Shown one piece after another: positions 1 through 64,000 of a stretch of DNA of 64,000 nt. The position numbers and the translations under genes are program-made. The stretch is from Octopus vulgaris (lineage: Eukaryota). Positions within the stretch are counted from its first letter, which is position 1. Every line of letters begins with the position of its first letter. Location of the stretch: the NCBI GenBank assembly GCA_951406725.2, contig OX597827.1, forward strand, positions 66,712,001 to 66,776,000, in the 5' to 3' direction. The notes under the pieces were generated by a model, which ran no database searches, was not told the DNA's origin, and saw nothing but the letters and a program-made list of their open reading frames with translations.

Positions 1-444
1 TATCTTTAACAACATTATATGCGTATATTTATTTATTCTGTCAGTATTCACCGAATCACTCTTATTGTTTTGTACGCATTGAATATAGTTGTTAAAACGA
101 AATCGAAAACGTTAAACTCAAATAATTAGTTGCATAGAGTAGGTTGGTTGGAGTAATAGAAATAACTAATATAATATATATGTGCTAAAATATATGCCGA
201 AGACACGATACAACGACTAATCGGTAGCGTATTAATTGAAACAGATGTAAAATAAAAGGAAACAGCAGGAGAGTTACTAACGCATTAGTCTTTAGTAAAA
301 GTGCATTTTAGCATTGGAATTTATTACCACCACGTAAACGATGGTGGCTAATCAATATCTATTAACAAATAACGTATGTAAAACGATGCCTTTGAAGACA
401 AACACGTTCGGACAAATAACATAAAACATATATATTTGTACATA

Positions 445-1430
<986 letters not shown>

Positions 1431-1853
1431 AGACACACAAAGTCCAACACACACAAAGGGGACGGAATGGAAAAGCAGATCACGTACTAAAGCGTCCAAG
1501 TAGAGACAGAGTTACGCTTAGAGAGCCATTGAGCAACGAGGAAACGTTTCGTGTTAAAAGACAATTCTTAGCTTAAAAGTAAGTCACTTTTCATTCGATT
1601 TCTTACCTTAATTAAATTAAGACGAGCGATACAGTTCGTGATTTATGTTTTATGCAAGGGTTGTAAATCATCTTCACCTATCACGCTGTGTGGCATCTTC
1701 CTGACTAATAAATCCACAAAATCCTCGCACAAGATGGTGAACTAAATTCTTACATGATCTTTTTTTTATTACTACTTATTTGTTTACTTTTGTGTGCGTG
1801 ATTGTGTGTCGGTTTTCTACATGCATATATGTACACACACAATACATACATCA

Positions 1854-1948
<95 letters not shown>

Positions 1949-1988
1949 GATGTATGTATGTATGATGTATGTATTGTGTGTGTACATA

Positions 1989-2052
<64 letters not shown>

Positions 2053-2057
2053 TATAT

Positions 2058-2226
2058 AGGCGCACGAATGGCTGTGTGGTAAGTATCTTGCTTACCAGCC
2101 ATATGGTTCTGGGTTCAGTCCTACTGCCCACTACCTGAAGCAAGTGTATTTTTTTACTATAATTTTGGACTGACCAAAGCCTTATGAGTGATTTTGGTAA
2201 GGGAAACTAAAATATTCCCGTCGTAT
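2058..2226 (+). mobile_element. SINE family A (tRNA head + CORE-like domain), diverged 5' half
   Basis: tggctgtgtggtaag (A-box-like) and gggttcagtcct (B-box-like); matches copies at 13888 and 39565. Confidence 0.85.
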
Positions 2227-2257
2227 ATCTATATATATATATATAGATATATAGCTA

Positions 2258-2404
2258 TACGACGGGTTTCGTTCAGTTTCCGTCTACCTAATACACTCAC
2301 AAGGCTTTGGTAGGCCCGAGGCTACAATGGAAGACGCTCGGCCAAGGTGCCACGCAGTGGGACTGAACACGGAACCATGTGGTTGGTAAGCCACTCCTGC
2401 GCCT
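2258..2404 (-). mobile_element. SINE family A, 5' half, inverted relative to 2058-2226
   Basis: Reverse complement of the family A head and core (ccaaggtgccacgcagtgggactgaac...ccactcctgcgcct). Confidence 0.88.
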
Positions 2405-2899
2405 ATATATATACATGTGTGTGTGTGTGTGTGTGTGTTGGAATCAAGTGACATGTCTAGTGACAGTACCAAACAATGAATGCTCATAATTTTTTGTTCG
2501 TAGAGATTAAGCAATTCATTAAGTTTAGAACCATTCGTACGTTTTCGTCTAAGGCCGTGAGTTAGTGTCACGTGACAATATATTTTGCACCTAAAATGAA
2601 GGCCAATATGGTTGAGTGAACATAGTGAGAGAAAAGAATGGTCGGATAACATTACGTAGTGTGGCAAAATTAGTTTTGGCAGTTATAATATTTGACAAAC
2701 AGTGAGAGGAGGAATAAGTAATACGCTCTGAAATTAGAAAGATAGGTAGATAAAAGCTTTCTGCAATATATATTTTAATCGGTGTAGTGAGTGGTATTCC
2801 TGCCAAGGAAATTTGAGGCAGTGAGTTCGAAGACAAGTGAGGGCTATTCCTATCCAAAGAAATTAGGGGGAGCAATCCCCACCAGTCGCTAAATCCACA

Positions 2900-3068
2900 A
2901 TTTTTTTTTTTTTTTCATTCTCTCTTCATTTTCTCTTATTCCATTCTGTTGAAGAGCGTAGGCTCGAAACGTAAAAGACTTTCTCATCTTCCTTAGCGTC
3001 AAACTAATACACATGTTTGATGTTCATACACCTGTCTTCGTTTTTTGAATTTCTATAAATTTCAACTT
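2900..3068 (+). mobile_element. PLE pLTR-like fragment (family P1) with HHR-like motif at 2944-2978
   Basis: CTGTTGA-a-gagc(gtag)gctc-GAAAC-GTA; same family as 14948-15133 and 24218-24331. Confidence 0.6.
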
Positions 3069-3074
3069 CATATG

Positions 3075-3492
3075 CTCTTTTACTCTTTTACTCTTTTACT
3101 TGTTTCAGTCATTTGACTGCGACCATGCTGGAGCACCGCCTTTAGTCGAGCAAATCGACCCCGGGACTTATTCTTTGTAAGCCCAGTACTTATTCAATCG
3201 GTCGCTTTTGCCGAACCGCTAAGTGACGGGGACGTAAACACACCAGCATCGGTTGTCAAGCATTGCTAGGGGGACAAACACAGACACACAAACACATACA
3301 CACACATATATATATATATACATATATACGACAGGCTTCTTTCAGTTTCCGTCTACCAAATCCACTCACAAGGCATTGGTCGGCCCGGGGCTATAGCAGA
3401 AGACAATTGCCCAAGATGCCACGCAGTGGGACTGAACCCGGAACCATGTGGTTGGTTAGCAAGCTACTTACCACACAGCCACTCCTGCGCCT
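3075..3492 (-). mobile_element. SINE family A, full length, with internal (TA)n(TG)n and (GAGTAAAA)n tail
   Basis: Near-identical reverse complement of 13888-14316; head at 3492, tail repeats ctctttta at 3075-3100. Confidence 0.93.
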
Positions 3493-3515
3493 ATATATAT
3501 AATAATAATAATAAT

Positions 3516-4119
<604 letters not shown>

Positions 4120-4368
4120 TATATATATACATATATATATATAAGAAATATTGAATTTCTAAATCTCTCGTAGAGACATGTACGGTGGTGGGGCGATAGA
4201 ATGGTTGTATACTGTCAATCTAACAAGAACGTGACAATAGGGGGTACCTCACCGCTGTATAGCCCTAGGAAGCATCGAACGCCTCCTGATTGCTTTGACA
4301 CATTTTTCCCTGTGTCCTTATATACATATACGAAGGGGAGACAAACACCCCCGGCTGCCGAAGCTGCA

Positions 4369-4413
4369 TCTAGGGACACGTGTTTCAGGATCGTTGTCCT
4401 TCATCGGCCTAGA
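4369..4413 (-). ncRNA. Minimal type I hammerhead ribozyme motif
   Basis: Exact reverse complement of 4583-4627. Confidence 0.8.
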
Positions 4414-4582
4414 GTAGTAGACACCGGTCAGCTGGTGATATTTGTCTCGACTTCGTAATTGTATATATCTATAACTCAGTGAAGTCTATTCACTGATTAT
4501 CAAAATAAGAAATATTGAATTTCTAAATCTCTTGTAGAGACATGTACGGTGGTGTGGCGATAGAATGGTTGTATACTGCTAC

Positions 4583-4627
4583 TCTAGGCCGATGAAGGAC
4601 AACGATCCTGAAACACGTGTCCCTAGA
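4583..4627 (+). ncRNA. Minimal type I hammerhead ribozyme motif (core CCGAUGA, U4C)
   Basis: Helix I tctagg/cctaga; core CCGATGA; helix II agga-caacga-tcct; GAAAC-acgt-GTC with palindromic ACACGTGT helix III; predicted cut after C4621. Confidence 0.8.
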
Positions 4628-5401
4628 TGCAGCTTCGGCAGCCGGGGGTGTTTGTCTCCCCTTCGTATATGTATATAAGGACACAGGGAAAAATGTGTCA
4701 AAGCCATCAGGAGGCGTTCGATGCTTCCTGGGGCTATACAGCGGTGGTGTACCCCCTACTGTCACGTTCTTGTTAGATTGACAGTATACAACCATTATAT
4801 CTATATATATATAAAGAGAGAAGCAGAGATAGATAGATAGATAAATAGATAAATAGATAGATAGATGCATGTATGGCTACAGGACGTCATAGTAAACAAC
4901 ATGAAATACAAAGTACGAGACCATGGAATACGAACCTTTTTTTGGCGAACAGCGAAAGGCACAAATGGAAAGCAAGAAAAGCAACATAAAGAAGGATCCT
5001 ACAGTATACTCTCTATTTCCAGCAATTTGCGACAAAATATGCCTTCGACAAAGTAGTTGCTGCCGCAAAGTAAATTAAATAAGTTTTGGGGATTTGCGGA
5101 GGGTCAAAGTTAGTAACAGAAAACAGGACAGTGAAAACAAGCAGAAAGGGCAGCTAAGCCTAGACGAGGTGAGGTGGCAAACGCTGGAGGAACAAGCTTT
5201 TATATATATACATATGTATATACACATACACATATATATTTATATATATACACACACACATATAAAAATCCCTCCCTCTCTCTCTCACTATATATGTATA
5301 TATATATATATATACATATTTTTAGACATACATACATAGATATATATATACATACATAGATATATACATAGATATATATATGTATATATATATATATATA
5401 T

Positions 5402-5772
5402 GGATGGAAGCACTCCGTCGGTTACGACGACGAGGGTTCCGGTTGATCTGAATCAACGGAACAGCCTGCTCGGGTAATTAGCGTGTAAGTGGCTGAGCAC
5501 TCCACAGACACGTGTACCCTTAACGTAGTTCTCGGGGATATTCAGCGTGACACAGAGAGTGACAAGGCCGGCCCTTTGAAATACAGGTACAACAGAAACA
5601 GGAAGTAAGAGTGAGAGAAAGTTGTGGTGAAAGAGTACAGCAGGGATCACCACCATCCCCTACCGGAGGCTCGTGGAGCTTTAGGTGTTTTCGCTCTATA
5701 AACACTCACAATCGAAACCGCGATCCTATGACCGCGAGTCCGCTGCCCTAACCACTGGGCCATTGCGCCTCC

Positions 5773-5773
<1 letters not shown>
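5402..5773 (-). mobile_element. SINE family C1 (tRNA head; 3' region resembling a Nin/Deu-type domain)
   Basis: Minus strand begins tggaggcgcaatggcccagtggttagggcagcggactcg...gtttcgatt (A/B boxes); inserted in (TA)n. Domain name is recalled, not searched. Confidence 0.85.
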
Positions 5774-5849
<76 letters not shown>

Positions 5850-5894
5850 ATTATATATATATGTATATATATATATATATATTTTATTTTTTTT

Positions 5895-6269
5895 TTATTT
5901 TTTAGTTTCAGCTCAGAGCACCGCTGATGCACCGCCGTTTTGCTACACTGTTATTACTAAGAGCCTCCTCTGATATGTGGCACTTTTGCATCTCTTTCTT
6001 TGAGGTAGGGTCATCTGGGACTCTCGACAGGAAGAGGTCTGGCTTTGATTTTAAAAAAACCTACATCTACTTTGTGCAATTTCCTCAGACTCTTTGGAGG
6101 AATAATAAAAAGCTGTGGGCCCTTGAAACCCAGGCTGTTGCAGTAACTGGTCCTGAAGAGCAATGGCTTTGCTGGGATCTTTGGCACTGTGCAGTGTCGT
6201 CCCGTTCGTTCTGTCATTTGTGTAGCTTTCAATGCCAATATTTGGCACAATTCCTTCCAGGATGTTCCA

Positions 6270-6271
<2 letters not shown>
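5895..6271 (-). mobile_element. 5'-truncated LINE 3' end (CR1/L2-group ORF2 C-terminus + tail)
   Basis: GRHCTVPKIP...YCNSLGFKGPQLFIIPPKSLRKLHKVDVGFFKIK; homologous to 54151-54410. Confidence 0.8.
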
Positions 6272-6304
<33 letters not shown>

Positions 6305-6662
6305 CGACAGCCGTGGTCGAGGATGGAGGTATACTGTGTGAAATTTACCGTGCATCAAATGTAGCCTGCTATCAGGTGGGGACACAGCTTGCCCTTTCGA
6401 CGGAAAAGTTGAAAGAATTTTTCTTTCAGCAATAATTCATATATATGGAAAAAATGTAATATATATGAATTTCTATGTATACATTTATATAGATATTTTT
6501 ACTGTGATCATGTGACTGATATCCTATCATCAATTTTGCGCTAAATGAAGCACATTTTAGTTATTTCTTACTCTATCATTTGGAACTCTCAGAAAATATA
6601 AAAATGAAGTAAATATATAAATAATCGATGCAAATACGTAATATGTCATAATATATATATAT

Positions 6663-6735
<73 letters not shown>

Positions 6736-6949
6736 AAAGAAAGTAGACAGGTCATTTACCTAATTAAAGGAAACACCCGCCCATCCAGTGAAAAAATTTA
6801 TATATCTACACCCGCTCATAATGAGACATTATAGAATATTATAGATTCATAAACAGATTCGCGTGTGCGTTTGCACACACTCACACACACACACATACAT
6901 AGCACAATCACGCACAGATATATATACGTTCATTCACAGAAACTCACAC

Positions 6950-6998
<49 letters not shown>

Positions 6999-7253
6999 AG
7001 CGTGTGTAAATGTGTGCATGTGTATACACAGACATGCACAAATACATATATACACAGACACACACACACACACACACTCATATATATATATATATATACA
7101 CACACACAAAAACGCACAAACGCGCACTCACTCACACACAAACGCACACGTGCGCACACAGATACCCACACATACTCATATATGTATATGTGCAGGAATA
7201 TATATGAAACAGATATTTTCATATGTATAGGGACGAATATTCATATCTACATA

Positions 7254-7311
<58 letters not shown>

Positions 7312-8054
7312 AAGAAAGGGAGAAAGTGAGAGAGATATACATAGAGAGGCAGAGACAGATGTGAGTGTAGGCGAATGCCAAACTCTATCTAATAATATGG
7401 ACTTAGATACGTAAATCTATGCCTATGTTTGTTTATGTGTACGATACTGTGTATATATTTGCTCGTGTGTATGAGATTTTTCCCCATTATATTCATTATT
7501 AATTCAAAATAACTATTCGCCAAGGAATAAATATCTCGTTAGAAAATAACAACTCACCAGGGATACGAACAAATATATCTTACTTGAATACAAATCGATA
7601 TATAAATCTATTTCTTATACGATTTTATATTGTGAGAAAGCATAGATTATTATAATTACAATTAGCGGAATTATGTCTATTGCTTAAATCAGATAGGATG
7701 CACTAATATACGATTTAACATGCTGTTTATATTCTAAATGTGAATGCATAAATTCCATTTATGTCGCTACAAACTCTAGACCATTAATTAACAACGAGCT
7801 TCTGTGTAATGTGCTGTATCAAGATGTGAGCTGTGACAGAGCAAATTTAAATACTTTTTGCCTAAATCGAAATAGCTGCCTTGAGCTCCACTATATATAG
7901 CATCCATAACTAATCCAGTAATAAATTCTTTAGTGAACCAATACATTTAACAACATGCATATCCATAGATAATTGGTGCGGAAAAAACTCAAAAAAACAT
8001 TGATAAAGCGATATGTTATCTTTATCTCAAGGATGCTTTGTTAATTCAACCACA

Positions 8055-8472
8055 AAAGTACCTTTTGACCAACAGATTTAAAAAATTATTTTTTGTAACT
8101 AAACACTTTCAAACTTCGGACACTGGTAGAATGTGTCATATAAAACATCTTTTACCGTTAGCGTTTTTGAGAAAAACTTATATTTACGAAGTTATTTCAC
8201 GTTAATGTTCCGTATTTCGGTAATTTCAACCAATCAATGACGTGTATTCAGCTGAATAAAATTACTGCCGTTGTTTGTCAACAACAACTGTCGGTGGTGT
8301 ATCTTTCGTTTGTCACTGCTATTTATGACATTGTCCCTGCGTTTGTACTGGTTTTAGAATTAGGGCTTTAGGGTTAGGGTTAGGGTTTTAGGGTTAGGAT
8401 TTTATGGTTAGGGTTAGGGTTAAGGTTAGGATTTTAGGGTTAATGTTGTCATAAATAAAAAGAAACGAACGT
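8055..8472. mobile_element. Non-autonomous DNA element/MITE-like fragment containing telomere-type repeats
   Basis: 8060-8200 matches the reverse complement of 32134-32283; short inverted repeat tatttatgaca/tgtcataaata surrounds the TTAGGG tract. Confidence 0.6.
8360..8443 (+). repeat. Interstitial degenerate (TTAGGG)n tract
   Basis: ttagggctttagggttagggttagggttttagggttagg...ttagggttagggttaaggttagg. Confidence 0.9.
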
Positions 8473-9123
8473 AATTGTTTGCTGTTAGATGAACTTTAAA
8501 TATCAAGGAGATATATATCCCACAATTGGCTGTTGCTTTTAACTCCATCGGGGTTTGCTTCTTATTGTATCAATATCTGATTGAGACGTCCCTAGAAAGT
8601 TATATTTTTTCAATTTAAATTATTTTCTGTCTTCCAAAATATAATTGAGTTATACTGATAATATCGTGATGAACGTTAGTGCAACTAGCTTTCGAAAGTT
8701 ACCCAATATTTGGCGCAATTATATGGAGCAAAGCACTTATGCACAGAGGAATGTAATTGATTGTTGAAGTGAGTATAACATTTTCAGCTAAAAATAATTT
8801 TATACTTTGATATATTTTACAACGTAAATGACTTTATACCGTGTATGTAAAAAAAATTCTTGTAATCTATATCAGTTTGAATATGAAGAGAAATTAAATT
8901 GATTAAGTAACATCATTCGTAATGCATATTTTGATATGTTTAAAGTGAACACAGGCAGAATCCAATATATTTCTTCGTTAAACTTTTTTCTACATAGAAC
9001 GACTTTTAACTTGTATTTACTTGTAAAAGTACTGTTGAGAAACATTTCATAACCAAAAAGATAAATATTTATGAGTCATTCTTTCAGAGGATGTAAGATT
9101 TATAATAGACTTAGACAAACTGC

Positions 9124-9432
9124 CTACTCCTTCGTCGCCCTTTTCAAGCCTAGCAAGGCTCATGGACCAGGTTTCTCGGTTTCTGTGGCGTATGTGTTCC
9201 CCCCAGCTGGACTGGAAGCCAGTCCATCGCAGCGTTACTCAAGAAACAGGAAGAGAGAGTGAGAGAAAGTTGTGGCGAAAGAGTAAAACAAACCACCACC
9301 CCCTGCCGGGGCCTTGTGGAGCTTTTAGGTATTTTCGCTCATTAAACACAAACAACACCTAGTCTGGGAATCGAAACCGCGATCCTCCGACAGCTAGTCC
9401 GCTGCCCTAACCACTGGGCCATTGCGCCTCCA
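9124..9432 (-). mobile_element. SINE family C2 (family C head, different 3' tail), 13-bp TSD
   Basis: TSD ttagacaaactgc at 9111-9123 and 9433-9445; head nearly identical to 5712-5773. Confidence 0.92.
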
Positions 9433-10685
9433 TTAGACAAACTGCAGTCCGTTAGAATTTCTGTATGGCACCATTACCAAAAATACTACCTTGGCCCTTT
9501 ATAGCCGTCCTGCCTTTTTCATGATGAAGCATGCCTCACGCGATATGTTTATAGAAAAATGTTGACCGTGTCAGTAGTGGAAGCATATGCTGTGTAATGG
9601 GGGCGTTTGAGGTCCTTCTTATATAAAATATTATCTAATAAGTTTTGTTAGCATCAATATTTATTCATTTGAAAATTTAAAGTGGTATACATCAAATTAA
9701 AATTAGTGCGAACCATAATAATTATTGTAATTGACACTAATTTATAATTCGAAAAACATCTTCTCGGAATACTTTTACGAAGACTTTTCAAAAAGTATCT
9801 CAGTTCATAGTTCTAAGAAATTTTTTATTAATGATGCCGTGTAAAACCTTTTGAGAATCATGGAAATTTTTCTTACAAACTGTTCAATACATATAATCCG
9901 TTAGTTTCGCTTAATTCCGTTCGTCCTGTTATCGCATATGAATATCAGAGAAAACACCCCCTTAATTTTACTTCGAATGATTTATCGAAAAGCAAAATGT
10001 GTTTCCTTGCGTGAAATTTAAGTTAATATAACATTCATTGATCTGAATGCTGCTATTGGGGAATTCTCTAACGTATAGGATCAGATCTTTTATTATAGAA
10101 AGATAACATTTTATAATATCAAGGGAAGTAAATTTCCAGTGTTTCATGAATAGCACAGAATACAAATTGGCATGGCTGTTTGTCATTAACTTCACCACAC
10201 GATTCTATTACGATTATACTATCCTTCCATAATTAGACAATGTTAAAATTTAAAAATTCTAAATATGGTTGAATCTAGATATGATAACTAACATTTTTTC
10301 ATTTTACATGTATTTTCTGCAATTAAATAAAAGGTAATGTCAACGGCCTCTCATCCGTTCTCGATCACTAATATTGACGTCAGTTAAAGACCTCTCGGAG
10401 ACAGAATTCGATAGCCCCGATGTTCTGTGAATAAATGACTGAAGTTAGCTACCATGCGGCACCGGTATAATAAGGATGATCAAAAGGAAAGATTCTAGTT
10501 GGGATGCCTTATTAGAGGTGTCATGACCCCATTAAGTACACATCTTCCGGTTCCATCCGTCACGCACACATGTATACAGACGCACAGGGACACATACATA
10601 CACGCATACACACAAAACATGTATGTACATATGTATGTGTGAGTGTGTGATGTAAAAAGGCTAAACGGTAACCATACTTTCTTCA

Positions 10686-10912
10686 GGCGAGCTGGCAGAA
10701 ACGTTAGCACGCCGGGCGAAATGCTTAGCGGTATTTCGTCTGCGTTACGTTGTGAGTTCAAATTCCGCCGAGGTCGACTTTGCCTTTCATCCTTTTGGGG
10801 TCGATAAATTAAGTACCAGTTACGCACTGGGGTCGATGTAATCGACTTAAGACCCATGTCTGTCCTTGTTTGTCCCCTCTGTGTTTAGCCCCTTGTGGGT
10901 AATAAAGAAATA
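10686..10912 (+). mobile_element. SINE family B monomer (tRNA head, Meta-like central domain), 19-bp TSD
   Basis: Perfect TSD ggtaaccatactttcttca at 10667-10685 and 10913-10931; B-box gagttcaaattcc; core gcctttcatccttttggggtcgataaattaagtaccag. Domain name is recalled, not searched. Confidence 0.95.
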
Positions 10913-11050
10913 GGTAACCATACTTTCTTCATTGATGAAATAATAAGTAGATGGAAAAGTGTAGCAAATAAGCATTCACCTTCAGTCAATCATTTCAAAG
11001 TAGGTGTGCACTGAGGAAGATTTTCTGACAGAACAATTGAAACTTTATAA

Positions 11051-11381
11051 ACGTGAGAATGAACGGTTAAAAGAAAAATTCAACTCATATTTTTGAATAA
11101 GTTTGACTCTGTTCGACATCACTTAAAATTTTCGGCACATAATTTGTATGATTTATGTACGTGAGAATGGACGGCTAAAAGTAATATTCAACTCATATTT
11201 TTGAAATATTAAGTTTGAATCTGTTCTGCTTCACTTAAAATTTTCGAAGGTGTAGAATACTTCACCTCACCAATGATATATATTCGGATACACAGTGAGA
11301 TTATTTAGATTTCAATAGATTTTTTCCAGGTCACACGTTAGTTTTTTCTAGCAGCGCCACATAATTTGTATTTTTTATGTA
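11051..11381 (+). repeat. Diverged local tandem duplication (~108-bp unit; second copy has ~110 extra bp)
   Basis: acgtgagaatg...cacttaaaattttcg at 11051 and 11159; cacataatttgta follows directly in copy 1 and ~110 bp later in copy 2. Confidence 0.75.
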
Positions 11382-11469
11382 GGTCATTTTGATGAAGCTA
11401 ATTACGATGCTGCCTGAAAATTGGTAATTGTCTGCATATGTCATATGCCAATGACGTTTGATCCTAGCT

Positions 11470-11827
11470 ATAAGTGTTACAGGTAGTAAGGGAGATACGT
11501 TGGCACAAGTTGTCCGTCATTCTGTAGGTTCTAATATTTCAGTGGCAAAGATTATTACATAGGGAACCAATTTTGGGGTCCCAAGTTACATATGACTTGG
11601 GGTGACAGGTATTTGGGTTAATTCATGCTGCCTTTACCCTTAAGGCTGCTAGGCCTGGACTGGTAAATTCTATTTCTCTGTAGCCATTCATTTGAAGTTC
11701 GTAAATCGAACATGTCTCTGGGGGGTAACAATAAGATAATTACCTTCACTAATGACGGACACAGCCGATATTTGATTGGGTGAGGTTTCTCAAAGAGTTA
11801 ATGTTGACAATTATGATTTCAAGTTTA
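11470..11827 (-). pseudogene. Decayed APE-type endonuclease N-terminus of a LINE ORF2 (tentative)
   Basis: Manual translation with stops and frameshifts: KLEIIIVNINSLRN...YLIVTPQ/ET...LQMNGYR...GLAALRVK, resembling the NxxGL, QET and GVAxLVK motifs. Confidence 0.4.
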
Positions 11828-12250
11828 GTAATTAAGGACTATTTCAAGGATGCTCCGCATGATATCTTGAAAGTTCATTCGAAGGTTATTCATAGCTTTT
11901 CACTTGTCACTCACATACCGCCGCTAATTTTGATAAAATAATTACTATTTACTAATTTCTTCTTATATATTTGTGACAGAGTTTGGACTTGTAAAAATTT
12001 CGAAATGGTAGACATCCAAGAGTACTAATGATTTTCTCATTACTGAAATAACTAGGTTAAAGGAACCTTCAATCAATCTGATGAGCATATATTGTGCTCC
12101 GAGGAAAATTTACTGACAGCAATTAAAACTATACGCTACAGTTATTTTCTTTACAGAAAGAACAAATTAGTCAATGAAAAACATCTATCTATTAAATAGC
12201 AATCAACGGATGCGCCATTACATAGTCGATCGACCAACTAAAAATATCAA

Positions 12251-12994
12251 AGGCTGTGAGCTGGCAGAATCGTTATCATGCCGGGCGAAATGTTTAGAGG
12301 TATTTCGTCTGCCGCTACGTTCTGAGTTTAAATTCCGCCGAGGTCGTCTTTGCCTTTCATCTTTTCGGGGTAGATTAAATAAGTACCAGTTACGCACTGG
12401 GGTCGATATAATCAACTTAATCCGTTTGTTTGTCCCCTCTGTGTGTAGCTCCTTGTGGGTAGTAAAGAAATAGGTATTTCGTCTGCCGCTATGTTCTGAG
12501 GTTAAATTCCGCCGAGGTCGACTTTGCCTTTCATCTTTTCGGGGTAGATTAAATAAGTACCAGTTACGCACTGCGGTCGATATAATCAACTCAATCCATT
12601 TGTTTGTCCCCTCTGTGTGTAAGCCTTGTGGGTAGTAAAGAAATAGGTATTTCGTCTGCCGCTATGTTCTGAGGTTAAATTCCGCCGAGGTCGACTTTGC
12701 CTTTCATCTTTTCGGGGTAGATTAAATAAGTACCAGTTACGCACTGCGGTCGATATAATCAACTCAATCCATTTGTTTGTCCCCTCTGTGTGTAAGCCTT
12801 GTGGGTAGTAAAGAAATAGGTATTTCGTCTGCCGCTATGTTCTGAGGTTAAATTCCGCCGAGGTCGACTTTGCCTTTCATCTTTTCGGAGTAGATTAAAT
12901 AAGTACCAGTTACGCACTGCGGTCGATATAATCGACTTAATCCGTTTGTTTGTCCCCTCTGTGCGTAGCCCCTTGTGGGCAGTTAAGAAATAAG
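12251..12994 (+). mobile_element. SINE family B tetramer (one headed unit + three ~173-bp headless units), 15-bp TSD
   Basis: Headless units start at 12473, 12646 and 12819 (ggtatttcgtctgcc); TSD aactaaaaatatcaa 12236-12250 / aactgaaaatatcaa 12995-13009. Confidence 0.93.
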
Positions 12995-13887
12995 AACTGA
13001 AAATATCAAGAAAAACATGCAATTATGAAATTTTCGCCTTATGTAAGCGGCCATATACTGGAAAATAATATGTTAAACAACCATATTTACATATCGAAGA
13101 TGACCAATATTAAGCAATCACATAAAAGTCGACAGTACTGCCTTTGCTATAGCACGAGTCCTGCTACAAATAACAGCTGCTTCTCATTCCCTGACATATT
13201 TAAAGACACATTAAATAATGACATCCTAAACAACAGTGTCAAAATCAACAAACTCGTGATCATATATTGAGCCTTGAACCTAATTAATTATAACCATTAT
13301 TAAATGTTAGTTACAATGACTAACGGGATTGCTATAATTTGTAAAGAAAGCTTCCATTATGCCGAAAGAACGACCGGATGACATTGCTGATGGAAGCCAT
13401 TTTACTGCACTTTTATCATTGGAAAATGCATCCGTACGAACAGACATAATTGACACCCTCCTTGTGAACGAATAATTCTGCAGGCGATGCTAGCAGGTAT
13501 TCATGTCGATAATATCTTCAAAAGAAGTCATAAACATCACACGTTTATAATTTTCTTGTATAGATCTAGAAGCTAAATGCATCTTCCTGCGTTAGGAATA
13601 ATTATATGATAATGGAAGAAGTGACAGGCGATGGGAAGTGCTGAATCGTTACGTAACAAAGTATATGAGTGGAAAATTTAATTGATATATAAAAGTTGAT
13701 ATCTAGATGAATTGCCATAAACTTGTCAACCATATATGATGCATAAAAAAAATATTGAATATTGTATTAAAAAATGAAGAACCTCATTTTGAAATAAAGT
13801 ATTGCTTTGTGGTAGGTTTCGAGTTATAATTATATACCATTCCCATAATTTTGCCTAAAAATTCAGATATTCTACGTTTTACAGAAA

Positions 13888-14058
13888 TAGGAGTGGCTGT
13901 GTGGTAAGTAGCTTGCTAACCAACCACATGGTTGCGGGTTCAGTCCCACTGCGTGGCATCTTGGGCAAGTGTCTTCTGCTATAGCCCCGGGCCGACCAAT
14001 GCCTTGTGAGTGGATTTGGTAGACGGAAACTGAAAGAAGCCTGTCGTATATATGTATG

Positions 14059-14095
<37 letters not shown>

Positions 14096-14316
14096 TTGTG
14101 TGTCTGTGTTTGTCCCCCTAGCATTGCTTGACAACCGATGCTGGTGTGTCTACGTCCCCGCCACTTAGCGGTTCGGCAAAAGAGACCGATAGAATAAGTA
14201 CTGGGCTTACAAAGAATAAGTTCCGGGGTCGATTTGATCGACTAAAGGCGGTGCTCCAGCATGGCCGCAGTCAAATGACTGAAACAAATAAAAGAGTAAA
14301 AGAGTAAAGAGTAAAG
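13888..14316 (+). mobile_element. SINE family A, full length
   Basis: Head ggagtggctgtgtggtaag, core ggcatcttgggcaagtg, internal microsatellite, tail (aaaagagt)n. Confidence 0.93.
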
Positions 14317-14782
14317 TCGATATAGAACAGATTTTATTCTAATGTTGTTGTTAACAGATTAATGCACGATGGTTAGGGGTTTTATTGCGATTTCATGTTA
14401 TAACATAATTACCTTGTTGTAAAGCTATCATAGCTAATAACGTCTACCGCAACGTTGTGATATCTTTCATTTTAATTCTCTTATATGATTATATATCATT
14501 AGGCGACTCTTTCCATACTCTCTAATATGTATAATATTATTAAAAAATCCTTATGTAATAAAGAGAAATATAAACGTTGATGGATACGTTTATTTAATAG
14601 ACTGTTAATATGTAATATCATTGTACTTGATGAAATGTATGGGATCATTTAATTATAAAAGGAAGCTGGAGAGATAATCAGTTACGTAAACAGCATTTGT
14701 ATCATTCGTTAGCTATTAATCTTAGTATACTAAATTAAGTATGACAGATACATACTCGCACGCCCCCATACACACACAGTGC

Positions 14783-14940
14783 ACAGGCATGGCTGTGTGG
14801 CAAGAAGCTTGTTTCCCTACCACGTTTCTGTGTACAGTCCCAATGCAGGACAACTGTGGCAAGTGTCTTCTACTTTTGCCCGGGGCTGAAGAAAATCTTG
14901 TGAGTGGATTTGGTAGACAGAAATTGAAAGACGCCCATCA
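14783..14940 (+). mobile_element. SINE family A, diverged 5' half
   Basis: ggcatggctgtgtggcaagaagcttg...gtgagtggatttggtagacagaaattgaaag. Confidence 0.75.
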
Positions 14941-14947
14941 TAGATCT

Positions 14948-15130
14948 ATCATTCGCCATGATAGATCATTAGCCACTACACATTTTTTATTTTCTCTCCT
15001 TGTTTCCCTCTGTGTTCTTTTCTGTGGAAGAGCATAGGCTCGAAACATTAAAGACTTTTTCACATACCGAGCGTTATACTAATACATACGTTTGCTGTCT
15101 GCACCAACTGTCTTCTTTTTTGTGAATTCT

Positions 15131-15133
<3 letters not shown>
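14948..15133 (+). mobile_element. PLE pLTR-like fragment (family P1) with 5' mini-hairpin and HHR-like motif at 15016-15054
   Basis: Hairpin gatctatcat-tcgcc-atgatagatc; CTGTGGA-a-gagc(atag)gctc-GAAAC-ATT-aaag; 3' end abuts (TA)n. Confidence 0.62.
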
Positions 15134-15192
<59 letters not shown>

Positions 15193-15199
15193 ATATATA

Positions 15200-15589
15200 C
15201 TAGCAGTATCGCCCGGCGTTGCTCGGGTTTGTAAGGGAAATGACTATAAAGAATTTTTAGATAGTTATAGCCCAAAAATAGCAAAAAATGCATTAAAAAT
15301 GGAAGACAAATGATGGTAATTTTTTTTTAAATCGTTGACTCATCGTAGACATTTTTAGAGAGTTACATCCCTTATATTTAAGAAAATATGCATTAAAATG
15401 GAAAGAAATTATGGTAAATTATTTTTAAAATCGTAGACTCATCGTAGACGCGCGCTAATACCCAGAAGTGCTTGATCTGAATCACGACTATAAGATACCT
15501 GGTTTTGGTTAAACTGCACCGCAAAATGTGGGAGTAGTTAGGAATCTAAATCGGAGTAGACAGACACACAACCTTTCTTTTATATATAA

Positions 15590-15592
<3 letters not shown>
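15200..15592 (-). mobile_element. Non-autonomous Helitron
   Basis: On the minus strand: 5' TC start (tctttatatata), subterminal hairpin cccgagcaacgccggg, 3' CTAG end, inserted between A and T; internal ~100-bp tandem duplication. Confidence 0.85.
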
Positions 15593-15672
<80 letters not shown>

Positions 15673-16067
15673 TACTGAGGCCAATTTGCTCGACTCTTTT
15701 GTTCTTCAAGACTTAGCTCCAGCATGGCTGCACTCTAATAACTAAAAACTATAAAAGATAAAACGATATACATTGACGATAATTATATTAACTTCAATAT
15801 TGTGTCACTTGGCAATGTTTCGTGATACAATGAGGGTTCCTCAGTCGAATATCAGAATAAATTATGCAGTGAAAATTAATTATCACAGAATACAAATCTA
15901 AATGCCATATGGCAAAAGATCCGCGTACCATAATGTTGCTCTTGTTAATCTTACAACAAACGATATCCAGTTGGCATGAACTTTCTGAATATGAAGTTAA
16001 TTTTTAATGCCTCTTTGACTGTAATGTCATCTCCCGATTCGAGATATATCTATTATACTATATTGAG

Positions 16068-16190
16068 TGAGGATGGTAGCCTAGTGGTTAGGGTGTCGCG
16101 ATAGCGTGCTTGGAATTTATATTCCCTGTCTGGGCGGCGCGTGGTACTGTTGAGCGAAACACAATATTTCAATTTGCTATGTGATCACTG
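16068..16190 (+). mobile_element. Highly diverged SINE head (family C-like)
   Basis: tggtagcctagtggttagggtgtcgcg. Confidence 0.45.
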
Positions 16191-16585
16191 TGGCATCAGA
16201 GAGATAGCATACCTATGTCTTGTACACGCAATATCCATTTTATGAAGTGAATTTGCAGTGAAAATATTTGATCATTATCAAAGATTTCTTCGAGTTGTTC
16301 GATTATTAATTACAGGGTGCTGTCGTGGTTTCTATCTCGGGGCAATCATAATGGGGTGCCGTATTCCAATGAAGTGTGCTTGGATAATTTAAAGGTTTAA
16401 TACAGTTTTGTGTACCAGTAAGATATGTATTGATATGCTGCCTACACATGCTACTCCACCCGTAAAATAACATCTTGCTACGATCAATGAGAAAGCAGTT
16501 AAAGTTTATGTAGACATGAGTCAAAAACATAATTATATTCTTTGGACTACACGATTTCAAATTTGTCGACTACAAGAGGAGACTG

Positions 16586-16890
16586 TGGAGGCACATGGCC
16601 TAGTGGTTAGAGCAGCGGACTCGCGTTCGAGGGATCGCGGGTTCGAATGTCAGACCGGATGATGTGCGTGTTTATGAGCGAGACACCTAAGCTCCACGCG
16701 GCTCCGGCAGAAGATAATGGCGAACCTCTGCTGCCACTTTCGCCACAACCTTCTCTCACTCTTTCCTCCTGCATCTTGCAACTCACCTGCGACGGACCGG
16801 CGTCCCGTCCAGGTGGGGAACCTATACGCCAAGGAAACAGCGAACCCGGCCCTATGAGCCAGGCGTGGCTCGAGAAAGAACAAACAAACG
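16586..16890 (+). mobile_element. SINE family C2-like with 11-bp TSD (1 mismatch)
   Basis: tggaggcacatggcctagtggttagagcagcggactcg...ggttcgaat; TSD agaggagactg 16575-16585 / agaggagagtg 16891-16901. Confidence 0.88.
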
Positions 16891-17472
16891 AGAGGAGAGT
16901 GCACAATACTATTTTAGAAGGAGCTGGCATATCTGAAATCGTGTAGTTGAAGGAATTTAATTATAATTGTAGTTATGTAGTCTAATTAATGTTTATATAA
17001 ATTTTCACTACTTTCTCATTGTTCGTAACAAGATATTATTTTAGGGGTGGGTCAGCACGTGTAGTTAGTATAGCAGTAAAGATCTTCTCAGCACACAAAA
17101 CTGCTGTAAATCTTTAGATTAGACAAGCCCATTTCATTGGAGTGCATATCCGTTTCATGAGCTGCTGTAGGGAGTGACCACGAAAGTTGGTTACCATTCT
17201 TAAGTAAACATTACGTCAGATAAATGAATTTTACACCGGAAAGTACTAAAAAGTAACGAAGCCTAAACGACACAAGACACAGTTCACATTCATTTGCGTG
17301 TTAGGTTTATTTAATTTGACACAAAATTCTTGTAAATCAGACTCCCTCTCGCTCTTTATCTCTCTCTCTCTCTCTCTTGCACATAGATATTGTCACGTAT
17401 TCACATATAAAATTCAATAAAAGTGCAAAAATATCAAGTTTAGTATAATAAATTAGGAAACAAAATTACGTA

Positions 17473-17856
17473 TAGGTGCAGGGGTGTCTGTGGAGTTAGA
17501 AACGGAGTTCCAAACCGTAGAGTTCTGGGTGGTTCGTTGGGCAATGTTCTACTATAGCCTCGGGCCGACCGAAGAATTTTGAACGGGTTTGGCAGACAGA
17601 AACTGAAAGAAGCCCGTCGTGCATGTATGAATCTATGAGTGTGTCATTTTGTCTGCTTGTCCCCCACCGCAGATTGGCAACCGGTGTTGGTGTGTTTATG
17701 TCCCCGTAATTTAGCTGTGTTGCAAAAGAGACAGATATGATAAATAGTAGGTTTTAAAAAATAATACTAGGATCGATTCATTCGACTGAAATTCATCTAA
17801 GCGATGCTCCAGTATGGCCGCTGTCTAACAACTAAAACAAGTACAAGATAAAAGAG
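17473..17856 (+). mobile_element. SINE family A, old diverged copy
   Basis: ctactatagcctcgggccgacc, gaaactgaaagaagcccgtcg, ctccagtatggccgc, aagataaaagag tail. Confidence 0.8.
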
Positions 17857-18974
17857 AACACAACCCATTCTATGCATTCATCAATGAATAAAATGAAATA
17901 AAGCATAGCTTCATAGTTTCATATATTTTCTGCGCTTTGCTTTCATACCAAAAAATTCATACCGATCGCATGTCACACGCTTCGTAGCTATTAATGGATT
18001 ACAACGCAAAAATCATATAATAACCATTACTACTGACCCGTAGTAAACATAATTCAAGTGAAACAATAGCTTTGGAAATAAATATAATTTCATAAAATAT
18101 TGCAACACATATTGCACTTAATTGCACACTTGATCAATAACAACAGAAATATAAAAAAAAAGCAATCCCTTGATGAAGTAAAACTAATATGATACACACA
18201 TAAATTTTTCAAGATCAAACGGTACTAAAACTGCATAAATCTGTGCAAACCAAGGTGGTGCAATATAACTATGCATTAATCTCTTTATAAGAACGTGGTG
18301 ACACTTTAATAATAAAGACAATATTCGATATGGAAGCGAAGCAAACTTAAAACAAAAAAATAAAATCAAGTAATGACACCGGGTACACGTTTTACTTAAT
18401 CGAATAGGAAGGCAATTGACTATCGTTCATAAAACATAGGTTTTATGATATTCAGAAGAGTATGATCGCCTAGGAAAAGCACTTCAAAAAATAAAATTAA
18501 GTGGATGCTACATCCATGAGATAAAGACATGGATGTTAAATATCAAAGGATGTTCCTTGTGTTGTGAAAGCAATAAGCTATTTGATGACACAGAAACACG
18601 AGGGAAATTTTCTAGTAAACTGAATGGGACAGTGGATCGAATATATGCAGTACAATATGGCAGCTCAATGGAACGGAGGGAACAGGTAGAAAACTCTATA
18701 GTGTGAACTATATGCAACACTACATACTAGCAGTAACAAAATTGTCGATTTCTGATTGAGTTGCTTGAATAATCCCTATGATCACATGGTGATATATTTC
18801 CGTGAGGTGGTCAGCGAATGAAAATTAGCATTGGAATGTTTACTGGAGATTAAAAAAAAACGTTTAGCTCCAGAGATACAGACCTCTACCAACAGATATA
18901 ATTTTTTTCCCTACATATTGGGTAATTACCTGGAGAGTTATAACATTATATATCAAGGAAGAGACCTACCGGAA

Positions 18975-19077
18975 AAAGTTAGGTTCCGGGTTCAGTCGCA
19001 CTGCGTGGCACCTTGGGCAAGTGTCTTCTATAGCCTCGGGCCGAGCAAAGCCTTGTGAGTGGATTTGGTAGACGGAA
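18975..19077 (+). mobile_element. SINE family A fragment
   Basis: ggttccgggttcagtcgcactgcgtggcaccttgggcaagtg...gtagacggaa. Confidence 0.85.
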
Positions 19078-19140
19078 GGTTGCAAACTTGGCACATATAA
19101 GCGGAAAATGAGGCAGGGTTATCTTGAGTAGTTAACCTAA

Positions 19141-19419
19141 TAGCATTGTTTTTTCCACATTATTGAATACTGCAGGGATCTGGATATATAAACAAATCAT
19201 TCGAAATACTAACATTTTTCTTGCTTTCCTGTCTATTTTGGTTAGTTCATTTAGTGTCCAGTTTAAGATATTGTAGCTGTAACTTATAACTGGAACGGCT
19301 AAAGTATTAATACCTATTATCTTGTTTTTAGCATTGAGCGCTGAATTTAGTATTGTTATTCCACATTATTGTATACTGCAGGCATCAGGATATATAAACA
19401 AATCATTCGAAATGCTAAC
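19141..19419 (+). repeat. ~72-bp direct repeat pair (19141-19213, 19348-19419)
   Basis: ttccacattattg.atactgcagg..atc.ggatatataaacaaatcattcgaaat.ctaac occurs twice. Confidence 0.8.
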
Positions 19420-20056
19420 GGATTACATCAGCCATATCATCTCAAAATGGAAATCAACAAAATAATTACATGACGGATAGAGTATAATAAAAATTAACGT
19501 TATACATTTACGGACGCTTATTATCTCCTGCTTTATTTTGACATTTTCTGACGTCTGCTGAATGAACATTCTAATGCTTATATATGCAACACATCCATCA
19601 TAAATAATGTGCTTTAAAAAGACAACTGAAATATTTTTACTGTATTGAAAGAAAAAAATAAAACAGCAAGAAAGCTTATTACAAACTTAGCTGATAAATT
19701 CAATAAAACCAAGACGGTAAAGTGCATTAGGGATTATAGAAATATAACAAATCTATTGTTAGAAAAGATTACTAAAATGGTGGACTTTAAATTAGATAAA
19801 CAACGGAACTAGAAAAGAACAGACGAGGACGACACAGAAATACTTCGGAGTAGATGAGACTGATTAATCAACACGGAGAAATGAAGGAGAAAATAAAACT
19901 AAAAGAAACATACAATTACAGAATAGTTAGCCTAATGAACTTATTGCTAGAAATAGTATGATAGGTATAAATACACCAGAAATCCCAGTTATTCGATATA
20001 TTAATCTGGAAGGTCTGTGAATAGAAAAGTTTAGGAAGACAAATGGGGAAAGTACT

Positions 20057-20087
<31 letters not shown>

Positions 20088-20132
20088 ATATATATAATAT
20101 ATAAGCATATAAATATAAATATATGTGTGTGT

Positions 20133-20193
<61 letters not shown>

Positions 20194-20495
20194 AATGTAT
20201 GTATAGTATATTTGCCGATGCCTGTGATCTGTTAATTTATCTATCATGTATCTTCTGTAGAAATTAGCTACTGTAAAAGATGTTCTTGGTAAGTATTCTT
20301 CAAATCGACAATTTGCAAATATGTAAAAGCTATGACAAATTACACACGGGAGCTCGTTATTTTGTGAACCGATTGTTGCATCTGATTGAACAAAATCATT
20401 TACAACTTTAAACGAAATCAGAACAAGATAATTTTTTGTTTCCTGAAGGGATTATATGGTTATTTAATGCAGATATGAGCGTATGTATATTACAT

Positions 20496-20587
<92 letters not shown>

Positions 20588-20660
20588 GTGATAGTGAGTG
20601 TGTGTTTGCATGTATAAATATGTATATACATAGACATACATACGCACACACAGAAATGTA

Positions 20661-20696
<36 letters not shown>

Positions 20697-20746
20697 GTAT
20701 ATATATATATATATATATATATAAATATAGATAGATAGACAGCTAA

Positions 20747-20801
<55 letters not shown>

Positions 20802-21121
20802 GTTAGGTAGATGAATACATGCATAGATCGAGAAATAGATGGGTTTTTTTGAAAAGGACAGATGTAGGGAACACGCAGAAATTAATGAACCCGATTCATC
20901 TCGTAACATTAAAGAGTCAATTATGAATCCTCATACAGACCCAGTTATTTTTTAAAACATTTCATTCTTAAATCTTTATTTTGAGTCATACTGATACATC
21001 AAACAAACTATGCCTACCACTTTACACACACATACGCATAAATAAATATATATATACATACATGTATTTGTGTGTGTATGTATGTGCCTTCGAATATAAA
21101 TTTACGCAAACATAGCTACAC

Positions 21122-21164
<43 letters not shown>

Positions 21165-21625
21165 GGTGACAGGAAAGGATAAATGAACAATATCCCCTTC
21201 CTTGATTGAAGAGGTCATTGCATTTCGTTTGGCTTGAATGTGATCAACCGACCTGCATAGTAGTTGCGTATTTTGCTCATCTCTCTGTCTAACTATTATT
21301 CTGTTATGTCCCACCCTTCTCTGTCTTTCGTGCACTACAGTTTAACTACTTGAGAAATAAGCTAAGCTAAGAGTGGTCGTGGGAAAATTGTATCTTCCCT
21401 ACTCCTAGACTGTATAGTCTCGGAAAAGTGTTAAGTAATACATGAGTTGAACTTGAAAATCATATTTGCTAGCAACTGGCTTGCAACCTGTGTGTACATG
21501 TCTATGTTTGTGAATATGAAAAGCTGATCTTACAAACCAAGGAAAGTGCCTTTTTCATAAGCCAATATTTAAACCTGAAACCAGTTTTTTAATAGACATA
21601 AGTTGTTAATAATTGACTTTCACAA

Positions 21626-21800
21626 GGCGCCAAGCTGGCACGCCAGGCAATAATCTTTACAGCATTTCGTCCTCCTTTAGGATCTGAATTCAAATTCCGC
21701 CGGAGTCGTCTTGTCTTTTCGTCATTTCGGAATAGATAAAATATTTATGAGTTAAATTTCGGGCTCGTTGTAATCGGCAACACCTCGGCCCAGAATTGCT
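21626..21800 (+). mobile_element. SINE family B, old diverged copy
   Basis: ggcgccaagctggca...tctgaattcaaattccgccggagtcg...tttcgtcatttcgg. Confidence 0.65.
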
Positions 21801-22954
21801 ATCCACGTACCACAAATGAGAACCGATAACAGTCTTTCATATATTGTGCATACTCGAGTTTTTAACATTTAAGATTTAAAACAATTATGGCTGTGTAACT
21901 TAGTTACTTGAAGAATTTGCAGTCACATGTTTTATATATATTAGATTGGTGCATAATTATTGCAGACTGAATTACTTTCGGACTTGAGTTAATGAGCTCA
22001 ACAATCTCTCTACTGTCATCAAAGCGACTTTTCTTCTGTTTTTCACTGCACACACGGAACTCAAGTTTTGTACAAAGTTTGTGCATGTTCAGGGTTACAA
22101 AAATAAATCTGTATATAGTTGCTACACCAACTCTGAACTGCATTTTATTTGTCTTTAGAGTCACCCGATATTCATCAAGAAAATTTGCGTATATTTTCGA
22201 TCAGCTCTGATACCCTAACATCCCACTCCTTTCCACACCCCTAATCATATCTCACTCCTACGTCCCCGTCCTTGAACCTCTTTTGTCAGTGAAAGACAGA
22301 GGGTACACTGATCCAAGTCTGGATCAATTCACATGATTTTGCTGTAAAGTTTCCCAATTTAACAGAAAATTTTATTGGCTAGCCTCTTTCAAATATATCT
22401 TCACTTCCGACTAGCTCATTCTGACAAGCAGTGTTTGATAGAGTGCGTTCAAAGTACCGTTAAAGTAGTCTCGTTCAATTTAGAATAAAATGTTGGCATG
22501 TCAGTTTATTCGATGTTTAGCAATAATACATTAAAATAATAATCTAGGTTAGATATTACTACCTCTCCTTAAAAAGTCTTAAACTTTCTGAAAAGCAACT
22601 CAGACACTATAAGACAATTACATCTAAGATGCTGCTGCGTACAGAAACGTCAACCACTGAGAAGCCACATTTCTTGAATATATCAACATTACAGCCTCTG
22701 TCCTTCAACAAATACCTGAAGAAATTACACAAAGAATGTGCCATATGTGATCAAACAGGTGATCGATTTTACGTTATATTGAACAACAGTAGTCGGACAG
22801 AAAATCGATAATCATCAAATTTTCGCTCTCGCGTAAGACCTAGAACGTAACGTTCAAGACGCCGAGAAGCGATTTATAGCAGAAAGTAGTATCGGATAAT
22901 ATATGAATGATCTGATCTCTGAGGGAGGAAAATAGCATTAATTTTACTTAGCAA

Positions 22955-23333
22955 GTGACTGTGTGGCTGAGCGGTAAGGAGATTGATACCCGGTCACATG
23001 GGACCGGGTTATGTGCTACAAGGTGACAATTTGTGTAATTGTCTTCTGTAGCCTCAGGACAACCCATGCCACGTGTGTGGATTATGTAGACGGAAACTGA
23101 AAGAAGCCCACCGCATGTGTGTGCGTGTTCATGTGTGTATCTTTGTAACCGTGTTTCTCAACCCGTCACCTCTTGATACCCAGTGTTGGTGTGTTTGAGT
23201 TCCCGTAACTTAGAGTTCAACAGAATAAATACTAGGCTTAAGATATAGGTCCTAGGATCGATTTGTTTAATTAGAAGCCCCCAACAGGTGCTCCGTCATG
23301 GTCGCAGTCAAATGGCTGAAAAAAGTAAAAGAA
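22955..23333 (+). mobile_element. SINE family A, old diverged copy
   Basis: gtagacggaaactgaaagaagccc; tail ggtgctccgtcatggtcgcagtcaaatggctgaaaaaagtaaaagaa. Confidence 0.8.
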
Positions 23334-24217
23334 TATATTAAAGGTAAACTAATGTCATAATTTAAAATCGTTCAAGCCTTCTTTGTGAATAATCTTCTGT
23401 GAACGTAACTCTACTTTTGCTTAGGCTTCGCCTCCAGTTGGTGTTTAACTCTGTGACAATAGCGATAATAATTTATGAAGAGGCTTGTGAAAATTCGTTT
23501 TCATTTCAGTGAGCATACACTAAGAAGTTGCTTCAAGCGGTGTTGCACCAGTGAAAAGCAAATTTCGAATAAAGATTTTCTCTTCTCAGTGCGTTGAGTT
23601 AATTCTCGGATGATTTAACACGATGAAGAAAACCGATTCACCTATTCAAAATCCTGAAAGAATACTTAGGTATAAAAAAATATATAAACATTAAAACAAT
23701 AAAAGAACCAAGAAATATCTTTGCTTGCAGCTATTAAACAGACTGAATTCTTCAGATGACTCTTTATCTAAGATAAATGAAACCCTCATTTCATTCACCT
23801 TTGCACAAGGTACTCCAAATTTATATAATTTTTATAGACTTTTACGTCTGATCGTATGGATGGTAACCATGAGGGCCATAAAAAAGGGGAATATGTCTAG
23901 ATTTACTATGAAAAAATTCCGTACGAACTGCCGCATCCAGTTAACGATGTTGGTCTTCAAACTACGATTCGTGTCAACATTTTGTGCCTGGAGACATATT
24001 TATCTATAATATGAGAAATGGCTTTTATTCAATATAAGCAGTTGTTGGATTTAATCCGAGACAAGGGAAAACAAAATAAGTTTTGAGAAGAAGAGATTAT
24101 ATATATTCATTATGTTTCTGCTAATGTATTGAGGAAAATTGCAAACTATCTTATATCAAGGCTAAAATGCATAGTAAAGATTCTTTGCATCAATTACTGT
24201 ATACATATATATATATA

Positions 24218-24331
24218 GGGAGAATTCACAAAAAAAAAAACAAAAGACGAAAACAGGCGGTGTAGACAACAAAGAGATGTATTAGTATAACGCTAGGGAA
24301 GTGAAAAAGGTTTTTAACGTTTCGAGCCTAT
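24218..24331 (-). mobile_element. Family P1 fragment truncated inside the HHR-like motif, between (TA)n tracts
   Basis: Reverse complement of 15035-15133 (taggctcgaaacgttaaaaacc...gtgaattctccc). Confidence 0.75.
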
Positions 24332-24337
24332 ATATAC

Positions 24338-24392
<55 letters not shown>

Positions 24393-24418
24393 TAATAATA
24401 ATAATAATAATAATAATG

Positions 24419-24513
<95 letters not shown>

Positions 24514-24713
24514 AAGAAGAAGAAGAAGAAGAAGAAGACGAAGAAGAAGAAGAAGAAGAAGAAGAAGAAGCAGAAGAAGAAGGAGAAGAAGAAGAAGAAG
24601 AAGAAGAAGAAGAAGCAGAAGAAGAAGGAGAAGAAGAAGAAGAAGAAGAAGAAGAAGAAGAAGAAGAAGAAGGAGAAGAAGAAAAAGAAGAAGAAGAACA
24701 ACAACAACAACAA
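24393..24713. repeat. Compound triplet microsatellite (AAT)n(AAG)n(AAC)n
   Basis: Directly visible; explains the poly-N/K/R/F ORFs. Confidence 0.97.
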
Positions 24714-24714
24714 A

Positions 24715-25098
24715 GGGTAAAATTAATTAATTAACTCGTAATCAATAATTTCACCAAGTAGAATTCGGCATGAAAAAGGTTCTTTTCTCGGTAAATTTAA
24801 GTAATATTTTATAATTAAGGCTCAGCAAAGATTTGCTTTACCACATACCGAAGTTTAGAAATAGCAGTCAGAAAACCTTAGCTATTTCCTCTATTTTAAA
24901 AGAGATTCCCGGACAAAAAAAAGTGCTCGAAAACAATCCACGCAATCTCTGTCTCCGTGGATTGTTTCCGAGCACTTTGTCTTTGTCCGGGAATCTCTTT
25001 TTAAAATAGAGGAAATAGCTAAGGTTCTCTGACTGCTATTTCTAAACTTCGGTATGTGGTAAAGCAAATCTTTGCTGAGCCCTAATTATAAAATATTA

Positions 25099-25102
<4 letters not shown>
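24715..25102 (-). mobile_element. Fold-back PLE-like relic (family P3): arms 24798-24942 and 24956-25102, 13-nt loop
   Basis: Near-perfect ~145-bp inverted repeat ending at (TA)n; 24715-24870 is homologous to the HHR-bearing element at 57165. Confidence 0.8.
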
Positions 25103-25144
<42 letters not shown>

Positions 25145-25150
25145 CATACA

Positions 25151-25184
<34 letters not shown>

Positions 25185-26164
25185 CATATATACATATGCC
25201 TAAGTGTGTGTGTCTGTTTTGGAGTGCATATGCGAGTAATGGTATCGTCTGTAGAATTTTCGTGGAAACTTGTAAGTTAAATGTATTGATAAATATATGA
25301 AGACATACATTCGGATACATTTTATGTGAGTGTGTGCGCGAGTGTGTGTGTATACGCGCATACGCACATGAACTATATATTTACTAAAGACAGGAATGCT
25401 ATTTTAAACATACTAACGGTTTAACACATACACAAGCTCACACACCCACACATACACAAACAGACATACACAATATCCGCATTACAAATTAAGCAAACGT
25501 AAGCGTTCGAGAAATAACATTTACAGAAATCACAATTTAAACATTTACAGCAACAATAGAATATAAAAGAGCTCATTACCTTTCAGAAACAATAACTTAG
25601 TTCCTTTGAATCCATTCATCTACAACTTTAAAAGAAATCAGGAACCAGTATTCATCAGTTCCTTGAAGGGATTCTACCGATGTTAATAGACAAATAAGCA
25701 TGAAGCACATACATGCATTCATATATACATACATACATACACATATGTATATATGTAAGAGCATTTATGCATATACGTATGCCAATATATAATATATATA
25801 CATATGTATATATATATGTGTGTATATTTACATATACATGCATGCATACGTGTACATATACATATAGGTATGTGTGTGTATATATAATATATATACATAC
25901 ATATATGTATATATATACATATATATATATGTGTATGTATATATATATATATACATATGTATGTGTATATATATATATATATATACACACACATATGTAT
26001 ATATATATATATATGTATATGTACATATATGCATGCATATATATATAAATATGCACACATATATATACATATATATATATATATATATTATATTGACATA
26101 CGTATATACATAAATGCTTTGACAGACACACACAAACACACACACATATACACACACATATATA

Positions 26165-26400
26165 AAGTAAGCAAGAGGTTTTACGGAGCGACGGAGCCTT
26201 CGCATGTATAAATCAAATGTCGGACAGTAAGAACATAACAAGCGAAACCAACAAAACTCAACATGCGGAAAAACAGACGACAGCACGACAAAAAGCAAAC
26301 AGGACAAAAACAAGATACACGGATAATTCGAAGGCAATTTCTTCATCAGTCGGAGTTCAGAAACTCCTTGTAGTTTCGCCTGAGGACTGTCCAACAGTCC
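26165..26400 (-). mobile_element. Repeat fragment with GAAA...hairpin...CUGAUGA motif (possibly PLE-derived)
   Basis: catcagtcgg...cttgtagtttcgcc is shared with 43268-43322. Confidence 0.45.
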
Positions 26401-26409
26401 AATCTGAGG

Positions 26410-26750
26410 ACATGTACCGAGGCTGATACAAATCAAACATCCATTCGACATCACTGTGTTTCGAGTGATTGCTAGTCATGGTTATGATATGCCACCGTAC
26501 ATCTTCCGACACGGCATCAGAATCAACAGGAAGGCATACATCATGTCCCTGGAGGGGATAGTGCTGCCCTGGACTCTGCACCATCCACACAAATAACAGA
26601 GCCCAGTGACGGTTGTCAAACAATGTCTGCAACCAGATCACCACCAACATCTGGCCACCTAACTCCCCAGACTGCAACCCACTAGATTATTATGTGCGCG
26701 GCGCACTGAAGGCAAGGATTACGGCAGCATTGACCAACTTAAGCAAGGAG
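26410..26750 (+). mobile_element. Decayed Tc1/mariner (maT-like) transposase fragment
   Basis: Manual translation: KHPFDITVFRVIASHGYDMPPYIFRHGIRINRKAY...DSAP...NIWPPNSPDCNPLDYYV. Confidence 0.8.
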
Positions 26751-27169
26751 TGGGTTAGGGCTTGAATCACAGAGAGAAGACAGAGGCAGTTTGTGATATA
26801 TCGCGGTTTGTGTTATACTTAATCGGGTGTAAGAATGAATTCCATCTTCTACACCAGTAACTTTTAAACAATATCTTTAAACAACATCTTTTTGATATAT
26901 TTTTAAATAGAATTCGATTGACTACACAGAAGTTCACCCTCTTTATCTCTGACAAGTGGATGTATTACCTAATATTGATTATCAATTTTAGATTCTACTT
27001 CTAAGGGAAATAAATGCATTCACGAAATGATGAACTGAAGGCAATGATTATGGCAGCATTGAGCAACTTAAGCAAGCAGTGGTTTAGGGTTTGAAAGACA
27101 TAGGCGGGTTGAGATATATCTCGGTTTGTGTTATACTTAATCGGATGTAAGAACGAAATCCATCTTCTA
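26706..27169 (+). repeat. ~140-bp direct repeat pair (26706-26850, 27035-27169) spanning the transposon end and flank
   Basis: ctgaaggcaa.gatta.ggcagcattga.caacttaagcaag...cggtttgtgttatacttaatcgg.tgtaagaa.gaa.tccatcttcta occurs twice. Confidence 0.85.
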
Positions 27170-28256
27170 GAGACGAATTACCACAGAATACAATATACGT
27201 TTAATTGTATAAACGAAATATTTGTGACCGAATGTTCAGAGACCTATCACATAGAGAAATGAAACTTTTTTCTAATTCAGCCATTTGACGATCACGTATA
27301 GAAAATCATGATACAATTATTTTATATCCAGTGTTTCGATTCTGTGAAGGCAATAATTTATATTTGCCTAGCAATAATTCTTATAATTGCCCTGCTAAGA
27401 ATTTAATTAGAGAACATCTCTGCAACAAGTTATAGTCTAAATCTTCGTATTTGCTAATTAGTGATATCTTTATTTCAATTCAAATATCATTTAACAAGCA
27501 TTTATTATCCAAGATAAAAGCTGTAAACACGTTGGAATATCAAATTTAAATTGGTTCGCCTATCGCTGTCGTATATATTCGTCATTCTTAGCTTTAAATA
27601 CATGCATTCTTATAAGAGTTATGCACTGCCTAGAATCAATAAGTAAGTGTACGGGTAATAATATGCGTGGTTCAATTTCAATTTCAATCCAACTCAATCT
27701 GAAATTAGCAATAATTGGATTTCGAAGATATTAAAGGCTCTTTACTTCCAGCATTGAAAACTTCAGTTTGTTCTAGACTACCGGCTTATTTTGTTGGATT
27801 GATCTCTGATTTTTGAAATTTTGAGCGCAGTTGAAAATTAAAATCTTCTCCAAATTAACATTATACAGAGCACTGATTGTATTTCAACTTCCTACATCTA
27901 GGACAGGGATACAAATAGGTAGAGTCGATAGTATCTCGGGACAAATTCGTACCGTTATTTGTTCTGGATATCAGTGATTTGAGTTCAAATTAATCCTGGA
28001 TTAACCGTGTATTTCATCCTCTATAGATTGATAAAATACAGTCAGTTGGTCTCTATGAATTTACGAAACGGCAAGATCGTCAAAAATTGCATTGTGGTAA
28101 TTACATTTATTCGATCCGTTCTGAGTTCTTGGGCTCGCTGCCTGTTAGATATAATCCGCCTGCAAATTTGACACCCTCTCCTGGGAATTGGGAAGACTTT
28201 AGTGCTGCGCAATGATATGCATAGGTTTTCTGCAGGGTTTCCGGTTTGAAGATACT

Positions 28257-28316
<60 letters not shown>

Positions 28317-28429
28317 CTCGGCGGTCCTATAAGATGATAATATATATTGTCTCATCCGGATTAAACGATTCAGCAAAACGTTAATGACACTGAAATAAAA
28401 TTCACAGTTATAAAGAATACTATTTACAC

Positions 28430-28752
28430 CGGTAATCCGTCGGTTCGACGACGAGGCTACGCTTGACCTGATCAAACGAAGAGCCCTCTCATGAAATCAA
28501 TATGCATATGGCTGAGCACTCCACAGTCAAGCGTTTCATTAATGTATTTCTCATGGATATTCAACGTGACACAGAATAGGACAAGGGTAATTCTTTTGAA
28601 ATTCAGGTGCTACTCATTTTTGCCAGGTATGTGTACTGGAGCAACGTAAAGTACTGATTCGTGCTCCAAGGCATAACCCGACTCCAGAAATTGAACCCCT
28701 CATCTTACGATCGTGAGCCAAGTGCCTTAACTACTAAGCCACGCACCTTCAC
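28430..28752 (-). mobile_element. Diverged SINE related to family C1
   Basis: tggctgagcactccacag, ggatattcaacgtgacacaga, head ccttaactactaagccacgcaccttca. Confidence 0.75.
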
Positions 28753-29937
28753 TATTTAAATAAATAGATAGTATTTAAATAAATAGACACTATTTAAATG
28801 ATGAAATAAGCAGGATTTTTTTTTAATCAGAAAAACGTATTGATAATTGTAAAGAAAAATATTGATTTTTACCAATTCATAGTTGAAATATCATCGAAAC
28901 TATAATCGATTGTGTTGATTCATGTACTTGATTATTGATTGTTTGTTTGATCCTGCCGTTTCACTCGTAAACACGACTTCAGTATGATAAAGACAGAATA
29001 CCTCAAGTGACATGTCAAAATATTTGCACTCTCGTTTCACTGTTTGGGCGAAGCATTGCAATTTAAGTCGCATCGAATATCATTCGTAGATACACATTTT
29101 ATACTTATTTTTCTCTTTATGAATAAAACAACTGTGAGAACAGAAATCAACGGAACGTAATATTCATCGGACTTACATATCTGTTAAATGCTACGTTCAC
29201 TGGTGACATTCTTTTGGACAGCAGATTGAAAATATACTTTAAATCTGTCGAGGATCTCGGACAAATTGTTATAGTATCAATTACACTGAAAGAAACTCCA
29301 TCATTCCACTTGCCTCGCAGGGGATATAATATCAACCAGGCCTTGAGGAGATTAATTGCGTCTTCACTCCTATGGAGCATATCATTTAACAGCAATTAAT
29401 CGCCAATATCAAGAGTTAAAAAACATTTTATTCTAAATTTAGATTGTTGTAGCAATCAGCAATATGGCCGTTTTAAAATCTAAATTGATTTTTATTGCAT
29501 GAAATCGAAAAATATAAAGTTAGAAAAAAGTAATTGTGAATGCAAGACAAATCGATTGGACGTCAATGATTGCAATCTCACCCGCGGTGCTGGAATTTTC
29601 ATTAATCCCTGACAATTTGTATGGCTGTACGATTGCCATACAGCCTCTAGTATTTTATTTCATTTTCATTCAGTTATCCTCAAGCATGTAAATCCCGGCC
29701 GTACCCGCGTAAAATAACCCAAGGCGAGTAAATGTCTATCATATCCCACTACGACGTACATAAAAAAAATGATACGTTCGTTAATGTCAGATTACATACA
29801 CAGTCCGTAAAAGAAAATACAAGTTCATCACTGCCAAATCTTCGCGTGATACATCGACTGGTCATGTTTCAGTGCTAATTAGCGATGCATGACATTTACT
29901 ACACAACGCCAGTATTTGATGAAATAGCATTAATGTA

Positions 29938-30184
29938 TTGGGTTATCCGGAAAGTTCGTGCCGATTTTTAAAGGAAAGAAAAAAGGTCAATAAATACTTG
30001 CCACTACATTTTTAATCGATCAAATATGAACCATGTTGCTGCACAATGCGCATCCATCTTTCCTTTAACTTGAAAATACCCTCTTCTCGGAATTGAGGTG
30101 GTTTCATTCCAAAGAATTCATCAAGGTATCTTTTTACGTCATCCAAGGAATTGAAATGTTTACCATTAAGACTATTCTGCAGTC
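29938..30184 (-). mobile_element. Mariner 3' fragment with TIR and TA site
   Basis: ta|ttgggttatccggaaagttcgtgccgatttt TIR; minus-strand translation LQNSLNGKHFNSLDDVKRYLDEFF...GIFKLKERWMRIVQQHGSYLID*. Confidence 0.88.
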
Positions 30185-30523
30185 TTTACACACACAAAAA
30201 CAATAGTAAATACTAGGGTCAATAAATCGATAATTTATACTAAAATTCTTCAGCTCGCTACTCGAGCGTGCCGTAGCCTAGTGACTTCAACAAGTAAAAG
30301 GAAACAATAATAAAAGACATATATTTATAGTATACTTGACCCCGCCACACAAACACGCACACACGCGCGCGCACACTAAATGATGTCGACCTACAGGGAA
30401 TGTGTGTTGTTCATCTATGTCCGACTTACTATCATATAAGTGTTTTAGATCTATATTTAAAAATGAAATTTTGGAGCCAAAATATCCATTTAAGTAACAC
30501 GCGTAACTCATTTAAACATTGTA

Positions 30524-30903
30524 CAGGGTGATTCAAAAGTCTCCTTACATAAGCAACGATATATGTCTTTTTTTAATAATAGACAGATTATAAGATCTTC
30601 TAGATCCCCTGATCTGACCCCCTCTTGATTTCTATATTTGGGGGCATTTGAAAGGCTTGGTGTATGGCGGAAAGGTAGAAGACATAAATGATTTGAAGGA
30701 ACGCATCACCAACTCCTTTGCACACATTTCACCAGGAGTGTTATTACAAGTTCACAATGAGTAAGGTTAACGCATTGCAATGTGTATTCAAAACAATGGT
30801 AAGCATATAGATCCTCTTAAATTAAAAAAAAAACTGTTCTTATAAACAGTTTCTTATAAAAAAATATATTGTTCCTATATATAGCGACTTTTGAATCACC
30901 CTG
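30524..30903 (+). mobile_element. Internally deleted Tc1/mariner-superfamily element with both TIRs
   Basis: ta|cagggtgattcaaaagtc ... gacttttgaatcaccctg|ta; internal RSPDLTP/DFYIWGHLKGLVY...DLKERI...RIAMCIQNNGKH. Confidence 0.9.
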
Positions 30904-31988
30904 TAGATATGATTTCTCTAGCTTCTAACTTTCTAACCACACCAACCAAACCATTTATTTCTTCTTAATGAACGGTCAAAACAAACATTACTAAAGCCAG
31001 CTGGACAATAAAGTTCGATGGCGAAGCCGATCGAAAGTTTAATACGTCCTCTACGCCAACAAACCGTTTCAACATATGCCAAAAGGCAGAAGCAATTGAA
31101 TTACGGAAATCGGCGATGGTGTGTACAACAATTTCAACTGCTTCACCATATCCTGCGATTTAATCTGCCGTGCGTGAATACTGATTTCTAACTCTGGCGC
31201 GGGTCCACAATTTTGTAGACGTTGGATTTAGTTAATTGAATCAGCTCAAGGTACGATAAAGTTAATTATTTTATCGATAACAATGTGATATAATTCAACT
31301 ACATCTGGATTTTAACTTAGCATATTAATGGAAAGTACTAAATTCAACGACGATAATTGTTCGACGATCTTGAATTATTGCCATTCGATTACTCTTGAAA
31401 TACATAACACGTTTAAAAATTGAAAGCAGATAGTAACATAAAGGTACGTATGTGGACAAAATGATAATCGTTCCATCTTATGAAACCGAAATCACTAATT
31501 CTTATAAATATATTTCTATATAAATAAAACGAAATGTATGACACGTAATGTAAACTTTGTATGAGTTTAATCAACCACAATTAATAGATAGATTTGCATG
31601 GAACTTAACATCAAATAGTACTCAGCTTTCCGGGTGCTGCTGTCGGTGAACATTTTTCACACCGCATCAGCAAGTATCTTGTAGTTCATTTTAATAACAT
31701 ATTGTCGTGTGTATATTGTGCCAACAGCAAATTCTGAGCATTATATCATATACTGTTTTTCTCATATCTGTATCTAAATTCCCCTCACACAGAAATATTT
31801 TATCAATTGTTATGACAACAGAAAATCACTGATAGTATCCAGCGAAAGAGTCTAACGTAGTTTGCAATATACAACAACAGATACTCAAACACTTCGTTTC
31901 CATTCATGCATAATCTTCAAGCTTAAATAGGTGGGTATTAGGTTTCACGTTTGCTTGATGCTGCATAGATTGTCAGGTAGACCCCAAA

Positions 31989-32041
31989 TCACGTTCCCTG
32001 TTAGTGGGTGAACAATCCAACGCTTTGCAAAATCTGCTTTG

Positions 32042-32074
<33 letters not shown>

Positions 32075-32134
32075 GTGACGTCGCTGTGAACACTTGGCCG
32101 CCACAAGCAAGTTAACCCTGCGGTAACTTTTCTG
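31989..32134 (-). pseudogene. 28S rRNA fragment (domain V region), diverged
   Basis: tcacgttccctgttagtgggtgaacaatccaacgct...aatgataggaagagccgacatcgaaggatcaa...cttggccgccacaagc...ggtaacttttctg matches the antisense of conserved eukaryotic LSU rRNA, with substitutions and a small deletion. Confidence 0.93.
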
Positions 32135-32283
32135 TGAAATAACTTCGTAAATATAAGCTTTTCTCGAAAACGCTAAGAGTAAAAGATATTTTATATGACA
32201 TATTCTACCACTGTCCGAAGTTTGAAAGGGTTTAGTTACAAAAAAAATATTTTTTAAATCTGTCGGTCAAAATGTAAAGATCC
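32134..32283. mobile_element. Terminal fragment of the 8055-family DNA element
   Basis: Reverse complement of 8060-8200 (gtgaaataacttcgtaaatataag...gtccgaagtttgaaag.gtttagttacaaaaaa). Confidence 0.8.
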
Positions 32284-32797
32284 ACATAAAATGTCAGGCG
32301 AAGAACCTACACCTGTCAAATTTCTGACTACTTTTCTCTTCAAGAAACATTTATTCACAGATTCGCAAGGAAAACCTCAGACACAATGATTAGCGGCATT
32401 TCTGTATTTACGGCCTGTGCCTGTATTACGTGGTGATCGACTTTGCTTTCATTTATTTGGAATCGATAAAACAAGCACTAGTTGTGTACTAGGGGATGAT
32501 GTAAACGACCAATTCCTACTCTCAAAATTACTTGCCATGATTAACAATTCGAATGGAATATTTTGCTATGACAACGTTATGAGTTCAAATCTTAAAGTTA
32601 TATATTTTATGAAATAACAGTAAAGTACTGATGTCTTTCTCAAAAATACTAACTTTTTTTTTGTTTTTGTTGAAATGAAAAATCACTATAACTATTTTAA
32701 TTAATATTTTAATTAATTTTTCTCGGAAGAAACACGAATTTTAGTCAGGAAATATACAATTTTTTCATCGAAAACTGTAATTCGTATGAGAAAGAAG

Positions 32798-32844
<47 letters not shown>

Positions 32845-33493
32845 TATAAAGGCGAGCTAAAATTCCTCACTGTCTGTCACAAAATATTCTCTCGAGCAAA
32901 ATTAAATTAAAGCCAATATTAAACAAAATATATAAAACACAGTTCTTTTTACTTCTTTTTATTTTATATTATTTTATATTATTCTCATCTCTCAAACTTT
33001 TTATACTAACCTTTCAAATAATTTTAACAGTTTATATCTTAGTAACAATACCAACGACAATACAAAATTTTAACTCTCCATGAATGAAGTTTCACAGCCA
33101 CAGGACCTTATCTATTGTCTTATTCACGTGGAAATGTACAAGAAATTATAATCAATACAGTGGGTCAATATTAATTCATATGCTTAGCTGTTGTATATCA
33201 TACTCCATGTTAGTCACCTGCAATTTTACATCCCTGTGGCATCCGTCCCACTTGAGGAAACAAAAGGAACAATAGTTCTTCTTCTTCTTCTTCTTCTTCT
33301 TCTTCTTCTTCTTCTTCTTCTTCTTCTTCTTCTTCTTCTTCTTCTTCTTCTTCTTCTTCACATCATCATCATCATCACCATCACGTGCGGCGAGTTATCA
33401 GCCGTACAGGCAAATCTTTAGCGATGTATATGCTCTTGTGCTGCCTTCGTGTATGTATGTATGTAGGTATGTATGTATGTATATATACACATA

Positions 33494-33570
<77 letters not shown>

Positions 33571-33592
33571 TATATATATATTCATATATATA

Positions 33593-33700
<108 letters not shown>

Positions 33701-33707
33701 TAAGTAC

Positions 33708-34044
33708 AACAATTGCAGCGTGGAAGATGTTTGTAAGCCATTTAAGAAACACACAAAAGCCGTTCGATTCACTTCAACAGTTAAGTTTAATTTGTCAAAA
33801 TATTTTTACGTCGCTTTAAGACCGCGACCTGTTCAATGACAAAAATCCGTGCTGCATCTCCTTTGTCAGTGATCAGGTCGCGGTCTTAAAGCGACGAAAA
33901 TATTTTGACAAATTAAATTCAGAAGGGAATCGAACGGCTTTTGTGTGTTTCTTAAATGGCTTAACAAACACCTTCCACGCTGCAATTGTTTTCGTTTCAG
34001 CACACCATCTCAGATCAAATCACTTGCTATGCAGATACATCTCC
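33708..34044 (+). mobile_element. Fold-back PLE-like relic (family P4): arms 33708-33843 and 33862-33990, right arm extends to 34044
   Basis: ~130-bp inverted repeat next to a long (TA)n; each arm begins with an HHR fold. Confidence 0.82.
33862..33912 (+). ncRNA. Type I hammerhead fold with swapped G3:C8 core (GUGAUCA)
   Basis: Helix I tttgtca/tgacaaa; core GTGATCA-g; helix II gtcgc-ggtcttaaa-gcgac; GAAA-ATAT-TT with palindromic helix III; predicted cut after 33905. Confidence 0.7.
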
Positions 34045-34794
34045 ATATATAAGTACATATTTTATATTGTATGTAAACGTTTTATTAAGAGGGAAAGACA
34101 ATCCAAATCTCCGAAAATTCTCCTAACACAAGCCCAGGTACGCTCGATAATAACACTACAGCCGTCAGTAGAGAAATGCGGAAGACCTAATTGTTGTATA
34201 TGCATCAACCTAATTGAGTGATCGGAGTTCTCTTTCAAACAGCGTCAACGTTTTACAGTGAAAAGCAACTCCACATGCGCTTCGGAGAACCGAATATATG
34301 TATTAAATGGGTTTCGAGAGCAATAGATAGGCCAATCCAAAATAGTCTACGTCAAAGGATGGCTCTACATAGATCTCAGATCAAAATTCGGGTATACAGA
34401 AAAATAGCATTCAGCGAACACATCAATATTCACGCCACTAACACACAACCGAACTTCGGTATGTTTCTCCTCTATAAATTCAGAGACGATGCAACATGTA
34501 GTTAGCTCATTAGTACGGCGTAATATTATATCACAAAATATAAACCCCTTTTGAATGCGTTCGCCACAAATGACACTATTATAAGGACCTTAGAATAATA
34601 ACTACGCAAATATCTAAAAAAAGCGATATATTTAGGACAGTCACTACCCATCAATTTATCCAGAAAAATTCCAATCCCTATTATTACAACCATAATGGGT
34701 CAATTTTAGGTGATTGACCATTTAAAAGGATTCCACCAACACCCTACTACTGTCATACCACTCACGCATTTTTATTATTCTTTCTCTTCTTCTT

Positions 34795-34832
<38 letters not shown>

Positions 34833-34848
34833 TATTTTTCTTCTTCTT

Positions 34849-34882
<34 letters not shown>

Positions 34883-35254
34883 CACTTCTTCTTCTTCTTC
34901 TTCTTCTTCTTCGACGCCTCTTTTCTCAGCTACTTCTGCTTAAACAATCATAACAAAGAACTGATATAATATATTAGGACTGCTACTGCCTGCTACCTGA
35001 CTACATGCTACCAACAGAGAGAGGCAGAAAAAAGAAAATGTCCCTTGCATTTGAAGTCTATGGAAATATTAAAAAAAAAACATTTCATTTAATTTTTCCG
35101 CAATTTAATTGTTTCTCATGATTTACTCTAAGTTGAAAAAGTCGCAAAGTCTGAAACTGGTACTAATTTGTTTTTCATGATAAAATTATTTTAGTATTTT
35201 CTACATTGATATTTTCCTTATACATGTCAAAACGTGTGTTCCTTTTCAACCTTC

Positions 35255-35292
<38 letters not shown>

Positions 35293-35394
35293 GGAGTAAA
35301 CACATAAATGTGAAACAAGGTGGAAAAAAGAGTACTCAAATACCAGTGGTAGAGTAATATGCTTTATTTAAAGCAGCAGAAAATTCAAAAAAAT

Positions 35395-35432
35395 CTGTTA
35401 CTCTGAGTTTCTCGTTGCCGTTCATCAGACAG
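35395..35432 (-). ncRNA. Minimal type I hammerhead ribozyme motif (CUGAUGA)
   Basis: Minus strand: ctgt-CTGATGA-acg(gcaa)cga-GAAAC-tcaga-GTA-acag. Confidence 0.8.
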
Positions 35433-35448
35433 TTTTTTTTAGAAAAAA

Positions 35449-35486
35449 CTGTCTGACGAACGGCAACGAGAAACTCAGAGTAACAG
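35449..35486 (+). ncRNA. Minimal type I hammerhead ribozyme motif (CUGACGA)
   Basis: ctgt-CTGACGA-acg(gcaa)cga-GAAAC-tcaga-GTA-acag; helix III ACTC/GAGT; predicted cut after A35482. Confidence 0.8.
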
Positions 35487-35518
35487 ATTTTGTTGAATTT
35501 TCTGCTGCTTTAAATAAA

Positions 35519-35580
<62 letters not shown>

Positions 35581-35929
35581 CATAATGTATATGTATGTGT
35601 ATGTGTATGTATATGTATTTTTATATCTTGTTATATTTATTTAGTTATATCTCACCATATTGATTGTAATTATTGTACTGTATTAATGTCTAATCTCATT
35701 GCTATTGTGTAGTGTTTTAATAAAGTATATGATTCGGTATTATCTGATAGTTGATGATTGATGTAAATATATTTCTCAATTTTCTCATTTTGTATATATA
35801 TATATATATATATATTTATACATATGTGTGTGTTTGTCTGTGTGTGCGTTTTTGCGTTTGTGTATTTCTATGTTTGACTCTCCATATCTCTCTCCCTCTA
35901 TCTCTCTCTTCCCTCACACACACACACAC

Positions 35930-36035
<106 letters not shown>

Positions 36036-36580
36036 TGCCTGGCAATGTACAAAGATAGAAGATAAATGTCATGGAAAATCTAGAAAGACATGGCAATCCC
36101 AATGTAACACTGAATCCAAGCTATAGGTTATCTACGCTGTCGGATTCCAGACTAATATCGAAATTCTTCAGGAGTAGAAAAAATCCAGCTTTCGCAATGC
36201 AGATATCGTTTTGTAGATTTAGAGTCGCATAAAGTATAATCGAAATCAGAAGTCTGTAAGAAAGTCATATCTTTGATGAGCAGTTACAATTTTTTTCTTT
36301 ACTATCTATACTTCCAGCGCCAGTTGAGACCGAAATCGGTTTCCCGTTGATTCCTCTTGATATTGCTGAAGCACAATGTTTCGAAAACTCAAATTCTGAC
36401 AAAGAATTACTGATGCAGATCTAAAGAAATGCCACTCTAATGTTTAAACCTGTAAACATTGCGTAAATTTTAACTTGGAAACTTTGTGTGAACTAGCATT
36501 GGGAGCAAATGCCACAAAGAAAGAATTGCATTTGATTATTTACCATATGTTGAAGTCTTTCTTTGCCTTGTTATTTGGAT

Positions 36581-36656
<76 letters not shown>

Positions 36657-36690
36657 ATACATCTTCTCTCTCTCTCCAACAAAATATACT

Positions 36691-36763
<73 letters not shown>

Positions 36764-36962
36764 TAGTAAAAAGTGAACAAACTACAGAAGGCTTGTTTTA
36801 AAAGGTTAAAGAATATATATTTAAGTCAATATGTCTGAAGAATATTATAAATTTTTTTCTTACAATGACATAGTTTTTTCACTTTTTACTATTTTCTATA
36901 TATTCAACCACGTGCTTTCACAAACCAACTTTCTTATCTATCTATATATATATATATATATA

Positions 36963-38151
36963 TTGGGTCATTCCATAAATAGTGCGTTTCTTTTTCAATT
37001 GCATGAACTAGAACACGGGGAGAAACGGAATAAACTACTTGCCTCAACTTGGTATAAAAGCATGTAGTAATTTTCAGTTGTGCTTATTCTCAGTGCGAAT
37101 GTTGAAGAGTGCAGTTCTATTTTAAAAGGTATTTTTGCAAAGCTATAATGGAAGTGACAAAGGAACGTATTCAGCATTTTTTGTTTAACGAGTTCAATAA
37201 AAGCAATGATGCGAGGAATATGAAGGCATTATGTATATGCGGATCAGACAATAAGAGTAAGCCAGTGTTAACGGTAGATACAGATATTTCGAACTACAGC
37301 TTAGAAGACGAGCCACATGCTGAAAGATCTATGGAGCTTGACGAGGACGTAGTGCAAACCCTCGTAGAACAACCCTCATCGTAAGCGTTGAGATTCTTGG
37401 AATTGGTCATTCAACAAATCATCGACACCTGCGTGTCATCGGAAAACTTAGCAATTTTGGCTGCTCACAAACTTTCCTATTCTAATCACGCACAGAGAGT
37501 GAATGTGTGCCCTTTTTCGCTATCACTTCTCATGAACGAACCTGTTTGGGAACGTATAGTGGCTGATGACGAACAATGGTTTCTCTATCAAAATGTCAAG
37601 CGCCGAAGACAGTTGGTAGGGAAGGGCAAAGACCGGCAGGTCTTCACCGGTGTGTTGTCATTTGTTTCAAAGTCTTAGTTCACTTTAAAATTTTAAACCC
37701 AAACCAAACGATAACAAAGGTGATCTAATCTGAGCAGTTTCAGCGATTTAAATCAACGCTAAAAGAAAATCAATCATATTTGATTTCAAGACAGCCACGT
37801 ACCGAGGGGACGACACTCCAGAGGCTGGAGCAATTTGTACAAGGAATGATGCCCCTTCCATCATATTCGCCGGGCATAGCCCCACAAGATTATCATTTAT
37901 TCCGCAGTCTTCAAAATCATTTGGACGGAAAACATATGAATTATGCAGATGAGGTCACAAGAGTAATGGGGGAATATTTTCCGTCATGGACGAGTAAATT
38001 TCAGAAGAGAGGCCTTGCGAGTCTATCAGTTAAATGGAAGAGCATTGTAGAAAATGAAGGAGAATATATTTTATATTGAGAATGATCTCTGTTCATCTTA
38101 ATTTTCAAAAATAAAAACATTAAACAATAATATTATTTATGGCTGACCCAA
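36963..38151 (+). mobile_element. Near-full-length mariner transposon with pseudogenised transposase
   Basis: TIRs ttgggtcattccataaata / tatttatggctgacccaa, TA on the left; fragments LEDEPHAERS, RIVADDEQWFLYQN, SYSPGIAPQDYHLFRSLQNHLDGK broken by stops and frameshifts. Confidence 0.93.
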
Positions 38152-38237
38152 TGTCTCTCTATCAATCTATCTATTTATCAATGGATATATATATGTATAC
38201 ATATATTTGTATATCTATAATGTAGAATAATATGTAA

Positions 38238-38291
<54 letters not shown>

Positions 38292-38324
38292 ATAAGTATA
38301 TATATACATATATATGTAATATGA

Positions 38325-38384
<60 letters not shown>

Positions 38385-38584
38385 TAGAACACGTATGAAA
38401 CGGAGCAGAATGGATGGATTTATGCATTGCTACAATGGATTTCACTCTTCTAATCTCAGTGTGTCCATTATGAATATATCACAGAGATGTAAAATCAGGC
38501 GAAGAGGAAAGGAGAAAAATATAATTTAAAAGTATGCATATGTGCATATGTATGTATGCATGTATGTATGTACGAATGCATCTA

Positions 38585-38648
<64 letters not shown>

Positions 38649-38711
38649 TATATATATATAATGTATATATGATTTTATTATATATATATATTATGTATAT
38701 ATATATATGTA

Positions 38712-38814
<103 letters not shown>

Positions 38815-39267
38815 ATAATCGTATGTGCATTTGAGTGTGTGCGGGAGAGTATGCTTAACTGCTAACGGTGGGAGTTTGGTGAGATAAATGAGGTGCGAGA
38901 ATTTCTAAATGATTTCCAAATATAAAAGATAGGTTAACAACTAAAGAGCAGTGATGAAAATAGTGAGTGAGACGACATGTTAGAATAGCTTTTGCGTGCG
39001 TATGACTGATTCTGAATGTATTCTTGTACAATAATAATTCCAGGTAGTCTATGGTTACAATGAACAAGAAGAGGTCAGAGGTTGCGTGATTTGAAGCAGA
39101 AGTAATAGATTTACATAAAGTGCACGTGCCCCCATGTTATATGCGTATTGCTATATACCTACATAACACCACACATATGAACATACATTACACGAACATG
39201 TATGCATATATACATGTATGTGCACATATATATGCATGTTTGTGTGTATATATATATATACATATAT

Positions 39268-39325
<58 letters not shown>

Positions 39326-39503
39326 AATATATATGCATACACATATGTAATTTTATATATTCATTCGACTGTGTATTTCGATATATTTTCGCACTTCCAT
39401 TGCGTTGTGGGACGTTTAAGGTTATTGCATATATCTCTAAAAATACAAGCATAAATTATGACTTACTCCCTTGCGCATATACAAACGTTACAACATCCAA
39501 ATA

Positions 39504-39564
<61 letters not shown>

Positions 39565-39565
<1 letters not shown>

Positions 39566-39720
39566 AGGCGTAGGTGTGGCTGTATTGTAAGTAGGTTACC
39601 ACATGGTTTCGAGTTCAGTTCCAATGAGTGGCACTTTGGGCAAGTGTCTTCTACTATAGCCTCGGGCTTACCAAAGCCTTGTGAGCGGATTTGATAAACG
39701 GAAACTGAAAGAAGCCCGTC

Positions 39721-39762
<42 letters not shown>

Positions 39763-40161
39763 TCTTTTACTTGTTTCAGTCATTTGACTGCGGCCATGCT
39801 GGAGCACCGCCTTTAATCGAGCAACTCGACCCCGGGACTTATTCTTTTGTAAGCCCAGTACTTTTTCTATCGGTCTCTTTCTCCGAGGGACATAAACACA
39901 CCAGCATCGGTTGTCAAGCAATGCTAGGGGGACAAACACAGACACACAAACACACACATGCATATATATATATATATATATACATATATACGACGGGCTT
40001 CTTTTCAGTTTCCGTCTACCAAATCCACTCACAAGGCTTTGGTCGGCCCGATGCTATAGTAGAAGACACTTGCCCAAGGTGCCACGCAGTGGGACTGAAC
40101 CCGGAACCATGGGGTTGGTAAACAAGCTACTTACCACATAGCCACACCTGCGCCTATATAA

Positions 40162-40213
<52 letters not shown>

Positions 40214-40423
40214 TTGTGTGTGTGTGCACCCCCCCCCCAACATCGCTTGCCAACCGATGGTGGTGTGTTTACGTCCCTTTCACATAGCGGTTCGGCAAGA
40301 GAAGCCGATAGAATTAGTACTTGTGTTACAAAGACTAAGTCCTGGCGTCGATTTGCCCGACTAAAAGCGGTTTTCCAGCATGGCCGCAGGCAGATGACGG
40401 AAACAAATAAAAGAATAAAAGAA
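39565..40423 (+). mobile_element. SINE family A host copy (5' half 39565-39722, 3' half ~40200-40423) split by a nested copy
   Basis: Both halves lie on the plus strand and flank an antisense family A copy. Confidence 0.85.
39761..40155 (-). mobile_element. SINE family A, near full length, nested in the host's internal microsatellite
   Basis: actcttttacttgtttcagtc...ccacacctgcgccta. Confidence 0.92.
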
Positions 40424-40443
40424 TATATATACACACACACAGA

Positions 40444-40516
<73 letters not shown>

Positions 40517-40639
40517 GATTTCTCTTGAATGAAACAGTTCTAGTCCTGTAGAAGCTCCTTCTATATAATAAATTAATTTTACTCTGCTATGTAGTGAGTA
40601 CCTTATTTACTGTGGTTAACCCCGAATCAACCCGGGACC

Positions 40640-40676
<37 letters not shown>

Positions 40677-40729
40677 CGCTCGTTTATTAATGTACTCTTA
40701 TTTCCTATCACAATCTATAATTCTAGTAA

Positions 40730-40791
<62 letters not shown>

Positions 40792-41563
40792 CCTTCCTCT
40801 GTGTGTCTGTGTGTATGTGTGTGTGTTTGCGTGTTTTACAACATTTTTACAGCGAATTCACACCACATAAATAAGAAGAAAAAAGAAAGAGCCCAAAGAA
40901 AAAATATATATATATATCAAATAGCTTAATCCTGTCGATATGAATCAAGAAGGCGTTATCTGAGCGTTGTAAAGCTTACGCGATTGATTACCTATGTTGG
41001 AATGAATACATGATCGCGTGTGTGTATTAGGTAAGTGATTAAATATTTGTGTCTCTGTGGATTTGTGCGTGCCTCGGCGCTTTACGGGTGTGTGTTTCTC
41101 GTGTGCTTGGCAATGTGTACATCACAGTTTCTTTGTTTGTTCGATTCTTATTCATTAAAATAATAAAAATAATAATAATAAATTTTATTTCCTTAAATAT
41201 TGTTTCGAGGCAATATTATTCAATAAAGTAATGAAGAATGTAAAAAAAAATCAGAGAAAATGCAAGTGATGAAACAATGAAAGTGTAACTATCAAAGATG
41301 GAATTTTTAGATGGTGTATTTTGTTTGTTTGTTTTTTTATATTTTCTTCCGCATGTGTTTAGTGTGTACGAGAGAACGTGTCCCTCTCCCCTTCATATAT
41401 TACACCTTTTAATTCTAATTTTGTTTTTTGATGCATGTTCGTGCCTGTTCATTGGAATAATTCTGGCTCTCTTCTCACTCTTCCAGTCTCTCCCATTCTC
41501 TTCCAAACTCCCTCTCTCTTAGACACACACACATATCAGTGGATCTATCCTTGTGTGTACACA

Positions 41564-41681
<118 letters not shown>

Positions 41682-41692
41682 CATCTGTATTT

Positions 41693-41792
41693 TATCATTT
41701 TATTTGTTTCAGTCATTTAATTGCGACCATGTAGGAGCACCGTCTTTAGTCGAACAAATCGAACCCATGACTTATTCTTTCTAAGCCTAGTA
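41693..41792 (-). mobile_element. SINE family A 3' fragment
   Basis: ttttatttgtttcagtcatttaattgcgaccatgtaggagcaccg. Confidence 0.8.
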
Positions 41793-41877
41793 CATATACT
41801 ACCGCGTTTTAAAACGTTTTCTCTCTCACCTGATTTAATATAATCTCTCTTCTATTTCGAGATTTGTAGGTTGTTTA

Positions 41878-43228
41878 ATTAGAAAAATATCAAGCGATGT
41901 CTGCTTCTTCCTACCTTTCAAAATGTTACGAAATTTTACGCGCCAGAGCATGTATCACTAATTAAAGCAGCTGCACGATATGAACCTACATTTTCATGAT
42001 ATTTTTCTACAAATTAGGATACATACTGCCACTTGGCCATCACTGCATTTATGTCACTCGTAAAGATTGCATTCTCCGCTACTTTGCGTTCGCCATACTG
42101 TCCTACGCTACATTGCCAGGACATAAAACTCACGAATGGTTGGATTTTTATTTCCGGTGATTTCAAAGCACCGACAGATTAGGTGTTTGGTGTACAGTTC
42201 CTTAAAGTTAGAAATCACCTGTTGGTCTATGGGCGGGCAGGATCGGGGTGGTGTTGCTTGTAAGGACATAACTTTTATAAATCTAAATTCGTCCAGTGTA
42301 TCCTCTTCAACGTTAAGAGGGTGCGCAGAAGCACAGTCCAGGGCAAAGAGGGCCCTGAGAAGAAGATTGTTTCTCACAGGGTACTTTTTTTATTGATAAG
42401 ATTCACTCACTCGGAGAATAATTGCCTAGTGACCCAGGCTTTAATGTTTGCACTCAACATGACCAGCCACTTCCTTCAGCATTTTGTGCGAATTGAACGC
42501 TCTTTGAATGGACTTCAAGTAGCGGCTTAAACCTCAAGTATTCACTCGCATTGGCAGAAAGGGCGAGAGTTAACTTGTGGCCTGGCATTTCCTTTTTCTT
42601 TGCAGTTGTATAGATTCTTCTGAGCATTTTGTTTCAAAAAGCTGGCTAATTTCATCATAGTTGAATACCTGTAGTCAGATGTACCCCTCTGCTGCGATGA
42701 GCTGATAGAATTCACGCCGCACGAAATTTTCAGCTGCCTTCGTGTCAGAGCTCACTGCTTCTCCATAACCGACGACGCTATGAACACTAGTCCTTTTCTT
42801 GAATTAATCAAACCAGCCACGACTGAGCTGCAATTCGTCTGCCGATGTATACACCTTCGATGTTCTACAGATCTGCTTCAGGAGATCTCCATACAAGGCT
42901 CGTGCTTTCTCGCAGTTGATGGTCACCATCATCGTATCCCCTTACTTCTCGTTGATCCACAGCAGAAACAATTTTTCTATCAACTCGTTGAGAGATGTGT
43001 GTTGCTTAGAGAGCCTGGAGACATCCTTTGCTGTTGTAACAGCCTTGATCGAGTCCTTTTTCTTCAGGAAGGTGCAGACCCTCAACGTGCTCTGGTCATA
43101 CTGACGTGCTGTGTCTACTACATGCACACCTCTCTCATGTTTATCAATGATTTTCTTTTCAATTCTATTGTAACCAGCTTTCTCTCCTTTCCAGCTCTGC
43201 CCTTTGCATTAACATTCTCAGGACCCAT
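41878..43228 (-). pseudogene. Decayed Tigger/pogo-family transposase (CENP-B-type HTH + DDE)
   Basis: MGPENVNAKG...RKLVTIELK; VCTFLKKKDSIK...IEKLFLLWINEK; LDCASAHP...PIDQQVISNFKELYTKHL; C-terminal KKQTSLDIF; multiple stops and frameshifts. Confidence 0.9.
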
Positions 43229-44461
43229 TGCTAACACAACAAATTATAATAAAATGATAAATGCAAATTCGTAGCCGATTACCTCATCAGTCGGGGTCCG
43301 AAATGCCCTTGTAGTTTCGCCGCCCTTATCTCCGATATTACTCAAATCCGGCGTTTTTGATTTATCATGTGGCGCTCTGTACAATCTCTTGAAAGAGAGG
43401 AGAAAGTGAAAGGTGTATGTACGCGTGTGTGCACATGAGAGAGAGATGAGGAGAGGGAGTGAGTGAGTGAAGTTGTATGTTGTCATATATGTGTGTGTGA
43501 GTGAGTGTGTGTGTGTGTGTGTGTACAGTACAATGCAACATTATTTACAATGTCATTGGATGATTCATGAGTCTTGTTTGTTTTTCTTTCCTCTGTTCAC
43601 TTGAATCTCCTCTCCCAATATAGGAATGATGGCATCGTAGAAAAAATTTTTGTCGCTGCGACACGAAGAAATATTGTTAGACTGTGCATGATTTTAAGTT
43701 TGCAGTATAGAATTTATTGTATCTCACACGATTTGCAAACCGTGTTTTGAGTGCGATGGAATTAACTGAAATAAATCAGAAAATACACGCAATAAAATTC
43801 GGAATAAAATCCCTGATAAGGAAACAGGTTTTGGAAGTTGTGGCGGTGGTGGAATATATAATATCAAATCAGAACGAAAAAAAAATAATATTATTAGAGA
43901 GAACAAAAACTCAATAGGATTGAAAGAAAAGAGGAAACAGAGAAAATTTAACACAAAAGGGCACCATTTGAGCCACAAGAGAAATGTGTATCTCCATCCC
44001 TCCATCAATCCATCCATCCATCCATCTATACATACATATTAATTCACTCGTATATACAAACCTGTAAATATATATATATACTCGCACACACTCACACACA
44101 TATATTGATAATAATGAGGAGGATGCAGAGTCTCCACACATATAATTTTGTTAAACAGTTATTCACCGGGAAAATGCTGTAAGTAACTTTTAAATGAAAT
44201 GAGATGTGGAAAATCGCCGTTCTCCTTATTATTATTAATACCATTAATTACTTAACAGAACCGATGCAGTCCGCATTAGGACGCTAGGATTTACTCAGCG
44301 AGAACTGTTGCCAGATTATAGCAACTTATTGTTAACTTGGTTATCATTACAGGTCCATTGTGGTTAGACGGCATACGAAATAAATTTAGAGGGTAACACG
44401 GTAACCACCAAAATTATATTATTAAATTCATACATACACACCCACCCCATACACACACACC

Positions 44462-44516
<55 letters not shown>

Positions 44517-44607
44517 TTTAAATAGAAGATCAATGAAAATTAGTCAAATAAAATAATGACTAAAAATGCATGTGTTCTCAAATACCGTCCGGCACCCTGT
44601 ATGCATA

Positions 44608-44665
<58 letters not shown>

Positions 44666-45009
44666 TATATATAAATATATATATATAGAATTGTGTGCAT
44701 TTAAACACAAGACAAATTACCTTAAACAGAAGAAGCAGTCGGAACGACCGAAACCACTTTTAGGATCAATTTCGAAGGGAATGAAAAATAAAAAATTTAC
44801 CTTGTTGTATTTTTTACCTTGCTTCGGTCGTTTAGACTGCCTCTTCTAGCAAGTAAAATTACCTGTTAAAGGTAATTTCTCTTATGTTTAAAAATACACT
44901 ATTCTATATTGGGAATATGTTGTCTATTGACATTGTATACGTGCTAGACCACTGGTAGTAAAATTTCTATAAATATTCGCTGCCCTATGTATTTTACGTA
45001 TTATATATA

Positions 45010-45320
45010 CATATTCTGTTCTGCCTGGGGAGAGTCATTCTCTTTTAGTACTTATTATTTAACACACTCACCGGTAAAATTTCCACTTATTTCGTCTTTT
45101 TATTTCCATAAAATTTTTGTTGCGTCGTGCAACCTTTTCAATACTCTTTTACTAAAAGATTATAGGAAAATAAAAAGACAAAATAAGTGGAAATTTTACC
45201 GGTAAGTGTGTTAAATAATAAAGTACTAAAAGAGAATGACTCTCCCCAGACACAACAGAATATGCTTCAACACACGAACTCACATAAATAATCTTGCAAA
45301 CCGAATCCAAAAACGAAATA
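45010..45320. mobile_element. Fold-back PLE-like relic (family P6): arms 45010-45107 and 45164-45264; U3:A8 HHR-like fold at 45108-45144 (-)
   Basis: ~100-bp inverted repeat ending at (TA)n; minus strand gta-TTGAAAA-g-gttgc(acgac)gcaac-AAAAATTT-tat. Confidence 0.75.
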
Positions 45321-45323
45321 TAC

Positions 45324-45422
<99 letters not shown>

Positions 45423-45666
45423 TGTATGTGTGTGTGTTATTATTCATTTTGTATATCATTTAATAATTCATCTGCATTCATCATCCTCATCATTTATTAT
45501 TTCTTTTCTTCATCTTGAGAAAATCTGGAGTACGTCTTTAATTTCGGAGCGTATTGAACTTCTGCCGGTCACTTTCAGCTCCCCGTGTATATATGCTTGC
45601 ATGTATGTATATATGTATGTATGTATTAATATATGATAGTGTATATATATATCTGTATCTATATAT

Positions 45667-45714
<48 letters not shown>

Positions 45715-45808
45715 GTTTATGTGGATGAGGGGTGCGTGTGTGTGATTGCATATACATTTTTGTGTATATACGTAGATATGTATGTCTACAGATATATACA
45801 TATAACGA

Positions 45809-45853
<45 letters not shown>

Positions 45854-45994
45854 TTCTATCTGGGTATGCGTATGTTCAACGTCTGTCTAACTTCCTATTT
45901 ACTTATCTATCAGTCCATCTATTTACCTGTCTATCAATGTCTTTCTATCTTTCTTTCTCTCTCTCTCATTGTGTAGTATATGTATGTATGTATG

Positions 45995-46061
<67 letters not shown>

Positions 46062-46290
46062 GTATGTATATACATATAAATATATATACATATATACATA
46101 TACATATATATATACAAATACATATACATATATATATATATGCACATACATATGTTTATATATATATATATATGCATATATATATATACATATATATACA
46201 TGTATATATATTCATGTACATGCATATATATACATTTCCATATACACACAAATACACACATATATATATATATATACATATATATCTATC

Positions 46291-46353
<63 letters not shown>

Positions 46354-47211
46354 ATGCATACATATATGTTATCATCACTAGTATTATTATTATTATTATT
46401 ATTATCATCATCAAATAAACTTTACATAAAAGAGAAAATCGGATTTCTTTCCATTTAGAGCTTAGTCCATTTGTATCTGATGCATATTTCCGATGCACTA
46501 AGTATATAATTCCGCAGCTGCTCCCAGTGGAGTTCTTTATGGTTTTAATCTAGGTACAAATGTTCGACGTTTTAGGGGAACGGAAATTAAGTCCCACATT
46601 CGCATACATGTTTTTGAAGGATTTTAGTATTGTGAGCAAAATGAATATTATACGATCGAAGAATTATCTAACGTTAACTTATCGGCTAGCTATATTACTT
46701 CTTTATTTACAATGCTGTCCATTGTTTTATTGACATGATGACAAGGGTTATCCACTTAATAACATAGTGTATCAATACAACTGACTTTTACGTAGTTCAC
46801 CAGCAATAAATTTGATGTATCCGTGACTCGATTAATCTTTGTTATGCGGATGTAGGCTTTCCAAGTGAAGCAAATGGACAGGCATTTAAGCATACGCTGA
46901 TAATACTACATACACACATATGCATACATATATGTCTATCGTATTTATACATGCATGCTTATATAAGTATATATATATATATATCTATATCTATATATCA
47001 ATATATATTTATATATGTATATATATATAGACTTATATATTTGTGTATATATATATACATATATATATGTATATGCTTGTATACATAATTACAACCATAC
47101 TTACCACAGTATATACATAAACACATGCATTTATACATATATAATATGCTACATTCACACGTACATGCATGCTTACATACATATATATGTATATATATAT
47201 ATGTATGTATG

Positions 47212-47258
<47 letters not shown>

Positions 47259-48134
47259 CTGTGTGTGTATATATGCTCGTGCACTCATTCGCACACGGAT
47301 ATGCCTTGGTGAGAATACAAACGAACATGATATATTGAAGTGAAGATGCAGAACTTAAAATGTTTATTAACAACACTATATTCCTCAGAGTTTTGTACAC
47401 TCATACAATCATTTGCACCATCAGATGTTCGAAGGGCATTTTCTGAGTTGTATAGATATTTAATAATATGATTAAATGATATAACTGAATGACATTGTGT
47501 AACAAGAATACCAGAATTGTATAAGAAATCGCAAATGAGATACACCTGTTTGAAATGAATAACAAAATAATTTTGCTTTCCTTGTTGCATGGCCCAAAGT
47601 CATCCGTTGACGTCTTACTGAATACTACCTTATTAAGAGGAAAAAATATTCCGAGGTGGAGGTATACAAATATCTGGAATTAAAACAATGATTAATTTAT
47701 CGAATTATCAGAGTTTTATATCAGTGAGGTGAAATGTGAAATCAGCAGAATGTTGCAAACAAACAAGGTAAATGTCGTTCTAGTAATCAGATAAGGTGTG
47801 GTGATAATGAATGGGGAACATACCAAAATGAATAGAGATTATCGCTGTGTTAAATAGAGATATTGCACTGTGTTTGCTTAAGGAAAAGATCTAAAATATT
47901 ACGAAGAACACTCGGAGGTAGATTAACGAAAATGAGCAGAAGTGTTAAGAATTATGCCATTTGACATGCAAGTCTCTATATTAAAGCACGCAATCGAAAC
48001 AAAATATTAACCAGGTTATTATACCATTCTGTGAAAGCACCAACAAGAATAATCGCTTCTGAATTAAGTATAGAGATACCAAATTTGATGGAAGGAGTTA
48101 GTTGTTATCATTGACCCCAGTCAGTGCTTGATTG

Positions 48135-48534
48135 CTTCTTATTTCTTCCTTGCCCACAAGAGAACAGACAAAGTGATTAAGTCGATTACATCGACCTCAG
48201 TGCATAACTGGTACATATTCAATCGACCCCGAAAGGATGAAAGGCAAACTCGACCTCGGCGGAATTTGATCTCAGAGCATAGCGGCAGACGAAATACCTA
48301 TTTCTTTACTACCCGCAAGTGGCTAAACACACAGAGAACAAACAAGGACAGACAAAGGGATTAAGTCGATTATATCGACCCCAGTGCGTAACTGGTACTT
48401 AATTTATCGACTCCGAAAGGATGAAATGCAAACTCGACCTCGGCGGAATTTGAACTCAGAACGTAACGGTAGACGAAATACCGCTAAGCATTTCGCCTGG
48501 CACGATAACGTTTCTGCCAGCTCGTCGCCTTATC
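48135..48534 (-). mobile_element. SINE family B dimer with 11-bp TSD
   Basis: TSD gtgcttgattg at 48124-48134 and 48535-48545; junction gaaatacc|tatttcttt near 48298. Confidence 0.9.
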
Positions 48535-49912
48535 GTGCTTGATTGTTCCATTGATGTAACCAGAACGGATCAAATCCTAAATTAAACTCAGTGGGATTTG
48601 AACTGAGAATTGCCTTTTGTATACTTGAGGACTCTACACTACCTCCTCCCGCAACCTCCCAGGAATGGTGGACGTTGAAGAAAATAACCACGAATGTATG
48701 AATAGCAACTACTTTAAAGTTAATATAGCAGTAAGGATTTCAAGAACTTAATATGTTTGATAAATTCATGAATACGATAAAAATTTACATTAAGCTCATT
48801 TAAAAAAAAAAATATCATTGACGTTTTCAATAGTTTTCTCTCTAATTATTTTCAGGTATATTATTACCGAATATACAAGAAATATCACTGGGGAATCGGT
48901 CTGGTGTTCTTTATTGTGTTTCTTCCTGAACTAAAGCTACGGTAGCGCCATTAATATACCATATATCATCTGATCTCTAGCTGTATGCTCAACTAAATCA
49001 TTTGCCCTTTGTTCGCATATACGTTACTTCCTCTCACAAAATACGTCAATATAGTTGCCCTCAAGTATCAATGAAAATATTTACATACACATGCACATGC
49101 ACATGCAATCACACACGTGAGCACACACATACACAAGTACATAAACACACGCACACAAACAAAAAAATGTATATAAGCACACACGCACAGACATGTGCAC
49201 ACATAAACACGTGCACACACAAACATACACACAGACAGAGAGAAACACCCACACAGATGTATGTACAGCAAAATATGCTTAAAATTCAAGCGGACACTTT
49301 ATGAGCACTCGGTCAGAATAAAATTTGGCTAACTAAATGTGAAAACCATTTCAATCTACATCAGCCGTAAGATTACATTCCGCTTTCTGTACAATCTATG
49401 AATCCAAGGTTTTAATATCAAATCATTTTAGTATACGGTTACAGAATATAGTAGAAAAGCACAAGATAATGGCGGATTATACGTAGTTTAATCAGTTTAC
49501 GCGAGTTTCTGATAGATAAGTAAATTGCAAAACATTGCAAGGCCTTAATCATGCGTAATAAGGCAATGCTGCACAATGCTGCACCACAGAGTTCATAGCT
49601 GCCGTTCCATTCTTGTAGCTGGGCTCAGTATTCAGGATACTATGGGATTCTTTACAATATGTTGTTCTCACCACTTAAACCTTTAGACAGAGCAAGTGAA
49701 ATTGTGTGAAGGGAAATTAAAATTCAACCACAACAACAATAATAATTATAACGTGATAACAATAAGAAGACTGTCCCCCCTTCTATATATATATATATGT
49801 TTATGTATATACATATATACAAATAACTATACATACATATACATACATATATATTCATATGTACATCTATGTATATATATATATATATGTGTGTGTGTAT
49901 GTATATGTGTAT

Positions 49913-49941
49913 ATAATAATAATAATAACAATAATAATAAT

Positions 49942-49972
<31 letters not shown>

Positions 49973-50060
49973 AGAAGGAGAAGAAGAAGAAGAAGAAGAA
50001 GAAGAAGAAGAAGAAGAAGAACAACAACAACAACAACAACAACAACACCAGCAACAACGA
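49913..50060. repeat. Compound triplet microsatellite (AAT)n(AAG)n(AAC)n
   Basis: Directly visible. Confidence 0.95.
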
Positions 50061-50196
50061 TAATAAATGCAAGAGTCTAAATATACAGATCATTTAAATA
50101 CAGACCTAAGTTAATATATTTGGGTACATTAATCTTTACTCTATTCTGGAAGGGTTTTATAAATGCTTCTAAACAATTGTCTGTAAAATTTTTATA

Positions 50197-50434
50197 CAGG
50201 ATGTCCCAAAAAGACGTACTCACTTTTTGACTTCCCAGTATTCATGCAATTTTTTGTTCAAGTAGATGTTTATTGATATACATACAATCCTAAAAAGTTA
50301 AATTCAATTCAGGAAAATAAACTGGTGTAGAAATGATTATTTATTGTCATTTAGAATTATTTAATGTTCTCTCTCATTCCTGCAAATTAGTAATCGTCTG
50401 TCAAAGAATGAGTATATCTTTTTGGGACACCCTG
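50197..50434. mobile_element. Tc1/mariner-type MITE
   Basis: ta|caggatgtcccaaaaagacgtactca ... tgagtatatctttttgggacaccctg|ta. Confidence 0.88.
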
Positions 50435-50875
50435 TATTTTATTTAATATGCAAGGCTTCACATAAAATTAATTAAAGACGAGGAGTTTTCTTTTACACTA
50501 TATTTAAATGAGGAAACAGATCAACCAGATTTAGTGCCATCTGCTTTTCTTAAAATGTTCTTCATTTGAAGTAGTATGCCGTACATTTAATAAGGGTAAG
50601 ATGATATTTTTGTATTTATAACTACGAAAATTATATATCCCTTAAATTCATATATGCATGTATGTATATGTGTCTGTAGAGACTTTGGTGATCAAATACA
50701 GCGCTGATTGGTATGCATGATGACTGGATCACAGAAGTTTGGAATTTACCAGTTTATCCGAAACGTCAGCTGATTGAAGAAACTATAATTCTCCATTCTA
50801 CTATACTATGACCTTATACGATAAATGTGTGTATATATGTGTGTGTATGTGTGTGAATACATGCACACGCACGAA

Positions 50876-50906
<31 letters not shown>

Positions 50907-51213
50907 AGATGGGGCAATAAGGCAAAGCATCCAGACAGGTGATACAAAAAAGGGACAATAAAACATCAAGATAGACGATACAAAGAAAACAAGGACGAAA
51001 ATAACGGAGAATGTTATACAAGTACAAATAACAGGAGATAACAACAGGAGTCTTTCGACTAAGGACGAATTGAATTAAGCTGTCATGTGTGGAAATAAGC
51101 CTTACGGCAGGGATATGACATTTAACAGGCACAGAAAGGGATATAGATGTTGCACAGACGACGACCGAACAAATAAAGAAACATCACGCTTGGCCGAACA
51201 CCGGTCATGTAGG

Positions 51214-51253
<40 letters not shown>

Positions 51254-52419
51254 AGGCAGAGGAACAGAAGAATTAAGGAGGGGCGAGAAAAAGACAAGGA
51301 CACAGTGAAGTGAAAAGAGGAGGGAAAGTGAGCAAGAAGAGAAGGCAGGGAAATGTGAGAGGGGGAACGAAAGAACGAAGAGTGGAATGAACGAATAAGC
51401 GTAAAAGGGCTTTTTTTATAATATTCGCAATGTCAGAACCATATATGTAAAGATACAAATCATGTTAGTTTTAGTTCTTTTTAGCTCGTGGCGATATAGC
51501 GATGAAAAGAAACTTAAATACCTTCTTACAATTACAATTGTACATCTAACTGCTTTGACCTCTTTTCATGCTTCACTATAATACAGCCATTTTCAATTTC
51601 TAAAGGATGAGAAAAAATAGAGTAATATTCCTCTGAGACATTGGTTTTTTAGCATATGGAACTCTTTGAAAGTAAAAATAAAAACTAAATGCCTCCTACA
51701 CATGTTATCTTCAAATCTTCATCATCGTCATCATCATTATCATTATCATTATCAACATTCTCAGAATGGGTAACAGAACATATCATAATTCACATTAATA
51801 TCTTTCACTCATTATCATTGTCTCAATCGATAAAGCTATCACCGTCATCATCTTATGTATTGTATTAGCCGTCGTCGTCATCGCCGTCACCGTCGACCTT
51901 ATCTACATCAAGAGCAGCAACAAAACACCTCACAAATGTTTGTATTTACTTCTATCTCTTCATGCTCCTTCTCCCCTTTTCCTCTCTTTCTTCTCTTATT
52001 TTTCTACTTCCTCCCTCCTCTCCTCCTCTCCTGGTTCTTATCTTCCCGCCACACAGCATTGTTATCTTAGATTTATTATACTAAATTGCTGTTAAGTAAT
52101 AAATGTCGTTTATGTTTATGTTATGAATAATTAAGGAAATCTACATAACATCTAATACCCGTTGAAAGCGAAATAAATGACTAGATAAATAAATAAAGAA
52201 AGGAAGAAAGAAAGAAAGAAATGATATGGAAATATATTAAAGTAAATTGCAAATAAATTAAACAAGCGCTAAAACGTGAAGTGTAAATAGATTAGAAATT
52301 GAAATGGAAGATTAAGAAAGACAAAAAAATAAAATGGTAAGAATATTTTAACACCTCAGTGACACATTCAAGAAGGAAAATTATCAATAGTAAGATTAGC
52401 GAAAAATCAAGAGAATTAT

Positions 52420-52560
52420 AAACATTCTCCTCTTTTTCCTCCTCATCTTCGTCGGCCTCTTTTTCCTCCTCATCTTCGTCGGCCTCTTCCTCATACTGCT
52501 CCTCCTCCTCCTCCACCTCATAATCACCACCACCAATACCACCACCATCATAATTATCGC

Positions 52561-52598
<38 letters not shown>

Positions 52599-52875
52599 CC
52601 ATGGTCATCGTCATCGTCATCCTCATCATAGTCGTCATCAGTTTCATAACCAACAGCAATATATCACTCCACCTTCTCCTCCTCCTCACCACGACCACCA
52701 TCACTACCCCCACCATCTTCATCAGCATCGTCATCATCGTCGTCATCGTCATCGTCATTATCTTCATCAACATTTTCACAACCAGCAGCAATCTATCGCT
52801 CCACTTCATCATCATCATCATCAGCAGCAGCAGCAGCACCAACATCACCACCACCACCACTAGCGGCATCAGCGT
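52420..52875. repeat. Low-complexity (CAT/CAC/CCT)n region with a 27-bp duplication
   Basis: Degenerate triplets; cctctttttcctcctcatcttcgtcgg occurs twice. Confidence 0.9.
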
Positions 52876-52917
52876 GTTAATTAATATGAACGCCATATAA
52901 TTTGCCCTGTATATGGA

Positions 52918-53042
<125 letters not shown>

Positions 53043-53561
53043 CGCATTTCGTCAGAAGAGATTTCCCCTTTCATAACTGCAAAGGTTCCTCTAGTTAACT
53101 AAACAATGGAGGCATCCGTTATCTTGAGGATTAACCTTACATCAAAACTCATGTAGCAGAAAATAATGGTTTCATATTTTGGCATCCCGAAAGGATGAAG
53201 GGCAAAGTCGAACTCGGCGACATTTCAACTTAGAACCTAAAGATGTAAGAAGTATTTCAAATTTTGAAGCAGGACAATCATAGATGTGACACAAAGAGAG
53301 GAAATCATCACCGTGTCTCGATATATGTACTTTCCGAACAATGCTGCTGTAATTACCCAGCAGGCATTTCAGTAGCCAAGGATTCTACCATCACGTTATA
53401 CGAAATCAAGTTAGCGCCAAGTGACTAATATCATGACCAAAACCTTATTTGGGTTCAAATTAAAGGAATAAAATGTCACAGCGCTACGCAATCACAAGAT
53501 TCAGTTAGCACAACAGAAAATATTAGAAATGGTGCAACAGAAAAGATTGTTTGTGTGTATT

Positions 53562-53984
53562 TGTTATTTCTTCATTGCCCACAAGGGGCTAAACATAGAG
53601 GGGACAAACAAGGAGATACAAAGAGATTAAGTCGATTATATCGACCCCAGTGTGTAACTGGTACTTAATTTATCGACCCCGAAATGATGAAAGGCAAAGT
53701 CGACCTCGGCGGAATTTGAACTCAGAACGTAACGGCAGACGAAATACCAATTTTTTTTACTACCCACAAGTGGCTACACACACAGGGGACGAACAAGGAC
53801 AGACAAACGGATTAAGTCAATTATATCGACCCCAGCGCGTAATTGGTACTTATTTAATCGACCGCGAAAGGATGAAAGGCAAAGTTGACCTCGGCGGAAT
53901 TTGAACTCAGAACATAACGGCAGACGAAATACAGCTACGCATTTCGCCCGGTGTGCTAGCGTTTCTGCCAGCTCGCCGCCTTAA
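53562..53984 (-). mobile_element. SINE family B dimer
   Basis: Two units joined at gaaatacc|aattttttttac (~53748); possible TSD tgtgtgtat. Confidence 0.9.
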
Positions 53985-54150
53985 TGTGTGTATATTTGTG
54001 TGTATGTGTTCATATGCAGGTATGAACTTCACAAATACTGTTCTAGAAGGGAAAGGTATTAATAAACTCATTACAAGATTCATGCAAATACTATTAGCGT
54101 GCTGAAATATTGCCTTTTGTGGATATCCTTTTATTTTTTTTGTTACACAG

Positions 54151-54410
54151 ATTTTTAATATTCTCCCAAAGAGTCTGAGGAACTTGCACAAAGTAGATGT
54201 AGCGGTTTTTAAATCAAAGCTGGACATATTCCTGTTGGGAGTCCCAGATGAACCTACCTCACGGCAAGAGGTGCAAATGAGAGTAGCTATATCAAACTCC
54301 ATTCTTGACCAAGTGCCACATATTAGACGAGGTTCTTCGCAATAACAGTGTGGCACAAAACGGCGGTGCATCAGCATGGCCGCAGCTCTGAGCTGAAACT
54401 AGAGAAAAAA
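54151..54410 (+). mobile_element. 5'-truncated LINE 3' end (CR1/L2 group)
   Basis: FNILPKSLRNLHKVDVAVFKSKLDIFLLGVPDEPTSRQEVQMRVAISNSILDQVP; tail gcggtgcatcagcatggccgcagctctgagctgaaacta. Confidence 0.85.
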
Positions 54411-56319
54411 TAATTCGTGAAATGATTTTCGGGCTTATTAATAAAATACAAAGAATCCGTCAGTCTACGTAACAACGTACCTCTAATATTTTAAAAAATT
54501 ATTGTCACTTGTGTTTATATTTATATCTTCCTCATTTGTTTTGTAGTTCATAACTATTTATACGACTAAGTTTAGAAGTTACTTAACTATATAAGTAGAT
54601 CGGATTATGATATTCTAAGTGGAACGTTAAACATAGCAGTTACATTCGTGATCTATTTGTATACAGAAACAATTTACGAACATATAAAAATTAATATACA
54701 AATAAAATTTATAATAGCTAAGAGTTAGACCATATTACCTCAATGTGCTCCTAATGAAAATATTATTGTGTAAAACTTACTTTTTGAGGGTACCTATAAT
54801 AGGTGCTTAATTAATGCTGGGGTGAGTACCAAAATTTTAGGAAGGGAATATTGAAAGCTTTTATATTTGGATTAATAATAGATTCATCCTTATCTTGGTC
54901 TAAGACAGTTCTGTAGACCGCATGGTATAGAGGACCATAAACTTATGATTAGGTTTGTAATCCCTGATATTTGCTCCTCGTTGAAAAGCCGCAATTAATT
55001 TTCTCTGAAATTCGCAAAAAGTTATAATAGCATTAATGAATGAGACGTTGACATAATTGTAAATGGCAGAACTTGGCACCTATAGATTTGGTTTAAATAA
55101 AAATGTCGTCACATATCTGTTGCTGTTATTGTCACATCAGTCTGCTTTCCTTTGTACAAAATCATTGCAGATATCTTGCAAATAAAATTAATGTTATAAA
55201 GACACGTGTAATATTATTAATAGCAAAATATGAGAGATACGTGTTAGTATGAAGCTAATTTTATAAACCCAGAGTTACTTCTTTATCGAATAAGTTATCT
55301 CCTGAAATTACGACAATATGACGGGTAATTAATGCCAAATATACCAAAAAACGGAAATCTTCTCCAAGATGCTATAAGCATACGTGTTATCTTACGATTC
55401 CTGATTTAAGGAATCGTCAAGGATTTAACAAACTGTATTTGACTCCCCGAGAGACGAACTGAAAGTGGAATTAGATATAATTCTTACAGACATGCAATTT
55501 TAAATCAATGCTCTTATATCAGTTATGGCTGAACGAGTTGTTCCGAAGGTTATCCGAGAACAATGCAGATTGAAATCTAAGATAATATTTCTTCTCTTCT
55601 TGAGGCATAGATTATGTATTGCCTTTTTTGTATTTTTCTTTTGGTCAGCTCTGAGGCTCATTGACCAGCAGTTATAAGCTCCATTGATCATTTAGCGATT
55701 CTAAAATCCGATAATATTACAGCAGTGAAAAATATTTGTTGTAAAACTCATCTTTGCAATGCGAGATTTCTTTTACAGCAGCGAGAAATGAATTATGATC
55801 GCAAGGATATATTTCTTGCATGTTTGCGTGATTCCCTTTAGATCGTTTTTGCAGAATAACTTGAAATGATAGTTATAAATTCGATAGTGTATTGCTATAA
55901 AATATCATCCTGACAGGAGAACATTGTACAAGAGCAATGGTACAAGAGAAAAATTTTCCATGAATTACATTTGTTTTATTTCGAACAATTTAATAGCAGA
56001 GAAGTAGATTTACAGCAATAGAAAATACACTGTGTGCACAAATGAAGGTAGTCTATATCATTACATAGATGGTTATCTTTTAGTTCACTTTTCACAAGAA
56101 ATTGAAAGAAATGTCAGGCGATCTTTATTAGATTATCATGCATACAAAAAAAACTGGGTCTTAGTCATTTTGTTTGTCTTACATGGGAAGAAGAAGAACG
56201 TGACCTCGAACTTCTGTCACTTTGAGGTCTTCTGCGCATGCGTAGCCAATAATTACATTTTAGTTATACCCACATCATGTGCTGAAGTGCCCATAATTAA
56301 AACAAGCCACTTTTTTTGC

Positions 56320-56363
56320 TGTAGTTTCAGCTCACAGCTGCGGCCATGCTGATGCACTGCCGT
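56320..56363 (-). mobile_element. Isolated LINE tail stub (~45 bp)
   Basis: tagtttcagctcacagctgcggccatgctgatgcactgccg resembles the reverse complement of 54361-54402. Confidence 0.75.
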
Positions 56364-56402
56364 TTTGAAGAAAACATTTTAGATTTGAGAGGTGGTGTTT
56401 TA

Positions 56403-56624
<222 letters not shown>

Positions 56625-56939
56625 CTATATTTCGCTGTGACTAATCAGTTGCACTTTCGGAAAACACTTTCAGTTTAGAGAAACAGAATTAGCTAAGCGA
56701 GAATTTTTTCTTACTTCTTCACGTATTATTATTTTCTTTCCATCCAAATGCAGGCCTATAAAAAATAATAATGTACTTCCGATATTTTTTCGTTAAAATA
56801 ATTAAAATTTTCTTTCGATAATTCGGGTAGAGATTTTAAAATTATTTCATTGTATATATTAAGTAAACAAATAAATATATAAGTAATGTAGTTTATTACC
56901 ATTAAAATAAGTATCAGGTTTCCTAGTACTTATTTTACA

Positions 56940-57070
56940 AGGACCGATCAAATAAATACTAGGATTACAAAGTATAAATCCTGAGGTTGATTTCTTAGAC
57001 TAAATCCTTTCAAGGTGGTGGTCCAGCATGGCCGCAGCAATATGACTGGAACAAGTAAAGAATAAGAGAA
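56940..57070 (+). mobile_element. SINE family A 3' fragment
   Basis: ggtggtggtccagcatggccgcagcaatatgactggaacaagtaaagaataagag. Confidence 0.78.
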
Positions 57071-57088
57071 TATATAAAATTAACATAC

Positions 57089-57150
<62 letters not shown>

Positions 57151-57164
57151 TATAATTCTAATAA

Positions 57165-57626
57165 CCGGTAAAATAAATTAATCAATTAATAATGTTGCCG
57201 AGTAGCTCGGTATGCTAAAAGAACCATTATTGGTAAACTTATACGGAATTATTATAATTATAGGCATAATTATAAATATTGCTTTGCAAAATTGCTTCAC
57301 TACATATTGAAATTTAGAAATAGCAGTTAAATACTATTCTACTACAATAAGATACTCCCACACAGCTTTACTCTCAACTCACACAGGCAAAAACAAAATG
57401 ACGAATCCATCCGGCCTTGATTAACTATATACGCGTTTCTGGATTAAGGGTGTGTAAAATAACTGACACCTTATTTCCGTCATCAGAATAGTGGTTGATT
57501 GGGAGAAGGTGTGAGCCCTAACTCGTCTGTATGAATTCGGAAGTACTGCCTTTTTGGATATTAATTCTGTTCGGTGGTGCTTGGTCGAATAAAGGTCTTG
57601 ATTGCTAATACTCCCGGAAATAAGGT
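57165..57626 (-). mobile_element. PLE pLTR-like relic (family P3-related) between (TA)n tracts, with a 12-bp terminal inversion
   Basis: Homologous to 24715-24870; cggaaataaggt (57615-57626) is the reverse complement of 57468-57479; carries an HHR. Confidence 0.75.
57424..57492 (-). ncRNA. Type I hammerhead motif with long helix II
   Basis: Minus strand: actatt-CTGATGA-cgga...taaggtgt...acacccttaatcca-GAAAC-gc-GTA-tatagt; palindromic ACGCGT helix III; one U-U mismatch at the base of helix I. Confidence 0.75.
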
Positions 57627-57721
57627 ATATATATATATGTGTGTATGTGTCTATGTATGTATGTATGTATGTATCTGTGTATGTGTGTATATATGTATGT
57701 ATGTATCTATCTATCTACCTA

Positions 57722-57805
<84 letters not shown>

Positions 57806-57949
57806 ATAGCATTTCCTACGAATGCTGTCCTTATGTTCATAACCATACGGTCGATTAGGCTGACATTGACATCAAATATATAAAATAACGTTTTCCGCTG
57901 ACTGTTATTGCAACAATATTAGTAAATAGTAATATCACTAATAAAAGCA

Positions 57950-58038
57950 TTCTTCTTCTTCTTCTTCTTCTTCTTCTTCTTCTTCTCCTTCTTCTTCTTC
58001 TTCTCCTCCTTCTTCTTCTTCCTCTTCTTCTTCTCCTT

Positions 58039-58137
<99 letters not shown>

Positions 58138-58172
58138 GTTGTTGTTGTTGTTGTGGTTGTTGTTTTTGTTGT
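57950..58172. repeat. Compound triplet microsatellite (TTC)n(TTA)n(TTG)n
   Basis: Directly visible. Confidence 0.95.
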
Positions 58173-58538
58173 TATTTTTGCTTTATCATCATTCATTTAT
58201 AAAGTGTAATTTTTATAAAAACCGAATTTACAATGTTCATAGTTTTTTTTATTTATTTGTTTAATTTTTCTACTGGTTTTTTTTTTTTGGCATCGTTTTA
58301 ATTTTTGAATATTGAGTATGCAACACATAATTTAAACATGTTATAGTATAAGAAAAATTTCTGTATATTAACACAACTTTACTTACACTAAAATGCACGT
58401 CAAATTATTAAAAAAATGTCTTTGTAAATATGAGAAAATTTAACTCAATATTATTTTATTATTCAAAAAAATAATACTTGCGTATGATTATATTCCGTTA
58501 TTTAGCATCATTAACATCATCGTCATTACCATCATCAC

Positions 58539-58614
<76 letters not shown>

Positions 58615-58848
58615 GTTATTATTATTATTTCTTACAGCAAAAATATACCTTTCTGAGAAAATTTTATTTTCGTACCGTATGTAATAAATTCTGATTTCAA
58701 AGTGATGTCATTATGCTAATGTAAGTTTAAGAAAACTTCGCCTGCGCAAACGAATAGACCACACGGAATAATTTGTGTGTAAGCGTAGGCAAATTTTATA
58801 CGTGTGTGTGTGTGAGAGAGAGAGAGTGGTTGTATATACATTCATATA

Positions 58849-58989
<141 letters not shown>

Positions 58990-59399
58990 GTATACATATA
59001 TATGTATGTATGTATGTATGTATTATGTATGCATAGACGTAAGCACCTAAATACTTCAAAGGGATTTTCTTTCCTTATTATACTACACACATACACGCAC
59101 GCACACACAGCCCCCCACACATACACATTACATGTTCGTTTCTCTTTTTGCCATTCGTGGTTTTTGTGTTTGATCTTCTTTATCAATGAAGACATTTCCT
59201 CCGTCTGGCAACTTTTCTCTCTACAAAGCAAAAGTTACCTTGTAGAACAGCCATTTTTACAAGTTGTATTTATTTTTTATTCATCCGACATGATATATCC
59301 GCATCACCAGATGCTCTTGGACCAGGTATTGAGTCTCCCACATAGGAGGAATCGAATAATTATAAATTCTCGTATATTTCATATTTTGTCGTTCATTTG

Positions 59400-59442
<43 letters not shown>

Positions 59443-59443
<1 letters not shown>

Positions 59444-59580
59444 TGTTGTGTCTCGGGAGAGTTATTTTCTTTTTGTGCCTTATAATTCAACACACACCCG
59501 TAAAATTTTCACCTATTTCTTATTTTTGCTTTCCTAAGATTTTCGTTGCGTCTTGTAACGTTTTTAATAGTCTTGACTAT
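59443..59580 (-). mobile_element. Family P6 fragment with U3:A8 HHR-like fold (59534-59570) and 5' mini-hairpin
   Basis: Homologous to 45015-45144; minus strand cta-TTAAAAA-c-gttac(aagac)gcaac-GAAAATCT-tag; hairpin atagtc-tt-gactat at 59567-59580. Confidence 0.65.
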
Positions 59581-60976
59581 TTCATATTTGCCCCTCCAGT
59601 TACCCTTCCAGCATCATAATATTTATGAAAATACTTGTGAAAATTATTAGCTACGGTGGCCTATACTTAGCTTAATAGGAAGATTGGAGAAAATTACACT
59701 GTGTAACACTATTTATATCCTTGGGTAGAAATTGTTATTTGCTTACCCCTACAAAGTAAAAGAACTTTGCGAATATTTCCTTAACTTTACTTTTGTTAGA
59801 TATATTCAAACTCCAAAGAATCCTTCTCAATACATGGATACGATGTTCCCCCACCTGCTCATGTCGGAGATGCACATATTGGCAGCTGCCACAAATCAGT
59901 GTTATTGAGCAGAATATTTGCTAGAATGATATTTCTACTTCATCCACGCAGTGCTAAATCTGTTTGGAATAAAAAGGAAACGGGAAACGGTGAGATTCAA
60001 AACATTGTTGTTCAGGACACAAAAGCAAAGTTTGAAGGCAATAATATTCCTTTTCCTTTTTCTAGATAGAAGGAAATAGGACATAGCACTTAGTGACAAA
60101 AGAAAAACATAAAAATATTGATACTCAGTGCAATCTACTAAAGTCTGTAGTATAATTGTATTCTGTGCACTTACAGTTCTGTGGAATAATACAAAAATGT
60201 TTTATACGAAGCGATACTGACCGCTTCGAAACACTGTGTGTGAGAGCAGTGTTATATCGCGATCTGTGCGGCCTCGTGATTTCAAACATCGTACTGAGAA
60301 GAATCTGTAAATACACTGCAAAATTCTTTGTATGAATCTTGTGTAGTTACTGAACGGCCTAATACCGGAACAGAGCACACACTGTCAGCACTAAATCCTT
60401 CTGCAAGTGGGTAACAGGTTCTACACAACAGTAATGTCGTTGTTTTCAATCATATATCCGCTATAAATTCTAAAAACATGTCTACATCCTCAAATTTATA
60501 ATAGATCCATTTGACAAACAGCAGTCTGTTTTTCGGCGAAACGCGTCTACTGCTACCAAGCAGGGATTCTTCTATTCCACAAGCTTCCTATCCTCAGTGT
60601 AGTTCGTGCGCGGGTCAGGACATGATGTGGTTACATGGACAAAATATTCATTTGTATAGTCACAGCAATTGACTCGGTTGTTGTCATAGAAAAGTGATAC
60701 CAAAGGCAATTGATAGTGGTGATAGTGAAACTGAAAGTAGAGGATGTGGTTGAAATGGTGATATTTGAAGTAGGGTGAATAAGGTAAGACAAATGTGTCT
60801 CGCCTCGTTTGTTTACTGGCCACCAATAGTGGCGTCATATTTACGCTCCAGAAGATGATTATATCAAACGGTATTTAAAATATCACATCTCTAAATAGTA
60901 AACGAGTAAACAAGAATTCCTAAACTTAGAAAGCGATAGTAAACAAGAAGCATTAAAATAACATGATGATAATAAC

Positions 60977-61038
<62 letters not shown>

Positions 61039-61185
61039 TAATAGCCATGGAAAACACGAGATATTTCATATATAATGTGCAACGTAAAATGCAAGAGCAT
61101 GCTCTTCAGTATTGTTGTATATGTTTGTGAGTGTGTGTGTATGTGCGTGTGAATTTCTGTAAACACGCTGATACATACATACATT

Positions 61186-61320
<135 letters not shown>

Positions 61321-61615
61321 CGTGTGCGTTTGCGTGTATGTGCATTTGTGTGTGAGGAAACGTATGAAGAAATATGTACAAATCTATAAGAAATGGCGCC
61401 AAATATATATTTCCTAATTTATTTTCCTTGACTACTTACTGCAAACCACTCTAAAACGTGAGGTTATGCACTCAATTTCCAAGACGTATCATTGTAAAAG
61501 CTCTAATATACCCGATACAAAGCCGATATTAATAGCTTTGTCTTATACATATTACTTAATATTGCCGTATTTAAATACTGCCGTACCTATCTGCCAATCT
61601 ACTGATTTCTCCCTT

Positions 61616-61713
<98 letters not shown>

Positions 61714-62061
61714 TATGTAGGAAAGTAGAAATGATGTTTATAGCTGCGCACCATTTGCTATATGACTGCATTTATAATCGTAACATGTCTCTCTCTCTCT
61801 CTCTGTACACACATAAATACATGCGCACACACACTCAGACTCAGAAACGAGAGGTTTAGAAACTTCTACTTTGCGTTTAATAAGTTGTTACCGCGCTTTT
61901 CTTAATAATGTCTGCAATGAGATCTGAACTATCCCCACGCATACGTAGATATACAAACACATGAAAAAATAGACAAAAAACATTTATCCATCTCTCCCTC
62001 TCTTTCTCTCTAAATATATATATATATATATATATGCGCGTATATATATTTTATATTTATC

Positions 62062-62145
<84 letters not shown>

Positions 62146-63845
62146 TATGCGTTACATCGTCTAGCTCCCCGTCGGTCACATACGCATGAGTGTGTGTATG
62201 TATTTGTGTATTTGGTTATATGTATTTATGTCTTGTATACAGCAATTCTTTATAAAAAAAGTTACATTTTCTTCCTCATGGAAAACGGTTTTCCACTCAT
62301 CTCTGTCATGCTCCTTGTGTATGCATTTATATTGTTTATAGAACTCGAATGTCGTGTAATTTTCCCTGAAGCCTTCTCATACTATTGTATTAGTGAAAAA
62401 ATTTTTCTGTTGCTGAGTAGGAAGCTGTCAAGGCACTTTCCTAAACTCCAGTCTCCTGTGGGGGGCTAATATTTCATAATGAGTTTAGTTTTCGCTTTCG
62501 ATGTATCAGATCCTCCATTCATTTCATGCAAAAACGCTTAATCCCCATCTTTCTACTCAAACTATTTTGAATCCAATTTTTTGAAAGAGAAGGAGTTAGG
62601 AAAATATCCCTCATTGAATAAACACAAACAATACACAACCCGATAATCTCGCAGAACAATGCGTCAGTGATTGTGTGTTTATCATGAAAATGAAGAATTC
62701 CTAGGAAATTCTTCTGATAGGACTTAATTATTATTTTTCTGTTGCTAGAAATCTAAAGTTTTGCCATTATGCCTAGCATTATATGTTTTCTTTCAACAAT
62801 AATGCCAAATGGATTATGAAGGAATGAATACATGATGTTTATATCACCATGGAGGTGTATAAAATGGAGAAATTATGCAAGATGGAATCTTGTTCCTGGC
62901 AATTCAACGAGCAGCGCCTAGAACGGTATTAACTTATTTCTTAGCAGAAATTACCGGTTCAGTATTTTGAAAAGTTAAAAACTCCCGGGAACGAATTATC
63001 TGCCACATTAAACTAATTCAGAGTGAGATTAACTGTTGAAGAGAATTTTAGAGGGATAACTCTCCTAGATTTCACTTTTATTCCGAACACGGAATATTTT
63101 GTGATAATTAGAAAATACAGCAATTTCATCATTTTACGTATAAAAAGAAGGCAATGAAATTGCCGAACGTCAGCTGTGTAGTGATAAAATTCTGTCATGG
63201 AAAACGTGTAACATTTTTCAACGAAGATAAGACACAAAGAATGAAAATGTTATAGCAAGAAACGTAGCCAATAAAAAGGAAAAGAAAATGTTCCCTTAAG
63301 TTATATTATAATTTTTCCGAAAATATGAATAAAATATTTCTCATATGGTATTATTCCTCATGGAAAATTGCTGAAAAGCACGAGGTAATAGAAAAATGCA
63401 CGGTAATTGCTACCTGCAAGTGTTTTAACAAATTCTGCATCGAGGTGAACTACATAAGCAAGTGAATTCTTTCTAGGAACATAAAGGCGAACAGAAAAAT
63501 AGTGCTTAAAATCTGCAAATATTTTAAGTCAATTTGCAAAAGAATATACACAATACGCCGTGCGCAGTGTTCTCTATAGGACCTTGCATTTAATAAATAC
63601 ATCCGTGAGCCTTGTTCTCCTTTCTCTTACAAATTACATATACCATGTTAGATTAAAAAATTCAAAAGCAATCTAACATTTATTTCCGCAAAATTTGTAA
63701 CACCCCAGCCTAATCGTAGTATACCTCACGCTACCAAACAATGCATATTTATGTGTGTGTATATATGTATAGGTACAAGCAATTCGTGTGTTTCGATGGT
63801 ATTAGACTACTCAAATGAATATATAAATATATAAATTATATATAT

Positions 63846-63892
<47 letters not shown>

Positions 63893-63913
63893 CATGTATT
63901 ATATATATACATG

Positions 63914-63948
<35 letters not shown>

Positions 63949-64000
63949 ATACCTGTCTATAAATTAGAGAAGAACCACCATGAAGCAATTCAACAATGAT

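What the first reader, a model, noticed from the sequence alone, without database searches (positions are those of the whole stretch)
4141..4796. Complete pLTR architecture: 364-bp unit, partial tandem, then an inverted copy with twin HHRs
Seen: direct repeat 4141-4214/4505-4578, inversion 4579-4796 of 4200-4417, and identical HHRs on opposite strands with a CCGAUGA core. The tandem-plus-inversion layout is typical of PLE insertions. The 364-nt period would be the monomer length released by successive cleavages of a tandem transcript (inference). The U4C core change is present in both copies.
Basis: partly seen in the sequence, partly recalled or inferred. Interest (0 to 1): 0.7.

Follow-up and report, generated by a model that had tools for sequence, protein, structure and literature searches.

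The report
Penelope-pasted retrozyme with altered hammerhead core
This is one copy of an abundant 364-base non-coding jumping element that carries a predicted self-cutting RNA with an unusual core base shared by nearly all copies, and it sits in the genome as two back-to-back arms ending at two fixed points, a footprint likely left by a borrowed Penelope-type enzyme; the kind (retrozyme) is already known from other animals.

Summary
The unit is not the pLTR of a coding element but a whole ORF-less family: 1,869 exact hits of a 21-mer, 420 C4 versus 12 U4 cores. Arms end at two fixed sites 55 nt apart (107 of 121 arms; one of each in 31 of 36 two-arm loci), mostly in (AT)n, the Penelope 'tail' signature. 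Both arms and tandem units of a locus share one haplotype (3% vs 37% mismatch at polymorphic sites). Stems covary around the retained C4. Corrections: the twin ribozymes are on opposite strands, so this locus cannot release a monomer; no 5' ends pile up at the cut (3 of 42, 2.3 expected). No autonomous partner found. Side result: ORF1-only LINE cassettes occupy one fixed site of the unit, empty here. Verdict: non-LTR retrozyme with a Penelope footprint; new variant of a known kind; cleavage and circles untested.

The parts
4006..4140 (.). (AT)n-rich microsatellite, target at the 3' end of arm 1
   Evidence: sequence; 60 of 99 family 3' ends are followed by (AT)4 or more
4141..4504 (-). Full 364-bp unit U (u1=4504, u364=4141), 3' part of arm 1; ORF-less
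   Evidence: longest ATG-started frame in a tandem dimer 51 aa sense, 70 aa antisense; fold z=-4.5
4141..4195 (-). 55-nt 'tail' (u310-364) between the two fixed 3' end sites
   Evidence: 55 arms end near u309 and 52 near u364 of 121
4196..4205 (-). Second fixed end site (u300-309)
4319..4467 (-). Predicted long stem enclosing the ribozyme (u38-76 with u148-186)
   Evidence: self-match about 79%; MFE fold
4369..4413 (-). Type I hammerhead, C4 core (4407-4401), predicted cut 4375/4374
4426..4442 (-). u63-79: site occupied by ORF1-only LINE cassettes in other copies, empty here; inferred transcription start region
   Evidence: start site is inference
4460..4469 (-). TATA-like decamer about 25 nt upstream of u63-70 (candidate promoter element)
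   Evidence: sequence only; untested
4505..4578 (-). 5'-truncated upstream unit (u291-364), 5' part of arm 1; no ribozyme
4576..4578 (.). Head-to-head junction of the arms, 3-nt overlap
   Evidence: 28 of 51 family junctions overlap, 2 blunt, 21 with extra bases by BLAST ends
4579..4796 (+). Arm 2 (u88-305), tail-less, ends at the second fixed site
4583..4627 (+). Type I hammerhead, C4 core (4589-4595), predicted cut 4621/4622
4797..4813 (.). (AT)n target at the 3' end of arm 2
   Evidence: sequence

Best explanation
The stretch is one insertion of an ORF-less 364-bp hammerhead-bearing repeat family (a non-LTR retrozyme), laid down as two head-to-head arms that end at two fixed sites 55 nt apart and that were likely copied by a borrowed Penelope-type reverse transcriptase/endonuclease from one RNA haplotype, probably a circular monomer. 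Steps. Shown: family, architecture, two fixed ends, AT-rich targets, 9-13-bp duplications, shared haplotype, covarying ribozyme stems, fixed C4. Inferred from PAc biochemistry (PMC11167929): the enzyme nicks both strands of AT-rich DNA and each 3' end primes reverse transcription internally, one at u364, one at u309; each cDNA stops at a random point and the two are joined through short overlaps. Inferred, least certain (about 55%): loci with two same-strand ribozymes yield a 364-nt monomer by slow, dimer-type cleavage, the monomer is ligated, and the circle explains why arms longer than one unit keep arising although only short arrays were seen. The C4 core would slow cleavage and so spare the template. 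This locus itself is predicted to be a dead-end daughter.
For: Family size: 1,869 exact 21-mer hits, reversed control 0. Ends: of 121 arms in 71 chromosome-1 loci taken in list order, 55 end at u299-311, 52 at u355-364, 14 elsewhere; 31 of 36 loci with two arms have one of each. Targets: 60 of 99 ends followed by (AT)4+; 9 of 14 two-arm loci outside microsatellites have 9-13-bp duplications, 1 a 30-bp local repeat, 4 none by the script. Haplotype: 22 of 710 mismatches at 22 polymorphic sites in 90 inverted pairs and 13 of 423 in 57 tandem pairs, against 37% and 36% between loci. Ribozyme: 9 of 13 pairs with two-sided change over 15 distinct sequences of three sister families, 93.8% paired, slid controls 26-49%; older subfamilies change G-C to A-U in stem I and A-U to G-C in stem II while keeping C4. 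Core: 420 C4, 12 U4, 4 G5A; no variant at the C4 position at 5% or more in contigs of 4 of 4 runs from four coded organisms. Arms of up to 800 nt (19 of 121 span a unit boundary) run through the cut site uninterrupted. Literature: partial tandem + inverted copy + one-sided tail + microsatellite bias are PLE hallmarks (PMC8557442 passages); tail equals distance between two RT start sites, both strands cut and extended, dimer predicted (PMC11167929); mussel retrozymes are 350-390-bp hammerhead repeats expressed as circles (PMC7229834).
Against: No helper element sharing sequence with the unit was found: a young RT-GIY-YIG family had no BLAST match to U in 30 of 30 flanks, and only 2 of 149 U-bearing loci (some overlapping) had an RT/EN fragment within 600 bp (one query family only). 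The 55-nt tail is longer than the 30-40 bp described. U4C is reported to lower activity considerably in vitro (PMC3088659); stem III has about 0 pairing probability in the monomer. In PAc, ribozyme mutants did not affect insertion and unprocessed RNA was the main substrate; 8 of 9 Xenopus retrozyme dimers did not cleave in vitro. Shared haplotype does not separate a circle from a homogeneous linear tandem. Covariation rests on related sequences and a hand-set structure.
Confidence: 0.7

Rival explanations
1. Same element and same Penelope-type two-site priming, but the template is a linear, uncleaved read-through transcript of tandem loci (with template jumps); the C4 ribozyme is weak or only protein-assisted and no 364-nt monomer matters.
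For: No truncation excess at the cut; dimers and a trimer exist as sources; PAc uses unprocessed RNA and its ribozyme is dispensable in vitro; U4C is deleterious in vitro.
Against: 5' truncation only shortens arrays, yet multi-unit arms recur (19 of 121) while the longest array listed is three units (first 100 matches only); stems covary, so the fold is under selection.
Confidence: 0.2
2. The unit is the pLTR of a coding PLE, this locus being a severely 5'-truncated copy.
For: Architecture is the textbook PLE one. Some copies do flank an ORF as pLTR-ORF-pLTR, and one locus (L245) shows an inverted arm joined to a truncated cassette, so composites can move by the PLE route.
Against: The flanked ORF is a LINE-ORF1-like protein without RT; in 8 of 8 cassette loci whose other arm crosses u63 that arm continues in U, not in the cassette; of 14 matches where u79 is not followed by G, 8 lead to the cassette, 5 are point variants of U, 1 an internal deletion, 0 an RT ORF; upstream of u1 lies u364.
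Confidence: 0.06
3. LINE-type twin priming on one linear RNA, or DNA-level duplication plus fold-back, made the inversion.
For: At this locus alone arm 2 ends (u305) close to where arm 1 starts (u291), as L1 twin priming would give (mechanism recalled).
Against: Across loci the arm-2 end is fixed at about u309 whatever the arm-1 start (u1-u337), both ends abut target DNA, there is no poly(A), and arms overlap by hundreds of bases.
Confidence: 0.04

Closest known systems
Metazoan non-LTR retrozymes (PMC7229834: passages and section 14; bioRxiv 10.64898/2026.07.22.740005: parts 1-3 of 5)
   Same: ORF-less 170-400-nt unit (mussel 350-390 bp), one type I hammerhead per unit, low GC, self-paired fold, monomers to short tandems, duplications longer than 4 bp, PLE proposed as helper.
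   Different: Core is C4 family-wide (canonical descriptors would miss it); dispersed two-arm insertions with two fixed ends rather than arrays; helper link rests on the insertion footprint, not on sequence shared with a PLE; expression, cleavage and circles not shown.
EN+ Penelope-like elements and their pLTR/tail structure (PMC8557442 passages; PAc/Poseidon, PMC11167929 parts 1-2 of 4; PMC4209133 parts 1-2 of 4)
   Same: Partial tandem, inverted 5'-truncated copy, one-sided tail between two RT start sites, AT-rich/microsatellite targets, hammerhead with short palindromic stem III.
   Different: No RT or GIY-YIG ORF; tail 55 nt instead of 30-40; both end sites finish in T(C/T)TAT-like bases that overlap the (AT)n target, whereas PAc initiation was reported as non-homologous to the cut DNA.
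Non-autonomous Chlamys elements such as MRC1 (PMC8557442 passage)
   Same: Non-coding PLE-mobilised units with pLTRs and head-to-tail copies.
   Different: Those resemble autonomous families at the 3' end and the clade lacks canonical hammerheads; here no such parent was found.
U4C hammerhead variant of a viroid (PMC3088659, passage and section 8)
   Same: Same core change; reported as much slower in vitro yet compatible with infectivity.
   Different: There a rare variant; here fixed in hundreds of genomic copies and across diverged subfamilies.
HAL1 half-L1 elements (PMC5753468 passage), for the cassette found in other copies
   Same: ORF1-only, non-autonomous LINE derivative.
   Different: Sits at one fixed site of the retrozyme with a 12-17-nt repeat on both sides, stacks in tandem, and can be carried by the PLE route.

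Membership tests
Non-LTR retrozyme | 170-400-nt non-coding repeat unit | tested here: met
   364 bp; longest ATG frame 51 aa sense
Non-LTR retrozyme | One type I hammerhead per unit | tested here: met
   fold and covariation; core deviates at position 4
Non-LTR retrozyme | Tandem copies with two or more same-strand ribozymes | tested here: met
   met for the family (8 pairs in first 100 matches; trimer); not met for this locus
Non-LTR retrozyme | No LTR/PBS/PPT; duplications longer than 4 bp | tested here: met
   9-13-bp duplications in 9 of 14 informative loci; PBS/PPT not searched for separately
Non-LTR retrozyme | Self-cleavage | not testable with these tools
   needs in vitro assay
Non-LTR retrozyme | Abundant linear and circular monomer RNA | not testable with these tools
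   only contigs of runs not on record as RNA were served
Autonomous EN+ PLE | RT + GIY-YIG ORF between pLTRs | tested here: not met
   no RT/EN hit in the window or joined to U
PLE-mobilised element | Partial tandem, inverted 5'-truncated copy, one-sided tail from two start sites | tested here: met
PLE-mobilised element | AT-rich or microsatellite targets | tested here: met
   60 of 99 ends
PLE-mobilised element | Sequence shared with an autonomous helper | tested here: inconclusive
   one young RT-GIY-YIG family tested, no match; other PLE families not surveyed
Rfam hammerhead families | Score above threshold | tested here: not met
   models expect U4 and a longer stem III (recalled)

The most novel reading that the evidence does not exclude
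Retrozymes of this genome have been tuned to slow ribozymes: three sister families of about 360 nt each fixed a different non-canonical core (C4; U3.G8; U3-A8), which would let an uncut RNA circle be copied from both strands of one break by a dimeric Penelope enzyme, while ORF1-only half-LINEs home to the retrozyme's transcription start and are then carried along, a three-tier parasite chain.
Probability: 0.3. Interest if true: 0.7.

Novelty: new variant of a known kind. Interest (0 to 1): 0.42.

Why it matters
Which enzyme moves animal retrozymes, and whether PLE tandems come from circles, are stated as open in PMC7229834, PMC4209133 and the 2026 preprint. This family carries the PLE two-site footprint in an ORF-less unit with countable statistics (one arm at each site, one haplotype per locus), so both questions become testable with a 364-nt substrate. 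A family-wide U4C core shows that descriptor-based surveys miss whole retrozyme families and offers a natural test of whether slow cleavage is selected. The locus itself is ordinary, one of well over a thousand fragments, and unreviewed notes of this scan report the same pattern for sister families.

Tried and rejected
Rfam: no hammerhead hit. Expression: no RNA holder listed; contigs of 4 guessed-RNA runs cover the unit but cannot show level, strand, ends or circles; not used as evidence. Pile-up of 5' ends at the cut: not seen. Pile-up near u85-94 (7 of 121 starts, including this locus's neighbours in position) noticed, not tested. Helper search: RT fragments beside cassette arrays looked linked at first; inspection showed decayed or chimeric neighbours, and the young RT-GIY-YIG family has its own 3' region with no match to U. 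I first took that RT for Naiad, then read it as Neptune-type from its C-terminal GIY-YIG (Pfam E 3.7e-4, below cut-off) and Cys-rich linker; the clade label is recalled, no tree was built. CpG-decay test for the 12 U4 copies: 12 U4 vs 4 G5A, inconclusive on mechanism; both rare. Word-index protein search for the cassette ORF found nothing; the HMMER search gave 364 unnamed relatives. Cassette as the true parent element: disfavoured (see rival 2), not excluded. Lunse et al. (PMC5785218), which describes PLE hammerhead variants, is not held (title only) and may already list U4C in PLEs; no supplements were read, and those of PMC4209133 and PMC7229834 may hold cephalopod families. Not-in-print statements rest only; Repbase/Dfam could not be searched.

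Full report
Observation. The repeats are as described. 4141-4214 and 4505-4578 differ at 2 of 74 bases; 4579-4796 is the reverse complement of 4200-4417 with 5 differences in 218; a scan of both strands of the window returned two type I hammerhead motifs, at 4589 (+) and 4407 (-), identical and with the core CCGAUGA. I number the unit U on the minus strand, u1=4504 to u364=4141. Read that way the locus is arm 1 = u291-364 + u1-364, ending in (AT)n at 4141, and arm 2 = u88-305 on the plus strand, ending in (AT)n at about 4797-4800; the arms meet head to head at 4576-4579. Rfam misses the motif.

The family. The genome (2.8 Gb, 227 contigs; probably an octopod, an inference from size and from mollusc-dominated protein look-alikes) gave 1,838 candidates, 40 scored. 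Exact patterns: 1,869 hits for u285-305, 420 for the C4 core, 12 for U4, 4 for G5A, reversed controls 0. These are lower bounds on fragments, not insertion counts. Contigs of 4 of 4 runs from four coded organisms cover the ribozyme and show no other base at the C4 position at 5% or more.

Architecture across loci. I took the first 100 listed matches, all on contig 1, merged into 71 loci after dropping 8 overlapping duplicates; the sample needs an exact 21-mer, so very short or diverged copies are missed. Of 121 arms, 55 end at u299-311, 52 at u355-364 and 14 elsewhere; 40 of 71 loci have both orientations; of 36 loci with exactly two arms, 31 have one end at each site; 60 of 99 ends are followed by (AT)4 or more; 9 of 14 two-arm loci outside microsatellites carry 9-13-bp duplications (1 a 30-bp local repeat, 4 none by the script), against 2 of 11 one-arm loci. 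5' ends are scattered from u1 to u337. Of 42 passes through the predicted cut, 3 stop within 5 bases of it, 2.3 expected. Nineteen arms span a unit boundary, the longest 800 nt. At 22 polymorphic sites, arms of one locus differ in 22 of 710 comparisons (90 pairs) and tandem units in 13 of 423 (57 pairs), against 37% and 36% between loci; pairs within a locus are not independent. Junctions overlap in 28 of 51 cases, are blunt in 2 and have extra bases in 21, by BLAST ends.

Reading of the footprint. Partial tandem, inverted truncated copy, one-sided tail and microsatellite bias are the described PLE features (PMC8557442, passages). For the Poseidon element PAc the tail was shown to be the distance between two internal RT start sites, with both DNA strands cut and extended, AT-rich targets and a predicted dimer (PMC11167929, parts 1-2 of 4). 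The u364/u309 pair fits this directly. L1-type twin priming is rejected because the arm-2 end is fixed whatever arm 1 does.

The ribozyme. Over 15 distinct sequences (9 of the U lineage, 6 of two sister families) 9 of 13 pairs change on both sides, 93.8% of cells pair, slid controls give 26-49%; relatedness inflates the shuffle test. Older U subfamilies (77-88% identical) swap the core-proximal stem I pair and a stem II pair yet keep C4. Stems I and II are predicted in the monomer with probability 0.73-0.98, stem III about 0, the pattern of dimer-dependent animal hammerheads (PMC4209133, parts 1-2 of 4). U4C is known from a viroid, much slower in vitro but viable (PMC3088659); it was the only paper of the library with both terms. 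The sister families are also non-canonical: 17 of 19 matches read U3.G8 and 2 U3-A8; 98 of the first 100 of 224 read U3-A8, a known covariation. Against a needed cleavage: PAc ribozyme mutants insert normally and 8 of 9 Xenopus dimers did not cleave.

Can this locus release a monomer? No. Each strand has one ribozyme, the partial repeat lacks it, and a read-through RNA is predicted to pair the core with its antisense copy. Competent sources exist elsewhere: 8 same-strand pairs 362-369 apart among the first 100 matches and a trimer; no longer array appeared in those partial lists. Because truncation only shortens, recurring multi-unit arms of one haplotype favour a circle or template jumps, but a homogeneous linear multimer is not excluded.

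Is it a pLTR? No RT or endonuclease lies in the window. A young RT-GIY-YIG family shares no sequence with U in 30 of 30 flanks and 7 longer loci, and 2 of 149 U loci have an RT/EN fragment within 600 bp. What does interrupt U in some copies is a 1.7-kb cassette with a 450-480-aa frame, RRM/CCHC-like (ESM Atlas 0.92 to CCHC and ZCCHC3-like clusters; Pfam zf-CCHC E 0.0085), 33% identical over 93 aa to the ORF1 of an endonuclease-RT LINE seen at L237. It lies between two copies of u63-72/79, one to three in tandem, at the same offset before the ribozyme in both sister families although the repeated bases differ, and below TATA boxes at unrelated sites. In 8 of 8 cassette loci whose other arm crosses u63, that arm continues in U, so the cassette mostly arrived later; L245, where an inverted arm joins a truncated cassette, shows that composites can also move by the PLE route. 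This resembles HAL1 (PMC5753468 passage) and suggests, as inference only, a transcription start near u63. The site is empty in the window (4426-4442).

Comparison and novelty. The element works like a PLE passenger and meets the sequence-level criteria of non-LTR retrozymes (PMC7229834; preprint 10.64898/2026.07.22.740005), which already propose PLE helpers; it fails membership as an autonomous PLE. In the searches listed I found no description of this family, of a genome-wide C4 core, or of the two-site footprint in a retrozyme; the Lunse paper, supplements and repeat databases were not available or not read. Unreviewed notes of this scan reach the same reading for sister units and for the cassettes; they are not independent evidence, were seen after my analysis, and show the pattern is common in this genome; sequence look-up for this unit returned none.

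Verdict. Observation confirmed; interpretation partly supported. A retrozyme copy with a Penelope footprint and a fixed U4C core: new variant of a known kind, interest 0.42; cleavage, circles and the helper are untested.

Noticed in passing
L112 (G000 C1:194340000-194349000), L229-L236, L242-L246, L138/L139: ORF1-only (RRM/CCHC-like) 1.7-kb cassettes at u63-79 of the unit, 1-3 in tandem; related cassettes below TATA boxes elsewhere with 15-20-bp repeats; 13,080 first-look candidates, 150 scored.
   Followed up: partly
L237:6096-6355 (turned), L241:8115-8396: Two sister hammerhead units of about 360 nt with U3.G8 and U3-A8 cores, same inverted-arm layout and same cassette offset.
   Followed up: partly
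L245:4173-5097: Inverted arm joined directly to a 5'-truncated cassette plus u63-309: a composite moved by the Penelope-type route.
   Followed up: partly
L192-L228: Very young RT-GIY-YIG PLE family (about 98% protein identity, frames up to 1,025 aa) with large inverted arms; my canonical-hammerhead scan found no motif in its copies.
   Followed up: partly
window:3609-3994: MITE-like element with 44-bp, 93% complementary ends and further inner inverted segments, just left of the target microsatellite.
   Followed up: no
window:31959-32230 (-): Fragment of large-subunit rRNA (73.7 bits), probably a 28S pseudogene piece.
   Followed up: no
window:24870-25030 and 35394-35485: Long near-perfect hairpins hitting miRNA models below gathering score; likely small inverted-repeat elements.
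   Followed up: no
window:3100-3480 and 5405-5775: Two short interspersed repeats also seen beside other loci; recalled as octopus SINEs.
   Followed up: no
family, u85-94: 7 of 121 arm starts fall at u85-94, at the 5' edge of stem I, as does arm 2 here (u88); a pyrimidine tract ending in AG lies there. Not tested for excess.
   Followed up: no

What the first reader, a model, noticed from the sequence alone, without database searches (positions are those of the whole stretch)
45108..45144. Second compensatory core: U3:A8 hammerhead (UUGAAAA) reconstructed from two copies
Seen: 45108-45144(-) gta-TTGAAAA-g-gttgc/gcaac-AAAAATTT-tat and 59534-59570(-) cta-TTAAAAA-c-gttac/gcaac-GAAAATCT-tag. Each copy has different lesions (G12A in one; G5A, U16.1C and a helix II mismatch in the other). 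Combining them gives cta-UUGAAAA-N-guugc..gcaac-GAAA-AU-UU-uag, an intact minimal HHR with a U3:A8 pair. With the C:G families and P4 (G:C), three of the four Watson-Crick options at 3:8 would occur in one window. Helix I is only 3 bp and the sequence is A-rich, so this case is weaker than P4.
Basis: inference. Interest (0 to 1): 0.72.

Follow-up and report, generated by a model that had tools for sequence, protein, structure and literature searches.

The report
Penelope hammerhead with drifting core pair
These are two decayed copies of a hammerhead-shaped RNA motif, predicted to cut itself slowly, at the end of an abundant Penelope-like jumping gene; its U-A core pair is a published variant, but older generations of the element carry mismatched pairs at that spot, so an exact pair is likely not needed for the element to spread.

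Summary
Observation confirmed. Both window copies (45108-45144 and 59534-59570, minus strand) are decayed ends of one abundant Penelope-like element (PLE) with RT, CX4CX2C linker and C-terminal GIY-YIG. In 38 copies picked by coding sequence: U3 34, G5 36, A8 36, G12 38; 24 have all 11 core bases. Two near-full elements carry it on both sides of the ORF.

U3:A8 is not new. It is reported in Schistosoma PLE hammerheads with the same UUGAAAA core, 3-bp helix I and U17 (PMC4209133), and in other natural hammerheads (PMC3088659).

The added value is the lineage history. Dated subfamilies read C3·A8 (oldest, 14/19), U3:A8 (22/27), U3•G8, then U3:A8 again. The other core bases and helix II keep the same majority letters, and helices I and III change compensatorily. 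So masters with a mismatch or wobble at 3:8 likely transposed.

A G3:C8 family is real (24/27). I found no intact C3:G8 copy in the window. Cleavage is untested. This scan already noted U3:A8 in this genome and wobble walks in other genomes. Verdict: new member of a known kind.

The parts
45108..45144 (-). Decayed minimal type I hammerhead motif, copy 1. Helix I 45144-45142 with 45110-45108; core U3-A9 45141-45135; bulged G 45134; helix II 45133-45129 with 45123-45119; G12(A here)-A15.1 45118-45115; U16.1 45112; U17 45111; predicted cut between 45111 and 45110
45010..45148 (-). 5'-truncated 3' end (pseudo-LTR) of the PLE, direct arm. It starts just upstream of the hammerhead and ends at the family's first 3' end point, about 101 nt after the predicted cut
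   Evidence: 88.6% to L033; end pile-up at +99 to +101
45156..45326 (+). Inverted 5'-truncated arm of the same element. It carries the ~60-nt tail (the start of the ORF in tandem copies) and runs into (TA)n; it holds only the last bases of the hammerhead
   Evidence: tail continues into the ORF in L096 and L099-L127
45318..45427 (.). (TA)n microsatellite at the insertion end
59534..59570 (-). Decayed hammerhead motif, copy 2 (G5A, 10.4 mismatch, U16.1C)
59438..59578 (-). Solo 5'-truncated pseudo-LTR end of the same family, ending in (TA)21 at 59401-59442
   Evidence: 88.1% to L033

Best explanation
The two window copies are decayed, 5'-truncated ends of an abundant Penelope-like retrotransposon whose pseudo-LTR carries a minimal type I hammerhead motif with U3:A8; in the parent element this motif likely cuts the RNA slowly, as a dimer or with help from the element's protein. 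Shown: the family, the RT-linker-GIY-YIG ORF, the motif on both sides of the ORF, inverted-plus-direct insertions into (TA)n, and two 3' end points. Also shown: subfamilies whose majority at 3:8 is C·A, U:A, U•G and U:A. Inferred: that order in time; that each subfamily's master transposed with that pair; and that position 3:8 here only needs a pyrimidine-purine apposition while the rest of the fold is kept by selection. Cleavage itself was not tested.
For: Family and element. L154 and L157 hold same-strand motifs about 4.3-4.4 kb apart around the ORF. Core majority intact: 24 of 38 coding-selected and 61 of 91 total copies keep all 11 core bases. An intact natural copy folds into helices I and II as its minimum-energy structure (P helix I 0.74-0.77, helix II >0.99). 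Helix III is the palindrome AAUU, as described for dimer-type motifs. Across stages the majority at U4, G5, A6, A9, G12, A13, A14, A15.1, U16.1 and the 5-bp helix II stem does not change. Helix I goes UCA/UGA to CCA/UGG (few copies: L285, L291) to CUA/UAG, and 15.2:16.2 goes G:C to A:U. A U3:A8 motif with the same core heptamer, 3-bp helix I and U17 is in the PMC4209133 supplement. An anole PLE hammerhead cleaves only with the element's protein (PMC11167929).
Against: No cleavage data. In the longer context helix I is poorly populated (P about 0.26), and an 8-bp A/U duplex that buries A13, A14 and U17 is 4.4 kcal/mol more stable than the 4-bp active helix III in a dimer. [quoted passage not shown] Copies do not pile up at the predicted cut: 2 of 222 start there, though the sample is biased towards hammerhead-containing copies. 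Ribozyme mutants did not affect insertion in vitro. The two non-Watson-Crick stages could equally mean that cleavage does not matter.
Confidence: 0.62

Rival explanations
1. The motif is kept as a structure (protein-binding or folding element of the pseudo-LTR) but no longer needs to cut; 3:8 drifts because catalysis is dispensable for this lineage.
For: Two stages have C·A or U•G, which equal single core mutants. Ribozyme mutants do not affect PLE insertion in vitro and no reads end at the cut in anole. No start pile-up at the cut here. Craig et al. raise that such motifs may simply parasitise PLEs.
Against: G12, A13, A14, G5 and A6 keep the same majority letters through all stages while the flanks diverge widely. 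3:8 only samples pyrimidine-purine states and returns to U:A. Helices I and III are kept by double changes.
Confidence: 0.28
2. The C·A and U•G stages are artefacts: short-lived defective masters mobilised in trans by intact elements, or my sampling and alignment of old copies.
For: Samples are small and partly pattern-selected: 16 U•G-type copies, 19 C·A-clade copies. Only 4 U•G-grade copies have linked EN sequence. The AU test is marginal (p=0.024) and the group was named after seeing the tree. No EN-linked tree position for the C·A clade.
Against: With 3 and 8 left free, 47 of 100 listed AAGAA-loop copies are U•G and they share several diagnostic flank changes. N3 splits by clade 17 C:1 U versus 4 C:23 U (Fisher p=1.6e-7, columns 3 and 8 left out of the tree). 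U•G copies carry their own EN sequences basal to the young U:A copies. Neither position is a CpG.
Confidence: 0.15
3. The match is a chance hammerhead look-alike in A-rich repeat DNA.
For: Helix I is 3 bp and the sequence is A-rich. Rfam lists no hammerhead among the top 150 of 335 window matches (185 lower rows not shown).
Against: 0 hits in shuffles. Position in the pseudo-LTR of a PLE. Bulge before helix II, G10.1:C11.1 and palindromic helix III are as published. Compensatory changes between stages.
Confidence: 0.02

Closest known systems
U3-A8 minimal hammerheads in pLTRs of Schistosoma mansoni Cercyon PLEs (Cervera and De la Pena 2014, PMC4209133; parts 1-2 of 4 of the text and three supplement passages read)
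   Same: Type I, U3-A8, bulge between 9 and 10.1, G10.1-C11.1, 2-nt palindromic helix III. The entry S. mansoni(4) has the same UUGAAAA core, a 3-bp helix I and U17. About 1,300 hits were reported there.
   Different: Different host and PLE lineage; 5-bp helix II. The passages read describe no C·A or U•G subfamilies and no time order.
Natural U3/A8 hammerheads (Perreault et al. 2011, PMC3088659; section 8 and passages read)
   Same: Natural covariation of C3:G8 to U3:A8, stated there to be active in vitro.
   Different: Not presented as PLE ends in the section read; no non-Watson-Crick 3:8 variants are named in that section (figures and supplements S6/S7 not seen).
C-terminal-EN PLEs with a CX2-5CxxC linker, i.e. 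Neptune or Nematis (Craig et al. 2021, PMC8557442; passages read)
   Same: RT then CX4CX2C linker then GIY-YIG; partial tandems; inverted 5'-truncated copy; tail at one end; (TA)n targets.
   Different: Tail is about 56-63 nt against the 30-40 bp described. The DKG motif reads DKSG. Clade not placed on a reference tree.
Poseidon element PAc of Anolis (PMC11167929; passages read)
   Same: pLTR hammerhead; two 3' end points that define a tail.
   Different: Canonical C3:G8. Its cut lies inside the ORF start, whereas here the motif is about 100 nt before the first 3' end point.

Membership tests
Minimal type I hammerhead of metazoan PLEs | Core N3-U4-G5-A6-N7-N8-A9 ... G12-A13-A14-A15.1 ... U16.1-H17 with 3:8 paired | tested here: met
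   Majority in 38 coding-selected and 91 total copies; not met by either window copy alone
Minimal type I hammerhead of metazoan PLEs | Helix II with G10.1:C11.1 and one bulged base after A9 | tested here: met
   G10.1 87/91, C11.1 76/91 (CpG), bulged G 87/91; helix II cells paired 98.3%
Minimal type I hammerhead of metazoan PLEs | Short open helix I | tested here: met
   3 bp CUA/UAG; P 0.74-0.77 alone, 0.26 in context; kept by double changes between stages
Minimal type I hammerhead of metazoan PLEs | Palindromic, near-absent helix III (dimer type) | tested here: met
   A15.1-A-U-U16.1; a competing 8-bp register is more stable
Minimal type I hammerhead of metazoan PLEs | Located in both pLTRs flanking the ORF | tested here: met
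   2 of 5 long loci examined have it on both sides of a near-full ORF (L154, L157); L155 has two around a deleted ORF; L153 and L156 show only the upstream one
Minimal type I hammerhead of metazoan PLEs | Site-specific self-cleavage after H17 | not testable with these tools
   Needs an assay; only contigs, no raw RNA reads, were offered
EN+ Penelope-like elements | RT followed by C-terminal GIY-YIG | tested here: met
   GIY-YIG PF01541 above cutoff; YVDD motif upstream in the same frame. Pfam gave no RT hit on the fragments; the nearest named protein is labelled reverse transcriptase domain-containing
EN+ Penelope-like elements | Partial tandems, inverted 5'-truncated copy, tail at one end | tested here: met
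Neptune/Nematis PLEs | CX2-5CxxC linker before the EN | tested here: met
   C-x4-C-x2-C in L061, L081 and others
Neptune/Nematis PLEs | RT phylogeny with reference elements | not tested
   No reference PLE set on hand; Neptune versus Nematis is left open

The most novel reading that the evidence does not exclude
One PLE lineage has left a dated fossil series in which the hammerhead 3:8 pair walked C·A, U:A, U•G, U:A (probably from C:G) while every other catalytic base stayed fixed. Masters with a mismatch or wobble each amplified, so in PLE hammerheads 3:8 is a pyrimidine-purine slot and not an obligatory Watson-Crick pair. The series, plus the G3:C8 family in the same genome, is a ready natural panel to test whether PLEs need self-cleavage.
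Probability: 0.55. Interest if true: 0.55.

Novelty: new member of a known kind. Interest (0 to 1): 0.32.

Why it matters
The U3:A8 motif alone is ordinary. The role of hammerheads in endonuclease-bearing PLEs is stated to be unclear (PMC8557442), and one in vitro study found it dispensable for insertion (PMC11167929). A single lineage whose successive generations carry C·A, U:A, U•G and U:A gives matched natural variants. If all cleave, the 3:8 rule is looser than mutant studies suggest. If the mismatched ones do not, PLEs spread without cleavage for long periods. It also shows that CUGANGA descriptors miss whole high-copy families.

Tried and rejected
Rfam scan of the window: no hammerhead among the 150 rows shown of 335.

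Core-versus-flank conservation within the family: 401/418 against 3996/4451, rank test p=0.005. Rejected as evidence of selection, because copies decay neutrally and flanks hold indel-prone A runs and subfamily sites.

Covariation count on 36 hand-picked rows: it exceeds shuffles (0/500) but rests on about six related groups, and the 3:8 double change comes only from the G:C family. Helix I could not be counted, because MAFFT misaligned it across helix III lengths. R-scape is not available.

A C3:G8 ancestor was sought and not shown. C:G is 5 of 53 G8 copies and 3 of 19 in the oldest clade, within what single mutations could give; only 18 exact C3:G8 matches with this helix II exist genome-wide.

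Link of the G3:C8 family to a PLE ORF: no tblastn hit in its 25 loci.

Expression: no RNA holder listed. Contigs of four runs (organisms A, C, D, E) hold the family with no other letter at 4% or more at positions 3 or 8.

Rows dropped: 14 segmental-duplicate loci collapsed to one; L268 (duplicate), L269 (misaligned) and L260 (between clades) left out of clade counts; L279 (spurious motif match) left out of the AU test. The 'mid' group is mixed (it includes old-type L118, L121, L226).

Papers not held: Lunse 2017 (PMC5785218), Przybilski and Hammann 2007 (PMC1986816), Nelson and Uhlenbeck 2008 (PMC2151028, PMC2271363). They may already describe non-Watson-Crick 3:8 variants or their rates.

Full report
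Observation. Both strings stand at the stated places with the stated lesions. They are two copies of one repeat (79% over 145 nt). The 45 kb copy is the direct arm (45148-45010, minus) of a fold-back insertion whose inverted arm (45156-45326) carries a tail and ends in (TA)n; the 59 kb copy is a solo end next to (TA)21. The genome G000 has 2.8 Gb; the DNA search found 2,247 candidates and scored 40.

Family consensus. A 37-nt pattern with positions 3 and 8 free has 302 exact matches (reversed control 0); 96 of the 100 listed are U3:A8 and 4 are C3·A8. I collected 98 distinct copies covering the motif, 91 after collapsing segmental duplicates. Of these, 38 were picked by coding sequence, independently of the motif. 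In those 38: U3 34, U4 36, G5 36, A6 38, A8 36, A9 36, G12 38, A13 38, A14 37, A15.1 36, U16.1 36, U17 35; 24 keep all 11 core bases (61 of 91 overall). G12A recurs in 10 of 91 copies because C11.1-G12 is a CpG. A strict descriptor found 66 motifs in the fetched loci and none in two shuffles. Contigs from four coded organisms hold the family with no listed variant at 3 or 8.

Parent element. About 600-700 nt upstream of the motif ends an ORF with a YVDD motif, a C-x4-C-x2-C linker and a GIY-YIG domain. The tail beyond the pseudo-LTR continues into the ORF start in tandem copies. L154 and L157 have the motif on the same strand on both sides of the ORF, about 4.3-4.4 kb apart (2 of 5 long loci). 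3' ends pile up near +101 and +157 to +164 from the predicted cut; only 2 of 222 copies start at the cut. This is the layout given for PLEs with a Neptune/Nematis-type linker (PMC8557442 passages); the clade was not placed on a tree. The nearest named protein is an Octopus vulgaris predicted protein at 60% identity.

Folding. An intact copy folds into helix I (3 bp) and helix II (5 bp) as its minimum-energy structure. With flanks, a 7-bp distal stem closes the domain and helix I falls to P about 0.26. In a dimer the 8-bp A/U register is 4.4 kcal/mol more stable than the 4-bp active helix III. Any cleavage is therefore expected to be slow or assisted (inference).

What is known. Cervera and De la Pena report U3-A8 minimal hammerheads in Schistosoma Cercyon PLEs, about 1,300 hits, and low activity of such motifs even as dimers (PMC4209133, parts 1-2 of 4). 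Their supplementary alignment has an entry with UUGAAAA, a 3-bp helix I and U17 (file 1 not searchable). Perreault et al. report natural U3/A8 covariation (PMC3088659 section 8). In an anole PLE, C3G and G8C kill cleavage, the double mutant partly restores it, cleavage needs the protein, and mutants do not affect insertion in vitro (PMC11167929 passages). In a mutational scan of a type III hammerhead only the G:C swap rescued this pair (PMC9901934 passages). I also saw passages of PMC3884650, PMC7151607 and PMC6765202 and part 1 of 5 of bioRxiv 2026.07.22.740005. Searches for natural U3-G8 or C3-A8 and for subfamily histories gave nothing relevant in the listings, but four key papers were not held, so absence from print is not established.

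Lineage history, U•G stage. Freeing position 8 showed many U3•G8 copies with a different helix II loop. With 3 and 8 both free and that loop fixed, the 100 listed of 103 matches are 47 U•G, 41 U:A, 5 C:G, 3 C·A and 4 other (counted by hand). The G8 copies share several flank changes that most U:A ones lack. A pseudo-LTR tree without columns 3 and 8 gives a ladder from U•G copies with long tips through intermediate U:A to young U:A. Mean distance to own majority is 0.094 (16 copies), 0.117 (13, a mixed group) and 0.052 (106) (part of this sample was selected on 3 or 8).

Lineage history, older stages. An older related family (RT/EN fragments about 60% identical in three loci) has the same helix II stem, helix I GUCA/UGAC and a 4-nt helix III insert. 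It splits into a clade with C3·A8 (14 of 19; 3 C:G; distance 0.19) and a clade with U3:A8 (22 of 27; distance 0.14); N3 by clade p=1.6e-7. An independent strict pattern gave 19 U:A, 7 C·A, 3 U•G, 1 C:G and 1 U·U of 31 (counted by hand). On an EN tree of 33 copies the older U:A family is sister to our lineage, in which four copies (3 U•G, 1 U·C) are basal to all younger U:A copies. Holding all U:A-type rows together is rejected weakly (p-AU 0.024, group named after seeing the tree). Two transitional copies, L285 and L291, have U:A with CCA before the core and UGG after it. The inferred order is C·A, U:A, U•G, U:A; a C:G ancestor is assumed from the canonical core and not shown. Through all stages the other nine core bases and helix II keep the same majority letters (G12 only 11 of 19 in the oldest clade, CpG decay).

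Mechanism. Shown: a retrotransposon end with a conserved hammerhead fold, left as truncated and inverted dead copies in (TA)n. Inferred: in the master transcript two motifs pair through AAUU, or one is held by the element's protein, and cut after U17; selection keeps the fold but tolerates any pyrimidine-purine state at 3:8. That A+·C and G•U wobbles are near-isosteric, and that G8 acts through its 2'-OH, is recalled and comes from no call. The main rival is that cleavage is dispensable and the fold is kept for another use.

The G3:C8 motif at 33862-33912 is intact and 24 of 27 descriptor hits of its family are G:C with U17. I found no intact C3:G8 motif in the window.

Earlier scan notes, seen only after this analysis: U3:A8 was already judged ordinary elsewhere in this genome (e1-9572864, e1-9529720), and mismatched or wobble stages were noted in other genomes (e1-9570153, e1-8645517). 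They are unchecked notes and add no support.

Verdict. Real, correctly read, and a known variant in a known setting: new member of a known kind, interest 0.32. The dated C·A, U:A, U•G, U:A series is the part worth following.

Noticed in passing
window 33708-33990, core 33862-33912 (+); loci L128-L152: Fold-back repeat family (527 candidates) whose minimal hammerhead has G3:C8, 7-bp helix I and U17; 24 of 27 descriptor hits are G:C. The one listing for 'G3-C8' concerns an engineered variant. No ORF link found.
   Followed up: partly
L033:1511-1517 with about L033:1647-1653: A 7-bp stem (AGAGUCA with UGACUCU) plus 2 bp closes the hammerhead domain about 100 nt downstream in both young and U•G copies; its 5' strand resembles the old helix I strand, displaced by 6-8 nt.
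   Followed up: partly
all non-C:G families seen (window 45111, and the 33862-33912 motif): N17 is U in every stage and in the G3:C8 family, which would avoid a Watson-Crick 3-17 mispair (cf. the C3-G17 trap in PMC3884650).
   Followed up: no
window 15018-15053 (+): Minimal hammerhead-like motif with C3:G8 and an A6G lesion, next to (TA)n; family not checked.
   Followed up: no
window 4195-4801: Inverted repeat with 226-nt arms at 97% and a 155-nt spacer that repeats part of one flank; a young fold-back insertion between (TA)n tracts.
   Followed up: no
window 24792-25108, 35357-35524, 3591-4011: Further fold-back elements next to microsatellites; two show partial hammerhead-like pieces (GCUC-GAAA; CUGACGA on the minus strand) without a full motif.
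   Followed up: no
window 2090-2391 and 39544-40177: Head-to-head pairs of one ~200-nt repeat separated by (TA)n; SINE-like (label recalled, not tested).
   Followed up: no
window 31959-32230 (-): Fragment of large-subunit rRNA (Rfam 73.7 bits), apparently a dispersed pseudogene piece.
   Followed up: no
G000:C1 about 206.65-206.85 Mb and C1 8.65 Mb (L061-L071): At least eight copies of a larger duplicated segment that contains one truncated copy of this PLE.
   Followed up: partly
L062 (reverse strand 2197-5331): Open 1045-aa endonuclease-RT LINE-type frame lying between two pieces of a transposase-like frame (labels from motifs, recalled).
   Followed up: no
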